Of a stretch of 64,000 nucleotides of DNA, positions 1 to 64,000 are shown in pieces. The stretch is from positions 13,950,001 to 14,014,000 of the forward strand of contig OZ281496.1 in NCBI GenBank assembly GCA_965637545.1, written 5' to 3'. This stretch comes from Phallusia mammillata (taxonomy: Eukaryota). The notes beneath the pieces were generated by a model, which was given only the letters and a program-made list of their open reading frames with translations, did no database searches and was not told the DNA's origin. Positions within the stretch are counted from its first letter, which is position 1; each line of letters opens with the position of its first letter. The position numbers and the translations under genes were made by a program.

Positions 1-59
1 CGGAAATTTAGCAAGGCGTCTGTTAGTTCACATTTGCTCCAGCAAAGGAAAGGAATTTC

Positions 60-1353
60 ATGTCCTGTTCGACAAGTACATATCTTCATCCCTTAAGGAA
101 AGTGAAAGAACATTACGTGGAGCCAATGATCAGTGAGCAGGCGCCTAAACAGAACTGCCAAAAGTTGCTGCAGAATGGCATATTTAAAGACCAATTGGCA
201 AAATTTCTTCTACTAGAGTGGCAGAAAGATCAATATGGATCCATCTTAGACAGCAAGACGCTGATTTTATCTCACGGAGGGCGGTGTGTACGAATCACAT
301 TCAACCAAATCAGTCGCAAGATGCATGTTGACTATCCGCATGACTTACAGGGCACACACGAGGAAGCAGACACCTTACTTGCGTTTCACGCTGCATATGT
401 TCCTGGGAATGTGTTGGTCCGAACCAGTGACACTGATGTCATTGCGATACTTGTTGGCATGTTTGGTCGCGCTTTAATGGGTGGAAGCCAACTGAAGTCG
501 ATAATAATAGATTGTGGTTCTGGAAACAAGCGCCGTTACATAGATATAAGCAGTGTGGTAAGGGCATTGGAGAACAAGCAACGTGGACTTTTTGCTGCGC
601 TTCCAGGTCTGCATGCCTTTACAGGCTGTGATTTTACAGCAGCTTTCTACAAAAAAGGAAAAACGAAACCATACGACATCTTGGAAAATGACAGCCATGG
701 ACAATTCATCAACTTCTTTTGCAACTTGTCGTCCAGGGACGAGCCATGCCGTCAGACAGCAGAAGAGTTTGTCTGCCACTTGTATGGCGTGAAACGGGTG
801 AAAGATGTGAATAAGGCAAGGCACATAAAGCTTGTGCAAATGACAGGAAAAATAAGCAAGGTGATAATCATCCGTTATAAATAAGAGTTTAAATTGTTGA
901 AAGTTTACGTACTTCGCTTAATTGTATATCTGTTTTTATGTATTGTGTACTCCTTAATTTGTGAAAAAGCAAATCTTGTTTCTCATTTTAGAAAAACCCA
1001 ATGGCCAACATTAAAAACGTTGACTGTGCCCTGTTACCACCTTGTTCCAAGACCCTTTGGATGAAGACGCAGCGTGCACATTATGTCAGCATCTCATCTG
1101 GGGAAATGCTGATAGTGCACAACCAGATCACGATTTGGATCCATTGGAATACGGATGGAAAAAAGAAAATGACCTTGATATGCCTGACTGGTTTCCTAAA
1201 TCAGTGTTGCCAGTTAATCTTTTTGAAGAGGTGACCGACAACAATGAAAACGACACCAATGAAAATGACACCAATGAAAACTACACCAATGAAAATGACA
1301 TAGGCTCTGGTCAAGAGTGGAGCGATGACTCCGACTGTGAATTTGAAATGTAG
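60..1353 (+). pseudogene. Academ-type transposase C-terminal XPG/PIN-like domain, two exons, frameshifted
   Basis: ORF 60-884 is joined in frame by a GT-AG intron (861-991) to KNPMANIKNVDCALLPPC. A frameshift near 1095 leads into IWGNAD...YGW...PDW and an acidic tail. Confidence 0.7.
1243..1300 (+). repeat. 15-bp coding minisatellite (NENDT x about 4)
   Basis: AATGAAAAYGACACC units translate to NENDTNENDTNENYTNENDI. Confidence 0.85.
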
Positions 1354-2416
1354 GCCTGTTGACATCATATCTTGTACATTTACAAAAATTTTCACTTTCT
1401 TTCATTTATCCCTTACAGCGTGCTTGATAAACTATGTTTCCGCTGGTATTTGAAATACCTAAGGTAGATTAGATTTGGAGAGGGGATGTATATTTAGTCG
1501 AACTTTAGATCTGTTACAGCCGAGGCAGTGTATATAGATGGTCTGTAACAGGTCGTTTGGGATTCCTTACAATGTTCTAGACCATTTGTCATTGGCTGCC
1601 TGTGGTATTTGCAATCTAAGTTAAGAGAGATGGGGGCGAGGGGGGGGGGGGTATCTAGTCGAACTTTAGGGAGTCTGATACTAGCGATGCGGTGGAACAG
1701 TAGTCTGTCGTATTCCAATTATCATTGTATAAACTCAACTTGTTCGTTTGGCATTAGTTGCGAGTGGTATCTCACTCGTTTATGCTACCCCCCTTTTTGG
1801 GCCCTTTGTGGGGGGTCTGGCGGGCCAAATGAGGCGGGAAAAATGTCTGTCGTTTGTGGAATTAGTATGAGGATCTAAATGGGCATCCCATGGCGGTGGA
1901 ATCAAGTGGTATTTCTCCAGTTTGTTTTGTACCCATTTTTTAGCAGCTTTCGGGGTCCCCCGGGGGAATACCCAGTGGGTGGTACCCGGCAGACACCCAT
2001 TTTCATTGACCTCTGGTGACCCTCAACACACTTGTACAGTCAGATATTGGTATCTAATTCGCATACCCAAATGTCGCTGGGCTGCCGGTCTAATATGCTT
2101 GTGTCAAATGCTGGCATGGAAAATAAATTTTCCATTATCGCATAGAATTGCGTACGAACCTAATATACCTTCAAAATGAAGTTTTTCAATAAAAGTGCTG
2201 CAAGGCGATTTGAAACCCTCCCTAAACCTTGCTGAAGTGACTTGCTCATAACCAAGGTCTTGTGACGTAAATTAATTGTTATTTTTGCAATAATGCCTTG
2301 TTGCGATAACAAAATTATAGGCCAATCACTGGTGCAATTTTCATAACAAGACAGATAATTGAGAAGGCAAGGGAACAACAAGTCCCATTGCACCTCAACT
2401 TATTCGACTTCTAGTC

Positions 2417-3244
2417 CGCCTTCGATACAATATGGAGGGAGGCGCTCTGGAAGATGCTTGTCCAAATCGGAATTCCCTTACAATATATCAGGATTATGAA
2501 AATGACACAAGATGTGCGGTCAACGCAAGAGGACAACTTACGGACTGGTTTCCAGTTAATGTGGGAGTGAGACAATGTTGCAATATGTCACCGAGTCTGT
2601 TCATTATATTCCTGGAGCATATAATGAAGGACATCAAAAGCCTGGACAAAGAGTTCAAACTGAAAGACGACATGTCAATTGACATAGTACGCAGATGTCA
2701 CTACGCTAATATCAACTGTGTTCGAAAAACTAATATTATCAACCATCGAACTCGAAAAAGCCTGCAGAAAATGGGACCTGAAGTTAAACCCTTCGAAATG
2801 CGCAATCATGTCTCCAGAACCCTATAACTTAGGTCATGTAAGGCTTTGGTTCTGAGTCGTGGACTCTCAGAGAACAAGAGAAGAGATCTGCTAGTGTTTG
2901 AAATAAAATGTCCCAAAACAGTCTTTAGAGTGACACGGAGGGACAGACCTAGCAATAAGCATGTTCGAAACACGCTGAGCATGACCGAAACCATAGAAGA
3001 TGTGGTGTCGGCAAGGAGACTTCGATGGTTCGGGCATGTTGCCAGCAGCAGTAAACTCATAAATTTCAGCTACAAGCAAGACTTTGGTAAAGCTAGGAGA
3101 AGCGGACGCCCAACAAAGAGATGGACAGACGCCACCAGGCCACAGTGTGGTGTTCCTCTTCTGATGCTAGAGAGGGATGCCATCAGAAGAAATAAACTCA
3201 CGTCCATCAAAGCGAGGGGACGCCAAGTCCTGAGCATAGATTGA
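2417..3244 (+). mobile_element. 5'-truncated, frameshifted RTE-clade LINE
   Basis: AFDTIWREALWKML, TDWFPVNVGVRQ.C.MSPSLF, a broken YAD region, LRWFGHV and RRSGRPTKRW are RTE ORF2 motifs. Confidence 0.8.
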
Positions 3245-3320
3245 TTAATAATGTAGATCTTTGTGGTAACACAGTAAAAAAATGTGACTCTTCTTTAACC
3301 GGTTGGCCACCCCTGCTCTA

Positions 3321-3450
3321 GGTGTACCACAAAGTTCTCAATTAGGTCCCCCTATCATTTATTATTTACGCAAATGACTTCGCTAATGGTCTAAAATTTG
3401 GATCGCCATTAATGTTTGCTGATGACACAACCATATATTATCAGCTAAAT
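3321..3450 (+). mobile_element. CR1/L2/Jockey-type LINE reverse transcriptase fragment
   Basis: Translates to GVPQSSQLGPLSFIIYANDF...LMFADDTTIY. Confidence 0.75.
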
Positions 3451-5219
3451 CCAAAAGCACACTGCGGTGCGAACAAGTAAATCTCAATATTAATAACTGG
3501 CTATCAGTAGTTTCCAAACTTTTTGTAGACACGGACCCCTTTTATAAGCTTTATACGCCAGCGAACCCCAAACGTAATTTTTCGTTTCTTGCATTATATG
3601 TTAATATATTTTTGGGCGACATTTCAATCAGCCGTTACAGTCCTTAAATCACAATGAAGTGTTGTAAAAGTAGCAACAAAGAGATACATTGCAGTGTTTA
3701 TTTTTCCAGACCCAAAATTCTGATAAACAGTCTGCACTTGTATTTGGTATAAACATAAAAGTGATCTGACCAAAGTACTGAAGGAAAACTCTTAAACTCT
3801 CAACCTAGGAGCTATTCCATCTTGAAACCTCCTTGTTAATGTATTAAGTAAAATATTAATACACTTCCAGATATATATTTAACAATTTCGTAAATAACCT
3901 AACATCGCAAACTTGTGCCAGCTCCTTAAAAGTTCTACCGCACAACACAAAGTCAGCAGTCAATTAGACATAGCATCGAGCGCAAGAATGTTCGCAAATC
4001 ACTTTACTCCATATCTTTTGCACTATATAGTCTTGATACCACTGATGTGAATTATGTAACTATCTTGTTATAATTATCAAAACACCTGTACTTTGTTCCT
4101 AAAAGCTACGCCGTAGGCAACCAAGGTTCTACAGTGCCAAACCACCTGCATGCGTTTTAAGTTGTTGATGACTGTACACTGATTGCATTTTAGCATTATT
4201 CACCGTCACTATAGTGCCACTTCTACTAACAGATTTTCCTGCATGATGTCACGCATACTGCAATTTTAACTGAATTTGCTGCAGATGTTTCCGCGGGCAG
4301 CTGTCATCGGCAAGCACCCTAAGACGCGATAACCCATAAATTCGTTTTGAATTTCTTTTTACTTTTTTATTTATTTATCGTTTTGTATTTTTGTGCCTTT
4401 TTTCGAGTAATGTATTAAAACTACATATTGTTTAATATCGTCACTACGTTTTGTGCTGCACCCTTTCTTCCGGTGCCTGAAACTATCCAACAGGGTTTCT
4501 TTGGGTAGTTTCTTTTTCTGTTGAACCCCACCCTCTTTCCCTAAAATGGGTGGTTAGCTTCTAGGTCCCAACTTGTCAATAAGTGCTTGGTACCCGTTAG
4601 GTCATCATGGTACAAAGACAGGATACGCGTATCGTACAAGTAATTGTGGCTCCCCCTTCCAAAACAGACACATATTATTTCGTCTGCTTTTTTGAAAAAA
4701 ATACACAGATGATATATATGACCCAACGGTAAACTTTGAAACTTCAGTTAACAACTCATGACCTTGCATTGTTGCTTGGTGTATCACTGAGTGCTCCAAA
4801 GTATTTTTTAACTTTTAGGTAAATTTAACCCGTTCTTTACCCCAAATGTTCTTCTTTTGTGTTGAAGGCCTTTTAGGTCAGAAATGCTACACCTAAACTT
4901 TAAACACTTGTTGTGAATATAATCACGCAAACGTCCCTAACTGTGACCTTCACTTTAACGTTTTAATGTTATGCAGCTCTTTCTGGCTTTGGGATTGCTT
5001 TACTATTTTGGTTACGCTATGCTTTCTTTTAACAAGCGAAATAACTTCTAGTTTCATCAAATTCCCATGGAAATCTGGAGTGTTAATTAGCAAACTGCTC
5101 ATTCCAACTTGCGTTAAACTTTGCTTATTCAACTTGCGTTATCTCAATAAATTGAGACTTTTTTTCACAAATGTCGGATAAAATGTATTTGCTTGTAGGA
5201 TCAAAATATGACAACACTT

Positions 5220-7550
5220 TTTCACAAACAAAATGCATTGAAATGTCCATTCATGGTAATCTTCACGCAACTTTTGTTGTAGTGTAGACGATGAGATTTC
5301 TTAATAATGTGCGCCGACATGTGCCTTTAAAACTACTCTTTAACTGTATGGATCAACATGTGTCTTTTCAGAACTCCTCTTCGGGCAAAGCTTTTTGCAC
5401 AAACATCGCATCGATGAGGTTTCTCTCCGGTGTGCGTCAACATGTGTGATTTCAAATGCCCACCTCTTGCAAAGTTTTTTTCACAAACTTTACATCGGTG
5501 AGGTTTCTCATTAATGTGTAGTAACATGTGTCTTTTTAAATCTCCAGCTTGGGCAAATCTTTTTTTACAAATTAGACATAGATGAGGTTTTTCTTTGGTA
5601 TGTGTCAACATATGTCTTTTCAAACCTCCACCTTTGGCAAATCCTTTTTTACAAATAAGACATAGATGAGGTTTCTCTCTGGTGTGTGCGTGTGTCAACA
5701 TGTGTGTTTTTAAATTTCCACCTTGGACAAAGCTTTTTTCACAAAGTTCACATCGATAAGGTTTTTCATTGGTGTGTGTCAACATATGTATCTTTAAATG
5801 ACTACCTTCACCAAATCGTTTTTCACAAACGTCACATCGATAAGGTTTTTCGTTGGTATGTGTCATCATGTGTCTTTTCAAATGTGAACCCAAAGCAAAT
5901 CTTTTCTGACAAATATGACATTGATGGGGTTTCTCCTTAGTATGTGTCAACATGTGTCTTTTTAAATGTCCACTTTGGATAAATCTTTTCTCACAAACAT
6001 GACATTGATGGGGTTTCTCTTTAGTATGTGTCAACATGTGTCTTTTCAAATGTCCACTTCGGCTAAAACTTTTTTCACAAACATCGCATCGATAAGTTTT
6101 CTTCCCAGTATTATAATTTGACTTCTGTGTTTCCAAATGTCCATCTTTATTAAACTTTTTTCTGCTAGTTTGTTGGATTTTCATCTTATTAGTTAAACAA
6201 CTAAATATTGAAATCTAATGTTTAAAACAAGATAACAGTTTACTCTCTCGTCAAAATAATTTACCCAGTGTTTCCACTGCCCACAACACAATCGTCCTTA
6301 TAGCACCAAACATGGTGATAAAAAGTGTAGTTTAGTATAGAGGGGACAACTTATATCCATTAGAACGCTTTAACCAGTGAAATCTCCATCTAAGCACCAA
6401 GATATTGGCAACAATGTGGACGGCACGCTGTCTACATACTGTCTTTGCCTCACTAAAACAGCAAGAATCGTATTCACGGTAGAGTTGCAAAGCAAAACCC
6501 GGACTTACTTTAATGGGTAGACTTTCTACGTGCGTGTACCACAAGCCGACGAGCATTACGCATGATCTACAGTTAACATTTTAAACCCTCTCTATCTCAA
6601 AAGATATAACTGTGCTAAACACACTAAGAGGGCAGGCAATCCGTTTGACAATAGACTAGGTTGAACGGCTACCCTATTTTGATGTGAGACAGTTTATCTA
6701 AACAGATCCAGGCGGTGGGACTTCGATGCTGTCGCACACAGAAAAAAATGCGACAAGGGGCGTAGTATATGCTATACCGTTCGGTGAGTGCGACGAATTC
6801 ACACTACCGGAACGGTTAAATAGGCGCAGCAGAGAGCACGAAAGGAATTAATGCTCAGAAGTAATTTACATTTCTCCTATTTGGCAATCAACCGTCCCGT
6901 TACATCGTCGCACTCACCGACAGCATCCGTAGGTTTTTGAAATAGCACATTAAAAAATAGACGTATAGCAATAAAAAGTCTGTTTAACATTTATGTTGCT
7001 GTCCTGCAAGTGGAAATTTCTTGCTTGTGATGATACTAAGCTTGTTTCGCCAACACTGTAACAGCAAAAAAAACTATCGTGCTACTCTGTATCAACTGCT
7101 GCATTTAGTTCCCCTCGATGTTTCAACGCCACTGCTGATGTCGTGAAAATGTTGCTAATGCTACTGACCGCTAAAGCATCAGTCATATTCCTTAAAGGCT
7201 TAAATGATGTAATAAAAAGTCCGGTGCAGAAACTGGTGATGCGAAAACAAAAAAACATCTCTTTAGCATCCATTTTTTTCTCCTATACAGTGGTGCAAGA
7301 CAACTGATAAGATGACAAAAATGCGATTGTTTGCTCGTCGCAGAGCAAAAAGATTTAGAGTGGGTATCAACGAATTAGTAAAAAGGTAGATCAAACACAT
7401 AACGTTGCAGGCAAACATCCCCTGCAGGATGTAACACTCCACATGCCTGCCGCACATTTCTCGCTAGTTTGGTTTTCCCTTTCATGTTTGCGTCGGTAAG
7501 TTGTTTGCCATTTAATACTGATATTTTTGAAACGTTTTAAAACAATCGGT
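5220..7550. repeat. Segmental paralog of about 58510-60825 (ZNF gene plus 3' UTR and about 1.3 kb of upstream DNA)
   Basis: Collinear shared blocks, e.g. TTAGTTAAACAACTAAA, GACGAATTCACACTA, AATCAACCGTCCCG, ATGTTGCTGTCCTGC.AGTGGAAAT, AAAAGATTTAGA, TTAATACTGAT. Confidence 0.85.
5333..6184 (-). CDS. Tandem C2H2 zinc-finger protein A (9 fingers, 283 aa, single coding exon)
   Basis: Nine CxxC-x12-HxxxH units with TKEKP/TNEKP linkers, an ATG start and an open frame. Confidence 0.9.
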   Translation of the reverse strand: MKIQQTSRKKFNKDGHLETQKSNYNTGKKTYRCDVCEKSFSRSGHLKRHMLTHTKEKPHQCHVCEKRFIQSGHLKRHMLTHTKEKPHQCHICQKRFALGSHLKRHMMTHTNEKPYRCDVCEKRFGEGSHLKIHMLTHTNEKPYRCELCEKSFVQGGNLKTHMLTHAHTREKPHLCLICKKGFAKGGGLKRHMLTHTKEKPHLCLICKKRFAQAGDLKRHMLLHINEKPHRCKVCEKNFARGGHLKSHMLTHTGEKPHRCDVCAKSFARRGVLKRHMLIHTVKE

Positions 7551-9020
7551 GGTAAACATTATACAGCACGTTTTTGATCACAGGAAGTTTTTAAATATCA
7601 GAGTTGTTCTACGCATATAACACACATTAGGGGATTATTAGAGAATGTATTGCTAAAAATCTGAACGGATTTCTAAAGGTTACGGGGTATTGGTCAGACA
7701 AGACTACACAATGCCGTGTCGCTTTCATGTGTCACTTGCTGTAATGTTGACTGGCTGTTGCGACCTATTACCTAAGAATTTATTCGATTAAAGTGTGAGC
7801 TAATCGGACTGTCAAGTGAGTATTGCTACGTATTAAAATAGGTCGCTCGTGAGTTCTATTTTTTTGTAATAAGTCTTATCTTTCTCAGTTGCCTATCCTG
7901 AAGTAAAGAGCAACGCCACTGCATTTTATATGATTAGAATTATATTTAACAAAAGACCGGATCAGAAATTTAGCAAAGAGACACGAAATTCAGCTTACTA
8001 CTACGTAAACGAGAAATGCACAGTGGAGTTTGACTCCAATTCTTACAGTTCATATATACTGAAAACGAGAGAGCGATATTTGAAAAAAGAGAGAGAAAGG
8101 CATTACTCGAGTGAAGAAGTTCCCAGTTACACTTGAATTGGCACCGATAATTCGACTTTAGTTAGCAGTTCTTGCGAATCATAAAACATTGCGTACAATC
8201 CAAATATTACGAAATCGCGTTTTGAAAGACGTTGATCTAAAAACAAAGGACCATTCACCTAGAGATGCTGAATGGACAAATGCTCTTTACTACATATCCG
8301 ATTATAAAAGGGATGAGGGTTCCGAGTGTTCATGGCGTTTGTGGCTATTTGTGTGACCAAGTTCTTGTTGCTTATTTCAAACGACGTAACATTGGCACTG
8401 TGTATGAAAATATCGAAGCTTTAACCCTTGAGGAAGACAGGCACAGTCAAACTAGTTCCAATTAGTGGGAGCCATTGTTTTCCTTGCGACGAAACAGACG
8501 CAAAACATCTCGTAACATCTTATCAATTTTCTGGTACCTCTAGCAATAGAAAAAGAAACTCTTGAGGCTAAAAGGGTGTCTGTTGTTTTGCACCACCAGT
8601 TTCTGTACCCGATCTGTTACAAATCACACTCAATCACTATCAGCATTCTTACAGATGGAATGAAGGCAGCAGTTGATTGTAGTAATAAAAGACACAAGAC
8701 ATTTGTTGCATATCAGATGTAGTGAATGTTAGCAAACGTGCACAACCAAAAACTATTGTTCAGGCTGTGAACATTGGGCAATAATATTTAAATGTGTTTT
8801 TTTCTTGCTTTTTGAGGTATAGTGAGTTATATGGAGACCTAAAAGATTGATTGTTCAAAAAGTTTGCAGGATCATAATGGCACACTTGGAAATGAAATCG
8901 AGGTGTTAAGGTTTCTCCTCTTTGAAATACAAACGTCATTCTGACAATAAAAACTCAACTGATTTTAAAAGAAAATAAGCTAATCAGTTCGAACGACCAC
9001 AGTTGATTCACACTGTATAG

Positions 9021-9197
9021 AAACCACATAGATGTGATGTTTGTGAGAAAGTATTTGAGCGCTACGGAAACTTGAAAAGACATATCTTCACTCACACCAA
9101 AGAGAAACCCTATAGATGTGATGTTTGTGAGAACGTATTTGGACGCTATGGAAATTTGGAGACATATGTTGACTCACACCAAAGAAAAACCCTATAG
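9021..9197 (+). pseudogene. C2H2 zinc-finger fragment (2 fingers, frameshift, truncated)
   Basis: KPHRCDVCEKVFERYGNLKRHIFTHTKEKPYRCDVCENVFGRYGNL, then a frameshift, ending at KPYR. Confidence 0.85.
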
Positions 9198-9199
9198 AA

Positions 9200-9420
9200 A
9201 CTGCATTTGACGTAATTTTGAACGTTTCTTCTTCACGTTGCAACAAGCAGATGTGACGTAAAATTCACGTTTATCTCTGACGTCAAATTTCACTTGTGTA
9301 CAACTGTTTTCGACGTCAGTTTAAACGTTTTTTCTCCGTCATTGACAAGTAAACTACATTTACAATGTTATTTGCAAGTTTTAAACTGAAACGTCACTTT
9401 CAAATTGCATGTTTCTAAAA
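9200..9420. repeat. GACGT-motif cluster, probably a non-autonomous DNA-transposon remnant
   Basis: Repeated TGACGT/GACGTC/AACGT words begin where the ZNF fragment stops. Confidence 0.35.
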
Positions 9421-10169
9421 TTGATTTTTCTGTGCATTTACCAACTTTTTGACGGCCTTTCTTGTTAATGTATTCCTTGTACAATCTTGGCGTGAAAGGG
9501 GTCTCGAGTCCGACTTAAGTCACCATATTCGAAGAGTTGACTTGATTCTCAGCTGTGAAAAGACTTCCAAATACCTGTACACATAATGCATTCACAAGTG
9601 TTGTACATGGGATGTTCATTATATGTATCACTACATCACAACATGTAAAATTTTGAAACACAGTTCACAGAAGTTAAGCACCATTCCAAAGGAACTTTGC
9701 ACTGATTCTTCTGTATTTGTTGTCCATTTATGAGGCTAAATCCTCCCAACATTTGACAAATATAAATGCAGTTGATGACCAAATACAATCAAAATATAGG
9801 TCAGCTACCATAAACTTCCAGGGTCAAAAGGATTCTACAACAGTTCTTTTCGTGATAAATAACTGCTGTCACCACTAATAGTAGCTAAACTGACTGATAC
9901 AGCAATATTCAAGCAAACCAAGGCAAATTCACTACCCCCAACTACCCACTTTCAAGCCCAATTTAGCTGAACACATATCATATTTTAAACAAAGATCGCC
10001 GCAACACGCGTGCGAAGCCCTGAATTCAACTCCAAACAGCTGTCTGTGAATCAACCAAGCGTAAAATAATATAAAACGGCTCAAACCAAAAACGAATTTT
10101 TACTTTCTCCTTACTGTAGTTAATTGTTTTCAAATACTAACATATCATTTTTTTTGAATAAATTGAATC

Positions 10170-10294
10170 CAACATGCATAAGCTTTCAAACGCACCCCAG
10201 TTGGAAAAAATATTCGCACTGATATGATTTTTATCGCTGTGTACAACGAGGCATGTCTCGGGGCGCATTTATGCGCTCCCCGCAGTTAAAGGGT
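10170..10294 (-). mobile_element. piggyBac-like non-autonomous element end
   Basis: The minus strand reads TCAA|CCCTTTAACTGCGGGGAGCGCATAAATGCGCCCC, a CCC-type terminus at a TTAA-like site. The other end was not found. Confidence 0.5.
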
Positions 10295-10296
10295 TG

Positions 10297-10680
10297 AAAA
10301 AGAAGCCTTTTCTATTTCGATATATTTCTACATTTTCTTCCCCAGGTGAGGCAATCGAAATATGGGAACAATCAATTGCTCCAATAACAATGGGAAAACC
10401 TGCTACTGCATGAAATATCACCTTTACGTCTGGCATTTCGTCATTTGATGGAAAGTGAATGAATAATTTGTGTTGTTTAGCAATTGCTCTTGACACTCTG
10501 TGAATAATCCGACATGAAGATGATTGACTGATGCCTATGAGATCTCCATCGTTTTTTGTTTTTTTTTAAACTGTCCAGTTGCAAAAAATCGTAATGCTGT
10601 ACAGATCTGCAAAATAGGTGGAATGTAGTTGTTTTTGGTTGTTGCACAGACAAGGTCATCTTCAATTAAACTCAATAGCT
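10297..10680 (-). pseudogene. Harbinger/PIF (HARBI1-like, DDE_Tnp_4) transposase remnant
   Basis: QICTALRFFATGQF followed, after a frameshift, by AGFPIVIGAIDCSHISI..P...YRNRKGFF. Confidence 0.85.
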
Positions 10681-11039
10681 GAAGTACATTTTCTTTGCTA
10701 AACCGAAATCGGCTAAAAATTCTACATCATCAAACTTCTCAATTGGATTGATCTGTCTCTTATGATTTTTTTCAACAGTCTTGTGGTTTCTGTGACATTA
10801 TTGTCTACACTTTCTATCACATCCATTTTACTGCTTTGAAATATAAATATCTGCAGTGAGGCAAGTTGGAGAGTGGTGATTTTTAAAAATCAGATTTAAG
10901 TATTATTTTTACATTTTTTAATTAATATACACAAATAAAGCTTAATTAAACACAAAACCTACTTTTTATCCCGGTTAAAATACCCAAACAACCCAGAATT
11001 CAACTTAATCAACCTTAAGCCTGGGGTAGGGCAGGATTA

Positions 11040-11153
11040 AAATTTTGCCTATTTAATCCGAGATTAAAATTTAATCTAGGTTCGTGAATACGGATCCCTC
11101 ACTTAATCTAGGATTACGGTAATCTAGGTTTAATCCGACTTGGTGAATTCCAC
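11040..11153 (-). repeat. Harbinger-like terminal/subterminal motifs
   Basis: Two same-orientation motifs, GGATCCGTATTCACGAACCTAGATTAA and TTA|GAGTGGAATTCACCAAGTCGGATTAAACCTAGATTA, lie upstream of the transposase. The outer one abuts a TTA/TAA trinucleotide. Confidence 0.45.
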
Positions 11154-11169
11154 TCTAAAGGTACTGCAA

Positions 11170-11857
11170 AAAAAACATTATATATAGTACAAATAAACCT
11201 TGCAATTGGATTTGTTGAATTGTTGTCTGCCAGTGAGGGATATCGCTTTACAAGGTCCAAACAAATCAACATATATTTAAGTGGGGATGGGACATACATA
11301 ACTTTTCTTTTCATTGCTACAACAACATGTCAAAGACCTGCATGTCGTTGGCACTTAAAAGTAGCAAACATGACTTGTACTATCTTGTTTCTTACTGCTT
11401 TTGTAAGAGGTTTGCCTTCAGCAATCACGTTTTTTTTATGTACAATGGTAGAGGCGGCAACTTAAGTTTTGCAACCCATGTTAACTCTTTATCTTCAAGT
11501 TGAACATGATTCATATCACTACTACTGGATGCAGCTTCACTCTTGGTACCCAGTATCACCTTCTGCATAATATCCACATAAATTTGTTTAGTTGTTTACA
11601 CTAGAGATCATTTTTATCATGGCATAAAGTAAGACTGTGTGTTCACCTGATTCTTGCAGTAGCAATTTTACATTATCAGGTACATTTTTACCATCTATGA
11701 CTTCATGCCAGTCCTCGAAACCCTTGTCATACACTTGAAGATATACTGCTTTATTAAGATTAAATGTACTTAACAGTTTGTCAAATAAACATTCTTTGTC
11801 TGTCACGCTGACCATTAGTTTTTTGTATTTATAAGTTACGTGATACTTGAATTCCAA
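11170..11857 (-). pseudogene. Decayed gene resembling transposon accessory (SAMD3-like/PB1-like) proteins
   Basis: YLQVYDKGFEDWHEV...KLLLQ and YVPSPLKYMLICLDLVKRYPSLAD resemble motifs of this family. The frame is interrupted. Confidence 0.35.
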
Positions 11858-12351
11858 GTCCTTAACATAATCTGCAAAACACTACACACTTTGTCAATTA
11901 TAATTACACAAAGGCAAACCAATAATATTATAAAACTTCTCTTCCTCACTTTGAACAACATTTTTTGGGTTGTAATCTTAACAACATAACATTGAATGTG
12001 AGTCTGGAAACATATATCATTCAAGTTTCAAAGAATAACGACAAATATTTGTTTTACTACTTGTCACAATAATTTTGTAAACTTTACCAAACACTCGTCT
12101 GTCATCAATTGTATCAACAACAGTAAAAACTCCACACACAACAAATCACATAACTGAAAAACATTTAACTTTACGATGAGGAATCCTCCCAAACTTGGCT
12201 GTTTGACCAATCACAGCACCACATTTTCGATTTCGCAAAGCAAGCACGTGCAGAGGACTGAACGTACATCCGGGAGATTGTCATACAAATCAGTAAGAAA
12301 ACCAAACTTGCTTGTTATCGTTCCGTTTACTAAAAGTTATATAATTTTTAC

Positions 12352-15300
12352 TAGACATAGACCGATTATCGGCGCCGATATTCGGGGTTTCGCCGATTAT
12401 CGGTATCGGCCTTTTTTAATCAGTTGGCCGATAATTGTTGGGGGTTTAGTAGACTCAGTCGTATTTCTTCGTCTAATCGTCTCAGTCTGGCCGCCAATTG
12501 GTTTCACCGCAAAAGTGAAGCACGTGTCTATTTTGTACAAATTTACGTTTGCGTAATGCGCGACGGCAAGCGACCTAGTGCTCATTAACAATGACCCCTA
12601 ACATTAAAGCTGATTTTTCTGTTTTATGTACAGCATGTATTAAAACATACAAGACTAACTTTCTTTGCAGTTGTCGAACATTTTGTCACACAATCATGAC
12701 ATGCGTCATTATTTTTTACTTCTGATCATGCTCCTGCGAACACAGTTCATTAGCAGAGCATGGTCCAAGGGTGAACCAAAATTGTGTGGCCTGTAGTGGC
12801 CACATATTGTGTAAACAGAACATTTCCACGACGCAATGCCTTGAAACTAGATGAAGCTCGAGATGGTGCAATCTCGGTATTGCATAGGAATGTTGCGAGA
12901 GTTATTTGAAAAAAACTGAAAGTTAGTTGTTGTGTTGAGATGGTACCATTTCCGGCATTGCCTTTCTAATTTTGCAATCTCGATGTAAAACAAACTAAAA
13001 ATCGAAAAGAACCGCCGTTGCGAAACATCGCTATTAGCGGTGTATATAAGCTCGCGTTGTCCTTCGGTTTAATTACTGGTGCGGGCTAGGACAGCACTAG
13101 TTATTCTTTAACCTATGACAGGCTTTTTAGTGTAGCGTATAATAGTTTGCCATAATTTTAGTTGCAAAATAAATTAATAACTTGTCGCGGCAAATAATTG
13201 TTGTCCTCCAGTGGTATAATTTCTGTGCTGTCGCCGGGTAACACGCCTGTGCGCATTACTAGCCCTAATCCCTCTGCCCCAGTGCACAATGCAATTTAAA
13301 ACATTCACAATGCGAGAGTGATGGTCCTGGCAAAATCTACGTGGTACACCAGAAATTTAGGAACAGTGACTCAAACACAATGACCTTTCGTTTGAACTAT
13401 TACGCAGAGTGAGCATTGTTACGTTTCACGGTATGTCGTGTTGCAATATAGGCTGCAAGCTGCAGCGGGTAAATGTGCACAAGATTGCAACACAGCAGGC
13501 TATTTGGTGTTTTTGACTGGTTTAAACCTAGCTGATGGCATTGCAAGAAAATAGTCAGTGACAGGAGTGTTGATGTGCAAGAATAGTGTAATTCAGCACG
13601 TTTTATTGCAGGAAAGCACATTGCAGAACTATAGCTAGTGAAATTTGATTGCAGATGAACAGACCAAAGGTACAAAGTGCAGTATGGACTTTTTATACTC
13701 AACCACAACCGGGAAAGGCAGTTTGTGTAGTATGCAATAAAGTGGTTAGCATGGGGGCAACTGTGGGAAAAATAAAAATACGTCAAACTTGTGGACCCAT
13801 CTCAGGATTCATCACTTAGAGTTGTTTGATTAAACACAAAAGAAACAGAAATGTAAATCAAACAAGAATGAAGCAACTTCATTTCCGTCAACAATCGACA
13901 ACATGTTTAAACAACAAAGAATGTGGTCAAATTCGGATGGAAGGTCGAAAAAATTGGATAAACTGGTTATAGAGATGATAGCTGCTGATAATTATCATTA
14001 TAATCAACCATTCACAGTGGTGTCAGATGTTAGCTTCAAACGCCTTATGGCTTTAGCAGAGCCGAGATATGAACTGAAAGTGACAAGTACTACCGAACCG
14101 ACAAGCTGCAAGAGGTTTAAGGTTGTGGATAAGATCAAAGGTATGATTCAACCAGAAAATGCTGGCTACTCACTCTCCTTCACCACAGACTGCTGGTCTG
14201 GTGTGACAGAATCTCTAATAAGTCTAACATGCCATTTCATTGATGCTACATGGACTAGAAAGCAAGTAATCCTAAACACAAAAGCAATACATGGGTCCTA
14301 TACAGGGGAATATCTGAAAGTAACTTTCCTTAATATGCTTGATGAGTGGCAAATATGCAAAGACCGTGTAGCCCTTGCTCCGTGACTGTGGAGCAAATAT
14401 TGTAAAGGGAATGAGACTTGCTGAGCTTCAAGACCCAAGCAGCACGACACACTCACCTTGCAACTTGTGGTAAATGATGGGCTTACAAGTGAGTTATCAT
14501 TGATATCATCGCGATGTTGAAAATGTGTTTGAAACACATTTTCATCATTCAATCGTGGCCAAACAACGGTTGCGAGACATTTAGAGGGGGACTTGGCTTG
14601 CCACAGCACAACCTAATCCAGCCTGTACCGACAAGGTGGAACTCAACACTTCACACGCTACAAAGAATGCTAGAGCAAAAGCGCACACTGACAATATACT
14701 GTGGCGAGCATGGAGGGTTAGTTTGTCCCACTGCTTATCAGTGGGACCTTGTAGCCAATTTAATTGAGACTCTTATTCCAATAGAAGAAGTTACACTTCA
14801 TGTAAGCCACAGCAACTGAACAGCTTCCTGTATAATTCCATGTCTGAGTGTGCTGAAGATGCTTCTTTGTGATGATGAGGGCCCCTCAACAAAAGACATT
14901 GGAACAATTAGGCAAGTCATGAAGGAGAGCATCAGCAAACGCTTTGTTAAAGTAGAAGACACAAAAGCTGTGTTGTTGGCTTGTCTCCAAGGTATAAGAG
15001 TCCTGCATTCTCTTGCGCTACCACATTGAGCAAGGCCATTGAATGGTTGAAAAAAAAGGTCACACAGCATACCACGCAAGAGACAGCAGCAACTGAAACC
15101 GAGGGAAACATGAGCAACAAAAGGTGCCGAATGGAAAACACATCTAGCAGGGTTGATGCGGTGTTTTAGCTCACACTGGTGATGAATTACATCTATATCT
15201 TAAAGGGCCTGTGATCGACAGACGCGTAGGGGACCCACTGCAGTGGTGGAAACAAAATAAAGAGCGTTTTAAGCTTCTTGTTAACCAGGCAAGAAAATTT

Positions 15301-15667
15301 CTTTGCATACCACCATCATCAGTCCCAAGTGAGCGTGTCTTCAGCGAAGTTTCTCAGATATGTGAAAGTAAAAGAAGCCGTCTCACAGGACAGCACGCTG
15401 AGCAATTGTGCTTCTTGCACCATAATTTACCCTTGCTTAATTGGGAATACTAATTAATGACACTTTGTTGCTGACTTTGGGTTACATGTTACCATATTCG
15501 TTTCGTTTTTGTTATCATTGAAAAAACATTTTAGTTATTGTCCAATAAACATGTGCTTCAAGGCATACAGCCAATGATTGTTCCTGAGACTAAACTTTTT
15601 CCCTAAAATATAAACAAAATATCGGTTATCGGTATCGGCCCTAAAAAAACATATCGGTTTATCCCTA
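12352..15667 (+). mobile_element. hAT DNA transposon, full length but decayed
   Basis: Imperfect TIRs (TAGACATAGACCGATT vs TAGGGATAAACCGATA), subterminal ATCGG/CCGAT repeats and a diverged 8-bp TSD (ATTTTTAC / ATTGTTGC). Confidence 0.85.
13750..15453 (+). pseudogene. ZBED1/4-like hAT transposase with stops and frameshifts
   Basis: BED finger end (TSNLWTHLRIHH), QPFTVV..FKRLM, SFTTDCWS, TRWNST and the dimerisation motif DPLQWWK...ARKFLCIPPSSVPSERVFS. Confidence 0.9.
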
Positions 15668-16141
15668 ATTGTTGCAAATGACTGCGTAACTGTTACATAC
15701 AGTCTATGTTACAATACAATAAGTTAGGCGCACCTGTGGGAGCATTCATGCTTTTCTGTTGCCATTTTGCAATGCGAGGTTAGCAGCAGCTGAGTTGAAT
15801 TGCTTCACAGGTTGTTAAGGCGTTCATGATTAACTTTAAAATTTAATGTTGAAATACTGGTTGCTGAGGAATACAACAGGTACCAAAAAGCACTGGGGAT
15901 GAGCGCTCGACAAAAGACTCCGATTTTAAACCAGACTCATAAACCAGCCCAAGCAAAAAACTGACAACCAGCGCAAGCAAAAGTACATTGAAAAATTTTT
16001 AAACGTTGTTTTTACCTGTATTCTTATAAATGATAATTGACGTCCTCAACGCGTTGTTTGCTCCGAGGTTATTGTCAACAAGAGGCTGAACAGAAGGAAA
16101 TTGAAACGCCATAATACATTGACATTTAATTGACAAACGAA

Positions 16142-16249
16142 AAGCTTTTTTGCTAGAATTGTTAAGTCAAAGAAAACCATGATAAACCATCTCTCAAGCT
16201 TTTTTGCTACAATTGTTAATTCAAAGAAAACCATGATGAACCACCTCAC
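16142..16249. repeat. 54-bp tandem duplication (2 copies)
   Basis: AAGCTTTTTTGCTA.AATTGTTAA.TCAAAGAAAACCATGAT.AACCA occurs twice. Confidence 0.85.
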
Positions 16250-16649
16250 AATCTTGGAAAAATCTCAAAAGGCATTGTTGCGCCTTATGCTGTCGTGATA
16301 AACCTATATGTTTAGTCTTACAAATATCAGCTAGCAAATGAGTCTCAATTATTCCACACGATAGCCATAAGGACATATGTGAGTTCTATTTTGTTATATC
16401 TCGAGTTGCCTACCCTAAAGTAAAGAACAACGCCAAGAGACATGAAATACACTTGTTTTGTCATTTTCACGCAAACAAACGAGCGCTCGTTGTAAAAAAC
16501 TAGAAAATAAAACAACATTGGTGTGGGTAAGGAACGTAAACGTTTTTAAAACTCGAAATGGCGTAAGTAAATAAGGCACTGGAAAACAAACTGAAGTAGC
16601 CCTGTATGATTGGCCCAACACAAACGTTAGGTTAGTTGCTTTTAACCTT

Positions 16650-17000
16650 AATGCTGAAACAAGTATTATTAAAATCCTTATTTTTGAAATCTACACAACT
16701 TCTTGGTCTTGACTCTTAAGATTCTCTTCTTGATATCAAAGTAAGGCCATGATAATGCCTTACTGGATGCAACACCCGATTTGCTAAGATCACCACTTAA
16801 GTCATAAGTTTTATGTATTTTCTTCCATTTGTTTTTTATTTAGGTTCTAATCTAAGCAGCAATACAAAGGATACATATTACAGGACAAAAATGTAGGTAG
16901 TCCTACTGAACTAGGCCATAAGTTCTTTAACAAATTGTGGCCTTTTAATGTCATTTCATTGACTATCCATAAAAAACTTTTTCTAACATTCTTTGAATCC
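16650..17000 (-). mobile_element. Possible L1/Tx1 ORF2 C-terminal remnant
   Basis: KSFLWIVNEMTLKGHNLLKN followed by a Cys-containing stretch resembles the zf-RVT region. Heavily decayed. Confidence 0.35.
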
Positions 17001-17724
17001 ATTAGTTGCACTAATTTATTTTGTTCAATACTTCAAATTAGGTCATTTGTCGTTTTTTCAGCTCTAGGTTTTCCATCTCAAAAATACTATTGTCTTAATA
17101 AATAACTTATTTTGAAAACCTTTTTTTTACTGTTCCCTGTAATCAGGCGTATAAAGTCATATGAAATAATTCCAGGTTAATCATAAATTTCAGTCAGGTA
17201 TAATTAGTAGGAACTAAAACCTGAATTTAGAACAAATTTTCAGCTAACCAGTAATCTGGTACACACGCGTTTAGTTCATTTCCTAACCCAGGCAGTCTGA
17301 AATATGCGTCTGCCTCCACCAAACTGTCCAGTTGTTGGCTATTATCTGTCCACCCAAGCAATTTTTATGCCTTTACTTGGGCGTTAAAAACTTGAAATAT
17401 TGTGGGAACTTGTGGATTATTACTGCAGCGTACAAAAACTCGAAACAAATCCGTTACCTAAAACGAATTTGTTACTGGAAATTGATTGGTAAAACTACGC
17501 TTAACATAGTGGGATTTTCGCTGTGCATTTATTCACATAAACTTGATGAAGTGTGAATTTGTACTTAAAAACCCCACTTGTACAATTTACGACTTTTAAA
17601 AATTCGAAACGTTTTTTATTTGCAATCCTCTACTGACATCTAGTAGTCAAAAGAAATGTCCAAAATTTGTTTCGAAATTCGTAACGAGGTTATGGTCAAT
17701 AATAAAAAAATCGTTTCCGACCAT

Positions 17725-17970
17725 ATATAAGGGTTTGGAAAGCACGGTGGCGACCACCGTGGATATTTTGGTTTGTTTATAGCGGTGGTGTACGAAACAT
17801 CGCAAATTAAAAAATAAATTCGTAAAAGTTTGATTTTAAACAAACGTAATGGCAATATAGCAACAAAACGTGCCGTAAAACTTCAGTGTCTAGTACCTAA
17901 TTGTTTATGACATCAAACAATTGTTTGTCAGTGCATGTTTGGTCATTATTGTGTACAATGCGAATATATT
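17725..17970. repeat. Dispersed repeat, inverted copy at about 41225-41450, containing a hairpin
   Basis: CACGGTGGCGACCACCGTGGATATTTTGGTTTGTTT...GTACGAAACATCG...TGTGTACAATGCG matches the reverse complement of 41225-41450. Confidence 0.75.
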
Positions 17971-18589
17971 ATAATATATGACTATTTCAGGTGCCACATA
18001 GCAACAGCAACTTAAAACATTTTTCAAACTTTCCTAAACCAATAATAAACAGCAACGTGTTAAAAACCAAACAATGTTTCAAACATTTCGTTTTTTTTAT
18101 AATTTTGACGGACATGTCATGGTATTGAAAGTTTGTTGGGCTTTGAGATTAAACTATTTGTAGTTACACACTTTAGTGACGTCATACTTTACGTCCGCCA
18201 CCTTGCAGGTTTGTGAAACTCGGCGCCTATAGCGCACTCAAATTGCCACAATGCACAATCAAGACTACAATATTTACAAAAGCCGTTTTTTAGGGTGAAG
18301 TTGCCTTATCTGTTTATGCGAGTGTTGTTCGGGCTTAGTTGTTCGTCCACGAAAATTGATGACGACATTTAAAGTCGATAATTACGTTTGTAGACATTTG
18401 CTATTTGTGCAATTTATCTTATTGTAGTTCGTTGTTTTAATTGATTTGTGACAATATGTATGAAGAAATCTGAGCCATTTCGTGTACCTTTTTTGTGATT
18501 CCATGACGCGTTGCTTATTTTTTTTACTGCTTGCATTGGTTTTACCTGCTCACTTGGTTTCAATGCACAATCATCACTAGAAGAACAGG

Positions 18590-18830
18590 TGTGTAGTAAC
18601 AACACGCCAATTTTGAAGCCGTGTACAACACACGACACACTAAGCCGTGTTGTCAGGTGGTGTGTTGTTCAACGACACGCCTGCCGTGTTGTGTGAAGCT
18701 GCAGTTTTGCGACACACCTGGTGTGTTGTTTGAACACACTCATACAACACGCGTGTTGCGTGTTGTTTAGAGCTATAAAGCATGACACACCAAATACCGT
18801 GTTGTATTTTATTGTAAACAGTACCGTACC
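18590..18830. repeat. ACAC/GTGTTG motif cluster
   Basis: Dense CAACAC, ACACG and GTGTTG words in both orientations. Confidence 0.5.
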
Positions 18831-20804
18831 AACGAAATGGCGCATATATCGAAGAAACAGAACAGAACAAACAAAGTTATAGCATGAATGTAACGGTGGG
18901 AGAAACACTGGTAAAAATACACACAAAAACAAAAGTTCAACTGCATGTCCAATGCTATATAATTGTAATGTACTCAACAAGGCATGTTCAATATCACTAC
19001 AATAAAAATAACCAGTATTACAATGAAAAATCGAAACCAGAAGAAAACCTGTTCATTTCATTCTTATTGACAACAACACTTGGATAACCAGGCGATGTTG
19101 CAAACTGGTCCTGTAAAGTAAATAAGCAGTTATCAAACAAGGTTTTACTGCCAGTTAATGTGATTGAAATCAAAGTTTGTTGGAGTTACTAATGGATCTA
19201 ATCAAAATACCTGTGTTTCGAAGATGACAACATTACTTTTTTTGTAGCAATTTCCTTTCACAAACAAGCAGCATATGATTATCTAAAGGTTCCCCTATGG
19301 CACTTTTGAGAACATCAGTTACGTTTACCATCTGCAAATCAGTAAACACCATATATATTTAAAATATGCTGGAGAAAGAGGCCGATTACTTACATGTCAA
19401 TTAAACTCACACACCAAATGTCCCTTAAAGATTTCTGGTAGCAAGTGATATTGAGTGTCCCTTAATGTTGATTGTCTAAAAACAAGTAATGTATATAAAG
19501 CAATGTGTAAGTAATGTATCCATCAACAAGAACACTAGAATAATATGCTATTGCATAATGAAAAAAGATGTATTTTCTCAAATGTAACTATCTCAAACAT
19601 GTTTACTTGTTTGCAACTCAGCCATAAACATTGGGTTTAATGCCTACCACATGCCGCCTTTGTAACAAAATTAGTTCCTTCATATAATTCCCTTTGTTGT
19701 TCAATTAATCCATGTCAAGCACAGTAAGGTCAGTTGCATCATTAGGTTTTGTACAGGACTCAACAAATTAAACATTGAAATATGTAATCATTAAGCAGAA
19801 AGTTCTGGTATAAAGGATTGATATCGTGGAAAGTTAAATTCTTTACCACTTTCAAGCACTTACCAACAACTGTAATAATTTGGCAAAACATGCAAATAGA
19901 GGTCACTAAAATGCATGTTTCGTATGCGTTCTACTCGACAGTGATACCAAGTTGTTATGATAACCACTTCGCTCAGTCATTCGGTAACAGTCTAGTCTAA
20001 TACAAAAAACAACAAGCCATTACAAGATGCACAAACATATGTTTTATACATGCACAAATGTATGTGAAATTGTAAATATATCAACCTTTATTAGATTTGC
20101 AACACCATCCTAAAAGTCGTGAATACAATAAAACTTGTCAATAAATACTAAATTACCTCCTATTAGCCTTGATAATAGGTCTCTTACTCTTATCAATTTA
20201 CTAAGTTTAAGCATAGATAACTTAATTCACCAGATGCGCAACTCGGCGTGATCGCTCAGACAGGTCACGCTTGAATGAACCAGTACACATTGTCTTCTTT
20301 ACAATGGCGGGTAATGGGTGAAGAGTGAAGATATTGGCAAAAAATCGCAATTTATTGCATTAACCGTCAAATAACTTTGGAATTGAAGTGATAATAAACT
20401 TGCAGCTTACGTAAGTGTCATGTACCTCGTGTATTTTATTCGTTTTTAAAAGTTTATTGTGTGTTTTAAAAGGATCACTAACCGTTTTTGTTTGATTGAT
20501 TTTGTATGTTAAATATACCATGGACAAGACTAAATTATCGTATTTGTGATTTAGTTGTATTTCTGTGTAATAGCTAGGTGAGCCACACCGTGCCAGCCAA
20601 TGGCAAAAAAACTTTGTTTAAAATTTGCAATCCTGAATTTCAAAGCAACTCTGATATGAAGAAACATTACAGCAATTTACAAAAATGTGTGCTCTTATTG
20701 CGTGACCCAACTAAGGTCATAATACATGCTTCATAAAGAAACGTAATATTAATTTCCTTTTAACCCACTTCTGTTGTCAAAATCAAACAGTAATTCTTTT
20801 AGAG

Positions 20805-21219
20805 CAGTGCTTCCCAACCTTTTCCAGATCGCGGCCCACTTAAAAAAAAAATTTTTCTATCGGACCACCGTATAATATTGCGAGAAAACCACAATGAAAA
20901 AACTATTCATTTTGTAGCTACGCAAAGACCAAATAAACAAAGCGAGAGTTCATGCATCAAGATTTTACAACTAGTACAAGTACTGTTGTGACGCGACAAT
21001 CGCAGTTTGTTTGTGTAATAAAGCTTTCTTTAACGTGAAATCTTATGCGCCATGCGGCTTTTATAGTAGTATCATATTTTTAAGAAAAATGGTTAAATTT
21101 GAAAGCACGTTCACACAAACTGTGGAACTTTCTTAACCTCTATATTAATATGGTAGTAGTTTGGAAAGCTTCGCGGCCCACCAGAAAGAACGTCGCGGCC
21201 CACCGGTTGGGAAGCGGTG
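20805..21219. mobile_element. hAT-type MITE
   Basis: TIRs CAGTGCTTCCCAACC / GGTTGGGAAGCGGTG, with TTTAGAG on both flanks. Confidence 0.85.
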
Positions 21220-21981
21220 TTTTAGAGCATTCATATGTGAAGATCACTTTGAAAAAAGCAATCTGCCGATTATTGGTTGCAGAAAAAAGTTAAAAATTTT
21301 CCTAAACAGCAGTACAGGACAAAATTGGTAACATTTCCCATGAACATATAAATGTTTATTATAGCTAAAATCATTTGTTGTGGCCTAGACAAGCAGAAAG
21401 GCACCATTTGACAGAAAGGTTGTTTCAGAAGTTAAACACCACAGCATTAAATGTGTTGAGAAAGCTTTCAAACAATTAGGTCCTCATCTGAAAGTCAGTA
21501 ACAAGTTGTACAATATTTAGAAAAGTTGTCATTTTATGGAAAAGGCAAATACCTTTTGGTAGAACAATATAAAAATAAAATTGTTAAAGCATACATAAGG
21601 TACAGTTATGTTTATTAAGAATTAATCTGGGGTTTTGTATGTTGTAATTTTTGTGGTAGACTTTGCATCTCAAGCAATGTCGAGGTTGAATGGGCTCAAT
21701 TTTATGGATGGCGTGTTAAACCACCATCCTTGGGTATTACTCTATTGAGGAAATCAACTTTAAATGCATTTTTAAGTATGACACCTGCTTTCAAAACAAG
21801 AAAGTTTTTATCCTTAGGCTTTTATTGTGTGTGTTTTTTACATCATTACAAGGGAGTTGGATAACTTTAAACTTTGTACGGGAGAAAGCAGGAAAAACAA
21901 GAATATTAACAAACATGTCATACAAGCATGGAACGCCCTGACAGGCACAGACATACATATATGTGTTTGTTTGTATTGTAG

Positions 21982-24900
21982 GCGGCAGGATTTCTTCAAA
22001 TGGTTGATAAGCGGATCATTGCTAAAATTGATGAAATGGTAAATGAAGGCATATGCAATACTGGGGAGATCATGAGAGGCCTAAAATTATTTGTGGTGCA
22101 TGAACTGTTTAAAAATGATAATGTGCCATCAAACACAAACTTAAGATTTTTTCCGACAAGAAAGGATGTCGAGAGCCACTTCTACAGGGCATTTTCCAAA
22201 CGTAAACTGGCTAAAATCGATCAAACAAATGTCCAATGTTTGGTTGACGAGTGGGTCAAGTCTGAAGATCCACAGGACAACATTTTTTTAGACCATATAT
22301 TCCTAATGTGGTAAACACCACTAATTTAGACCTTACAGATGAAAAAACACCTCCTGTAATTTCATCAGAGCAAACTATGTTGTTTGTCCATCAACTTCAT
22401 TGGCAGCAAAAACTTCTTCTTCGTTACGGGCAGGACATTTGTCTACTAGATGCTACATATAAGACTTCTAAATATGCCCTGCCTTTGTTTTTTGTGTGGT
22501 AAAACAAACATGAACTACCACGTTGTGGCTAGTTTTATCACACAAAATGAGAGGCAAATTGATATTGAAGAAGCTCTTTCGCTTTTGAAGAAAAGGACAC
22601 CTGGCTGGAAACCAACTTTTTTTATATGACAGACAAATGTGATGCTGAATTACATGCCATTGAAACTTTTTTTCAGGTAAGCTTGTTTTTAATTTTGAGT
22701 TATGTAAATGTTTAATGAAAAGACTAATATATAAACTATACTTTTGCAGATTGCCATGTTTTAATATGCGACTTTCATCGTGAGCAAGCATGGGAGCGTT
22801 GGGTGAAAAAGTCTGAAAACGGTGTTCGGGATAGCAAAGATGAAGTATGAGCATTTATGAGAGCTATTGCCAGAGCTGAAAGTGAGTAAATTTACCAAAC
22901 AGCATTACACGATTTTCAGTCATGTGTTCAATGGATTGATAACGATAAACTTCAAAACTATTTTATTAAAACTTGGCTATCACAAAAAGAGGTAAGGAAG
23001 GTTGTTAAATAAAAGATACAAGCTAGGTATTTATGACAGGTACGTTTTTAGCGTTGGTTGTGGCTGTATCGAGCAGATCAATTAAAAGTACTTGTTCGCA
23101 CCAACTATGGTGTGGAAAGACAAAATCGAGTTTTAAAAGAATGCCATACACGTTTCAGAACAGACAAATCTTTATCTGGACTGATTAGAATTTTACACAA
23201 AGATTTTCTCCCAGAAGGAAAAACCAAGTAAGCTGCAACAAAAATAGAATTTGTTAGATCCCTGTTTGTACAACATTTGTCAAAGTACTCAACTTGTTAA
23301 GGAATATTCACATTTGTCTCATACTTTTTTATTTAATTATAGTTGACTGTCGGTGTATGAAAAAAAGTATGTAATCTAGGTATGAGCAAGAAAACTTAAG
23401 ATCTTCAAGCAACTACAGAAGTTACAACAGTTCTGTTCCTGACTTTTTACAAAACAGACCAAGAGAATTGGTAAAACATTGTATTCAAAGAATTGGGGAG
23501 TCTGCAAATTTGCAATCAAACACAATTGCAAGGAATGGAAATGTATTCTCAGTTAAAAGTGAATCTACTGGCCAAATATACACTGTGCAATTGGGATCAA
23601 AGGATGAATTTCCCAAATGCACATGTGCAGATTTTACCCGACACTTCTTGCCATGTAAGCACATGTTTGCTGTGTTTAACAAGTATGATGATGTTGATTG
23701 GTCCAGTTTACCTGAATGGTACCACAATTCTGTTCACATGGTGTTGAATCCAAATGTTGTGAACTATATAAGTGCATTAAAACCGAATGAAGAAGCTGTT
23801 ACAAGTAATATCATTTCAACTTATTCATTGTGTTCAAACACAACTGTGAATTCACCCACTGTTGCAAATGAAGACACTCCAAGACAGCAAACCATCCGGA
23901 AATTCAACGATTTGTTGGTTGACATAAAAAATATGTCTTATGATGTAACATCCCAAAAAGCTTTGGAGCAAGGTATCCAAGACCTTCAATCTATCAAAGA
24001 CAACCTGATGGAAGCCTGTTGTTATGATGATGGACTTAGAATTTCAAAAATTCCAAAACACAAATCTGTTAAAACAAAAAGAAAGGTGCTTTGGTCTGAA
24101 AGTGGTGATGAGCTTCCCCGTAAACGACCAAAGGTGAACCCATTTACATCAAGAGTGGGAGCTTCTGCAAATACTCTGCAGCCATTGTACCAAGTGACTA
24201 CTATGCCTTCCCCTTCACACAAGGTAACTTCAAAAGCTCCCATTGTCAAGCCAATTTTGAACAGTTTTACACCAAGTGTAGAAAGCCTTAGAGGTTACAA
24301 ACTTAATGAACAAATTTTGGTAAATGGAACACATTACCTTTCAATTGTGGAGTTAAAGTCACTGGAACCAACTTTACCAAAACATGAAGAGCAACTATTA
24401 AAAAGAGTTGATGAACGCTTTGTAGCTGGATGGCTTTATGGCGAAGTAATTAACAGTTTTTTGTGGCAGATAGTTTCTGCTAACAACCATACTTTGTATG
24501 TCTGTTCTATGGTGGCACAAAACCTTGACAAAAAGGGTCCCATTGAAAATCTTTGGCGTGGCATGTCCCTTACAGACAAAAAGCTTATTTTCATTCCATG
24601 GAACCCATCGCAGAGCCACTGGATTCTTTTGACAATTGATATTGAAAACAAAAAACTTATTTACGGATCCTATTGATATGCCTTGTATTAGGACAAGTAC
24701 AAAGATTCAAGCTGCAAAGGAGTTGGCTACCTACCTGCTGGCTGAAAAATTCCATTTCCATCTAGAATCAGTGGAAGTTCCGAAGCGAACCCCACAAAAA
24801 GATTCTTCTAGTTGTGGTGTTTTTATTTGCATGCACGCAAAATGGCTTGCAGCAGGCACAAACCTTATGCAACCCGCTTTCACAGTTGTATATCGAAAAA

Positions 24901-25112
24901 ATATGTTCCACTGTATTTCTGGTAACTGTCTTCAAGGAAGTCTGAAGAGAGACCAGTGTAAAATATGTCAAACTGGCACTATGTTAGACAATACCAGCGT
25001 TATGAAAGGGGAATGGGTTAAGTGTGTGAGATGTAAACAAGGTTTTCACACCAGCTGTCTTTACACAATTTCACAATGTTCCATTGTGGACAATAGGCTT
25101 ATATGCCCTTAA
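21982..25112 (+). pseudogene. Intron-containing Mutator/MULE (CaRF-like) transposase fused to SWIM, Ulp1/C48 protease and PHD domains; inactivated
   Basis: MULE core: CLLDATYKTSKYALPLFF, FMTD, CDFHREQAWERW. SWIM: CTCADF..FLPCKHMFAV. Ulp1: WLYGEVINSF, SHWILLTID, QKDSSSCGVF. PHD: CKIC...WVKCVRCKQGFHTSCL...C. GT-AG introns at about 22677, 22992 and 23228, plus several stops and frameshifts. Confidence 0.85.
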
Positions 25113-25223
25113 ATGCTGCAATATCTAGTTGTGCATGTAATAGACAAGAAAAGTTTATCAGTATCAGTACAAATGCTTTGAAAGTGTTATTACCTAACAA
25201 GCATTTTTCCTGAAACACATTAT

Positions 25224-25420
25224 TGTGGTCAACCCCTAAGCTTTTTAGCTTGAACGCCTGAGTGTGGTTAACCCTTAAGCATTTAGCTTGAACGCCTGAG
25301 TGTGATTGACTCACTGCAATAGTATTTTACTATTACGGCAAGAAGTTTTGAACACTTCAACAGGTGTGGTTAGCCTTAAGTCTGCAGATTTAAACCCTGC
25401 AGTCTTGAACGCTTAAAGGT
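25224..25420. repeat. About 38-bp tandem repeat (2 copies plus a degenerate third)
   Basis: TGTGGTYAACCCYTAAGC.TTTAGCTTGAACGCCTGAG repeated. Confidence 0.8.
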
Positions 25421-25749
25421 GTGGTTGTACTGCAAACCCCCAGTTTCATAGGGCTACTGGCGAGGCGTCTGGGTTATCAAAAATGCCAGCGACCACAAAT
25501 GAGAGCCCCATGGGTGTGGTTGGAATTCTCATGATAGTTTACATAAGTTCTCATATTAGTAAATACAATCCTAAATATTGTTATCTTTTTATCATAAACA
25601 TAACTGCCAAAGAAATTGTGTATATGGAACGCATTATGCAGACTAAAACTTTCAAAAACGACACCATAAACAACTTGTTCATTTTATTTCTCTTCTTTCT
25701 GCAAAGCATAGCAACAGTTTCAAAAAACTTTACACTTAAGGGCTTTTAC

Positions 25750-26138
25750 CATACTTAAATTTTCCGCCAGGGTGTCCTGTTTTGGTGCCTACAAAAATGG
25801 TGATGTCATTATCTCTATCATAGACATAATCAATTGGTAAAAACACCTTACTGTAACCCACTGTTATTAATAATTCCACATACTTACATCTTCCGCTGGG
25901 GTGTCCTGTATTAGGGCCTACAAAAATGGTGATGTCATTATCTCTATCATAGACATAATCAATTGGCACAAACACCTTACTGAAACCCACTGTTATTAAT
26001 ATTCCACATACTTACATTTTCTGCCGGGGTGTCCTGTTTTGGTGCCTACAAAAATGGTGATGTCATTAGCTCTATCAAAGACATGATCAATTGGCACAAA
26101 CACCTTACTGAAATCCACTGTTATGTCACATACTTACT
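25750..26138. repeat. About 128-bp tandem repeat (3 copies)
   Basis: Units start CATACTTA at 25750, 25879, 26007 and 26129 (partial) and share GGGTGTCCTGT...CCTACAAAAATGGTGATGTCATT...ATCAATTGG...AACACCTTACTG. Confidence 0.95.
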
Positions 26139-26904
26139 TTATTTTTAAATGGGACTCTTCTTAGGTCTAAAAACACAATGTTGTTATCTATTTTATAAAC
26201 AGGCATATTTAAAAAATGGTCTTACTTCTATGATTAAATTTGTTTCTGGGAAGCCATCTGTAAATAATAATGCAATAGATGGATTAATTACTCCAAATTT
26301 CAGTTACACCCCTTTGCTTACTCTGCATTAGGGTATATTTTATTTTGTCTGTAAAATATAAGACATATAATAGTAACACATTGTACGGTAATGATTATAA
26401 ACAGGTCACTTACTGTTGTAGGGCCCTGAATTGCCGGTAAGGCATAAATCTGTAAAATTGAACATATATACAGCATTTCCATTTATGTTAAGTCATCTGC
26501 CACACAGATTTCCTAATTAGCAATCAACTGTATTACCTTCGTTGCCGATTTTCCCTTTGTGTCTGTATAATAAACAGAATGAATTAGGTTGTCTTGCTAA
26601 ATTTTGAACGACTACTTGACAATTTAAAACAACTCACTTTGCTGTCAGCAACCTGCCGCAGCTCCACGTGACAGTTTTTGCAATTAATAAACTTTATATC
26701 CATTGCTCTACATGAAAATTAATAAATTTAATGTCCATTTTATAAAACAAACACAACATAATTAAACTACACACCACGACCAAATAATGTAAGTACACTT
26801 TCAATAATACGCCTTTTTGGCGCGGATCGCTCTATTGCGCCACCTACCGGAAATTAGGTCATTTTGGGGGGTAGATCCTCGTTATCGTGTTAGTAGCTCT
26901 ACCG

Positions 26905-27357
26905 GTACGCGAAGGTCTTTTAGGTGGTACGCGAGTAGATTTCGTTTTTTTTTTGCACAAAAACCTGGATTCACAACTTTATTTTTTGTTTATCTGGTTT
27001 TGTTTACAAAAAAACGTTACCTAAGCCTATTCTTATTGTTACGTAACTACTACTGTTGTGACGTGTTATTGCGATCTTCAAAATACAGGCCATGTCAATT
27101 GTCAGCACACAGTTGTTTTGAAAAACCGTAAAAAGAATCACAGTTGTTTTGAAAAACCGTATAACGGTGTGGCGCAGTGGGCGTTAATCATGTCAAGCAG
27201 CGAAAATGCATGTAACAAAAATCTCATTAAATTTAGTTGTGGCGCTTTAGTGTTATTTTAGTAGGCCAATATTCTTCTTCTCCATTCAATATGATTCGAT
27301 CAAATTAGTTGTTCTGCAAGAAGTGGTACGAGGTCGTAAAAAGGTTGGGAACCCCTG
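26905..27357. mobile_element. hAT-type MITE, left end not found
   Basis: Right TIR AAAAAGGTTGGGAACCCCTG and GTGGTACGCG subterminal motifs. Confidence 0.6.
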
Positions 27358-27519
27358 GTATATATGAAGTGTAAAAATTGGATTCAAACGATCTACTAGC
27401 TGATATTCGTTAAAACAAAACATTATGTTTATCACGGCGCTACAACCAATAAATGTTTGTAAAATTCCGCTGGTAATTAGTCTAATCCCCGGGATTTGTT
27501 ATTTTTCATTGTCAATTTT

Positions 27520-28350
27520 CCCTCACACACACGCGCTTTTTTTCTCGCCCAGTGTTGGACAAGCTATATTACTAATGTAGTCGTATATTTTACTAGTAGT
27601 GCAGAACGGGTTTTTGTTCGCACTGTACATCCTTTTAAAATACTTTTGAAGGGTGCGTAAAATTGTGGTTTGGTGTGTTTCTTTCTTCAAAGTTAGGTTT
27701 AGTCGCGTAATTGTTTTCTTTTCCACTGCGTTTTTCGAGGCATAGAAAGCATGCATTACTTTTACCTCCATATTCAACCCACCGAGCTTTATATCCTACT
27801 ATTGCGCTTTTGCTATACCTTTTCATAATCTCATCATATTTTTCTTGTGTTACCGTAATTTCGCTAGTTATGCGCTTATCATGGGGTTGGGGTAATGTTT
27901 CCAGCTCTGTTTTGCTTTAGCCTTCCTTTTTGCTTGCATACTTTATAATGCAACCGCGAAGGTTGCATTTCAGTGCTTGGATTTAGGAAATAAATCTCCG
28001 ATGTTTAGCTGCTATTTAATCACTATCTTTGTTCGTTGTGCCACCAGTCTACACAATTGTCTGATGTTAGTAGGTCTAGCATATTTTTCGAGCGTACATG
28101 TGAATGCTTACTTAGGCTTTTTCGTAATGGCGCCGTTCAAAACTATGCTTTCAGCAAACATGATTTTTGACTTTGAGCAGCCTTCTTGGATTCCAATCCA
28201 AACGCAGTCGGAGGCTTTAAGCAGATTTTAATACAACGCATCTTCAATCGGCATTCATTAAGAAACTTACGAATCAGGTTTTCAGTGAAGTTAATGCGAT
28301 CATTCCCTTTAGCAAAGTACTGCAATACGACTGTAGAACACCGAACATTT
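27520..28350 (-). mobile_element. L1/Tx1 ORF2 remnant (endonuclease-to-RT linker)
   Basis: KARWVEYGGKSNACFLCLEK matches the RxxWxExGEKxxxYFxxLEK motif, followed by LQKYFKRMYS. FLNECRL lies upstream. Confidence 0.7.
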
Positions 28351-28519
28351 ACAATGCCCGCATGTTTTTGTGCAATCAAGTTATTGCTAGCAAGAAGTAA
28401 AAACCGAAAATGCGCAACAATAGAAAGTTTCAAGAGGAAAGGAAGTGACAGAAACTATAATGAAATATGCGAGCAAATAGTTGCAAAAATGGTCCAATAA
28501 CAGTAAAGTGAAAAATAAA

Positions 28520-29391
28520 TCAATGTTCGATATCAACTGTTTCAAGCCTTGTGAAAGGTGAAAAGGGATACTTCAATATATCCTTCCACGTTTCGAACGT
28601 TAAAACAATAGCTAATAGGTTGCAAGAAATTGCTGCTGCAAATAGCTCCAACTCCACATACAAGTTACTAAGTATTGCTACAATATCAGTTGAAATGCAA
28701 AGGAGGGACATAAAAGCTGTTCGTTTGATCATTTGTAGCCCGGCAATGCCATTTACTCCTGGCTGGGCGCATTTAAATGGATAGAGAAAAAGGAATAGTA
28801 GTAAGCACTGGCCACCAAAATCAATTGCACTTCCCCCTATTAAAGGCCACACAGCATTTCCGTCAACATGTTTACACCCATACCCAAATGACTGAAATCG
28901 TTGAGTAATCGAGTATCCAATGCAAGCAGTAAATATGCCTGGATTCAGAAAGACAATGCTCAACCAATTTAGTACTTTAATCCAACGTTTGTAAAGGTGA
29001 TTCAAAAGCGAACTTTTGTAGAAACATCGTTGTTTGTACCACAGAAATGTGTAAACTGTACATGTATTAAAACCTAGCACCATGGCCATGACTTTTGTTA
29101 AAGTTTGACATGTGTTCGTTGATCCTAGAAAGTAACCAACATTTATATAACATAAGTCAAGCACGGTGTATATGACGACTAGGATGGACGCTACACTAGT
29201 CAACATGTACATAACCCATACATTTCTGTCTCCACTTGTATACTTGTTGTATGAACAACCATAAGCAAATATTGCAATAGTCAAGTAAATGGTAAAGCAT
29301 AAGTTGCATCTATCGTCTGCCAAGCAATTTTTTGAGAAGAATTTTTCGTTCTTTCTTCGATGTCTGCGAGAGTGGAAACGTTGAATTCCAT
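28520..29391 (-). CDS. Intronless 7TM/GPCR-like membrane protein with a single frameshift near codon 30
   Basis: About 7 hydrophobic segments with FLWYKQRCFY, GQCLLLFLFLYP and F..WK..L.YP motifs. ATG 29391 gives MEFNVSTL...KNSS (N-glycosylation sequons) and joins the long frame if one base is restored at 29301-29302. Confidence 0.7.
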
Positions 29392-29894
29392 CTTTCAGCA
29401 AAATCCAAAACGTAAACTACAATTTTCAATCAATAATAATCTGCCAAACCAAGCCTGAGTATAACGTCATACAATGTCAACCGCAGTTATAAGCAGCACA
29501 GCATATAAGAAACCATACTTCCTTCTTTAACGCGAACGTCTGATTGTGAAGTGTTTCGGTCCGACAATGAACTGAAACTCAGAAGTGAAAGTCCGAAAGT
29601 TTCGGATTAGACCCTAAAGTTAGATTTATCAAAGTTTAAATCAGGGAGTCGAACCGCTTGTTATATGGGTTCAGGTTCACCATTTATTGGTTGGATCAAA
29701 ATATTTCGTCCGAACCGAGATGCAGTGTTTAAATTGGTTTAAGTTCCATTTTTTCAATTTTAATTTTACTCTTCATCTACAGTCTACACAGAACTCCAAG
29801 ATAATTTTGGCGGTGCGCTGCGCGACACATTATGTTTTATACCAGTGGTTTTTAACCGGTGGGAAATTTCCCACTAGTGATTGTGGATATTAAC

Positions 29895-32798
29895 ATGCCT
29901 ACTGTTAGAGGGACAGATCCTGTGAATAGCATTTATGTTTACCCAACAAGAAATCACTCAGTGATCACCTCCAATGATAGTGGTATCTTTAACTGGAAAC
30001 AATCAGAGGCTGAAAAGATCAAAAAGACCTTCCTGAGGAAGTGTGTACGGGCAAAGGTCCTGTTACCATCGAATAGCAGAAAGGGAATTGACTTCGATTT
30101 GCTGCTGATACAACAGCAGAGGAGAATCGCAAGACAAGATGTTATTAGAAAAAAACGTGGGCATTACAACCGCGATGGACGAATTCAGAACAGGTCCACA
30201 CCCACGTCTAGGGAGGTTTACGCGTTTAAAACCGGTCTACACAAAAAGTATGAACGCAAATTTATTTGGCTGTTCCACAAGCAGTCTTGTTTTCGCCGCA
30301 AGTGGACGTATGAAGTAGACAAAACCCGTTTACGAAAAAAAGTCAAAAACAAGTGCGACAGAGTAAGGTACCGTCGAAGACAGGCTATCAAAAGAAGTTA
30401 TGAACACGTTACTGCAGTTACGGACACAATTTTGAACAAATCGGACGTAGTTTTAGATCGGGATGCAGAGTCATTGCTTATCAGAGGACTAAATTTTGTG
30501 CCAACCCCTTGTTGGAACAGCCGTACTGAGGAAGCAGAGTGGATGAGCATGGCGTCGCATATCAGACGCATAGAATGGGCGGATATATACAAGGATAAGG
30601 AGAATTTGGGTCAAACAGATATACCCGGCAAACTGAGAATTCCGAAAATATCTCGACCACACAGAGATGATTTAAGTGAGGAGGCAACAGTGTATGTTGA
30701 GTTGATCGAAGCAAAACTCAGAAACCTCGGCCCCAGAGTTCGGGCGGCATACAACTTGCACAACAATTTGGCACCACCGCTCAGGAGAAGCCTCACTTTT
30801 TTAGCCACAGCAGTTCGCAATAGAACCATTGTTGTTTGCCGGTCTGACAAAGACGGCAAAATTGTAATAGTCTCTTTTAAGGACTATGATGCAATTATGA
30901 GAAGGGAAATGGCTGACTATGAGTTGGTGGCTACAGACCCTCGCACTCTGGAAGTCATGGTAAAAAACGTAAAGACCGCCGCTGAACGATATGCCATTGG
31001 ACTGTTCAACCTGTCGGTCATATCCAAGGAGTTGCTTTTTAGTACGGTTGGCGTCAAACAGTCGAGTAGTCGGTTCGACAAGGTTCCGGGCCCCACTGCA
31101 AAGCACTTCGCCAATACCAACCCAGCATATGTATATCCGCTGTTTAAAACTCACAAACTGCAAAAGGATGTCCTAAAGGAAGTGACAGCTTTAGAGATCC
31201 CGGTCAGACTAGTACAAGCAGCAGGGAACACCTACCTCTCTCGCTGTACAATGCTTTTAGAATCTTTGCTTAAGCCAATTTGCATAGATTACTGTACCAA
31301 AGGTGTCAATGAATACTGCAAGGACACTCAAGACTACCTTAAAGCATTGGTTGCGTGGCAGTTGCAAACTAGTCAGTTGCATCAAGAAACACCGGAACTA
31401 TTTATTGTGGCTGCAGATGTTGCCGGACTTTATCCTAACATCCCTAGAGATTTGATAACGAAGTCTCTTTCTCGAGCCCTTCGTCGTCACACTGCGATCC
31501 CGACCACGGCTCGTAAGTGCATTGTCGAATTTGTAATATTTACGATAAATAATGCAATTATACAGTACGGCGGAAAAGCATACAAACAGAAAGAGGGCAT
31601 TGCCACCGGTGAGAACCATTCTGTTTCCCTAGCCAACATAGCTATGCACTATGTTGTGGAGTCGGTCGCCCCAGCAATAAGAAAAGCTGAGATATTTAAA
31701 AGGTACATCGACGATATTCTGTGGATTTCGTTTGGACGGGAAGCCACCAAGGAAATAAAGTCAGCGTTGCAAGCTGCTTTTCACAAATCCGGTTTAAAGC
31801 TCACATTTCGGGAATTTTCCAATAGAGATCGGAAAGGGAGTGTGGAATTTCTTGATGTTTTGCACTGCTATTCAAGTGATACAAAGTTACATTTCGTCAC
31901 CAAAGACCACGTGAAACAAACAAGCAAACACCGTTGCTTCCTGCACGGAACTTCCCATCACCCTTCACATGTATTTAGGGGCATTGTGTTGGGTGAGGCC
32001 AGCAGATTAAGGAGGCTGAATGAGTTGGACAAAGACTATTTCACCAGTCTGGAACGACTCAGGGAAAAGTGCCGAAGATCTGCGTTTCCCGAACGCATTA
32101 CAGAACAGTGTTTAAGTGTTTCGAAAACTTGGATGAAACGGTTCGCGTCACCAACTTGTCAATCCCGCAAACCAAGGATAGCTCGGGGTACAGCTTTCCC
32201 ACAGGCCTTGAAGTTAACAGCTAAGGAAAGGGACTTACAACTTTCCGCGACTGTAGTTTATAAAAGAGCAAGTACCCTGGGGAACCTTCTGACTAATTAC
32301 AGAAGCTTGGCCCATGCGTCAAAACAGCCCGTCGGCCAGTCGCGCCCTTGCGAAAAGTGTGCTTTGTGTGGCAATCATGGTCGTCATAAGAGCATGGTTT
32401 ATAAACAGCGCAAGTTCACAACACACGGACAAGTTTTAGAATTGAAGCAAGACCTGGACTGCAAGTGCTACGGCATATATGCGGCTACTTGCAACATATG
32501 CAGCGCGCAATACATTGGACAAACAAAAAACCGGTTTAGCACCCGTTGGACACATCACAGATCCACATGGAAAGAACACAAAGTAAATGAGGAAAATGAC
32601 AATGCAGCATTATTGCACCACTACGCCACAAAACACACAGCAGTTTTTTCGACACACCCCGACATAACACAATGTTTTAGCGTAACGTTTCTACAGCAGC
32701 CGGCACCTAAAGACCTGGATGCATGTGAAGCCAAGTGGCTTAAAATAACACAGGCCACCATCAATATTCAAAAAATGGTTTTACCTAGATTGCGCTGA
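29895..32798 (+). CDS. PLE reverse transcriptase + GIY-YIG endonuclease (967 aa from the first ATG)
   Basis: RGLNFVPTP, ADVAGLYPNI, YKQKEGIATG, RYIDDI, FLDV, linker CEKCALC and GIYAATCNICSAQYIGQT..RF..RW..H. Confidence 0.95.
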   Translation: MPTVRGTDPVNSIYVYPTRNHSVITSNDSGIFNWKQSEAEKIKKTFLRKCVRAKVLLPSNSRKGIDFDLLLIQQQRRIARQDVIRKKRGHYNRDGRIQNRSTPTSREVYAFKTGLHKKYERKFIWLFHKQSCFRRKWTYEVDKTRLRKKVKNKCDRVRYRRRQAIKRSYEHVTAVTDTILNKSDVVLDRDAESLLIRGLNFVPTPCWNSRTEEAEWMSMASHIRRIEWADIYKDKENLGQTDIPGKLRIPKISRPHRDDLSEEATVYVELIEAKLRNLGPRVRAAYNLHNNLAPPLRRSLTFLATAVRNRTIVVCRSDKDGKIVIVSFKDYDAIMRREMADYELVATDPRTLEVMVKNVKTAAERYAIGLFNLSVISKELLFSTVGVKQSSSRFDKVPGPTAKHFANTNPAYVYPLFKTHKLQKDVLKEVTALEIPVRLVQAAGNTYLSRCTMLLESLLKPICIDYCTKGVNEYCKDTQDYLKALVAWQLQTSQLHQETPELFIVAADVAGLYPNIPRDLITKSLSRALRRHTAIPTTARKCIVEFVIFTINNAIIQYGGKAYKQKEGIATGENHSVSLANIAMHYVVESVAPAIRKAEIFKRYIDDILWISFGREATKEIKSALQAAFHKSGLKLTFREFSNRDRKGSVEFLDVLHCYSSDTKLHFVTKDHVKQTSKHRCFLHGTSHHPSHVFRGIVLGEASRLRRLNELDKDYFTSLERLREKCRRSAFPERITEQCLSVSKTWMKRFASPTCQSRKPRIARGTAFPQALKLTAKERDLQLSATVVYKRASTLGNLLTNYRSLAHASKQPVGQSRPCEKCALCGNHGRHKSMVYKQRKFTTHGQVLELKQDLDCKCYGIYAATCNICSAQYIGQTKNRFSTRWTHHRSTWKEHKVNEENDNAALLHHYATKHTAVFSTHPDITQCFSVTFLQQPAPKDLDACEAKWLKITQATINIQKMVLPRLR

Positions 32799-33055
32799 TC
32801 CGCAGAGTTATTTCTAATCTTGCGTGTGTCTGTTGACGTTATCTTTTTCCGTTTTACGCCTCTCACCTTTTCTCCTTTTTTCCGACGTTGCGTCTGTTTT
32901 TTCGTCCTCATTACATTTACGCTTTTGTGCTCGTGTAGACAGTGTTAACCAAACTAGACATAAATGCTTTTAGTGTTTTAAGTTTTTTACTATTTTATTT
33001 TGTATGCTTTTACATCTGTTCTCTTTTAATTTACCTTCGTTGTTTGCAGTTTTTA

Positions 33056-33093
33056 GAGACTGACGATGCCTGAATAGGTGAAATATATATCTC
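33056..33093 (+). ncRNA. Minimal type I hammerhead ribozyme
   Basis: GAGA-CUGACGA-U-GCCU(GAAU)AGGU-GAA-AUAUAU-A-UCUC: conserved core, stem I GAGA/UCUC, a 4-bp stem II and a palindromic stem III. Confidence 0.8.
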
Positions 33094-33953
33094 GAATATA
33101 CCAACACAGTGTCTACTGATTTTGAGTCAGAAGCATTTGCTTCTTAATTAATCATTTACTGAAAGAATTTTGACTCAGTGATCGTGGATATTAACATGCC
33201 TACTGTTAGAGGGACAGATCCTGTGAATAGCATTTATGGGAAATTTAATGTTTTTAGAGGGATATTACGTGAGTCAGAAGTCACCAAACTCAGGCCCGTG
33301 GGTTGAAATTAACCATTGAAAGTTAATTTAATACAATATTTTCCGCAACAACATGTAAGATTAACTTCACCTAGTTTTACAAGGCGCATAAAAATCTAAA
33401 ATCGTTTGTTACGTCACAGACATTACTAAAAGGATCAATGACTTTGTTATTGTTCGCGAATAAATGCATTTGGACTGTTGATTGTGATGCGATAAATGAC
33501 TATTGCAAGCACCTGAGATTTTTCAAAATCCCACACAATTTTACTTAACCACGAAATCACTAAATAAGATTTCAGTGTACCTTTAAGGTTTCGACCAAAT
33601 CGCTTCACAAAATTATTTTGATTAAAGAATCATTTTTTGTTGGACACAAAACATCATTATAAAATTAACAGAGTGGGAAATTCGGACTTGGTGATTTACT
33701 TTAGTGGGAAACCACACCAAAAAGATTAAGAAGCACTGTTTTATACGCCTACTCAATCAGGTGTCATGTTTTATACGCCTACTCCATCATATTATCAACT
33801 TTTATGTCCTTTACCCAAAGTACCTACTATATCCGGCAATCAAAGAATTCCCAACTAAATAATTCAAGCGTCTTTCTGTGCTATACGCTCTCTAGATAGG
33901 ACGTGCCTTGTTACACTGCTGTGCAGTCATGTATATTGTTGCCGCATTACCTA

Positions 33954-34470
33954 CGGCGGGTGTGTCAAACTCGTGGGGTTCGAGTGCCAAATTGCAGTTT
34001 GAAATTATGTTTAGGGCTGCATGTGATTTTTAATCCAGTTTTATACACTTAAAACACAATCTTTTCCACTACGACAGTCGCATTGCAGATCCCTATTTCA
34101 CCAACAGACGCCAATCACCTGCTTGTTTTTAAAATTGCAGATGTAAAGAAATAGGTTTATACATACCGTCTACTGACTCCCCAAAAGTCCAGATTAATTT
34201 CCATTTTGATACTGAGATTGAACTACACAGTATGAAGATCAGTTTTAACTGTCTATTACGCCATAATATATATTGCGACGCTTTGGTGCATGTTTTTCGC
34301 ATTGTTTGCACACAATAGGCCTACAAAAAGTCTGGCGCATATGGCTGATAAGCTAGTAACACTCTTTTCAGTAACACAAAATCTGTTTAGAGCAGTTTGC
34401 CTAAGGAATTGTAATTACATCACAGCCGTCAGTACATTATCCTACGGCCGCATGTGGCTGTGAGGTTTGA
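33954..34470. mobile_element. Degenerate hAT-type MITE
   Basis: GTGTCAAACTC-like left end, CGGCCGCATGTGGC..GAGGTTTGA right region and an internal core shared with other MITEs. Confidence 0.45.
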
Positions 34471-36324
34471 GGAACGGTTTAATTACTATCGTTCTATTCA
34501 TAACGTATTAACTAATGTTTGTAAATTAAATTTCTGTAAATGCCTGGTTAAATATTAACTTTTACTTTGAAAAGTGAGAAACAATATCATTATAATTAGA
34601 TAAAAATCTGACAAAATACTAAAATTTTTGTTGACACCACTGGTCTACGGCCTCGTCTCACAGGAAGCAATTAAGTAGTCCCGGGTTAAACGTTACATGT
34701 AGGTTTAAATGCATATAAACGGTATTAATATGGTGAATGCATGCAGTAAAAAGCAATATAGGGCAGTAAAAAAAATCAAACAAAATGCATTATCTTTACA
34801 CGAAGCAATTGTGCTAACAAAAGACCACTAAATTATTGTTTTAGATTTGTAGCCGAACTAATTTTACTTTACCAAATTTACATGCTGTTTTCCAAATTGT
34901 CTGGTTGGTTAAATGTAATTAGATTGGACGGTTTTTAAAAGGCGGCTTAATTTCTCTGTTAAGTTGCACAGTCCCAATGTTTTACTCGAAATGGACGTTG
35001 CTATTAGTATGAACCGGCTTGTGTGATGTAAAATCTCTTTGTTGGAGTACATAAAGTACCCTATCTATTTGGAAGGTGACAATTTGTTTAAAGTGAGGCT
35101 TCTCTTGCGCTCGTTTTCACCCAGTACACATTTTTCTAAAATCTTTCCCTTACAAGATTAATCTTTTGCACGAGAGTCTGTGCCCCAAAGCTAGGCAATA
35201 AGATCGCAAGCAACGAAAGCGACGCGCTGGCAACGAAAGCGACGCGCTGGCTTAGGCAATGACGAAATAGCACAGGTGCATTTAAATTTAAAACACACTT
35301 GACCCAGAAACAACAAGTCTCTTCGAATATTCTTATTAATGCGATGACTTTTATGACAAGCACTTATTTCACTTATTATGAGCCAATTATTCGAATAGTC
35401 AGCACTGACTTAATATAAATAACAATCGTAGGGTACAACGTAGGTAAAACTCGAAACGATATTACTTTTACGGTCAACGCGCACAATTTGTTGAGTTCAC
35501 GTCAACAACTATCAGTAAAAAAGTGGCATACGAACAAACTGATAAAATAGTTTGTGCGCAAGAGTGCTCGAAAGGCGTATAACGTTGTGTCAAAAGAAGT
35601 TGTGACTGTTGTGCACTGACTTGTAACTGAAAAGAAAAAAAGGCAGTTGTGCATTCCGCAAGCGCTTTTATTACAAGTACGAGTGTCTGACTCCCTTCGC
35701 TATTTGGGCATCTGTTAGATTACTTCAGGCAAGCCGAAAACATTGTTATTACACAGATATCTATCTGCACCAGAGCAGCATAGGTATAAATTTTTAAGGG
35801 TTGTTTTAGGAATCTAGGATGTTGTGTAAAGTTTTCGCTCTATCAACTGTGCAGATTTGCTTCGTTGCGCTAACAAATGCTGATCGTTCTATTGATTCGC
35901 ATAAACACAGTAGTTTCACGCGAAGAAATATTCTTATTCATGGTGCCATGCAATGAGGTTAATTACTTTTGCTTGTTTCTTGTGCCAGAAGGAAGTGGTA
36001 CAGAATTGCTCTTTGTAAATGTTTTAGCATGTCGTTAAGTTCGCATTAAAGTCGGTGTGATTTACAATTTGTTTTACAACAATAATGGAGTATTATATGC
36101 TTGATAAAAAACGTTGCATACCGTCACTGACATTCTACATAAGCACTTCGTGAAGTATAATAAGGTTGAAAATTCGTTGACCCAGTTTACCACAGCAAAC
36201 AGTAATTATTTCCTGTCCCTGTAGAAACAATTAAGGAAGTTGTTGTAACTTAAATGCTGCATTCTGGTGGCGGTTGTTATGCAGTTTCATCTCATAACTT
36301 CTGGACATTATCAGTAGTCTGGAG

Positions 36325-36534
36325 CAGTATTTCTTAAACTGTGCGTCGCGACGCCCTGGTGCGTCGTTTCCTTTTTCCAAGGGCGCAGAATAGTTCCGTT
36401 TCGTGACTTTTGTTATTGTATCAATAACAGAAATTAATAACAAGTTTCCTCATTAACTTTTATTTGCTGGTGCGCCGCAAGTCCAGAAACCTTTTCCAGA
36501 GGCGTCGCAATAAAAACAAGTTTGAGAACCACTG
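36325..36534. mobile_element. hAT-type MITE 1 of an adjacent pair
   Basis: CAGTATTTCTTAAACT...AGTTTGAGAACCACTG, flanked by GTCTGGAG / GTCTAGAG. Confidence 0.85.
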
Positions 36535-36542
36535 GTCTAGAG

Positions 36543-36847
36543 CAGGGTCACTCAAACTTTCTTGCTCTGCGACCCCGTTTTGAAACAGAAATTTCTAATT
36601 TCAATACATAATCTATATTGTGACGCTTGTTGTATCTGCTTTTTCGCATTGTTTGCACACAATAAGCACACAAAAAGTTGGGCACTTGTGGCCTCTATAG
36701 GGTGGTAATACCCCTTTAAATTCTAAATGTGCTTAGAGCAATTTTAATACACGGGATTGATGTTTAAACAATAAATATACGCACGTATACCATTTATTGT
36801 AACTGACATAATAATGTTATATTACGCCCACAGTTTGAGAAACCCTG
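36543..36847. mobile_element. hAT-type MITE 2 of an adjacent pair
   Basis: CAGGGTCACTCAAACT...AGTTTGAGAAACCCTG, flanked by GTCTAGAG / GACTAGAG. Confidence 0.85.
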
Positions 36848-36990
36848 GACTAGAGTACGCATGATGAAATAAATGTTGATATTTCTTTGTTTGTCTTTTA
36901 TTATCTGAACGTTCGTTGTCTACAGTGCAAAAATAGTTTGTCGCATCATTTCGATGAAACAGAAAGTACATTTGTTTTTATTTTTGGCAG

Positions 36991-38192
36991 GTATAACACT
37001 TTGTGAACAAGCTGCGACAAAGAAAATGAGCATTCTGCAAGTGGAGCCGCAACACACGCGGTCAGTTCAGAACAATGAGCGATCCCATCGTTGTAATGTT
37101 TGTGAGAAAACATTTTGTTACTCAAATGTGTTAAAAACTCACATGTTGACTCACAGTAAAGAAAAGCCACATCGATGTAATGTTTGTGAGAAAACTTTCA
37201 GACAGCAAGGACATTTGATAACTCATATGGTGACTCACACGAAAGAGAAACGCCATAAATGTGACGTATGTGACAAAAGATTCAGTCACGGCCAAGGTTT
37301 AAAAACACACATGCAAATTCATACTGAAGAGAAAGCGTACAGATGTGATGTTTGTGACAAAAAGTTTGTGCAAAAAGGAAATTTGAAAAGACACATGGTA
37401 ACTCACACCAAAGAGAAGCCCCATCGATGTGATGTATGTGAAAAAAGATTTGCTAATAGTGTTGGTTTGAAATCACACATGTTGATTCACATCAATCAAA
37501 AATCATATCGTTGTAATGTTTGTGAAAAGAGATTTAGACACAGTGGAAGTTTGAAGTCGCATATGTTGACCCACACAAAAACAAAACCCCATCGATGTGA
37601 TGTTTGTGACAAAACATTTCGCCGACGACATCATTTGACAGAACACTTTTTAATCCACACAAAAGAGAAACCACATCGATGTGAAATATGTGAGAAAACA
37701 TTTAAAATGATATGGGATATGAAAAAACACATGATGACGCACAGTAAAGAGAAACACCTTCGCTGTGATATATGCGAAAAAAGATTCTGCACAAGAGAAA
37801 CTTTAAACCAACACGTGATGATTCACACAAGAGAAAAAAAATTTCATTGTGATGTTTGTATGAAAAGATTTCGCCGCAATGATACTTTAAATCGACACAT
37901 GTTAACCCATACCAAAGAAAAATCTCATAGATGTAATGTGTGTGACAAAAGATTTGCATTAAAAGGATATTTAAAAACACATATGCTGACTCATACCAAA
38001 GAGAAACCATTCTGTTGTTACATATGTGGGAAAAGATCTCGCCAAAAGGGACATCTGAAATCACACATGCTCACCCACACCAATGAGAAACCCCATCGAT
38101 GCGAAATATGTGAGAAAGCGTTTAGCCACAGGGTGAGTTTGAAAGCACACATGCGGACTCATCAGAAACTCCGTGAAAGTTTACCCGCATAA
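36991..38192 (+). CDS. Tandem C2H2 zinc-finger protein B (13 fingers)
   Basis: 13 CxxC..HxxxH units. A splice acceptor TTTTTGGCAG at 36990 suggests the ORF-track start at 36954 is intronic. First in-exon ATG is at 37026. Confidence 0.9.
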
Positions 38193-39392
38193 CAGAGACA
38201 TTTCTGCCACAAAAACGTATTTAATGCGGCTAACTTCGGGCGTATTGGGCTGGTTTGAAAAATGTGTGGCAAGTTGGAAGTGCAAAATTTGACTCAGACG
38301 AAAAGCCACTTCGACGTGATTTCCTTTTCATAATAAATTAGCCTTGTTGTATTTTAGACTTTGACTCACATAATTTTCTGTCGATGTTTTGTTTCTGTAC
38401 TGATTTACTTTTAAAAACTAGCAAATCTAAACCTTTTTTTTTTGACTGTACAAATTGTTCTGCCAAGTGCAAAAATTGCTGGGGTTTATGATGTGTGTTC
38501 ATTGCGCTGTTTTGCATAGAAACTAGGCAAAAAATGTTTCTCGTATCTGGCCCGAAACCGCCTTTCAAAATAAACGTTTTAGCCCCTGAAGTTAACAAAT
38601 TGTGAAATCAGGTCGAATCAAATCCGTTTCGGAGAAATTCACGCCCTGATGACAATAACCAATAAAAATGTGTTTGCTATTGCAATGAATGCAAGGCCCA
38701 ACGGGAATATCCAAATATGATAATATCCACCAAAGAAAGTCTGGCATTGTTCTCGACAAATACCTAAGCGTGTGTGCCAATAAAACTTTTCTGCTATATT
38801 TGAGTGTTATATTTTGATACAGCGATTTAGACCCAGGAAGCGTCTCAACAAAGTGACGAAAAAGATGGAGGAAGGGAATTAATCAAAGGTACAGGTCTGT
38901 ATTAAAAAATATGCAGATCGTAAAGCATACGATGACATTTTCGTTACACGCGAGTTACTAAGCCAGATAGTTTTTCGTAACAGAGACACTTTCAAATTTT
39001 TCTCCGAAAACATCATCCTTCGCCAATTCCCACAATTCTTCTCGGGCACAGTGTTTAAAGTACTCTCCGCTCATTTGAGTAATTTCATCGTCCAATGAGC
39101 AGTACAGAATAGTTTTGGGAGCATATATCGGTTTTCTGCGTAAAATAATATTTTAACTGAAATAAGTGCTTTTGAAATCAGATACGGTCCCAACCATTGG
39201 CGTCCGCAGCGGGGGGCAAGAGGGGGCGCGTTTTTATTACGTCATTGATGGATGTGTCAAAAAGCCATTATGTGAGATACCTTCACTGTGTCTGTTGTTA
39301 CATCTGATATCGTGTATGTAAATTCTACCTCCGTTAAAAATCGTTTGCCAACCTACCAAATATTTCAGTAATATTTAATATTGTGTTTTTTG

Positions 39393-40453
39393 CAGGGGTG
39401 TCCAACTCGAACACACCGCCGTGCCAATTTTGGTTTCAAAATATACTCGCGTGCCAGCCTTCGGTACTTTCTCCAAACCATGTCTTAAACGTCTTAACGG
39501 CACAGGCTCAATCCGAATATTTGGCCAATAGGGTATGTAGAACCCTACTAAACGGTTAGAAAAATATGGGGCACTGCAGTACTTTGTGTGCGTCAAAAAC
39601 TTATCTTTGTTCAAGTTACGTCGTTTCAAATGTTTTTCCAACTAAACACAAGTGCGTTTGTTGTCACGTAATTAATTGAACAGACATCGGTTGAAACGCA
39701 AAAATTACAATTGTTTCGAAATAAACGGGCATTTTATTGCGACATAAACATGGCACGTTCACTAACGTTTTAGCATTATGTGGCGCAACAACTTTCTGAT
39801 ATAAAAATAATTATAATTTTTTTGTTAATAAATTCCACGTGCCAACATTAAACAATGCAATGGGTTTTATACTTTATAGCCGCTTTTAGATGTTGTTATG
39901 TACGTTTGCATTACCGATTCTTAAGCCGCGTTCAATGTCCGTTTGCCAAGCACTGCAACGGCCCAAACTGGATTCAAGATGACTTAAGTTTCGGTCAGCT
40001 ATATTTGAAACGTGACCAATTCTTTAAAAACTAAATCGTTGTTAAAATGACTGATTCGGCAAATCGTCCTTTCGGTATGTGCATACGTTATTGGACGCAC
40101 AGCAAAGACCCCAACCACAAAGTGACCATTTACAATATAATGCGACAGAAACTACAGGCTAAAACACAGAAGGTATCGGCGCTATTGATCAAAAGTCGCA
40201 CCCCTGGCGTTTTTTTTAAGCTCTACGCCTATGGCAAGAAGGCTTTAAATTTTGTTGAAAACGAACAATTTAATTAGTGGGTTGTGTAACTTTACCACTG
40301 GTAATCTTTACAGAGGTTAGAATAAAGGCCAAGAAGAATCAATAGAAACAAATTTAATTGCGTGACAAATGTTTACTATCTAAACGTGTAGAAGCTCGCG
40401 TGCCATTTTTAAATGCTCTACGTGCCACTTTTGGCACGCGTTGGACACCCCTG
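39393..40453. mobile_element. Non-autonomous hAT element (1061 bp)
   Basis: Perfect 14-bp TIR CAGGGGTGTCCAAC, TSD GTTTTTTG / GTTTATTG and GTGCCA subterminal motifs. Confidence 0.9.
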
Positions 40454-40983
40454 GTTTATTGCAATACTTTGCTACATTGGGATTGGCAAGAAAGAGTATC
40501 ACTGTCAGATGATTTTTGTTCCGAAATACCGTTTATTGAACGGCGATGTGACGATAGTTTGCCTTCCCCCGTGTTTTTTCCTGCGGACGCCCATGGTCCC
40601 AACCCTTTCACAAAGTCTCGATTGTGACAAATACACTGTATGAAAGGAAACTAAGTTATAATCACCGTAATGCTAATAATGTGTTAGCTTCATGGCAATT
40701 AATCCTCGCCTTACATGCAAGGCAAGTGTTTGCGTTATTGCTTTCACAACAATTACACCATCTATACTTATGTCATAATTGTTAAAATGGGTTGGGCCTA
40801 TACATGCGAAAGGTTGCTGTGCTTCAATTACATACAATCAAACAAACATACCGTCAAAATAGGAAGTCGATTAAATAGTTTCCAGGTATTCTCAAAACGT
40901 GTGGCAAGGCGACAGCAGTCCATATGTAGTGCCTGTCATAGGCGCCGAGTTTTACAAAAATGCAATGTGGCGGACGTAAATTA

Positions 40984-41071
40984 TGACGTCATATACAGTG
41001 ACGTCACCAATGCGTACAACCACACGAGCACCAACTGACGTCACCAATGCGTACAACCACACGAGCACCAA
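40984..41071. repeat. 37-bp tandem duplication with three TGACGTCA palindromes
   Basis: TGACGTCA at 40984, 40999 and 41036. The unit TGACGTCACCAATGCGTACAACCACACGAGCACCAA occurs twice. Confidence 0.9.
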
Positions 41072-41560
41072 AAGAAAATAGAATCCAACCTTCTTCAATT
41101 TGTTTGGAAATAATATTCATTTGAAACTCTTTGCTTTAACGTTATTATTGGTTTAGCAACGCTTGGAAAACGTTTCGTCATGTTGTTGCTCTTGTATCAT
41201 CAAAATAACTATTTACTACAGTACAATCGCATTGTACACAATAATGGCCATACACTCAATGACAACAATTGTGTGTTTGAGGTCATAAACAAGACACTAA
41301 TTAAAACAGGTTGCAGATTCGGTACGTTTTGTTGCTTTTGTCGCCAGTACCATGTTTAAAAGTAAAAATGTTCCCAGATTTTACGATGTTTCGTACGATA
41401 CCGCTACAAACAAATCAAAATATCCACGGTGACCGACACCGTGCTTCCCGCCACCGCCCACTCTGTAAATAAAAACTAAATTGTCTCTTTGACGTTCACT
41501 CCTACGTCAGAAATTATTTTGTCAACAGACATTAAACAAATATGGTGATCACAGCCTATG

Positions 41561-42318
41561 AGTGGTTCTCAAACTTTTTTTGGTTGCGAAACCTCTGGAT
41601 AAGTTTTCTGGGCTTGCGAAGCACCAGCAAATAAAAGTCAGTGAGGAAACTCATCAATAAACAATTAATTTAAATCTATTAAACACAACTTAGCAAACAA
41701 TTTTATCCTGACTGTTTTTCGGCAAAGTTATAAAACTGCACCCAATACTTTCAGTGCACCCGGCAATCACGTGCGGGCTGTTGTTAATTGTTTTAATTAT
41801 TGCGCACAATTGCTTTGTCTTATATGCTGCAAGGCCCTAATTCAATACGAAATACAATGAAAGTAATGTTTCAACTTACGCACAATATAAACTGATGCAC
41901 AAAAAATTACTGCTGCAACTCGTGCACAATAATTACTTCAGAGTTTGCTAACAATTATACGTTATAACTACCTCAAGCCTTTGCTAGAAAAGACGGCTGT
42001 GTTACACTGCTATGAAGCAAGACCCGTTCACATAATCAAGTTTAATGCCCGCCAAGCTTCGCCCCAGACACGAGCCTATCACGCACTTGCTGCTTGTACT
42101 GTTTGGTATCGATGTACATTAAAGGCAACCGCATTTTTGATCAAAAACTTTTGAGGTAAATTTACGTCAATCCGCACTCTACGCAAAGAGTATTTGGACG
42201 TAGATGTACGTCTACCGCACTAAAACCTCATTTTTATGAGATAAACTCCGTTCAGCCACGAAACGGAAATATTCTGCGACGCACCAGGGCGTCGCGACGC
42301 ACAGTTTGAGAACCACTG
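41561..42318. mobile_element. hAT-type non-autonomous element inserted in the SDR pseudogene
   Basis: AGTGGTTCTCAAACT ... AGTTTGAGAACCACTG, with GCCTATG on both sides (left junction lacks 2 nt). Confidence 0.75.
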
Positions 42319-42961
42319 GCCTATGTTGTAGAGGAATTTGTGACGGATGCAGGGTGTTTTGCCGAATAAAAACTAATTTTGTTGGGCTTCGGAAAGCTAA
42401 CAACAAAGGAAAACGAACTGTCGAGTGTTGTTTTGCTCGTGGGAGGTAATAAGATTGGACAATTACCTGGATGCAATTACCTGCAGTATTCAGTGACATT
42501 GAACCTTCCCAGGCAAAAATTTATGTCCGGGCCGTGTCCAAGTACGTATGGCTTGCTGGTGCAAACATGACAACCGTGTCTCTCAACCTTATATGAATGT
42601 ATGGCTAATGGTTGACATTGAAACACCCCCATACATGGGGCGTACCTCAGGATTATGTTTGGTCCACCTACGTTCCGTACGTACGGCCAGACATTATATC
42701 CATGTCTGGCACATACCTGACAGCCCCTTACTTCTTACGTTGTTGAGCCCCACTTAAACTAACCTGACCCTAACATAAACTAACCTGCCCCTAGCATGGC
42801 CGAGGCTGCTTATCCGTATATCGCCCAGTCAGCCATTCACATCGGTGTTACTGTTTGGCTTTTATTTAAAGTAAAAACGAAATTGAAACGAGCGAACAAT
42901 TGTGAGGAATACGCGAAGTAGAAACGAAATTGAAACGAACGAACGAGTGTGAGGATTACGC

Positions 42962-44827
42962 TTACTCAACGTCTGACAAACAAGGATCGGTTAAACTGCC
43001 GTCCGCTTCGCCATCGGCTGTAGCTGGAAGTTTATCAGATTGGATCATCTGGGGGTCTTGCGATTTGTAACCCTTTGCTCGCAACGCACGACCGCCATCC
43101 CAGTCTGTCACGCCGTTAAAAACTTTTTTCACAGCCGAACCGATTTCATCATGTGTCGCCTTTTGGTGTTGCGTGTATTGCAGAACATCTGAAGAAATAA
43201 GTAATTTGAAACAAAGGTAACACTGTGTCCCTACGCCTGAGGTGCACAACCTTTTCGCTACGACGGCCGCATCGCAGTTCCTTATTTCACCAACGGCCGC
43301 CAAGTGTTTGCTTGTTTTTGTTTTATTACTAAGTATATAGGTTTTTCTCACATATATCCCAACTAATGGCGCCTGAAAAGCACAGATTAATTTTTGACTT
43401 GTTGCACAAATTTAGCTGCGTGATCTAATCTGAAGAACTGTTTATGACGTCATAATCTATATTGTAAAGCAAAAGGTACCTATTTTTCGCATTGTGTGCA
43501 CACAATAGGCATACAAAAGTCTGACGCATATGACTACAATGTTAATAATACTCCAGTACGCATATTTTATGAAACGTGTTCACGGCCGGCCCACAAACTC
43601 GTCTCTGCGGCCGTATGGGACGGTTGTGCACCCTGCCATATGCCAACATTGTAAAAAAGCCAAAAACGTGTCTTACCTGAAAAGAAAGCCAACAATGCAT
43701 GCCTTTTGAAGCTTTTTTTTGTCTGCTGTCTTCCAGGCCCCAAACCACTCCATGAAAATTGTAGGGCAAGATTTTTGGTCATAAAAATCTTTAAAAAATT
43801 TCGAAAAGTGCCGCGAAGACCATCCATTTCAATGACTTTGGCCAATCTAGATTTATCCTGAAACACATAAGAAAAGGAATTAGACCAATTTGCAATCACA
43901 TTTAGTGCACCATAAGAATTTGTTTTTGTTTTTAAAATAAACAACACATTTAAGTTACCTAACATAACAACTAGAATACCATAATCATTAAACAGTAACT
44001 TCAGCATTATTTCTTCTAATACTATAAACTTTAAGCTCAACACTATCTCCGAAAATGAGCCTATTTTAGTATGTAAACTTTGCACATTTATAATATTACT
44101 TACTTTCATCTGTGTGATAATATCCATTAGGCCTTTTTCATTATCTGCAGGTTCTGGCATCCACAGTTCTTTGAGGCATGTATCCTTTTCTTTTATAAGG
44201 TCCAAAAGTGTTTCCAGTTTGGAATCCATCCTGTTAAGTTTATCGAATATCATCGTCAAGGTAGTGGCTACTTGGTGTAGGGTGGGTCCTGGATCTGTAC
44301 GCTTTCTTGGTGAAAGAGGTCTCTTAAAAGTTGCCCTATGTAATAAAACAATAACTCGTTACTCTAGGAGTGGACAACAGTAATGAAAAGTAAATTATAA
44401 GCTGTAATGAACCTCTGTGCTGTGTCGGTGCGTATAAGTGGGGGGATCATCTGCTTATTCACTTTGGGTGCTGAACCTTGGACGTCTCCTTCCTCACTTG
44501 AACATTCTTCTGTTGAAGAATCTACTACTTGTTGTTTTGAATAGCTTTTTTTCACACATCGCTCATATGTATCTACAATTGACAACACTTGTCATGATTG
44601 TGACCAAATCAATACAGTACTAATGTAGTTTTTTACTTACTTGCTTGACATATTATGGAACAAGGACAGGTTGTCCAATCTGCTGCAGGCATGGCTTGTT
44701 TCTGAACAAGTGATTGCATGTTGGTGACATCGTTGGGCCATCTGCACTCACTTGTCCCTACCAGCCACTGTTTGGGTACTATGTCATTAGACCCATCACA
44801 AAATTTAACACATACAAACTGTTTCAT
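42962..44827 (-). CDS. CACTA accessory gene, 5 exons, about 328 aa (DUF4806-like C-terminus)
   Basis: Exons 44827-44641, 44572-44413, 44335-44104, 43857-43677 and 43188-42962 join with consistent phases into one ORF. Motifs IVPKQW...WP, LALQFSWSG...KKSF and V.DWDGGR..R. Confidence 0.75.
43237..43635. mobile_element. hAT-type MITE in intron 4 of the CACTA accessory gene
   Basis: CTGAGGTGCACAACC ... GGTTGTGCACCCTG, with diverged TSD CCCTACGC / CCATATGC. Confidence 0.7.
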
Positions 44828-44858
44828 GTTTTGTTTTTTTCTGCAGATTTAAAACAAG

Positions 44859-46931
44859 TTAGCAATGTATTAAAACAGATGCAACAAACTTTTTCTTATA
44901 GGGCAAAAGAAAACACTTTTTCATTTCACTAGATACCTTCAGAAACAAGTAGGATTTCTGCAAACCAGAAACTTTAAACACTCCAACCATTTTGGAATTA
45001 ACAGGCATGGCAAAAAATGGACGATTACGGGTATACTGTTGAACCACAAAATACACACAAGAATCAACTTTAAAAATGTCACAAACATTGTACACCTCAT
45101 TTCTGTACAAAATGGTAGAATCAGCTTGTGTGTTACGTTTAATAGTAAATTTATTGTCAGGGAACACAAACATTTTCAAATAAGCAACAGCATTGTCATT
45201 ATAAGGGCAATTTGTTATATTGCAAGTTCGTATTACAGCCTTTACAGGTTTAGTAATTGAACTTGACTGACACTTATTGAAACAATCAATGACATTTTGG
45301 TTTTCATAAAACACAAACCGTGCAACTTGCTGCAATGGTTTAAAGCCAGATTTTACACTATTTTTTAAAGCTCCCAAATAGCTTTCAAAAACAAAGCAAT
45401 TTACATTTTCCAACGAACCATACTTTTCATAATCTTCAGGTAAATGAATTAGGCTATGCACATTATAACTAACAAAAGATTTCCCATACAACTGGCAACA
45501 CTTTAAAACAAAATCTTTCAAAAGACAAGTACAATCTTTCACATCCTTACTTGTTAGTTCAGTTGTTAACAAGTATCTCATAGCAACAGCAAAACTTAAG
45601 AAATTGAGGTAGCGCTCAGATGACAAGATATCCTTGTTTTTTAAAATAACCAAGCCAATATACAACAAAAACATCCTAAACTCCATTGCTTTCCAATAAA
45701 GCAAATCAGACATGGGCCTTAATTTTCTATTAAATTCTACAGGGATATAATGTTTAAATTCTTCAATTGCTTCAGATATTTTCTTTATAGCTGTAGATGA
45801 TACTCGGGCTTGGAGTTGTTTTGGGACACCCCGCCACCATAGTAACAATCTTCTCATTACTCCAAGACATGCCAAGTGCATGTAATCCAACACAAACCCA
45901 GATACCATGTCAACATTAAAATTCGACAAGACTGAAACACCCCTATGGTGGTTTGAGTCGACATGAAGCATGAAACTGTAATCTGTTCGCTTGTTGCCGT
46001 TTGTTGATGGCATACATACACGATTGTCACAATAATCCCCTTTAACATCACATCTTTCACAACTGTAGTACCCACAGTGTGACTTAATTAATTTAAGTCC
46101 AGACCTTGCGGGTGCATCACAAATGTATATGCCACTATTTCCCATCTCAAATGTAAACATTTCATTAAAAAATGGATTGGTTTGCAAACATTTTATATCT
46201 TTTAAAAACAAGTCCAAAAAAATCTCTGGATCAGGCATCTCTCGATTTAGCGACTTATTACTGCAGTATATTCCAGCACATAATGGCCGCATTTGTACAT
46301 TCAAAACAGTAACCAAAATTGGATATAGTTTAAAATTAGGAGATGAATTGAACAATGGAAGACCATCAATATTTATCAACAAAAAATACTTGGCTACTGT
46401 AGAAGAAGAACCAACGGTTGACTTGATAATGGATTTAAGACTTGAAGTCCAATTTGTAAAATGAACATACTCTCCAGCAGTGCCCATTGTTTCATAACAC
46501 AGATTTGGGTGGGGTAGCAAGGTGCTGTAACTAGTTGGTAATTCATTATAAAAAGTGTTCATAAGCTTAAGAAGATTTGAAACAGCACTTTTAGATAGAT
46601 TTGGCTCATTAATTGCCCAGTGACGAATTGCATCAGTTAATGATTGCTCAATAGTACTGGCATGATCCGAATTCTTACAAATTATTCTTTCTGGCTCATT
46701 TAAGACAAAGTCATTACAGGAAAAGCTGCCACTGGATGCAGTGTTTTGTATGTCATCAGTTTCAGACAACCGCTGTACATTTGTTTCTTCATTACATACT
46801 ACAGCTGCATCTTCGGTGTAAACAGACTGCATGGTTAAACAAGTGTTGCGTCTTTTTGCTTTTCTTCTCCATTTCTGTGTTCTTTTAAGAGCGCTAAATT
46901 GTTTATACTGGGTACCTTTCCGAGGAGCCAT
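44859..46931 (-). CDS. CACTA/EnSpm-type transposase, 690 aa, uninterrupted
   Basis: INIDGLPLF, ICDAPAR..LK..K.H.GYYSCERC, DYMHL.CLGV, WKA.EFRMFLLY, SYNVHSLIHL, FESYLG.LK and KPLQQV motifs. Confidence 0.93.
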   Translation of the reverse strand: MAPRKGTQYKQFSALKRTQKWRRKAKRRNTCLTMQSVYTEDAAVVCNEETNVQRLSETDDIQNTASSGSFSCNDFVLNEPERIICKNSDHASTIEQSLTDAIRHWAINEPNLSKSAVSNLLKLMNTFYNELPTSYSTLLPHPNLCYETMGTAGEYVHFTNWTSSLKSIIKSTVGSSSTVAKYFLLINIDGLPLFNSSPNFKLYPILVTVLNVQMRPLCAGIYCSNKSLNREMPDPEIFLDLFLKDIKCLQTNPFFNEMFTFEMGNSGIYICDAPARSGLKLIKSHCGYYSCERCDVKGDYCDNRVCMPSTNGNKRTDYSFMLHVDSNHHRGVSVLSNFNVDMVSGFVLDYMHLACLGVMRRLLLWWRGVPKQLQARVSSTAIKKISEAIEEFKHYIPVEFNRKLRPMSDLLYWKAMEFRMFLLYIGLVILKNKDILSSERYLNFLSFAVAMRYLLTTELTSKDVKDCTCLLKDFVLKCCQLYGKSFVSYNVHSLIHLPEDYEKYGSLENVNCFVFESYLGALKNSVKSGFKPLQQVARFVFYENQNVIDCFNKCQSSSITKPVKAVIRTCNITNCPYNDNAVAYLKMFVFPDNKFTIKRNTQADSTILYRNEVYNVCDIFKVDSCVYFVVQQYTRNRPFFAMPVNSKMVGVFKVSGLQKSYLFLKVSSEMKKCFLLPYKKKFVASVLIHC

Positions 46932-49900
46932 GTTTTCTTAATTAACAATATTTATTTAGTATTTAACGGCCTAAAATGGATTGCGTCCAATTTAAAAAAC
47001 AAACAAACAGTAAACCAATACCAAACAAGTATAAATACATCTACAAGTAGCTTGTACCTCAACAAGCTTTCTAAAAACTTACAATCTATCAAAAGCAATA
47101 AAGAACAACTAAGTACATGTAACAAATATTCTGTGATGCTCGTTTCTATTCCTGCCTGCAAGAGGTACATACATAGTTTAACACAAAAGCACAAGTCTAG
47201 CTACAAAGCACGCTTTAAAATTCTGCCTACTGCCATTGCAAGCGCCTCGTGTCGCACTCGCACCGCATTGTCAGGTTTTCGCCTTTGTCTTTTTTGTTGT
47301 TGACCAATCACAGCGCAGCATTGAAGGCGCCAACCAGTTTTTTGAGTAAAACTGCGTCGCCCAAAGGGAGGCTATGCTGCTAAGTGATTGATCGACGTGT
47401 CAGTATCACACAATGGTGGGATTCCATTAGCACAGCGGGGATCGTCCGTTAAAAGCCGATTCTAACTCCTGCTTATTAAATATTGGGCTGGTAATAACAT
47501 TCTGGCAAAACACATCAAAGCTTTTAGACCGAAAAGCAGGCCATAGCGCACAAGTGCTGTCTTTGAAAACATTTGTTTTTATGTAGGCTAGGCGTATACG
47601 CTACCCTTTATTTATGTTTCACATTTTTAAATTCACCCTTCCAAAGTTTCTTTTAATACAGTGTTTAGCGTTTCGCTTTTAAAATGATGTAATATCGAAA
47701 AAGGTCACAACATTAGCCTACTTTAGGCTACCATTTTTTAAACACTTTTATTGACTTCCAATTACGATTCCGTGTCCTAAAAAGAAATGCATCTTAACAC
47801 ATTGATTGCGAACCCTTAGGACCCTGCTTTAAAACAATCTACGTACTGGGTATTTTGCATGTAAAATCTAGCGAAGTCGTGGTACACATAATCGAAGAAT
47901 GGCCGGACTTGACAAATCCTAACATAAACATAGGCACCAGTTCGCCATACAACTTCGGGCATACTCGGTATATGTTTTTGTCGAGTAAGGGCCAAGTATG
48001 GAAACACCACAGGTCAACCTTGCTAACATGTACGGTCATTGTTAGGGGGAGCCGATTATTGGCCGTGAGGTAGATAAGCAGTTGATAAACGTGTGTGAAG
48101 GGCTGACGGCCGCACATAAAAGGTAGATAATTTCTGACTGGGTTGTAGCCCTTTCTTAAGTTCCCTTGTGAAGTAAACATTAGCAAGTTTCGTTTTGGCG
48201 TAAAGCTGGAGCTCAAGCCCTTCTAAAGTTAAAATATCCATGACAAAGAGCAGTTTTTGCAAGCTTTCTTCACTCCAGCTGCACCAAATAATGTAGTGTG
48301 CGCGATTTTGCGAGATTTATGCTAAGGTTAACCGCTAAACCACAAATTAAACAAATACCACCGTCCCTTGCCAAGATAAATGTCTGGTAACACTAGAAAG
48401 GAGGGTGGAAAAACTGTAAACTAAACAAAAGGAGTTTTATATATAATCCGGATAAAGGCGTTAAACTGTAGATATGTCTTTTGATTAGCTCTAGTGCAAA
48501 TCCCGCACGAAAACAGCATTCGATCACAGCAAACATCACACAGCTTAAGCACATGAACAATTTTTCAGAGTCACTTCTACCTCCTACATAAATACGACTT
48601 GGGTATCCCCGTGTCCGAATTATGCCCGGTCTTCTTATACCTATTCACGTGTTTCGTTTTATTCCAAATATAAAGAGGAAACAAACATTAAGCAAAATAA
48701 CTTTTGATAACATGCTGTTATCTAAAACGTTTGGTGTATGTATACGCATAAAAATAACCTTAACTCTCAACAAGTTCCAACGACAGTTCCTGACCAACGT
48801 TTGATTCATGGCCGTGTCTTTTCGTGCTGTTTTTGCCCAAGTAGTTTAAATTAATATACTGTCCTGGTATGTGTTAATGTGCTCTAAATCCCAAATGCTT
48901 TATTAAGAGTGAAATATCAAGACTTGTATATCTAGTTTAGGTTATAATATTTGCAAATGCAAAAGTTCCTTGAAGACTGTGCCTTCTTAGAAGATGTTTT
49001 ATTCGTCGCGCTTCTCATACGAATCCGTTCTCCGACGTTTGACAGCCGGACCGGAATATTCTGACGGCTCCGAATCTTCAAACTAAATTAAACATGGGTT
49101 GTAGATAGTTAATTTTTCAACCAAGATAGAAATGAAATGTTTTGTCTAAGCAATGTTCGTGTGGATGTGCTATAGACATAACTCTAAACGCAGGGGGCGA
49201 AGTGGTCAATATATGGGTTGATAAAAAATGTCATGGGGTCGTTGAGGTGTAGTCGTGGAATGGCTGGACGAAACATTCGAGCTTCGAGGGGCAGGATAAC
49301 TATATTTTAAGAGGTGCAAAAATGCGATTGCACCGGGCTTACAAAAAATCAGTACGCGCGACAAACTTGCAGGGCATTTAACCAAATTTTATCAAAAATA
49401 ATAAAATATTGAACCACTGAAATCAGTACATTGTTACCCAATTTGATCCCAAATGTCGTGGTGTCGCCAAGTTTAACTGGTGATAATCTTACTACTAAAC
49501 TTTACAAATATGTTTGCGCCACTGCTATGGTTTCTGGTACTGGGCTCAAAATTGGGTCTTGTTACAAAAGCTTGGGAACCAACAGTGGTTTTCAATCTTT
49601 TTCACCCGACGACCTGTTTTAGAAACCCGATGCAACTGACGACCCCCAAACATTTCCATCGTTTTTATCGCAATAAGTAGATTAAAATTTGACCATAGGC
49701 AAGGGTCAGGCAGGTAACAAAGTATTTAAAATCATTATTTTTATGTCGTTCTGTTATAATAGGCCGGGATTTAAATATCGAAACATGAAATTGGTTAAGG
49801 ATAGTTACTTTTTTATTGCTTTTCACTTAAAAGTTTTACTTTCGGATTGCAACTCACAGGTTAAAAATCATTGTTTGAGCGATGTTTCAATCGCAACACC

Positions 49901-50412
49901 AAAAGGCAGCTCCTTTTCCATAGACAACCCAGTCAGTTGATTCGATTAAATTTTGAATTTGTCGTCTATCTCTTCGGGGTCATTTTGGTAAATTCCTATT
50001 TAAAATTCATAGAGTGGTTTTGTACAAATTTCAAATAAGTCCAGTGTCGATGGATCGCAGTCAAACCCGACAGGACTCTTTATTTTAAATGATGCCGTTT
50101 CCGAACTGAAAAAAAATTTGAGAACTAACAGCCGTGTTTGGGATTGTGCATCTTTTTCGTACCTAATGTTAAATGATTCTTGGTGTACTTCTTTTCTTAG
50201 GTAGTTAGAATTTAATAACTGAACAGCAGAAATGTCACATATAGAAACATATAACAACCGCTTTTTTTATTCCTCAGAAATAGACTTGTGGTCAAGCTTA
50301 CATTTTAAAATTTTAGTTTTGGCCCAAAAATAATCCTTTATTTTTTCTAAAACATACCTGTAAAAATTTTTGAATAATTTTTAATAAAAAAAATCGCTAG
50401 GACGTTCACAAC

Positions 50413-52369
50413 ACGGAAATATTCTGCGACGCCCTTGGAAAATTGAACCGTCGCGACGCACAGTTTGAGAACCACTGGCCTATGTTGTAGATGAATTTGT
50501 GACGGATGCAGGGTGTTTTGCCGAATAAAAACCAATTCTGTTGGGCTTCGGAAAGCTAACAACAAAGGAAAACGAACTGTCGGGTGTTGTTTTGCTCGTG
50601 GGAGGTAATAAGATTGGACAATTACCTGGATGCACAGAGTATTCAGTGACATTTGAACCTTGTAGCCCTTTCTTAAGTTCCCTTGTGAAGTAAACATTAG
50701 CAAGTTTCGTTTTGGCGTAAAGCTGGAGCTCAAGCCCTTCTAAAGTTAAAATATCCACGACAAAGAGCAGTTTTTGCAAGCTTTCTTCACTCCAGCTGCA
50801 CCAAATAATGTAGTGTGCGCGATTTTGCGAGATTTATGCTAAGGTTAACCGCTAAACCACAAATTAAACAAATACCACCGTCCCTTGCCAAGATAATGTC
50901 TGGTAACACTAGAAAGGAGGGTGGAAAAACTGTAAACTAAACAAAAGGAGTTTTATATACAATCCGGATAAAGGCGTTATACTGTAGATATGTCTTTTGA
51001 TTAGCTCTAGTGCAAATCCCGCACGAAAACAGCATTCGATCACAGCAAACATCACACAGCTTAAGCACATGAACAATTTTTCAGAGTCACTTCTACCTCC
51101 TACATAAATACGACTTGGGTATCCCCGTGTCCGAATTATGCCCGGTCTTCTTATACCTATTCACGTGTTTCGTTTTATTCCAAATATAAAGAGGAAACAA
51201 ACATTAAGCAAAATAACTTTTGATAACATGCTGTTATCTAAAACGTTTGGTGTATGTATACGCATAAAAATAACCTTAACTCTCAACAAGTTCAAATGAC
51301 AGTTCCTGACCAACGTTTGATTCATGGCCGTGTCTTTTCGTGCTGTTTTTGCCCAAGTAGTTTAAATTAATATACTGTCCTGGTATGTGTTAATGTGCTC
51401 TAAACCCCAAATGCTTTATTAAGAGTGAAATATCAAGACTTGTATATCTAGTTTAGGTTATAATATTTGCAAATGCAAAAGTTCCTGGAAGACTGTGCCT
51501 TCTTAGAAGATGTTTTACTCGTCGCGCTTCTCATACGAATCCGTTCTCCGACGTTTGACAGCCGGACCGGAATATTCTGACGGCTCCGAATCTTCAAACT
51601 AAATTAAACATGGGTTGTAGATAGTTAATTTTTCAACCAAGATAGAAATGAAATGTTTTGTCTAAGCAATGTTCGTGTGGATGTGCTATAGACATAACTC
51701 TAAACGAGGGGGCGAAATGGTCATGGGGTCGTTGAGGTGTAGTCGTGGAATGGCTGGACGAAACATTCGAGCTTCGAGGGGCAGGATAACTATATTTTAA
51801 GAGGTGCAAAAATGCGATTGCACCGGGCTTCCAAAAAATCAGTACGCGCGACAAACTTGCAGGGCATTTAACCAAATTCTATCAAAAATAATAAAATATT
51901 GAACCACTGAAATCAGTACATTGTTACCCAATTTGATCCCAAATGTCGTGGTGTCGCCAAGTTTAACTGGTGATAATCTTACTACTAAACTTTACAAATA
52001 TGTTTGTGCCACTGCTATGGTTTCTGGTACTGGGCTCAAAATTGGGTCTTGTTACAAAAATTGGAGAACTAACAACCGTGTTTCGGATTGTGCATGGTTT
52101 TTCATACCTAAGGTTAAATGATCCTTGGTGTACTTTTTTTCTCAGGTAGTTAGAATTTAATAAATGAACAGCAGAAATGTCACATATAGAAACATATAAC
52201 AACTGCTTCTTTGATTCCTCAGAAATAGACTCGTGGTCAAGCTTACATTTTAAAATTTTAGTATTGGCCCATTTGGCCCAAAAATAATCCTTTATTTTTT
52301 CTAAAACATACCTGTAAAATTTTTTAACTATTTTTATAAAAAAATCGCTAGGACGTTTACAACACACGG
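50413..52369. repeat. Tandem duplication copy 2
   Basis: The junction CACAACACGG|AAATATTC fuses the end of the unit to its start through ACGG microhomology. Confidence 0.9.
50480..51160 (-). pseudogene. SDR (retinol-dehydrogenase-like) pseudogene, apparently intronless
   Basis: TGHNSDTG (degenerate TGxxxGxG, 51146-51123), [32 protein letters not shown] and WFLFGKTP, with multiple frameshifts. Confidence 0.7.
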
Positions 52370-55300
52370 TTCTTGCCAAGTAAAATGAGTTGTATTGAAC
52401 TTGTGCTTCAAATCATCCTTATAATAAACGGTTTCAATATCCTTTCACTTAAAACCATCAACACTTTCTTTTAACTAAAGTGTAATAACAAAGTTAATAA
52501 AAAACACTTAAACCAAAAATAATATTAAAATTAAAACATACCACAATCTGTTGTGGAATTTCCGAGATGTAGCTTGTTGGTAAAGTGATCGAAATATATT
52601 TTTTGAATTTCAAATGATTAGGTTCGCATTAAAGAATTGGAGTGAATTGGCCCTAAGCGACATTAAAGGTGATTAACTTTAGTTTACTGACACAAATTTT
52701 GTTTACCGTTCTGCTACGGCTTCCGTAACATAAAGTGAGTTTTGCGAAATATCAACAGTACATCCTCTAATCTTAAGTGTTGCTCCCTCGGATCCAACGA
52801 CTAAGGACGTAGTTTCGATAAACTCGTAGCCGTCCTAACAAAGCACAGCATTTTACACACAACACAGCATTTTAGCTTGGTGCACATTTAATAAATAAAT
52901 AAATAATAGTGTTCTGATCAAACATAGTGCAAACTAATTATGGCGCATGACAATCCGCACTACATGATTCAGCAAAAAAACATTGGCAAACTACTTACAC
53001 ATTTTTATGGAAATAGCGAATTACAAAAAAGTCAAAGCACACAACGGTAATTAAAATAAAAAAGTTAAAAAACTTACTCGGTGTTTCAGCAACTCCAGTT
53101 TGGGTTCAAGAATTTTCATCACATCATCAGACAGGCTACCATATTTTTCATAATTATGGCAGGCTACCAGATTAATCTTTTATATTGTACAAACAAGTCG
53201 CAAAGTGCTCACCGCCTTCGTTACCAAACAAATTTTTTCCCACATCAAAATATTTCATCTAGCAAGACATGAAGATACGATGAAGTATCAAATACATAAT
53301 TGTTGTGCAAACGTGTTGGGAGCGAGACATACACGAATGAAATTCAAACAAATTGTATATTGTAGTATTATCTTACCGAGTGCGATTGTTAAAGAATAAA
53401 GCACTTTAAAGCTAGGTTTACTAGTAAAGCCAAGTAACTGGGCGTACCATTAGACTTCACACAACAGAGCGATTACGCATCTTAAACAGTTGAGTCACGA
53501 GACCTGTATTTGAGTTTAGCAGAGTTGAAGCTCCGGTCTAATTTTGACAATTTTCTGAAACCTACGCGAACCCAAACCAAAACGCCAAGTACGACTTTCA
53601 ACTTTGGCGTACCGGGTATGGCCTTTTGTAGATGGCTGATGACAATTTGATTATACCACTATCATTTATGAAACAGTTTTGGAGATAAAGTTCATCAATG
53701 TTGTGTATGCAAGTTGCTAAATATTTCGCTCCGTCATCTTTTACTTGATTCCACTCGAGGAATAATCTTTCCATCTGAAAAGTAAATGTCCAAAAATGTT
53801 AACCTTTATATGTCAATTATGTTGGTGTTTTCAATAAACATCAAAACAAAACGAATATTCGTACAAGAAATTCAAACAAACTAAATCGTAAACGACAAAA
53901 AATCGTTTTGTAGCTCTCCCGATAAACAAAGTGCATTGAAAGTCATACTATTATATTTGGGTACTTGGCAGCATACTTATTAAAGGTTTTTGGAGAAGAA
54001 TTTTAACTTGCAAGAATATGTTGGGGCAAATCATGTCACTGGATGAGGGTACAAAGACAAAAACTTTGAAGTCTGCAAACGCAGAATTTTAAGACAAATA
54101 TTTCAGCAATGAAAGGGTTGAAACCAGCATTGCAGCACTCTAATCAGCAAACTTCTAAATATAGACTCTATTTGGACTTAGACCAAGAAGCGCAATGCAT
54201 TTACAAAAAAAACCTCACAAAATTACCGGCTTGGTCCGATTACTGATGGCCAATGACAAGGCTTTGGTCCAGGTCGGTCAATAAAGTCTATGCAAGTAGC
54301 TAAGACTTTCGATCCACCACCACTAATCGGATTGCACGCCAGCTCCAATTTGTCCATCTTTGCAGTAATTGTATGTTAACGGCTTTATTTATACAACAAA
54401 TATCAAATATTAAAGATTTTTGCCGTACAACAAATATTAAAGATTTTTGCCGTATTGAAGTTATACATTCTTAAAAGGCAGCAAATTCACGAATTAGGGA
54501 ATACTGACTATCCCAGCACAATTAATGCAAGAATTGGTAACTAATTTTTGTTAAAATCGTCTGTCTCAACCTCAAATACATCAAAGTCAGAGCAGCGGGC
54601 AAGTGATACCACAGATTTTTGTACCTGGGGAAACCCATCGTCTTAAAAATCGTTTACGGGTCACCTGTTGTTGCGACACTTTGATGATTACTGTAATGAG
54701 TGCAACAAATCTAAAGGGCCTTGCAGTGTGATAACAGCAGTTTGTGCACTGCATTGTGCCATCTATATACTAAACCGCATCTCGTTAATCTGTACTGGTC
54801 AATAGACACCATTCATCTGCTATTTTACGGATGCATCTGAGTTAACATCAGTACAAAATTTGGGACTTGATAAAAGAAAAATTGTTGTTGAAAGTTTGGT
54901 CTCACGTCATCACGAGCGGCGTCGACCGACAAGCATTTGAAGGGCCAGAGCTGTTGTTCTGTTATGTGAAAATATCCATAGGCGTGCAGCAAAAGTTCGA
55001 CTTTTCGCTGTCGGTATGGAATATATTAACAAATGAGTATCGACAATCTTATGCCGACGTTGGACATCGTAACTTGTTTTGGTTTTCTGTTTATAAGGAG
55101 CAAATCTGCCGGATTTGGTTTTAGAAACTTGTGTCAGATCCATAATCGGGGAGCTCGTGCGTTATGGTGAATTGACCGACTTTTTACTATTATCTCAGAA
55201 AAAACGATGCTTTGCAAATTGTTTATAGCCTTGGACAAGGCCATGTCCCTGGGAGTGGCCTATTTGTGTGTGCGTGTGTGGAACATGCTCTTGGTTAAGT

Positions 55301-58300
55301 ACGATAACCAAAACGGATTAAGCCCCTAATAACAGATCACTCGGAAGTTGTCTTACACCACGTGAAGCTTAGTGTTGACATGGAGGCGGTACATGCGTTT
55401 GTGGTCACAGTAGTTATATGCAGCCGTTGTTACCACCGAGTTTGACCTGAAGTATCTTATCCTGAGCATTTTGTGAAGCAATTTGGCAGGTAAAATATTT
55501 ACAACTTCTTCTTCGATGAATTAAACGATGCCCGAGATATGTGTTTTTCCGTCATGGTTTCGCACAGGTCGAGCGACTCGGCAGTGGCATACCTGTTTCA
55601 GATGTTTGTAATAAAACTGCTAAAGCTACAGTTGTAATACAGTGTTTTGTCAGCAAAAGTTAGTTTGCTAAAAGTATACCTTTTGGGGTTATCACCATTG
55701 ACTGCAATGTGTCTAAGTTCTAGTTTTACACTTGAAAATTGACTACTGGTTAAATAAAGTCTTGTCACTTGGATAAATCGAAATCAACGATGACCTAACA
55801 TCTTCACGAATTGCTGGCAGATACTACCCTATCTAATTTGGAAAATAGCTGGTAGTAAAATTAAAAGTTTTCATAAACGTTTTATTAACTAAGAGAGTTT
55901 GGGAATTTATTGATATATTATTTAAATTTTTTCTCAATTTCAATATGCTTGCTTGTTGGCAAAAATAAGCACATTTACCTAGCATAGGTGAAATGAACAG
56001 GTTTCTTATACGTTGGGTATCTGGTGCAAAACACGATTCTTACTGGATTCGGTCGTATGCTGATCGCCGAGGACAATGCAACAATGCTTTCGCGTGATGT
56101 CACAATCCCAACAAGAGCTGATCAATATTATGTATACAGTTTGCAAATGCTTCTACGTCTTGGCATTGAAGCGAACTGCTGTTCAAAGATATTTTTTGTA
56201 TCTGTAAAGCAATGGTATAATTTGAACCAATGGTAATTTGTAATATGGTCAGCATTAAAGTTTACGAACCCGTTTCAGCGCCTTCATTTGAAATTGCTGT
56301 GTTCAATAATCATGAAGCACGATTTTTACCCTACTTTGGTAAAATTTAAATTTCTGAATAAAAACTCGAAAGTTGGCCATCCGATACATTTAATGATTTC
56401 ATATACACACCATTTCAATCTACTAACACACAAAAAAAGCGAAAACACATGTGCTCATGCGAATTAGTTACGATAAAAAAGGACAAATTAGTAGAAAGCG
56501 TTCACCCAAACGGTTTTGTCCACATTTGCTTTACAACATCATGTTGTCCTATATTTACGTAAGTAGTAAAAAAAGACCAGATAAAGTACTTCCAGTAATC
56601 TGGGAATTTTACTTTCTAGCTTTGAACTTTTGTAAAACAGCTAAAATGTTTCTAAAAAACATTTTTTAACTTTCAAACTTTGGGTGAAAAACTAATGTGT
56701 TTGAATTTTTTTCTAACAGTAATTAATCATTGGTTTGGTTCTACTTGCTTACTGGATTGTTTAGGTTTGAGATTCCTTTAGCAAGATGCTGAATGTCTTC
56801 AGTTTCGATCTTACAATGGCGAAATTCCAAACTGTTTATTTTGTGTAGACAGTTGACGAAGATGTTTAGTGATCCGCGGGGCTACAAAAAGTCATAAAAA
56901 CATACAAAATTATACGGCTTGTTGTTATTTGTTATTCAAGTTTTCAAAAATGTGTTATGTAAAGCCGTAAAGCGAAACATACTCAACTCGATAATTTTGG
57001 TTGCCAACTACAATGTAGCATGGGGAAAAAACTAATTGTTATTTGGTTGACACATTTTTTCTTTCCTATGCGCTGAAAAGCTAAAGCAAAACTGTAAAAA
57101 TATTTTTTAGTTAAAGTTTACAACCATTTCTCACTTACCAGTATAGAGAGGTTGATATTTAAATCGTGAGATGTTATCGAGTGACAAATCAAATCCGTCA
57201 AACCAGTTACCTCTAAAGTCGACAAAAATGTTTTTTCGTAGCAACCACTAGCTGAAAATTTTGGATTAACTCTAATCCGCTTGGGAATTTGATCCGCTAT
57301 TTTGACAACTTTGCCAACTTCCACGTTAAGATGAGCTCATAAGCAGCAGAGCATTCAATATCCAGAACGGATATCTGAACCATATGCCTTCGATATAATA
57401 ACCGCAGACGTAAACATACATTGATAACATCATTATAAGCTTCAGGAACGGGATTAAAAAGCAGACTTTCAATGCAAGAAATCTTCACATATATGGGTGT
57501 CGTCAAAAGGAGGGATTTCCGCGAATCGCTGAATTTGCCCTTGACGTTCTTTCGCTATTCGTGAGCACTTGCCCGTGTGAGCAAGCATCATCTTTTCTGG
57601 TTAACGTGAAACTGATCTTAGAGTTTGCCGTTAGGAAACAAAGTCACTAGAATTGTCGATGGAAAGCAACAACAAAAGAGCCATTAAATTTCGTTTACTT
57701 CTCTTTTCTGTTTCGTCTTTCGTTTATTACACTTAATGTCATTTTTGTGGGTTGCAAATCTGTATCATATTGGGGTTCGACGAAAGCTTGCAGAAAGTCG
57801 TGTGGGTTTGGCATATTAAAAAAGGTAAGGAACCACTGCTCTATGGTAACCTGAAACATAACAAACCATGAGTCAATCAGAGATACAGAAGTTACGATAA
57901 CCACAATAACCAAAACATTTTTTAACGTAATTTATTAACTTCAGAACTTGGGAAATATTTTGACAAGTGATATGCGGTAGGGTAACAAAACGAAATCCAG
58001 AACCACCCTACATGGAAAAATCTTCTGTCCAATCTATCCTACTGTTGTCGTGCAATGTTGAAGTTAAAAGAGAAAATGACACCAACAGTCCATAGTCGAC
58101 CATAAACAACTAAAATGTTGACCAAAGTTTATCAAACGATAGACAACACGACAAGAAATGTAGAAGTATGACGTAGGTATAAACTTATCTCGTCTTCGTG
58201 TCGGTGAAACTGCTCTTAGTGCTAGTCTCTGAGTCAGCGTCTCGGTTACGTTAGCAAAGCGAATGTATATTCAAATGACAACGTGTTGTTTTAAATCTTG
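51515..58300 (-). pseudogene. Decayed NLR-like multi-exon gene: possible NACHT-associated region, RI-like LRR exons, ZU5 and UPA-like domain
   Basis: LRR exons at about 56880-56753, 56201-56044, 53774-53613 and 53258-53078. ZU5 exons at 52834-52707 and about 52676-52545, then an exon with SVDGFK*KDI...FNTTHFTW. Terminal exon 51598-51515 reads FEDSEPSEYSGPAVKRRRTDSYEKRDE*. Confidence 0.7.
57740..57838 (-). mobile_element. hAT-type MITE end
   Basis: The minus strand reads CAGTGGTTCCTTACCTTTTTT...GAACCCC. The partner end was not found. Confidence 0.5.
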
Positions 58301-58609
58301 ACAAAAGTCAAAAACAAATCATTATGTACATGAACAGTTTGTGAAGACATAACAACACCTATTTTATTTCATGGGATATACAAGATAATACGTAGCTGGC
58401 AGTATTTCTGGCCAAAATATTTTACCCAAGGAACAGTGATAAGGTTCTCTCTGTCAAACATGTTTGCCACTAAACATTCATTATATGTCTTTTTAATGTT
58501 TTACTAATTATTTACAAATATTGCATTAATGAGAATTCAGAAGTAATGTTGACACAGTTTTCTTTAGTGTGATGAGATTTCGGAATAATGTGCGTCGACA
58601 TCGGGCTTT

Positions 58610-59716
58610 TTAAAACTTCTCTTCAACTGCGTGGATCAACTTGTGTCTTTTCAGAACTCCACTACGAGCAAAGCTTTTTGCACAAACGTCACATCGATGA
58701 GGTTTCTCTCTGGTGGGTGCGTGTGTCAACATGTGTGCTTTCAAATTTCCACTTTGTGCAAACCTTTTTTCACAAACTTCACATTGATGAGGTTTCTCAT
58801 TGGTGTGTATCAACATGTGTGATTTCAAATATCCGCCTCGTGCAAAGCTTTTTTCACAAACTTCACATCGATGAGGTTTCTCATTGGTGTGTATCAACAT
58901 GTGTCTTTTCAAATCTTCACCTTGGGAAAATATTTTTTTACAAACAAGACAGAGATGACGTTTCTCTTCGGTGTGTCTTAACATGTGTCTTTTCAAATTT
59001 CCACTTTGGGTAAATCTTTTTTCACAAACACTGCATCGATGAGGTTTTTCATTGGTGTGTACCGACATGTGTTTTTTTAAAGTTTCTCGATGGCGAAATC
59101 TTTTTTCACAAACATCACAACGATAAGGTTTTTCGTTGCCGTGTGTCATCATGTGCCTTTTCAAAATTCTTCCTTCGCGAAATTATTTTTCACAAACAGT
59201 ACAACGATGAGATTTTTCGTTGGTGTGTGTCAACATATGTATCTTCAAATGACTACCTTGAGCAAATCTTTTTTCACAAACATCACATCGATAAGGTTTT
59301 TCGTTGGTATGTGTCATCATGTGTCTTTTTAAATGTGAACCCAAAGCAAATTTTGCTTCACAAGTACGACATTGATGGGGCTTCTCCTTAGTATGTGTCA
59401 ACATGTGTCTTTTTAAATGTCCACTTTGACCAAATTTTTTCTCACAAACATCACATCGATGAGTTTTCTTTTCAATATTAAGATTTGACTTCTGTGTTTC
59501 CAAATGTTTATCATTACTATTCTTCTTTTCACAAACATCCAAAGTGTGGGCGCAAAGGTGATTTTTGAAAGCATTTTTGGTTGCAAAGCATCTTTTACAA
59601 AATTCGCATTGGTAATCACTTTCTTTTTTGCTAGTTTGTTGTTGGTTGGAAGATAGTTGAAACGCATTTTCCTTTTGCGAAGATGATTGCTCAGATTCCG
59701 AATCCAGGGTTTTCAT
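58610..59716 (-). pseudogene. Tandem C2H2 zinc-finger gene C (11 fingers) with one in-frame TAA; paralog of gene A
   Basis: The two ORF-track pieces are in the same frame. CEK*FREGRILKRH has TAA at 59185-59183. Confidence 0.85.
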
Positions 59717-60903
59717 CTTTTCTTATTAGTTAAACAACTAAACACTAAAAATCTAATGTTTAAAATCTAATGTTCAGTTAACTCTTTTGGCAATTAAAAC
59801 AACTTAGTCAACGACATTAGAAACCTAAGCAGATCCAGATGGAAAGATTTTAACAACCTACGTGAGATGCCGTCGCACAGAAAATATCAACTACATGCTA
59901 CACTTTTCGGTGATTGTGACGAATTCACACTAGCGTAACGGTTCTATCTTCAGGGGTAACCAGCCAAATACCCGCAATATTTTATGGCTTTTCTAGAACA
60001 AAGGCACAGCTGCGTTCAGCAGGCTAGAAAACTAGCTTCCGTTAATACATACTACTTTGGTGCAATATACGCAAAATTTATCCTGCCCAATCAATATTAT
60101 GTTTTTGACCGTTTTTGTGAAACATTACCTTTATCTTCAAATATTCAAATGAAGTTTTAGATTCTTATGTACTTTTGCGTTAATATCTAATTACCGTTTG
60201 CCCCTAATATTTGAAAAAAAGCTTTAATTATTATTCCTCGTATTTCTTTTCTAATAATTCTTTTGCTAACAACGATATAAAATAACAATGTAATCAACCG
60301 TCCCGCCCGTGTATACATCGTCACACTCACCGAATAATGTAGTAGGCCTTTTCACGCACTTTTAAAGTCCTGATATTATCAAACGTCTGTTCTAACGTTC
60401 ATGTTGCTGTCCTGCGAGTGGAAATGCCAGGACTTCAAGAAACCTCGCTTGTGATAATAGGCTTCTTTCGTCAACACTGTAACAGCAGAAATCCCTAGCG
60501 TTCTGTTATATTATGTTTACATCAGCTGGTGCCAAAACATCACTTTAGCTTTAGAGTTCTTTTTTTCATTTTCTTTTAGACAAGGGTGTTAAAATGTTAC
60601 ATTATCTGTTTGTCGCAAAGCAAAAAGATTTAGAACGGGTGTCAACTAATTAGTGATATGGGAGATCAAACACATAACGATGCAAGCCAACATCCTCTCT
60701 ACGTTCTAATTCTCCACAGGGTTGTCGCACTTTTTTTTCGCGTTTGTTTGATTTTACCTTTGAGGTTTTCGTTGGTAAATTGTTTGTTACTTAATACTGA
60801 TGTTTTAAAGCGTTCTGAAACAATAGATCTTACACAACTAATATACAATCTTGCTGACGGGTATGGGGCGCCGTTTGTAAAAATATTTGTTGTCATTTCC
60901 ATT

Positions 60904-61268
60904 CAGATTTACCTAAATCAAAACGGAAATGCCATTCCGCTTTAGTTAAATCAGAACGGGAATAACATTTTCATTCCGATTTAGCTAAATCAGAAAGGGA
61001 ATGTCATTCCGATTTAGCTAAATCAGAACGGGAATAACATTTTCATTCCGATTTAGCTAAATCAGAACGGGAATGCCATTCCGATTTAGCTAAATCAGAA
61101 CGAGAGTCACATTTTCATTCCGATTTAGCTATATCAGAAAGGGAATGCCATTCCAATTTAGCTAAATCAGAACAGAAATAACATTTCCATTCCGATTTAA
61201 CTAAATCAGAACGGAAATGCCATTACGATTTAGCTAAATCAGAACGGGAATGCCATTCCGATTTAGCA
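60904..61268. repeat. Palindromic minisatellite with alternating 33/39-bp units
   Basis: About 11 copies of the core palindrome GATTTAGCTAAATC with periods 33,39,33,39,33,39,33,39,33,33. Confidence 0.95.
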
Positions 61269-61600
61269 CTGAACCATGACGAACTAAGTGATGGACCGAA
61301 CCATTATAATCAACAGGGTGTTGGGGCTTAAATTACATGCTACGTTTCTGATTTCGTTCAGAAATCAGCTGTTCATTGACAACTGTACCATTTTATAAAA
61401 AATATAACCAAACAGGTTAGGACTGATAGTGACAAATACGGTTAAACATCAGCAATGCAGCGAACGAACGGCGTGAAAAATCTCGGTTCCAAAACCAGAA
61501 AAAAAATATTTTTATGTGAACTCCCGGTGGTGTAACATAGAAGGTACTCGTTATCACGTAGGATTTGTTTCAGTTCGTTTTTTTTGGGCGAAACGATAAT

Positions 61601-64000
61601 ATGGATGCAAACCTGCAAGAGCACATAAAAAAAGCTGTAGGTGACTTTGCTGCAGCAATTATTGGTACTGTAACCAACAATTCGGATTCTCCAACATGCT
61701 CTTCCACAACTGATAAAATTGGACCAGTGACACCCAACCATGAACAACCATCAAAAGTAAACTAAATTTCAATTCTGCCATTTGATTTACATTAGGTAAC
61801 ACCCATACAAAAATAAGTTATCTTTAGGCCAAACATTTTTACACTCCCAAATGGTTCTTGTTGGATTAATATCATTCAGTATTTGACACCTTAAAAATTA
61901 AAACAAATAAAAACTTTGTGCCCTGTAGGTATTTTTTGCATTTAAATGTATATAATCACTAGCATTATCATTTAAACATGTTGTACTTTAAATTAGGTGA
62001 CAAGGCCTGGTGGAAATGAAGCAACAAAGCTGTTGTTTATAGAATCTGACAGTGATGATGACGATTTTAGAAAGGTAGTTTTGTATATGACAGTTAGTGT
62101 TTTTCATTCGGTTAATTCGGCTATTTGGGTTGGTTTTGTTGAAAAAAATAAAAATGTTTGGCAGGATTACAAACATTCACTACCCTCGTGCACAAAACAA
62201 AGAGGATCTAGGTATGTGCCAACCGCAGTAAAAGGAGGTAGAAGACGAACAAAACCAAAAACAATGTATTACACCCGAACTATAATTTGCATACCTGCAA
62301 ATATAATGGAGCAAGTACAAAACAACTCGCACAACATTGCGTTTAAAATACCAAGAGGAAAAAACAGAAGTGAACTTGCTGCTATTGGGTTAGTTGCAAA
62401 GATTTCAATAAGTAACAGCTGGTCTGAACAGGAAGTAAGATGAGAGATTTCAGATGTTTTCAAAAGTCAATTTACTCCATTTCAAACACCATTATTGTCA
62501 AAAGATTTACTACAGTTTGATTATCTCAGCAATTTGCCTGGTTTGAAAGTACTTGTTAAGCCAAAAGTAAGTGAATCATTTAGATGGGATGCTGCTGCAG
62601 TGCTTTCACTCGGTAAAAGCATTATTTACGTCACTGTACAAAAAGAACACCAACTTTTGAAATCCTCCATGAATCTTTTGACAGAAAAAACTGTTGAGGT
62701 AATATGAGTATGTAAATGTCAAATTAACAATCATAAAACAATAGGGAATGACAATTTTATAAATTTATTGCAGAAAGGTGACAAAACATGTTCAAACATT
62801 TCTTTGCATAAATATAATTCAGTTTTAGATGAAGATTTCAAGTGTGGGGTGAGCAAAACTTTCTAGTTAGATTTTCTAACATTTCAAATTATTTTTTATT
62901 GCAAAAATATTTTGTGTTTACAGGAGTGCTCAAATACCAAACCTGGCACATGTCAGACACCTTCTTTGTACATGTAAGTGGACACTTAAATTTATCTCTT
63001 AATTTTTTGTGGTTATTTGTAATTACTAAAATTGACTTGCACACAACAAAATAACTTCAGGTATGTTTGTGTATTGGTTACCAAATTGCACTTATGTTGT
63101 TAGGGATTATGTAAACTTGATATCTGAGGAAATTGATGAGGACACTCTGATTCAAGAGGCAATTGAGGCTTCATTGCTAGAAACCCCAAACAAAGATAGG
63201 TACATGTTTCAGTGTTAGTTTTTTCGATGAGTTTGGAATTTGACACATGGTAGCAATATTTGGTACAAAGAAGGTTAATTAACTGTGTTTCTGAAGGTGC
63301 CAAGTTGAGGAATTATCTGCTCATGAGTCTATAAGGTGTATTAGAGACAGCATCGATGAAAGTCAAGTAAACTTCTTTAATGTCAATCGCCAAAATGTTC
63401 TGGACTGTGCTGTCCGTGCCATAAAGCGAAAAAGTTTTTGTGCTAATGCAAGAATGAGTGTGAAATTTAGTGATGATATTGGCCAGTCTGAGGGTGCTGT
63501 AGATGCAGGTGGACCTACCAGAGAATTTTTAAGATTAGTAATGCAAGCTGTGGCAAACAGCATAATATTTGAAGGAAATGAAACAGCAAAAATTCTCACA
63601 AGAAATGAAACAGGTACATAATAGTACATTAGATATACCTTAGTTCTACAGTTTGTTGATTAGCAAACAACTTTGTAAAATGTGTACTTTTGTTACGGTA
63701 TATTGAAGCAAATTAAGAATGAAAAATACTACCAAATTAATAGTTGTGTTTATTTTATAGCAATTGCCAAGGACCTGTATTATGTGTATGGGTGTATTAT
63801 CTCCCTTTCAATCATTCATGGTGGGCCTGCTCCACGCTTTTTTTCCCAGTTATTGTATGATCAAGTTCTTGATAGATCAAGAAATTTTTTGGACGCTCTT
63901 GCAACTATAAATGACCCTGTCTTGTTTTCCAAGTTAACAAAAGTAAGCGCTAATTCAATTGTATAGTATTTGTATGTTAAACTGTCAACTTTGTAAGATA
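61601..64000 (+). pseudogene. Multi-exon G2E3-like HECT E3 ligase gene with an internal stop; runs off the window
   Basis: IPRGKNRSELAAIGLV, EVR*EISDVF, VKFSDDIGQSEGAVDAGGPTREFLRL and SIIHGGPAPRFFS. Confidence 0.75.

What the first reader, a model, noticed from the sequence alone, without database searches (positions are those of the whole stretch)
51515..58300. Hidden NLR-like immune gene with LRR + ZU5-UPA (FIIND/PIDD-like) architecture, largely missed by the ORF track
Short minus-strand exons bounded by AG/GT translate to ribonuclease-inhibitor-type LRR pairs. Examples are MERLFLEWNQVKDDGAKYLATCIHNIDELYLQNCFINDSGIIKLSSAIYKRPYP (intact, 162 nt) and IQKISLNSSSLQCQDVEAFANCIHNIDQLLL..CDIT..IVALSSAISIRPNP (158 nt, two frameshifts). 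They are followed by a ZU5 domain (VVGSEGATLKIRGCTVDI, FTPIL*CEPNHLKFKKYISITLP) and beta-rich exons. Decayed text at 57.1-58.4 kb is suggestive of NACHT-associated helical domains. LRR followed by ZU5-UPA is the layout of NLRP1 (FIIND) and PIDD1, but here the gene ends in a short KRRR-containing tail instead of a CARD or death domain. That may define a lineage-specific autoproteolytic sensor family (inference). This copy carries stops and frameshifts.
Basis: partly seen in the sequence, partly recalled or inferred. Interest (0 to 1): 0.75.

Follow-up and report, generated by a model that had tools for sequence, protein, structure and literature searches.

The report
Dead copy of LRR-ZU5 immune-type gene
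This stretch is a broken, non-functional copy of a sea-squirt-type gene family that joins the rear half of an NLR immune sensor and its leucine-rich repeats to a ZU5 module of the kind that cuts itself in NLRP1, CARD8 and PIDD1. The family is unusual, but this copy is a pseudogene.

Summary
They are real exon remnants, not chance.

The locus is a pseudogene:
- It is cut off at its 5' end at 57303.
- Four exons carry frameshifts and two ZU5 exons carry nonsense codons.
- About 1 kb holding the last two coding exons is deleted.
- The 3' part is partly duplicated in tandem at 48.1-50.4 kb.

Eight other loci in the same genome share the exon order: helical NOD-module exon, RI-type LRR exons, three ZU5 exons, then two unassigned exons.
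- Copies on contigs 5, 2 and 7 also have a NACHT P-loop exon.
- The six contig-3 copies, this one included, do not.
- dN/dS among the better-preserved copies is 0.24-0.43.

The ZU5 call is supported: 8 of 8 paralog exons hit Pfam ZU5, and their profile finds the ZO-1, ankyrin and UNC5B ZU5 domains. The ZU5 ends in a conserved His-Phe-Thr (His-Phe-Ser in one paralog), where PIDD1, NLRP1 and CARD8 cleave themselves.

- A UPA domain could not be shown.
- The KRRR "tail" is not coding.
- 57.3-58.3 kb is dispersed repeat.

No RNA support was found. Earlier notes of this scan described intact members of the same family elsewhere in this genome.

The parts
57121..57303 (-). Remnant (last 61 aa) of the helical NOD-module exon (HD1-WH-HD2 region). 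The gene is cut off upstream of 57303.
   Evidence: tblastn shows 88.5% identity to aa 234-294 of the contig-3 2.53 Mb paralog exon. Nothing upstream aligns, and 57304-58560 is dispersed repeat.
56747..56878 (-). First LRR ('cap') exon, open frame
   Evidence: 48-59% identity to the same exon in four paralogs
56044..56201 (-). LRR-pair exon with two frameshifts
   Evidence: Its pieces lie in three frames
54226..54357 (-). LRR-pair exon, frameshifted after about 27 aa
   Evidence: Only aa 1-27 align to the intact LRR unit; the rest is out of frame compared with the paralog exon
53613..53774 (-). Intact LRR-pair exon: 162 nt, ag/gt, phase 0
   Evidence: Pfam LRR_6 at 22.6 bits against a cut-off of 23.4; more than 150 related exons in the genome; splice sites seen
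53078..53258 (-). Last LRR exon, broken by a 13-nt insertion that brings a stop. Its gtaagt donor is kept.
   Evidence: Nucleotide alignment to the 17.08 Mb copy; the donor is conserved in all copies examined
52709..52834 (-). ZU5 exon 1 with a 28-nt deletion (frameshift)
   Evidence: Alignment to the 17.08 Mb copy; exon family alignment A1
52539..52652 (-). ZU5 exon 2 with a nonsense codon (AAA to TAA)
   Evidence: Codon comparison. The same exon in 8 of 8 paralogs hits Pfam ZU5, and its profile hits the ZO-1, ankyrin and UNC5B ZU5 domains.
52373..52474 (-). ZU5 exon 3 with a nonsense codon (TGG to TGA). It ends in the His-Phe-Thr motif.
52107..52310 (-). First post-ZU5 exon (U1), open frame, no family assigned
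   Evidence: 94% identity to the 17.08 Mb copy; alignment A4; no PDB or Pfam match
52056..52074 (-). Junction of a deletion of about 1 kb that removed exon U2 and the family's terminal coding exon
   Evidence: blastn against the 17.08 Mb copy: its positions 4958-5990 have no counterpart here; tblastn finds neither exon in this copy
48143..50414 (-). Partial tandem duplicate of the gene's 3' part. It holds a second U1 (50162-50356, with a stop) and a truncated U2 (49908-50104, with a stop and a frameshift).
   Evidence: blastn and tblastn

Best explanation
Window 48.1-57.3 kb (minus strand) holds a dead paralog of a gene family specific to this lineage. Family members read, 5' to 3': one large exon for the helical part of an NLR NOD module (HD1, winged helix, HD2); a cap LRR exon; several 54-aa phase-0 exons each encoding two ribonuclease-inhibitor-type LRRs; a closing LRR exon; three exons that together make a ZU5 domain of about 122 aa ending in His-Phe-Thr; two exons (about 150 aa) of unassigned fold; and, in three contig-3 copies, a short terminal exon.

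Relatives on contigs 5, 2 and 7 also encode the NACHT P-loop in the large exon. The six contig-3 copies start after it.

The likely working model for live members is inferred, not shown. The LRR part senses or is held by a ligand. The ZU5 cuts its own chain between Phe and Thr/Ser, as in PIDD1, NLRP1 and CARD8. That leaves a non-covalently held C-terminal fragment, which signals when released.

The window copy cannot do any of this. It has lost its 5' end, four exons are frameshifted, two ZU5 exons have stop codons, and the last two coding exons are deleted.
For: **Same exon order and strand at eight other loci.** Amino-acid identity falls to about 45%.

**One transcription unit.**
- The last LRR exon keeps a gtaagt donor in all five copies checked.
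- ZU5 exon 1 follows a cag/tag acceptor in seven of eight paralogs and in the window. It has no Met, and the intron is only 192-905 nt.
- The exon junctions examined are phase 0.

**ZU5 identity.**
- Pfam ZU5 scores over its cut-off at the 2.53 Mb and contig-7 copies.
- 8 of 8 exon-2 sequences hit ZU5, best E 7e-5.
- The exon-2 profile's top six PDB hits are ZU5 domains of ZO-1, ankyrin-2/3 and UNC5B.

**Cleavage-type motif.**
- His-Phe-Thr closes ZU5 exon 3 in six of eight paralogs and in the window. It is His-Phe-Ser in the contig-7 copy.
- Its Phe lies 43 residues after the LPT position that aligns with the ZU5 LPH histidine.
- In CARD8 the distance from His-252 to Phe-296 is 44 residues (PMC3210808).

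**NLR origin.**
- The large exon aligns to aa 262-559 of the contig-5 NACHT exon.
- Apart from two spurious repeat-protein matches, its database hits fall in the stretch just after the NACHT domain; all four checked by Pfam are NACHT proteins.

**Past selection.** dN/dS is 0.24-0.43 in most pairs, at dS up to 1.5-2.1, and 0.61 for the close contig-5/contig-2 pair.

**Lesions in the window copy.**
Against: - No RNA support. Contigs of four probable RNA runs laid on the 12.53 Mb paralog covered only intronic repeats and no exon.
- No full-length protein relative is in the protein library, so no joined product could be scanned or folded.
- The window's own ZU5 pieces give no Pfam hit on their own.
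- UPA and FIIND profiles found nothing. The post-ZU5 exon profiles found nothing in the PDB.
- Thr replaces the usual Ser nucleophile.
- The paralog at 10.09 Mb has Gln-Phe-Ala at that place.
- The family has Thr where CARD8 and UNC5B have the conserved LPH histidine.
Confidence: 0.85

Rival explanations
1. The LRR exons and the ZU5 exons belong to two adjacent genes, for instance an operon-like pair in which the downstream gene is trans-spliced, as happens in tunicates. On this reading they are not one protein.
For: - No RNA joint was seen.
- In the contig-5 copy, 7 kb separates the last LRR exon from ZU5 exon 1.
- The ZU5 exons are far better conserved between subfamilies (51-59%) than the helical exon (21-24%).
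Against: - ZU5 exon 1 has no Met in any copy, and no Met is conserved in exon 2.
- The preceding LRR exon keeps a consensus donor that needs a downstream acceptor.
- The gap is only 192-243 nt in three copies.
- Order, strand and phase 0 are kept at all loci examined.
Confidence: 0.07
2. The window copy is still a working gene. On this reading the apparent lesions are assembly errors or are skipped by alternative splicing.
For: Three exons remain open with good splice sites (53613-53774, 56747-56878, 52107-52310).
Against: - There are at least eight independent lesions of different kinds: a 28-nt deletion, a 13-nt insertion, two nonsense codons, further frameshifts, a 1-kb deletion, a 5' truncation by repeats and a tandem duplication.
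- All three ZU5 exons are hit, so skipping cannot rescue the module.
Confidence: 0.04
3. The ZU5 likeness is superficial. On this reading the C-terminal module is an unrelated beta-rich domain, and His-Phe-Thr is only a structural motif with no cleavage.
For: - ZU5 exons 1 and 3 alone find nothing.
- Many ZU5 domains, such as those of UNC5B and ankyrin, do not cleave.
- One paralog has lost the motif.
Against: - The exon-2 matches go specifically to ZU5 domains of three different protein families, and in register.
- Pfam scores over its cut-off at two loci.
- The domain length and the motif position fit.
Confidence: 0.1

Closest known systems
NLRP1 (NACHT-LRR-FIIND-CARD)
   Same: - RI-type LRRs of NLR descent are followed by a ZU5-type module.
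- A Phe-Ser/Thr motif sits at the end of the ZU5.
- The family's contig-5, -2 and -7 members also have a NACHT domain.
   Different: - The window copy and the other contig-3 copies have no NACHT ATPase and no CARD.
- UPA is not demonstrable.
- The motif is His-Phe-Thr rather than Ser-Phe-Ser.
- No relation by descent to vertebrate NLRP1 is shown.
PIDD1 (LRR-ZU5-ZU5-UPA-Death)
   Same: - LRRs are followed by ZU5 with a His-Phe-Ser-type motif, and there is no ATPase.
- This is the closest overall layout to the contig-3 subfamily.
   Different: - PIDD1 has typical rather than RI-type LRRs, two ZU5 domains and a death domain (my own knowledge of the protein).
- Here there is one ZU5, a helical NOD-module remnant in front, and a short tail.
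CARD8 and UNC5CL (ZU5-UPA plus a death-fold domain)
   Same: - They share a self-cleaving ZU5 type.
- The spacing from the conserved ZU5 position to the cleavage Phe is 43 residues here and 44 in CARD8 (PMC3210808).
   Different: - Those proteins have no LRR or NOD-module part.
- They end in CARD or Death.
Cnidarian NACHT proteins with ZU5
   Same: NACHT is found combined with ZU5 in invertebrate NLR repertoires (PMC8260672).
   Different: - That report is only a Pfam domain co-occurrence.
- The order of domains, the cleavage motif and a NACHT-less form are not described there.
- A 2024 survey lists ascidian NLRs as NACHT-LRR or NACHT only (PMC11508797).

Membership tests
NLR (NACHT-LRR) proteins | NACHT NTPase domain with Walker A P-loop | tested here: not met
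   No P-loop motif and no tblastn match to the NACHT N-terminal half was found in the window plus 10 kb. None was found within 6.5-17 kb upstream of four contig-3 paralogs. It is present in the relatives on contigs 5 and 7 (Pfam NACHT 68 and 59 bits) and on contig 2.
NLR (NACHT-LRR) proteins | Helical NOD-module part (HD1, winged helix, HD2) after the NTPase | tested here: met
   - The paralog exon aligns to aa 262-559 of the contig-5 NACHT exon.
- Apart from two spurious repeat-protein hits, its database matches lie just after the NACHT domain, E down to 6e-15.
- Pfam NLRC4_HD2 is weak at 17 bits.
- The window keeps only the last 61 aa.
NLR (NACHT-LRR) proteins | Ribonuclease-inhibitor-type LRRs (Pfam LRR_6) | tested here: inconclusive
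   The window exon scores 22.6 bits against a cut-off of 23.4. It has more than 150 related exons in the genome, many near NACHT hits on contigs 4, 6, 2 and 1.
ZU5 domain (PF00791) | Significant match to the ZU5 profile | tested here: met
   - For the family: over the cut-off at two loci.
- 8 of 8 exon-2 sequences match, best E 7e-5, at model positions 57-86.
- PDB ZU5 domains are the top six hits.
- The window's own broken exon gives no hit alone, but it is 91% identical to a matching paralog exon.
Self-cleaving ZU5-UPA / FIIND proteins (PIDD1, UNC5CL, NLRP1, CARD8) | His/Ser-Phe-Ser tripeptide at the C-terminal end of the ZU5 | tested here: inconclusive
   His-Phe-Thr is present in six of eight paralogs and in the window. 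It is His-Phe-Ser in one and Gln-Phe-Ala in one. The position fits CARD8 spacing (PMC3210808), but the nucleophile is Thr.
Self-cleaving ZU5-UPA / FIIND proteins (PIDD1, UNC5CL, NLRP1, CARD8) | UPA domain directly after the cleavage site | tested here: inconclusive
   About 150 aa in two exons follow the ZU5. There was no Pfam UPA or FIIND match in the genome scan, which also missed every other gene. There was no PDB match and no Atlas lead. Exon-wise searches are weak, and a fold of the joined product was not made.
Self-cleaving ZU5-UPA / FIIND proteins (PIDD1, UNC5CL, NLRP1, CARD8) | C-terminal death-fold domain (CARD or Death) | tested here: not met
   None was found in the window or the contig-3 copies. 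Three of them end in a short conserved exon followed by a stop. Only the contig-7 relative has a Death-like exon, at 22.5 bits against a cut-off of 22.6, with weak TNFR1 and DR3 hits.
Self-cleaving ZU5-UPA / FIIND proteins (PIDD1, UNC5CL, NLRP1, CARD8) | Autoproteolysis actually occurs | not testable with these tools
   This needs expression of an intact paralog and a blot.

The most novel reading that the evidence does not exclude
The family of which this is a dead copy is an independent tunicate invention of an NLRP1/CARD8-style sensor. An NLR-derived LRR arm, with or without its ATPase, would be coupled to a ZU5 that cleaves itself at His-Phe|Thr. That cleavage would free a fragment of about 200 aa carrying no death-fold domain, so signalling would run through a so far unknown effector or tail motif.
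Probability: 0.25. Interest if true: 0.75.

Novelty: new variant of a known kind. Interest (0 to 1): 0.4.

Why it matters
**The window copy.** It matters only as a record of turnover in a fast-evolving immune-type gene family. It shows duplication, decay and rearrangement beside zinc-finger genes and repeats.

**The family.** This is the more interesting part.
- LRR-then-ZU5 sensors with a conserved self-cleavage-type motif exist outside vertebrates.
- They occur both with a NACHT ATPase and, apparently under selection, without one.
- Most lack the death-fold domain that normally passes the signal on.

If cleavage is real, the family offers a natural test of which parts of the NLRP1/CARD8/PIDD1 mechanism are essential. 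It would also point to an unknown downstream signalling route in tunicates.

Tried and rejected
- **Pfam on each window exon alone.** Only a near-threshold LRR_6 hit appeared, and no ZU5. Paralogs were needed.
- **PDB profile searches.** ZU5 exons 1 and 3 and the two post-ZU5 exons gave nothing meaningful.
- **Pfam FIIND and UPA genome scans.** They gave nothing anywhere, so they are uninformative.
- **ESM Atlas on exon U2.** No usable hit.
- **Whole-library HMMER search with the helical exon.** It found only distant NACHT proteins of at most 33% identity plus two spurious repeat proteins. No full-length relative was available to scan or fold.
- **RNA.** The one run search listed no holder on record as RNA. 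The one read-laying run, on the 12.53 Mb paralog, showed contigs only over intronic repeats. This is no evidence of silence.
- **Upstream NACHT exon in the contig-3 copies.** None was found.
- **KRRR tail as coding.** Rejected.
- **57.3-58.3 kb as helical-domain remnants.** Rejected; it is repeat DNA.
- **Further genome fetches.** These were for a second NACHT-ZU5 candidate on contig 5 and a 508-aa ZU5 open frame on contig 3.
Full report
**What is in the window.**
- The window is contig 3, 13,950,001-14,014,000, of a 240-Mb tunicate-type genome.
- A three-frame reading and comparison with paralogs give the following remnants, in gene order:

| Coordinates | Part | State |
|---|---|---|
| 57121-57303 | last 61 aa of a large helical exon | gene cut off upstream |
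| 56747-56878 | cap LRR exon | open |
| 56044-56201 | LRR-pair exon | two frameshifts |
| 54226-54357 | LRR-pair exon | frameshift |
| 53613-53774 | LRR-pair exon | intact, 162 nt, ag/gt |
| 53078-53258 | closing LRR exon | 13-nt insertion |
| 52709-52834 | ZU5 exon 1 | 28-nt deletion |
| 52539-52652 | ZU5 exon 2 | AAA to TAA |
| 52373-52474 | ZU5 exon 3 | TGG to TGA |
| 52107-52310 | exon U1 | open |

These rest.

**Rearrangements in this copy.**
- The closest copy lies at contig 3, 17.08 Mb, and is about 93% identical at the nucleotide level.
- Compared with it, about 1 kb holding exon U2 and the terminal coding exon is missing at 52056-52074.
- A partial tandem duplicate of the 3' part lies at 48143-50414. 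It carries a second, broken U1 and a truncated U2.
- Upstream of 57303 nothing matches any paralog. 57304-58560 is a patchwork of repeats with dozens of genomic copies.
- A C2H2 zinc-finger gene follows at 58.6-59.7 kb.
- This copy is therefore a pseudogene.

**The family.**
- The intact LRR exon has more than 150 relatives in the genome. The genome also has at least 285 NACHT candidates.
- The ZU5 exons are much rarer, at 7-10 loci.
- At eight other loci the same exons lie in the same order on one strand. Five are on contig 3, at 17.08, 2.53, 12.53, 12.73 and 10.09 Mb. The others are at contig 5 19.43 Mb, contig 2 2.2 Mb and contig 7 15.91 Mb.
- The contig 5, 2 and 7 genes carry a NACHT P-loop in the large exon.
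- In the contig-3 copies that keep it, the large exon begins at the point matching aa 262 of the contig-5 exon, just after the NTPase.
- No P-loop and no NACHT N-terminal half was found 6.5-17 kb upstream.
- Apart from two spurious repeat-protein hits, this exon's database matches lie in the stretch just after the NACHT domain, and all four checked by Pfam are NACHT proteins. It is therefore NLR-derived.

**One gene or two.** There is no RNA evidence. The case for one gene rests on anatomy:
- The closing LRR exon keeps a gtaagt donor in all five copies checked.
- ZU5 exon 1 starts after a cag/tag acceptor in seven of eight paralogs and in the window, and has no Met.
- The intron between them is 192-905 nt.
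- The exon junctions examined are phase 0.
Exons were searched singly by reference.

**Is it ZU5.**
- Pfam ZU5 passes its cut-off at the 2.53 Mb and contig-7 copies.
- Exon 2 of all eight paralogs hits ZU5 model positions 57-86, best E 7e-5.
- The exon-2 profile's top six PDB hits are the ZU5 domains of ZO-1, ankyrin-2, ankyrin-3 and UNC5B, in register.
- Exons 1 and 3 alone find nothing.

**The cleavage-type motif.**
- Exon 3 ends in His-Phe-Thr in six of eight paralogs and in the window. It is His-Phe-Ser in the contig-7 copy and Gln-Phe-Ala in the 10.09 Mb copy.
- PMC3210808 places the Ser-Phe-Ser or His-Phe-Ser cleavage site of CARD8, NLRP1 and PIDD at the C-terminal end of the ZU5-like domain.
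- That paper puts CARD8 Phe-296 44 residues after the conserved His-252. Here the Phe is 43 residues after the aligned LPT position.
- That this position equals His-252 is my inference.
- Self-cleavage is plausible but unshown. Thr replaces Ser, and the LPH histidine is Thr here.

**After the ZU5.**
- Exons U1 and U2, about 150 aa together, are conserved within the family.
- They match no UPA, FIIND or solved structure by sequence. UPA therefore remains a guess based on position and size.
- Three contig-3 copies share a short terminal exon followed by a stop. It is deleted in the window.
- The contig-7 relative has a Death-like exon at 22.5 bits against a cut-off of 22.6, with weak TNFR1 and DR3 hits. 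This suggests descent from a ZU5-UPA-Death arrangement.

**Selection.**
- Counts summed exon by exon give dN/dS of 0.24-0.37 for the ZU5 and U exons in four of five pairs, at dS up to about 2.1, and 0.61 for the close contig-5/contig-2 pair.
- The helical exon gives 0.24-0.43 among contig-3 copies, at dS about 0.2-1.5.
- The NACHT-less form therefore seems to have been kept by selection for a long time. The window copy, and perhaps the 17.08 Mb copy, are the decayed ones. The 17.08 Mb copy has a mutated acceptor and retrotransposon insertions.

**Comparison and novelty.**
- The layout is closest to PIDD1 (LRR, then ZU5, no ATPase) and to NLRP1 (NLR-type LRR, then FIIND). It matches neither, because it has one ZU5, a helical NOD remnant in front and no death fold.
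- NACHT with ZU5 is listed for cnidarians (PMC8260672).
- A 2024 survey lists ascidian NLRs as NACHT-LRR or NACHT only (PMC11508797).
- Earlier notes of this scan describe intact members elsewhere in this genome, including the 2.53 Mb copy. They reached the same reading: NACHT-less, ZU5 self-cleavage module, short tail. I treat them as leads. I checked the exon structure of the 2.53 Mb copy myself but not its expression.

**Verdict.** This is a real exon series and a correct LRR-plus-ZU5 call, but the locus is a truncated, rearranged pseudogene. The family is a new variant of the self-cleaving ZU5 sensor theme.

Noticed in passing
L044:4244-5596 and L045:1951-4154 (contig 7, 15.914-15.924 Mb, + strand): This relative has, in order on one strand: a NACHT exon (59 bits), LRR-like exons, ZU5 exons ending in a true His-Phe-Ser, and a Death-like exon (22.5 bits against a cut-off of 22.6). 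That amounts to an NLR with a PIDD-like C-terminus.
   Followed up: partly
L033/L028 against L034/L029 (contig 3, 12.53 and 12.73 Mb): These two neighbouring paralogs are a mosaic. Synonymous difference is 0.11-0.19 in the helical and closing LRR exons but 0.47-0.80 in the ZU5 and U exons. This suggests gene conversion or exchange of the 5' half.
   Followed up: no
L037:1098-1202 (contig 3, 10.09 Mb): This otherwise open paralog has Gln-Phe-Ala where the others have His-Phe-Thr. It may be a natural non-cleaving variant.
   Followed up: no
contig 5, 20,850,083-20,858,078, minus strand (coordinates only): A Pfam ZU5 hit of 27 bits lies 7 kb downstream of a NACHT hit on the same strand. This may be another NLR-ZU5 gene of a different lineage.
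   Followed up: no
window 58610-59716, minus strand: Tandem C2H2 zinc-finger open frames (Pfam zf-C2H2 and zf-H2C2_2) abut the truncated 5' end of the pseudogene. Their flanking repeats recur at several contig-3 sites.
   Followed up: partly
window 50480-50779 and 48143-48498; L030:2794-3141: An open frame that looks like a short-chain dehydrogenase by eye (a Tyr-x-x-x-Lys stretch) lies just downstream of the gene. It was copied along with it in the tandem duplication and in the 17.08 Mb copy. Pfam gave no hit at E 0.01.
   Followed up: partly
L035:2907-9999 (contig 3, 17.09 Mb): Retrotransposon open frames (reverse transcriptase, RNase H, integrase) are inserted among the upstream exons of the sister copy. 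That copy also has its closing-LRR acceptor changed from ag to at.
   Followed up: partly
whole genome: There are at least 285 NACHT candidates, in clusters on contigs 1, 2, 4, 5 and 6. This is far more than the literature surveyed here reports for ascidians.
   Followed up: no
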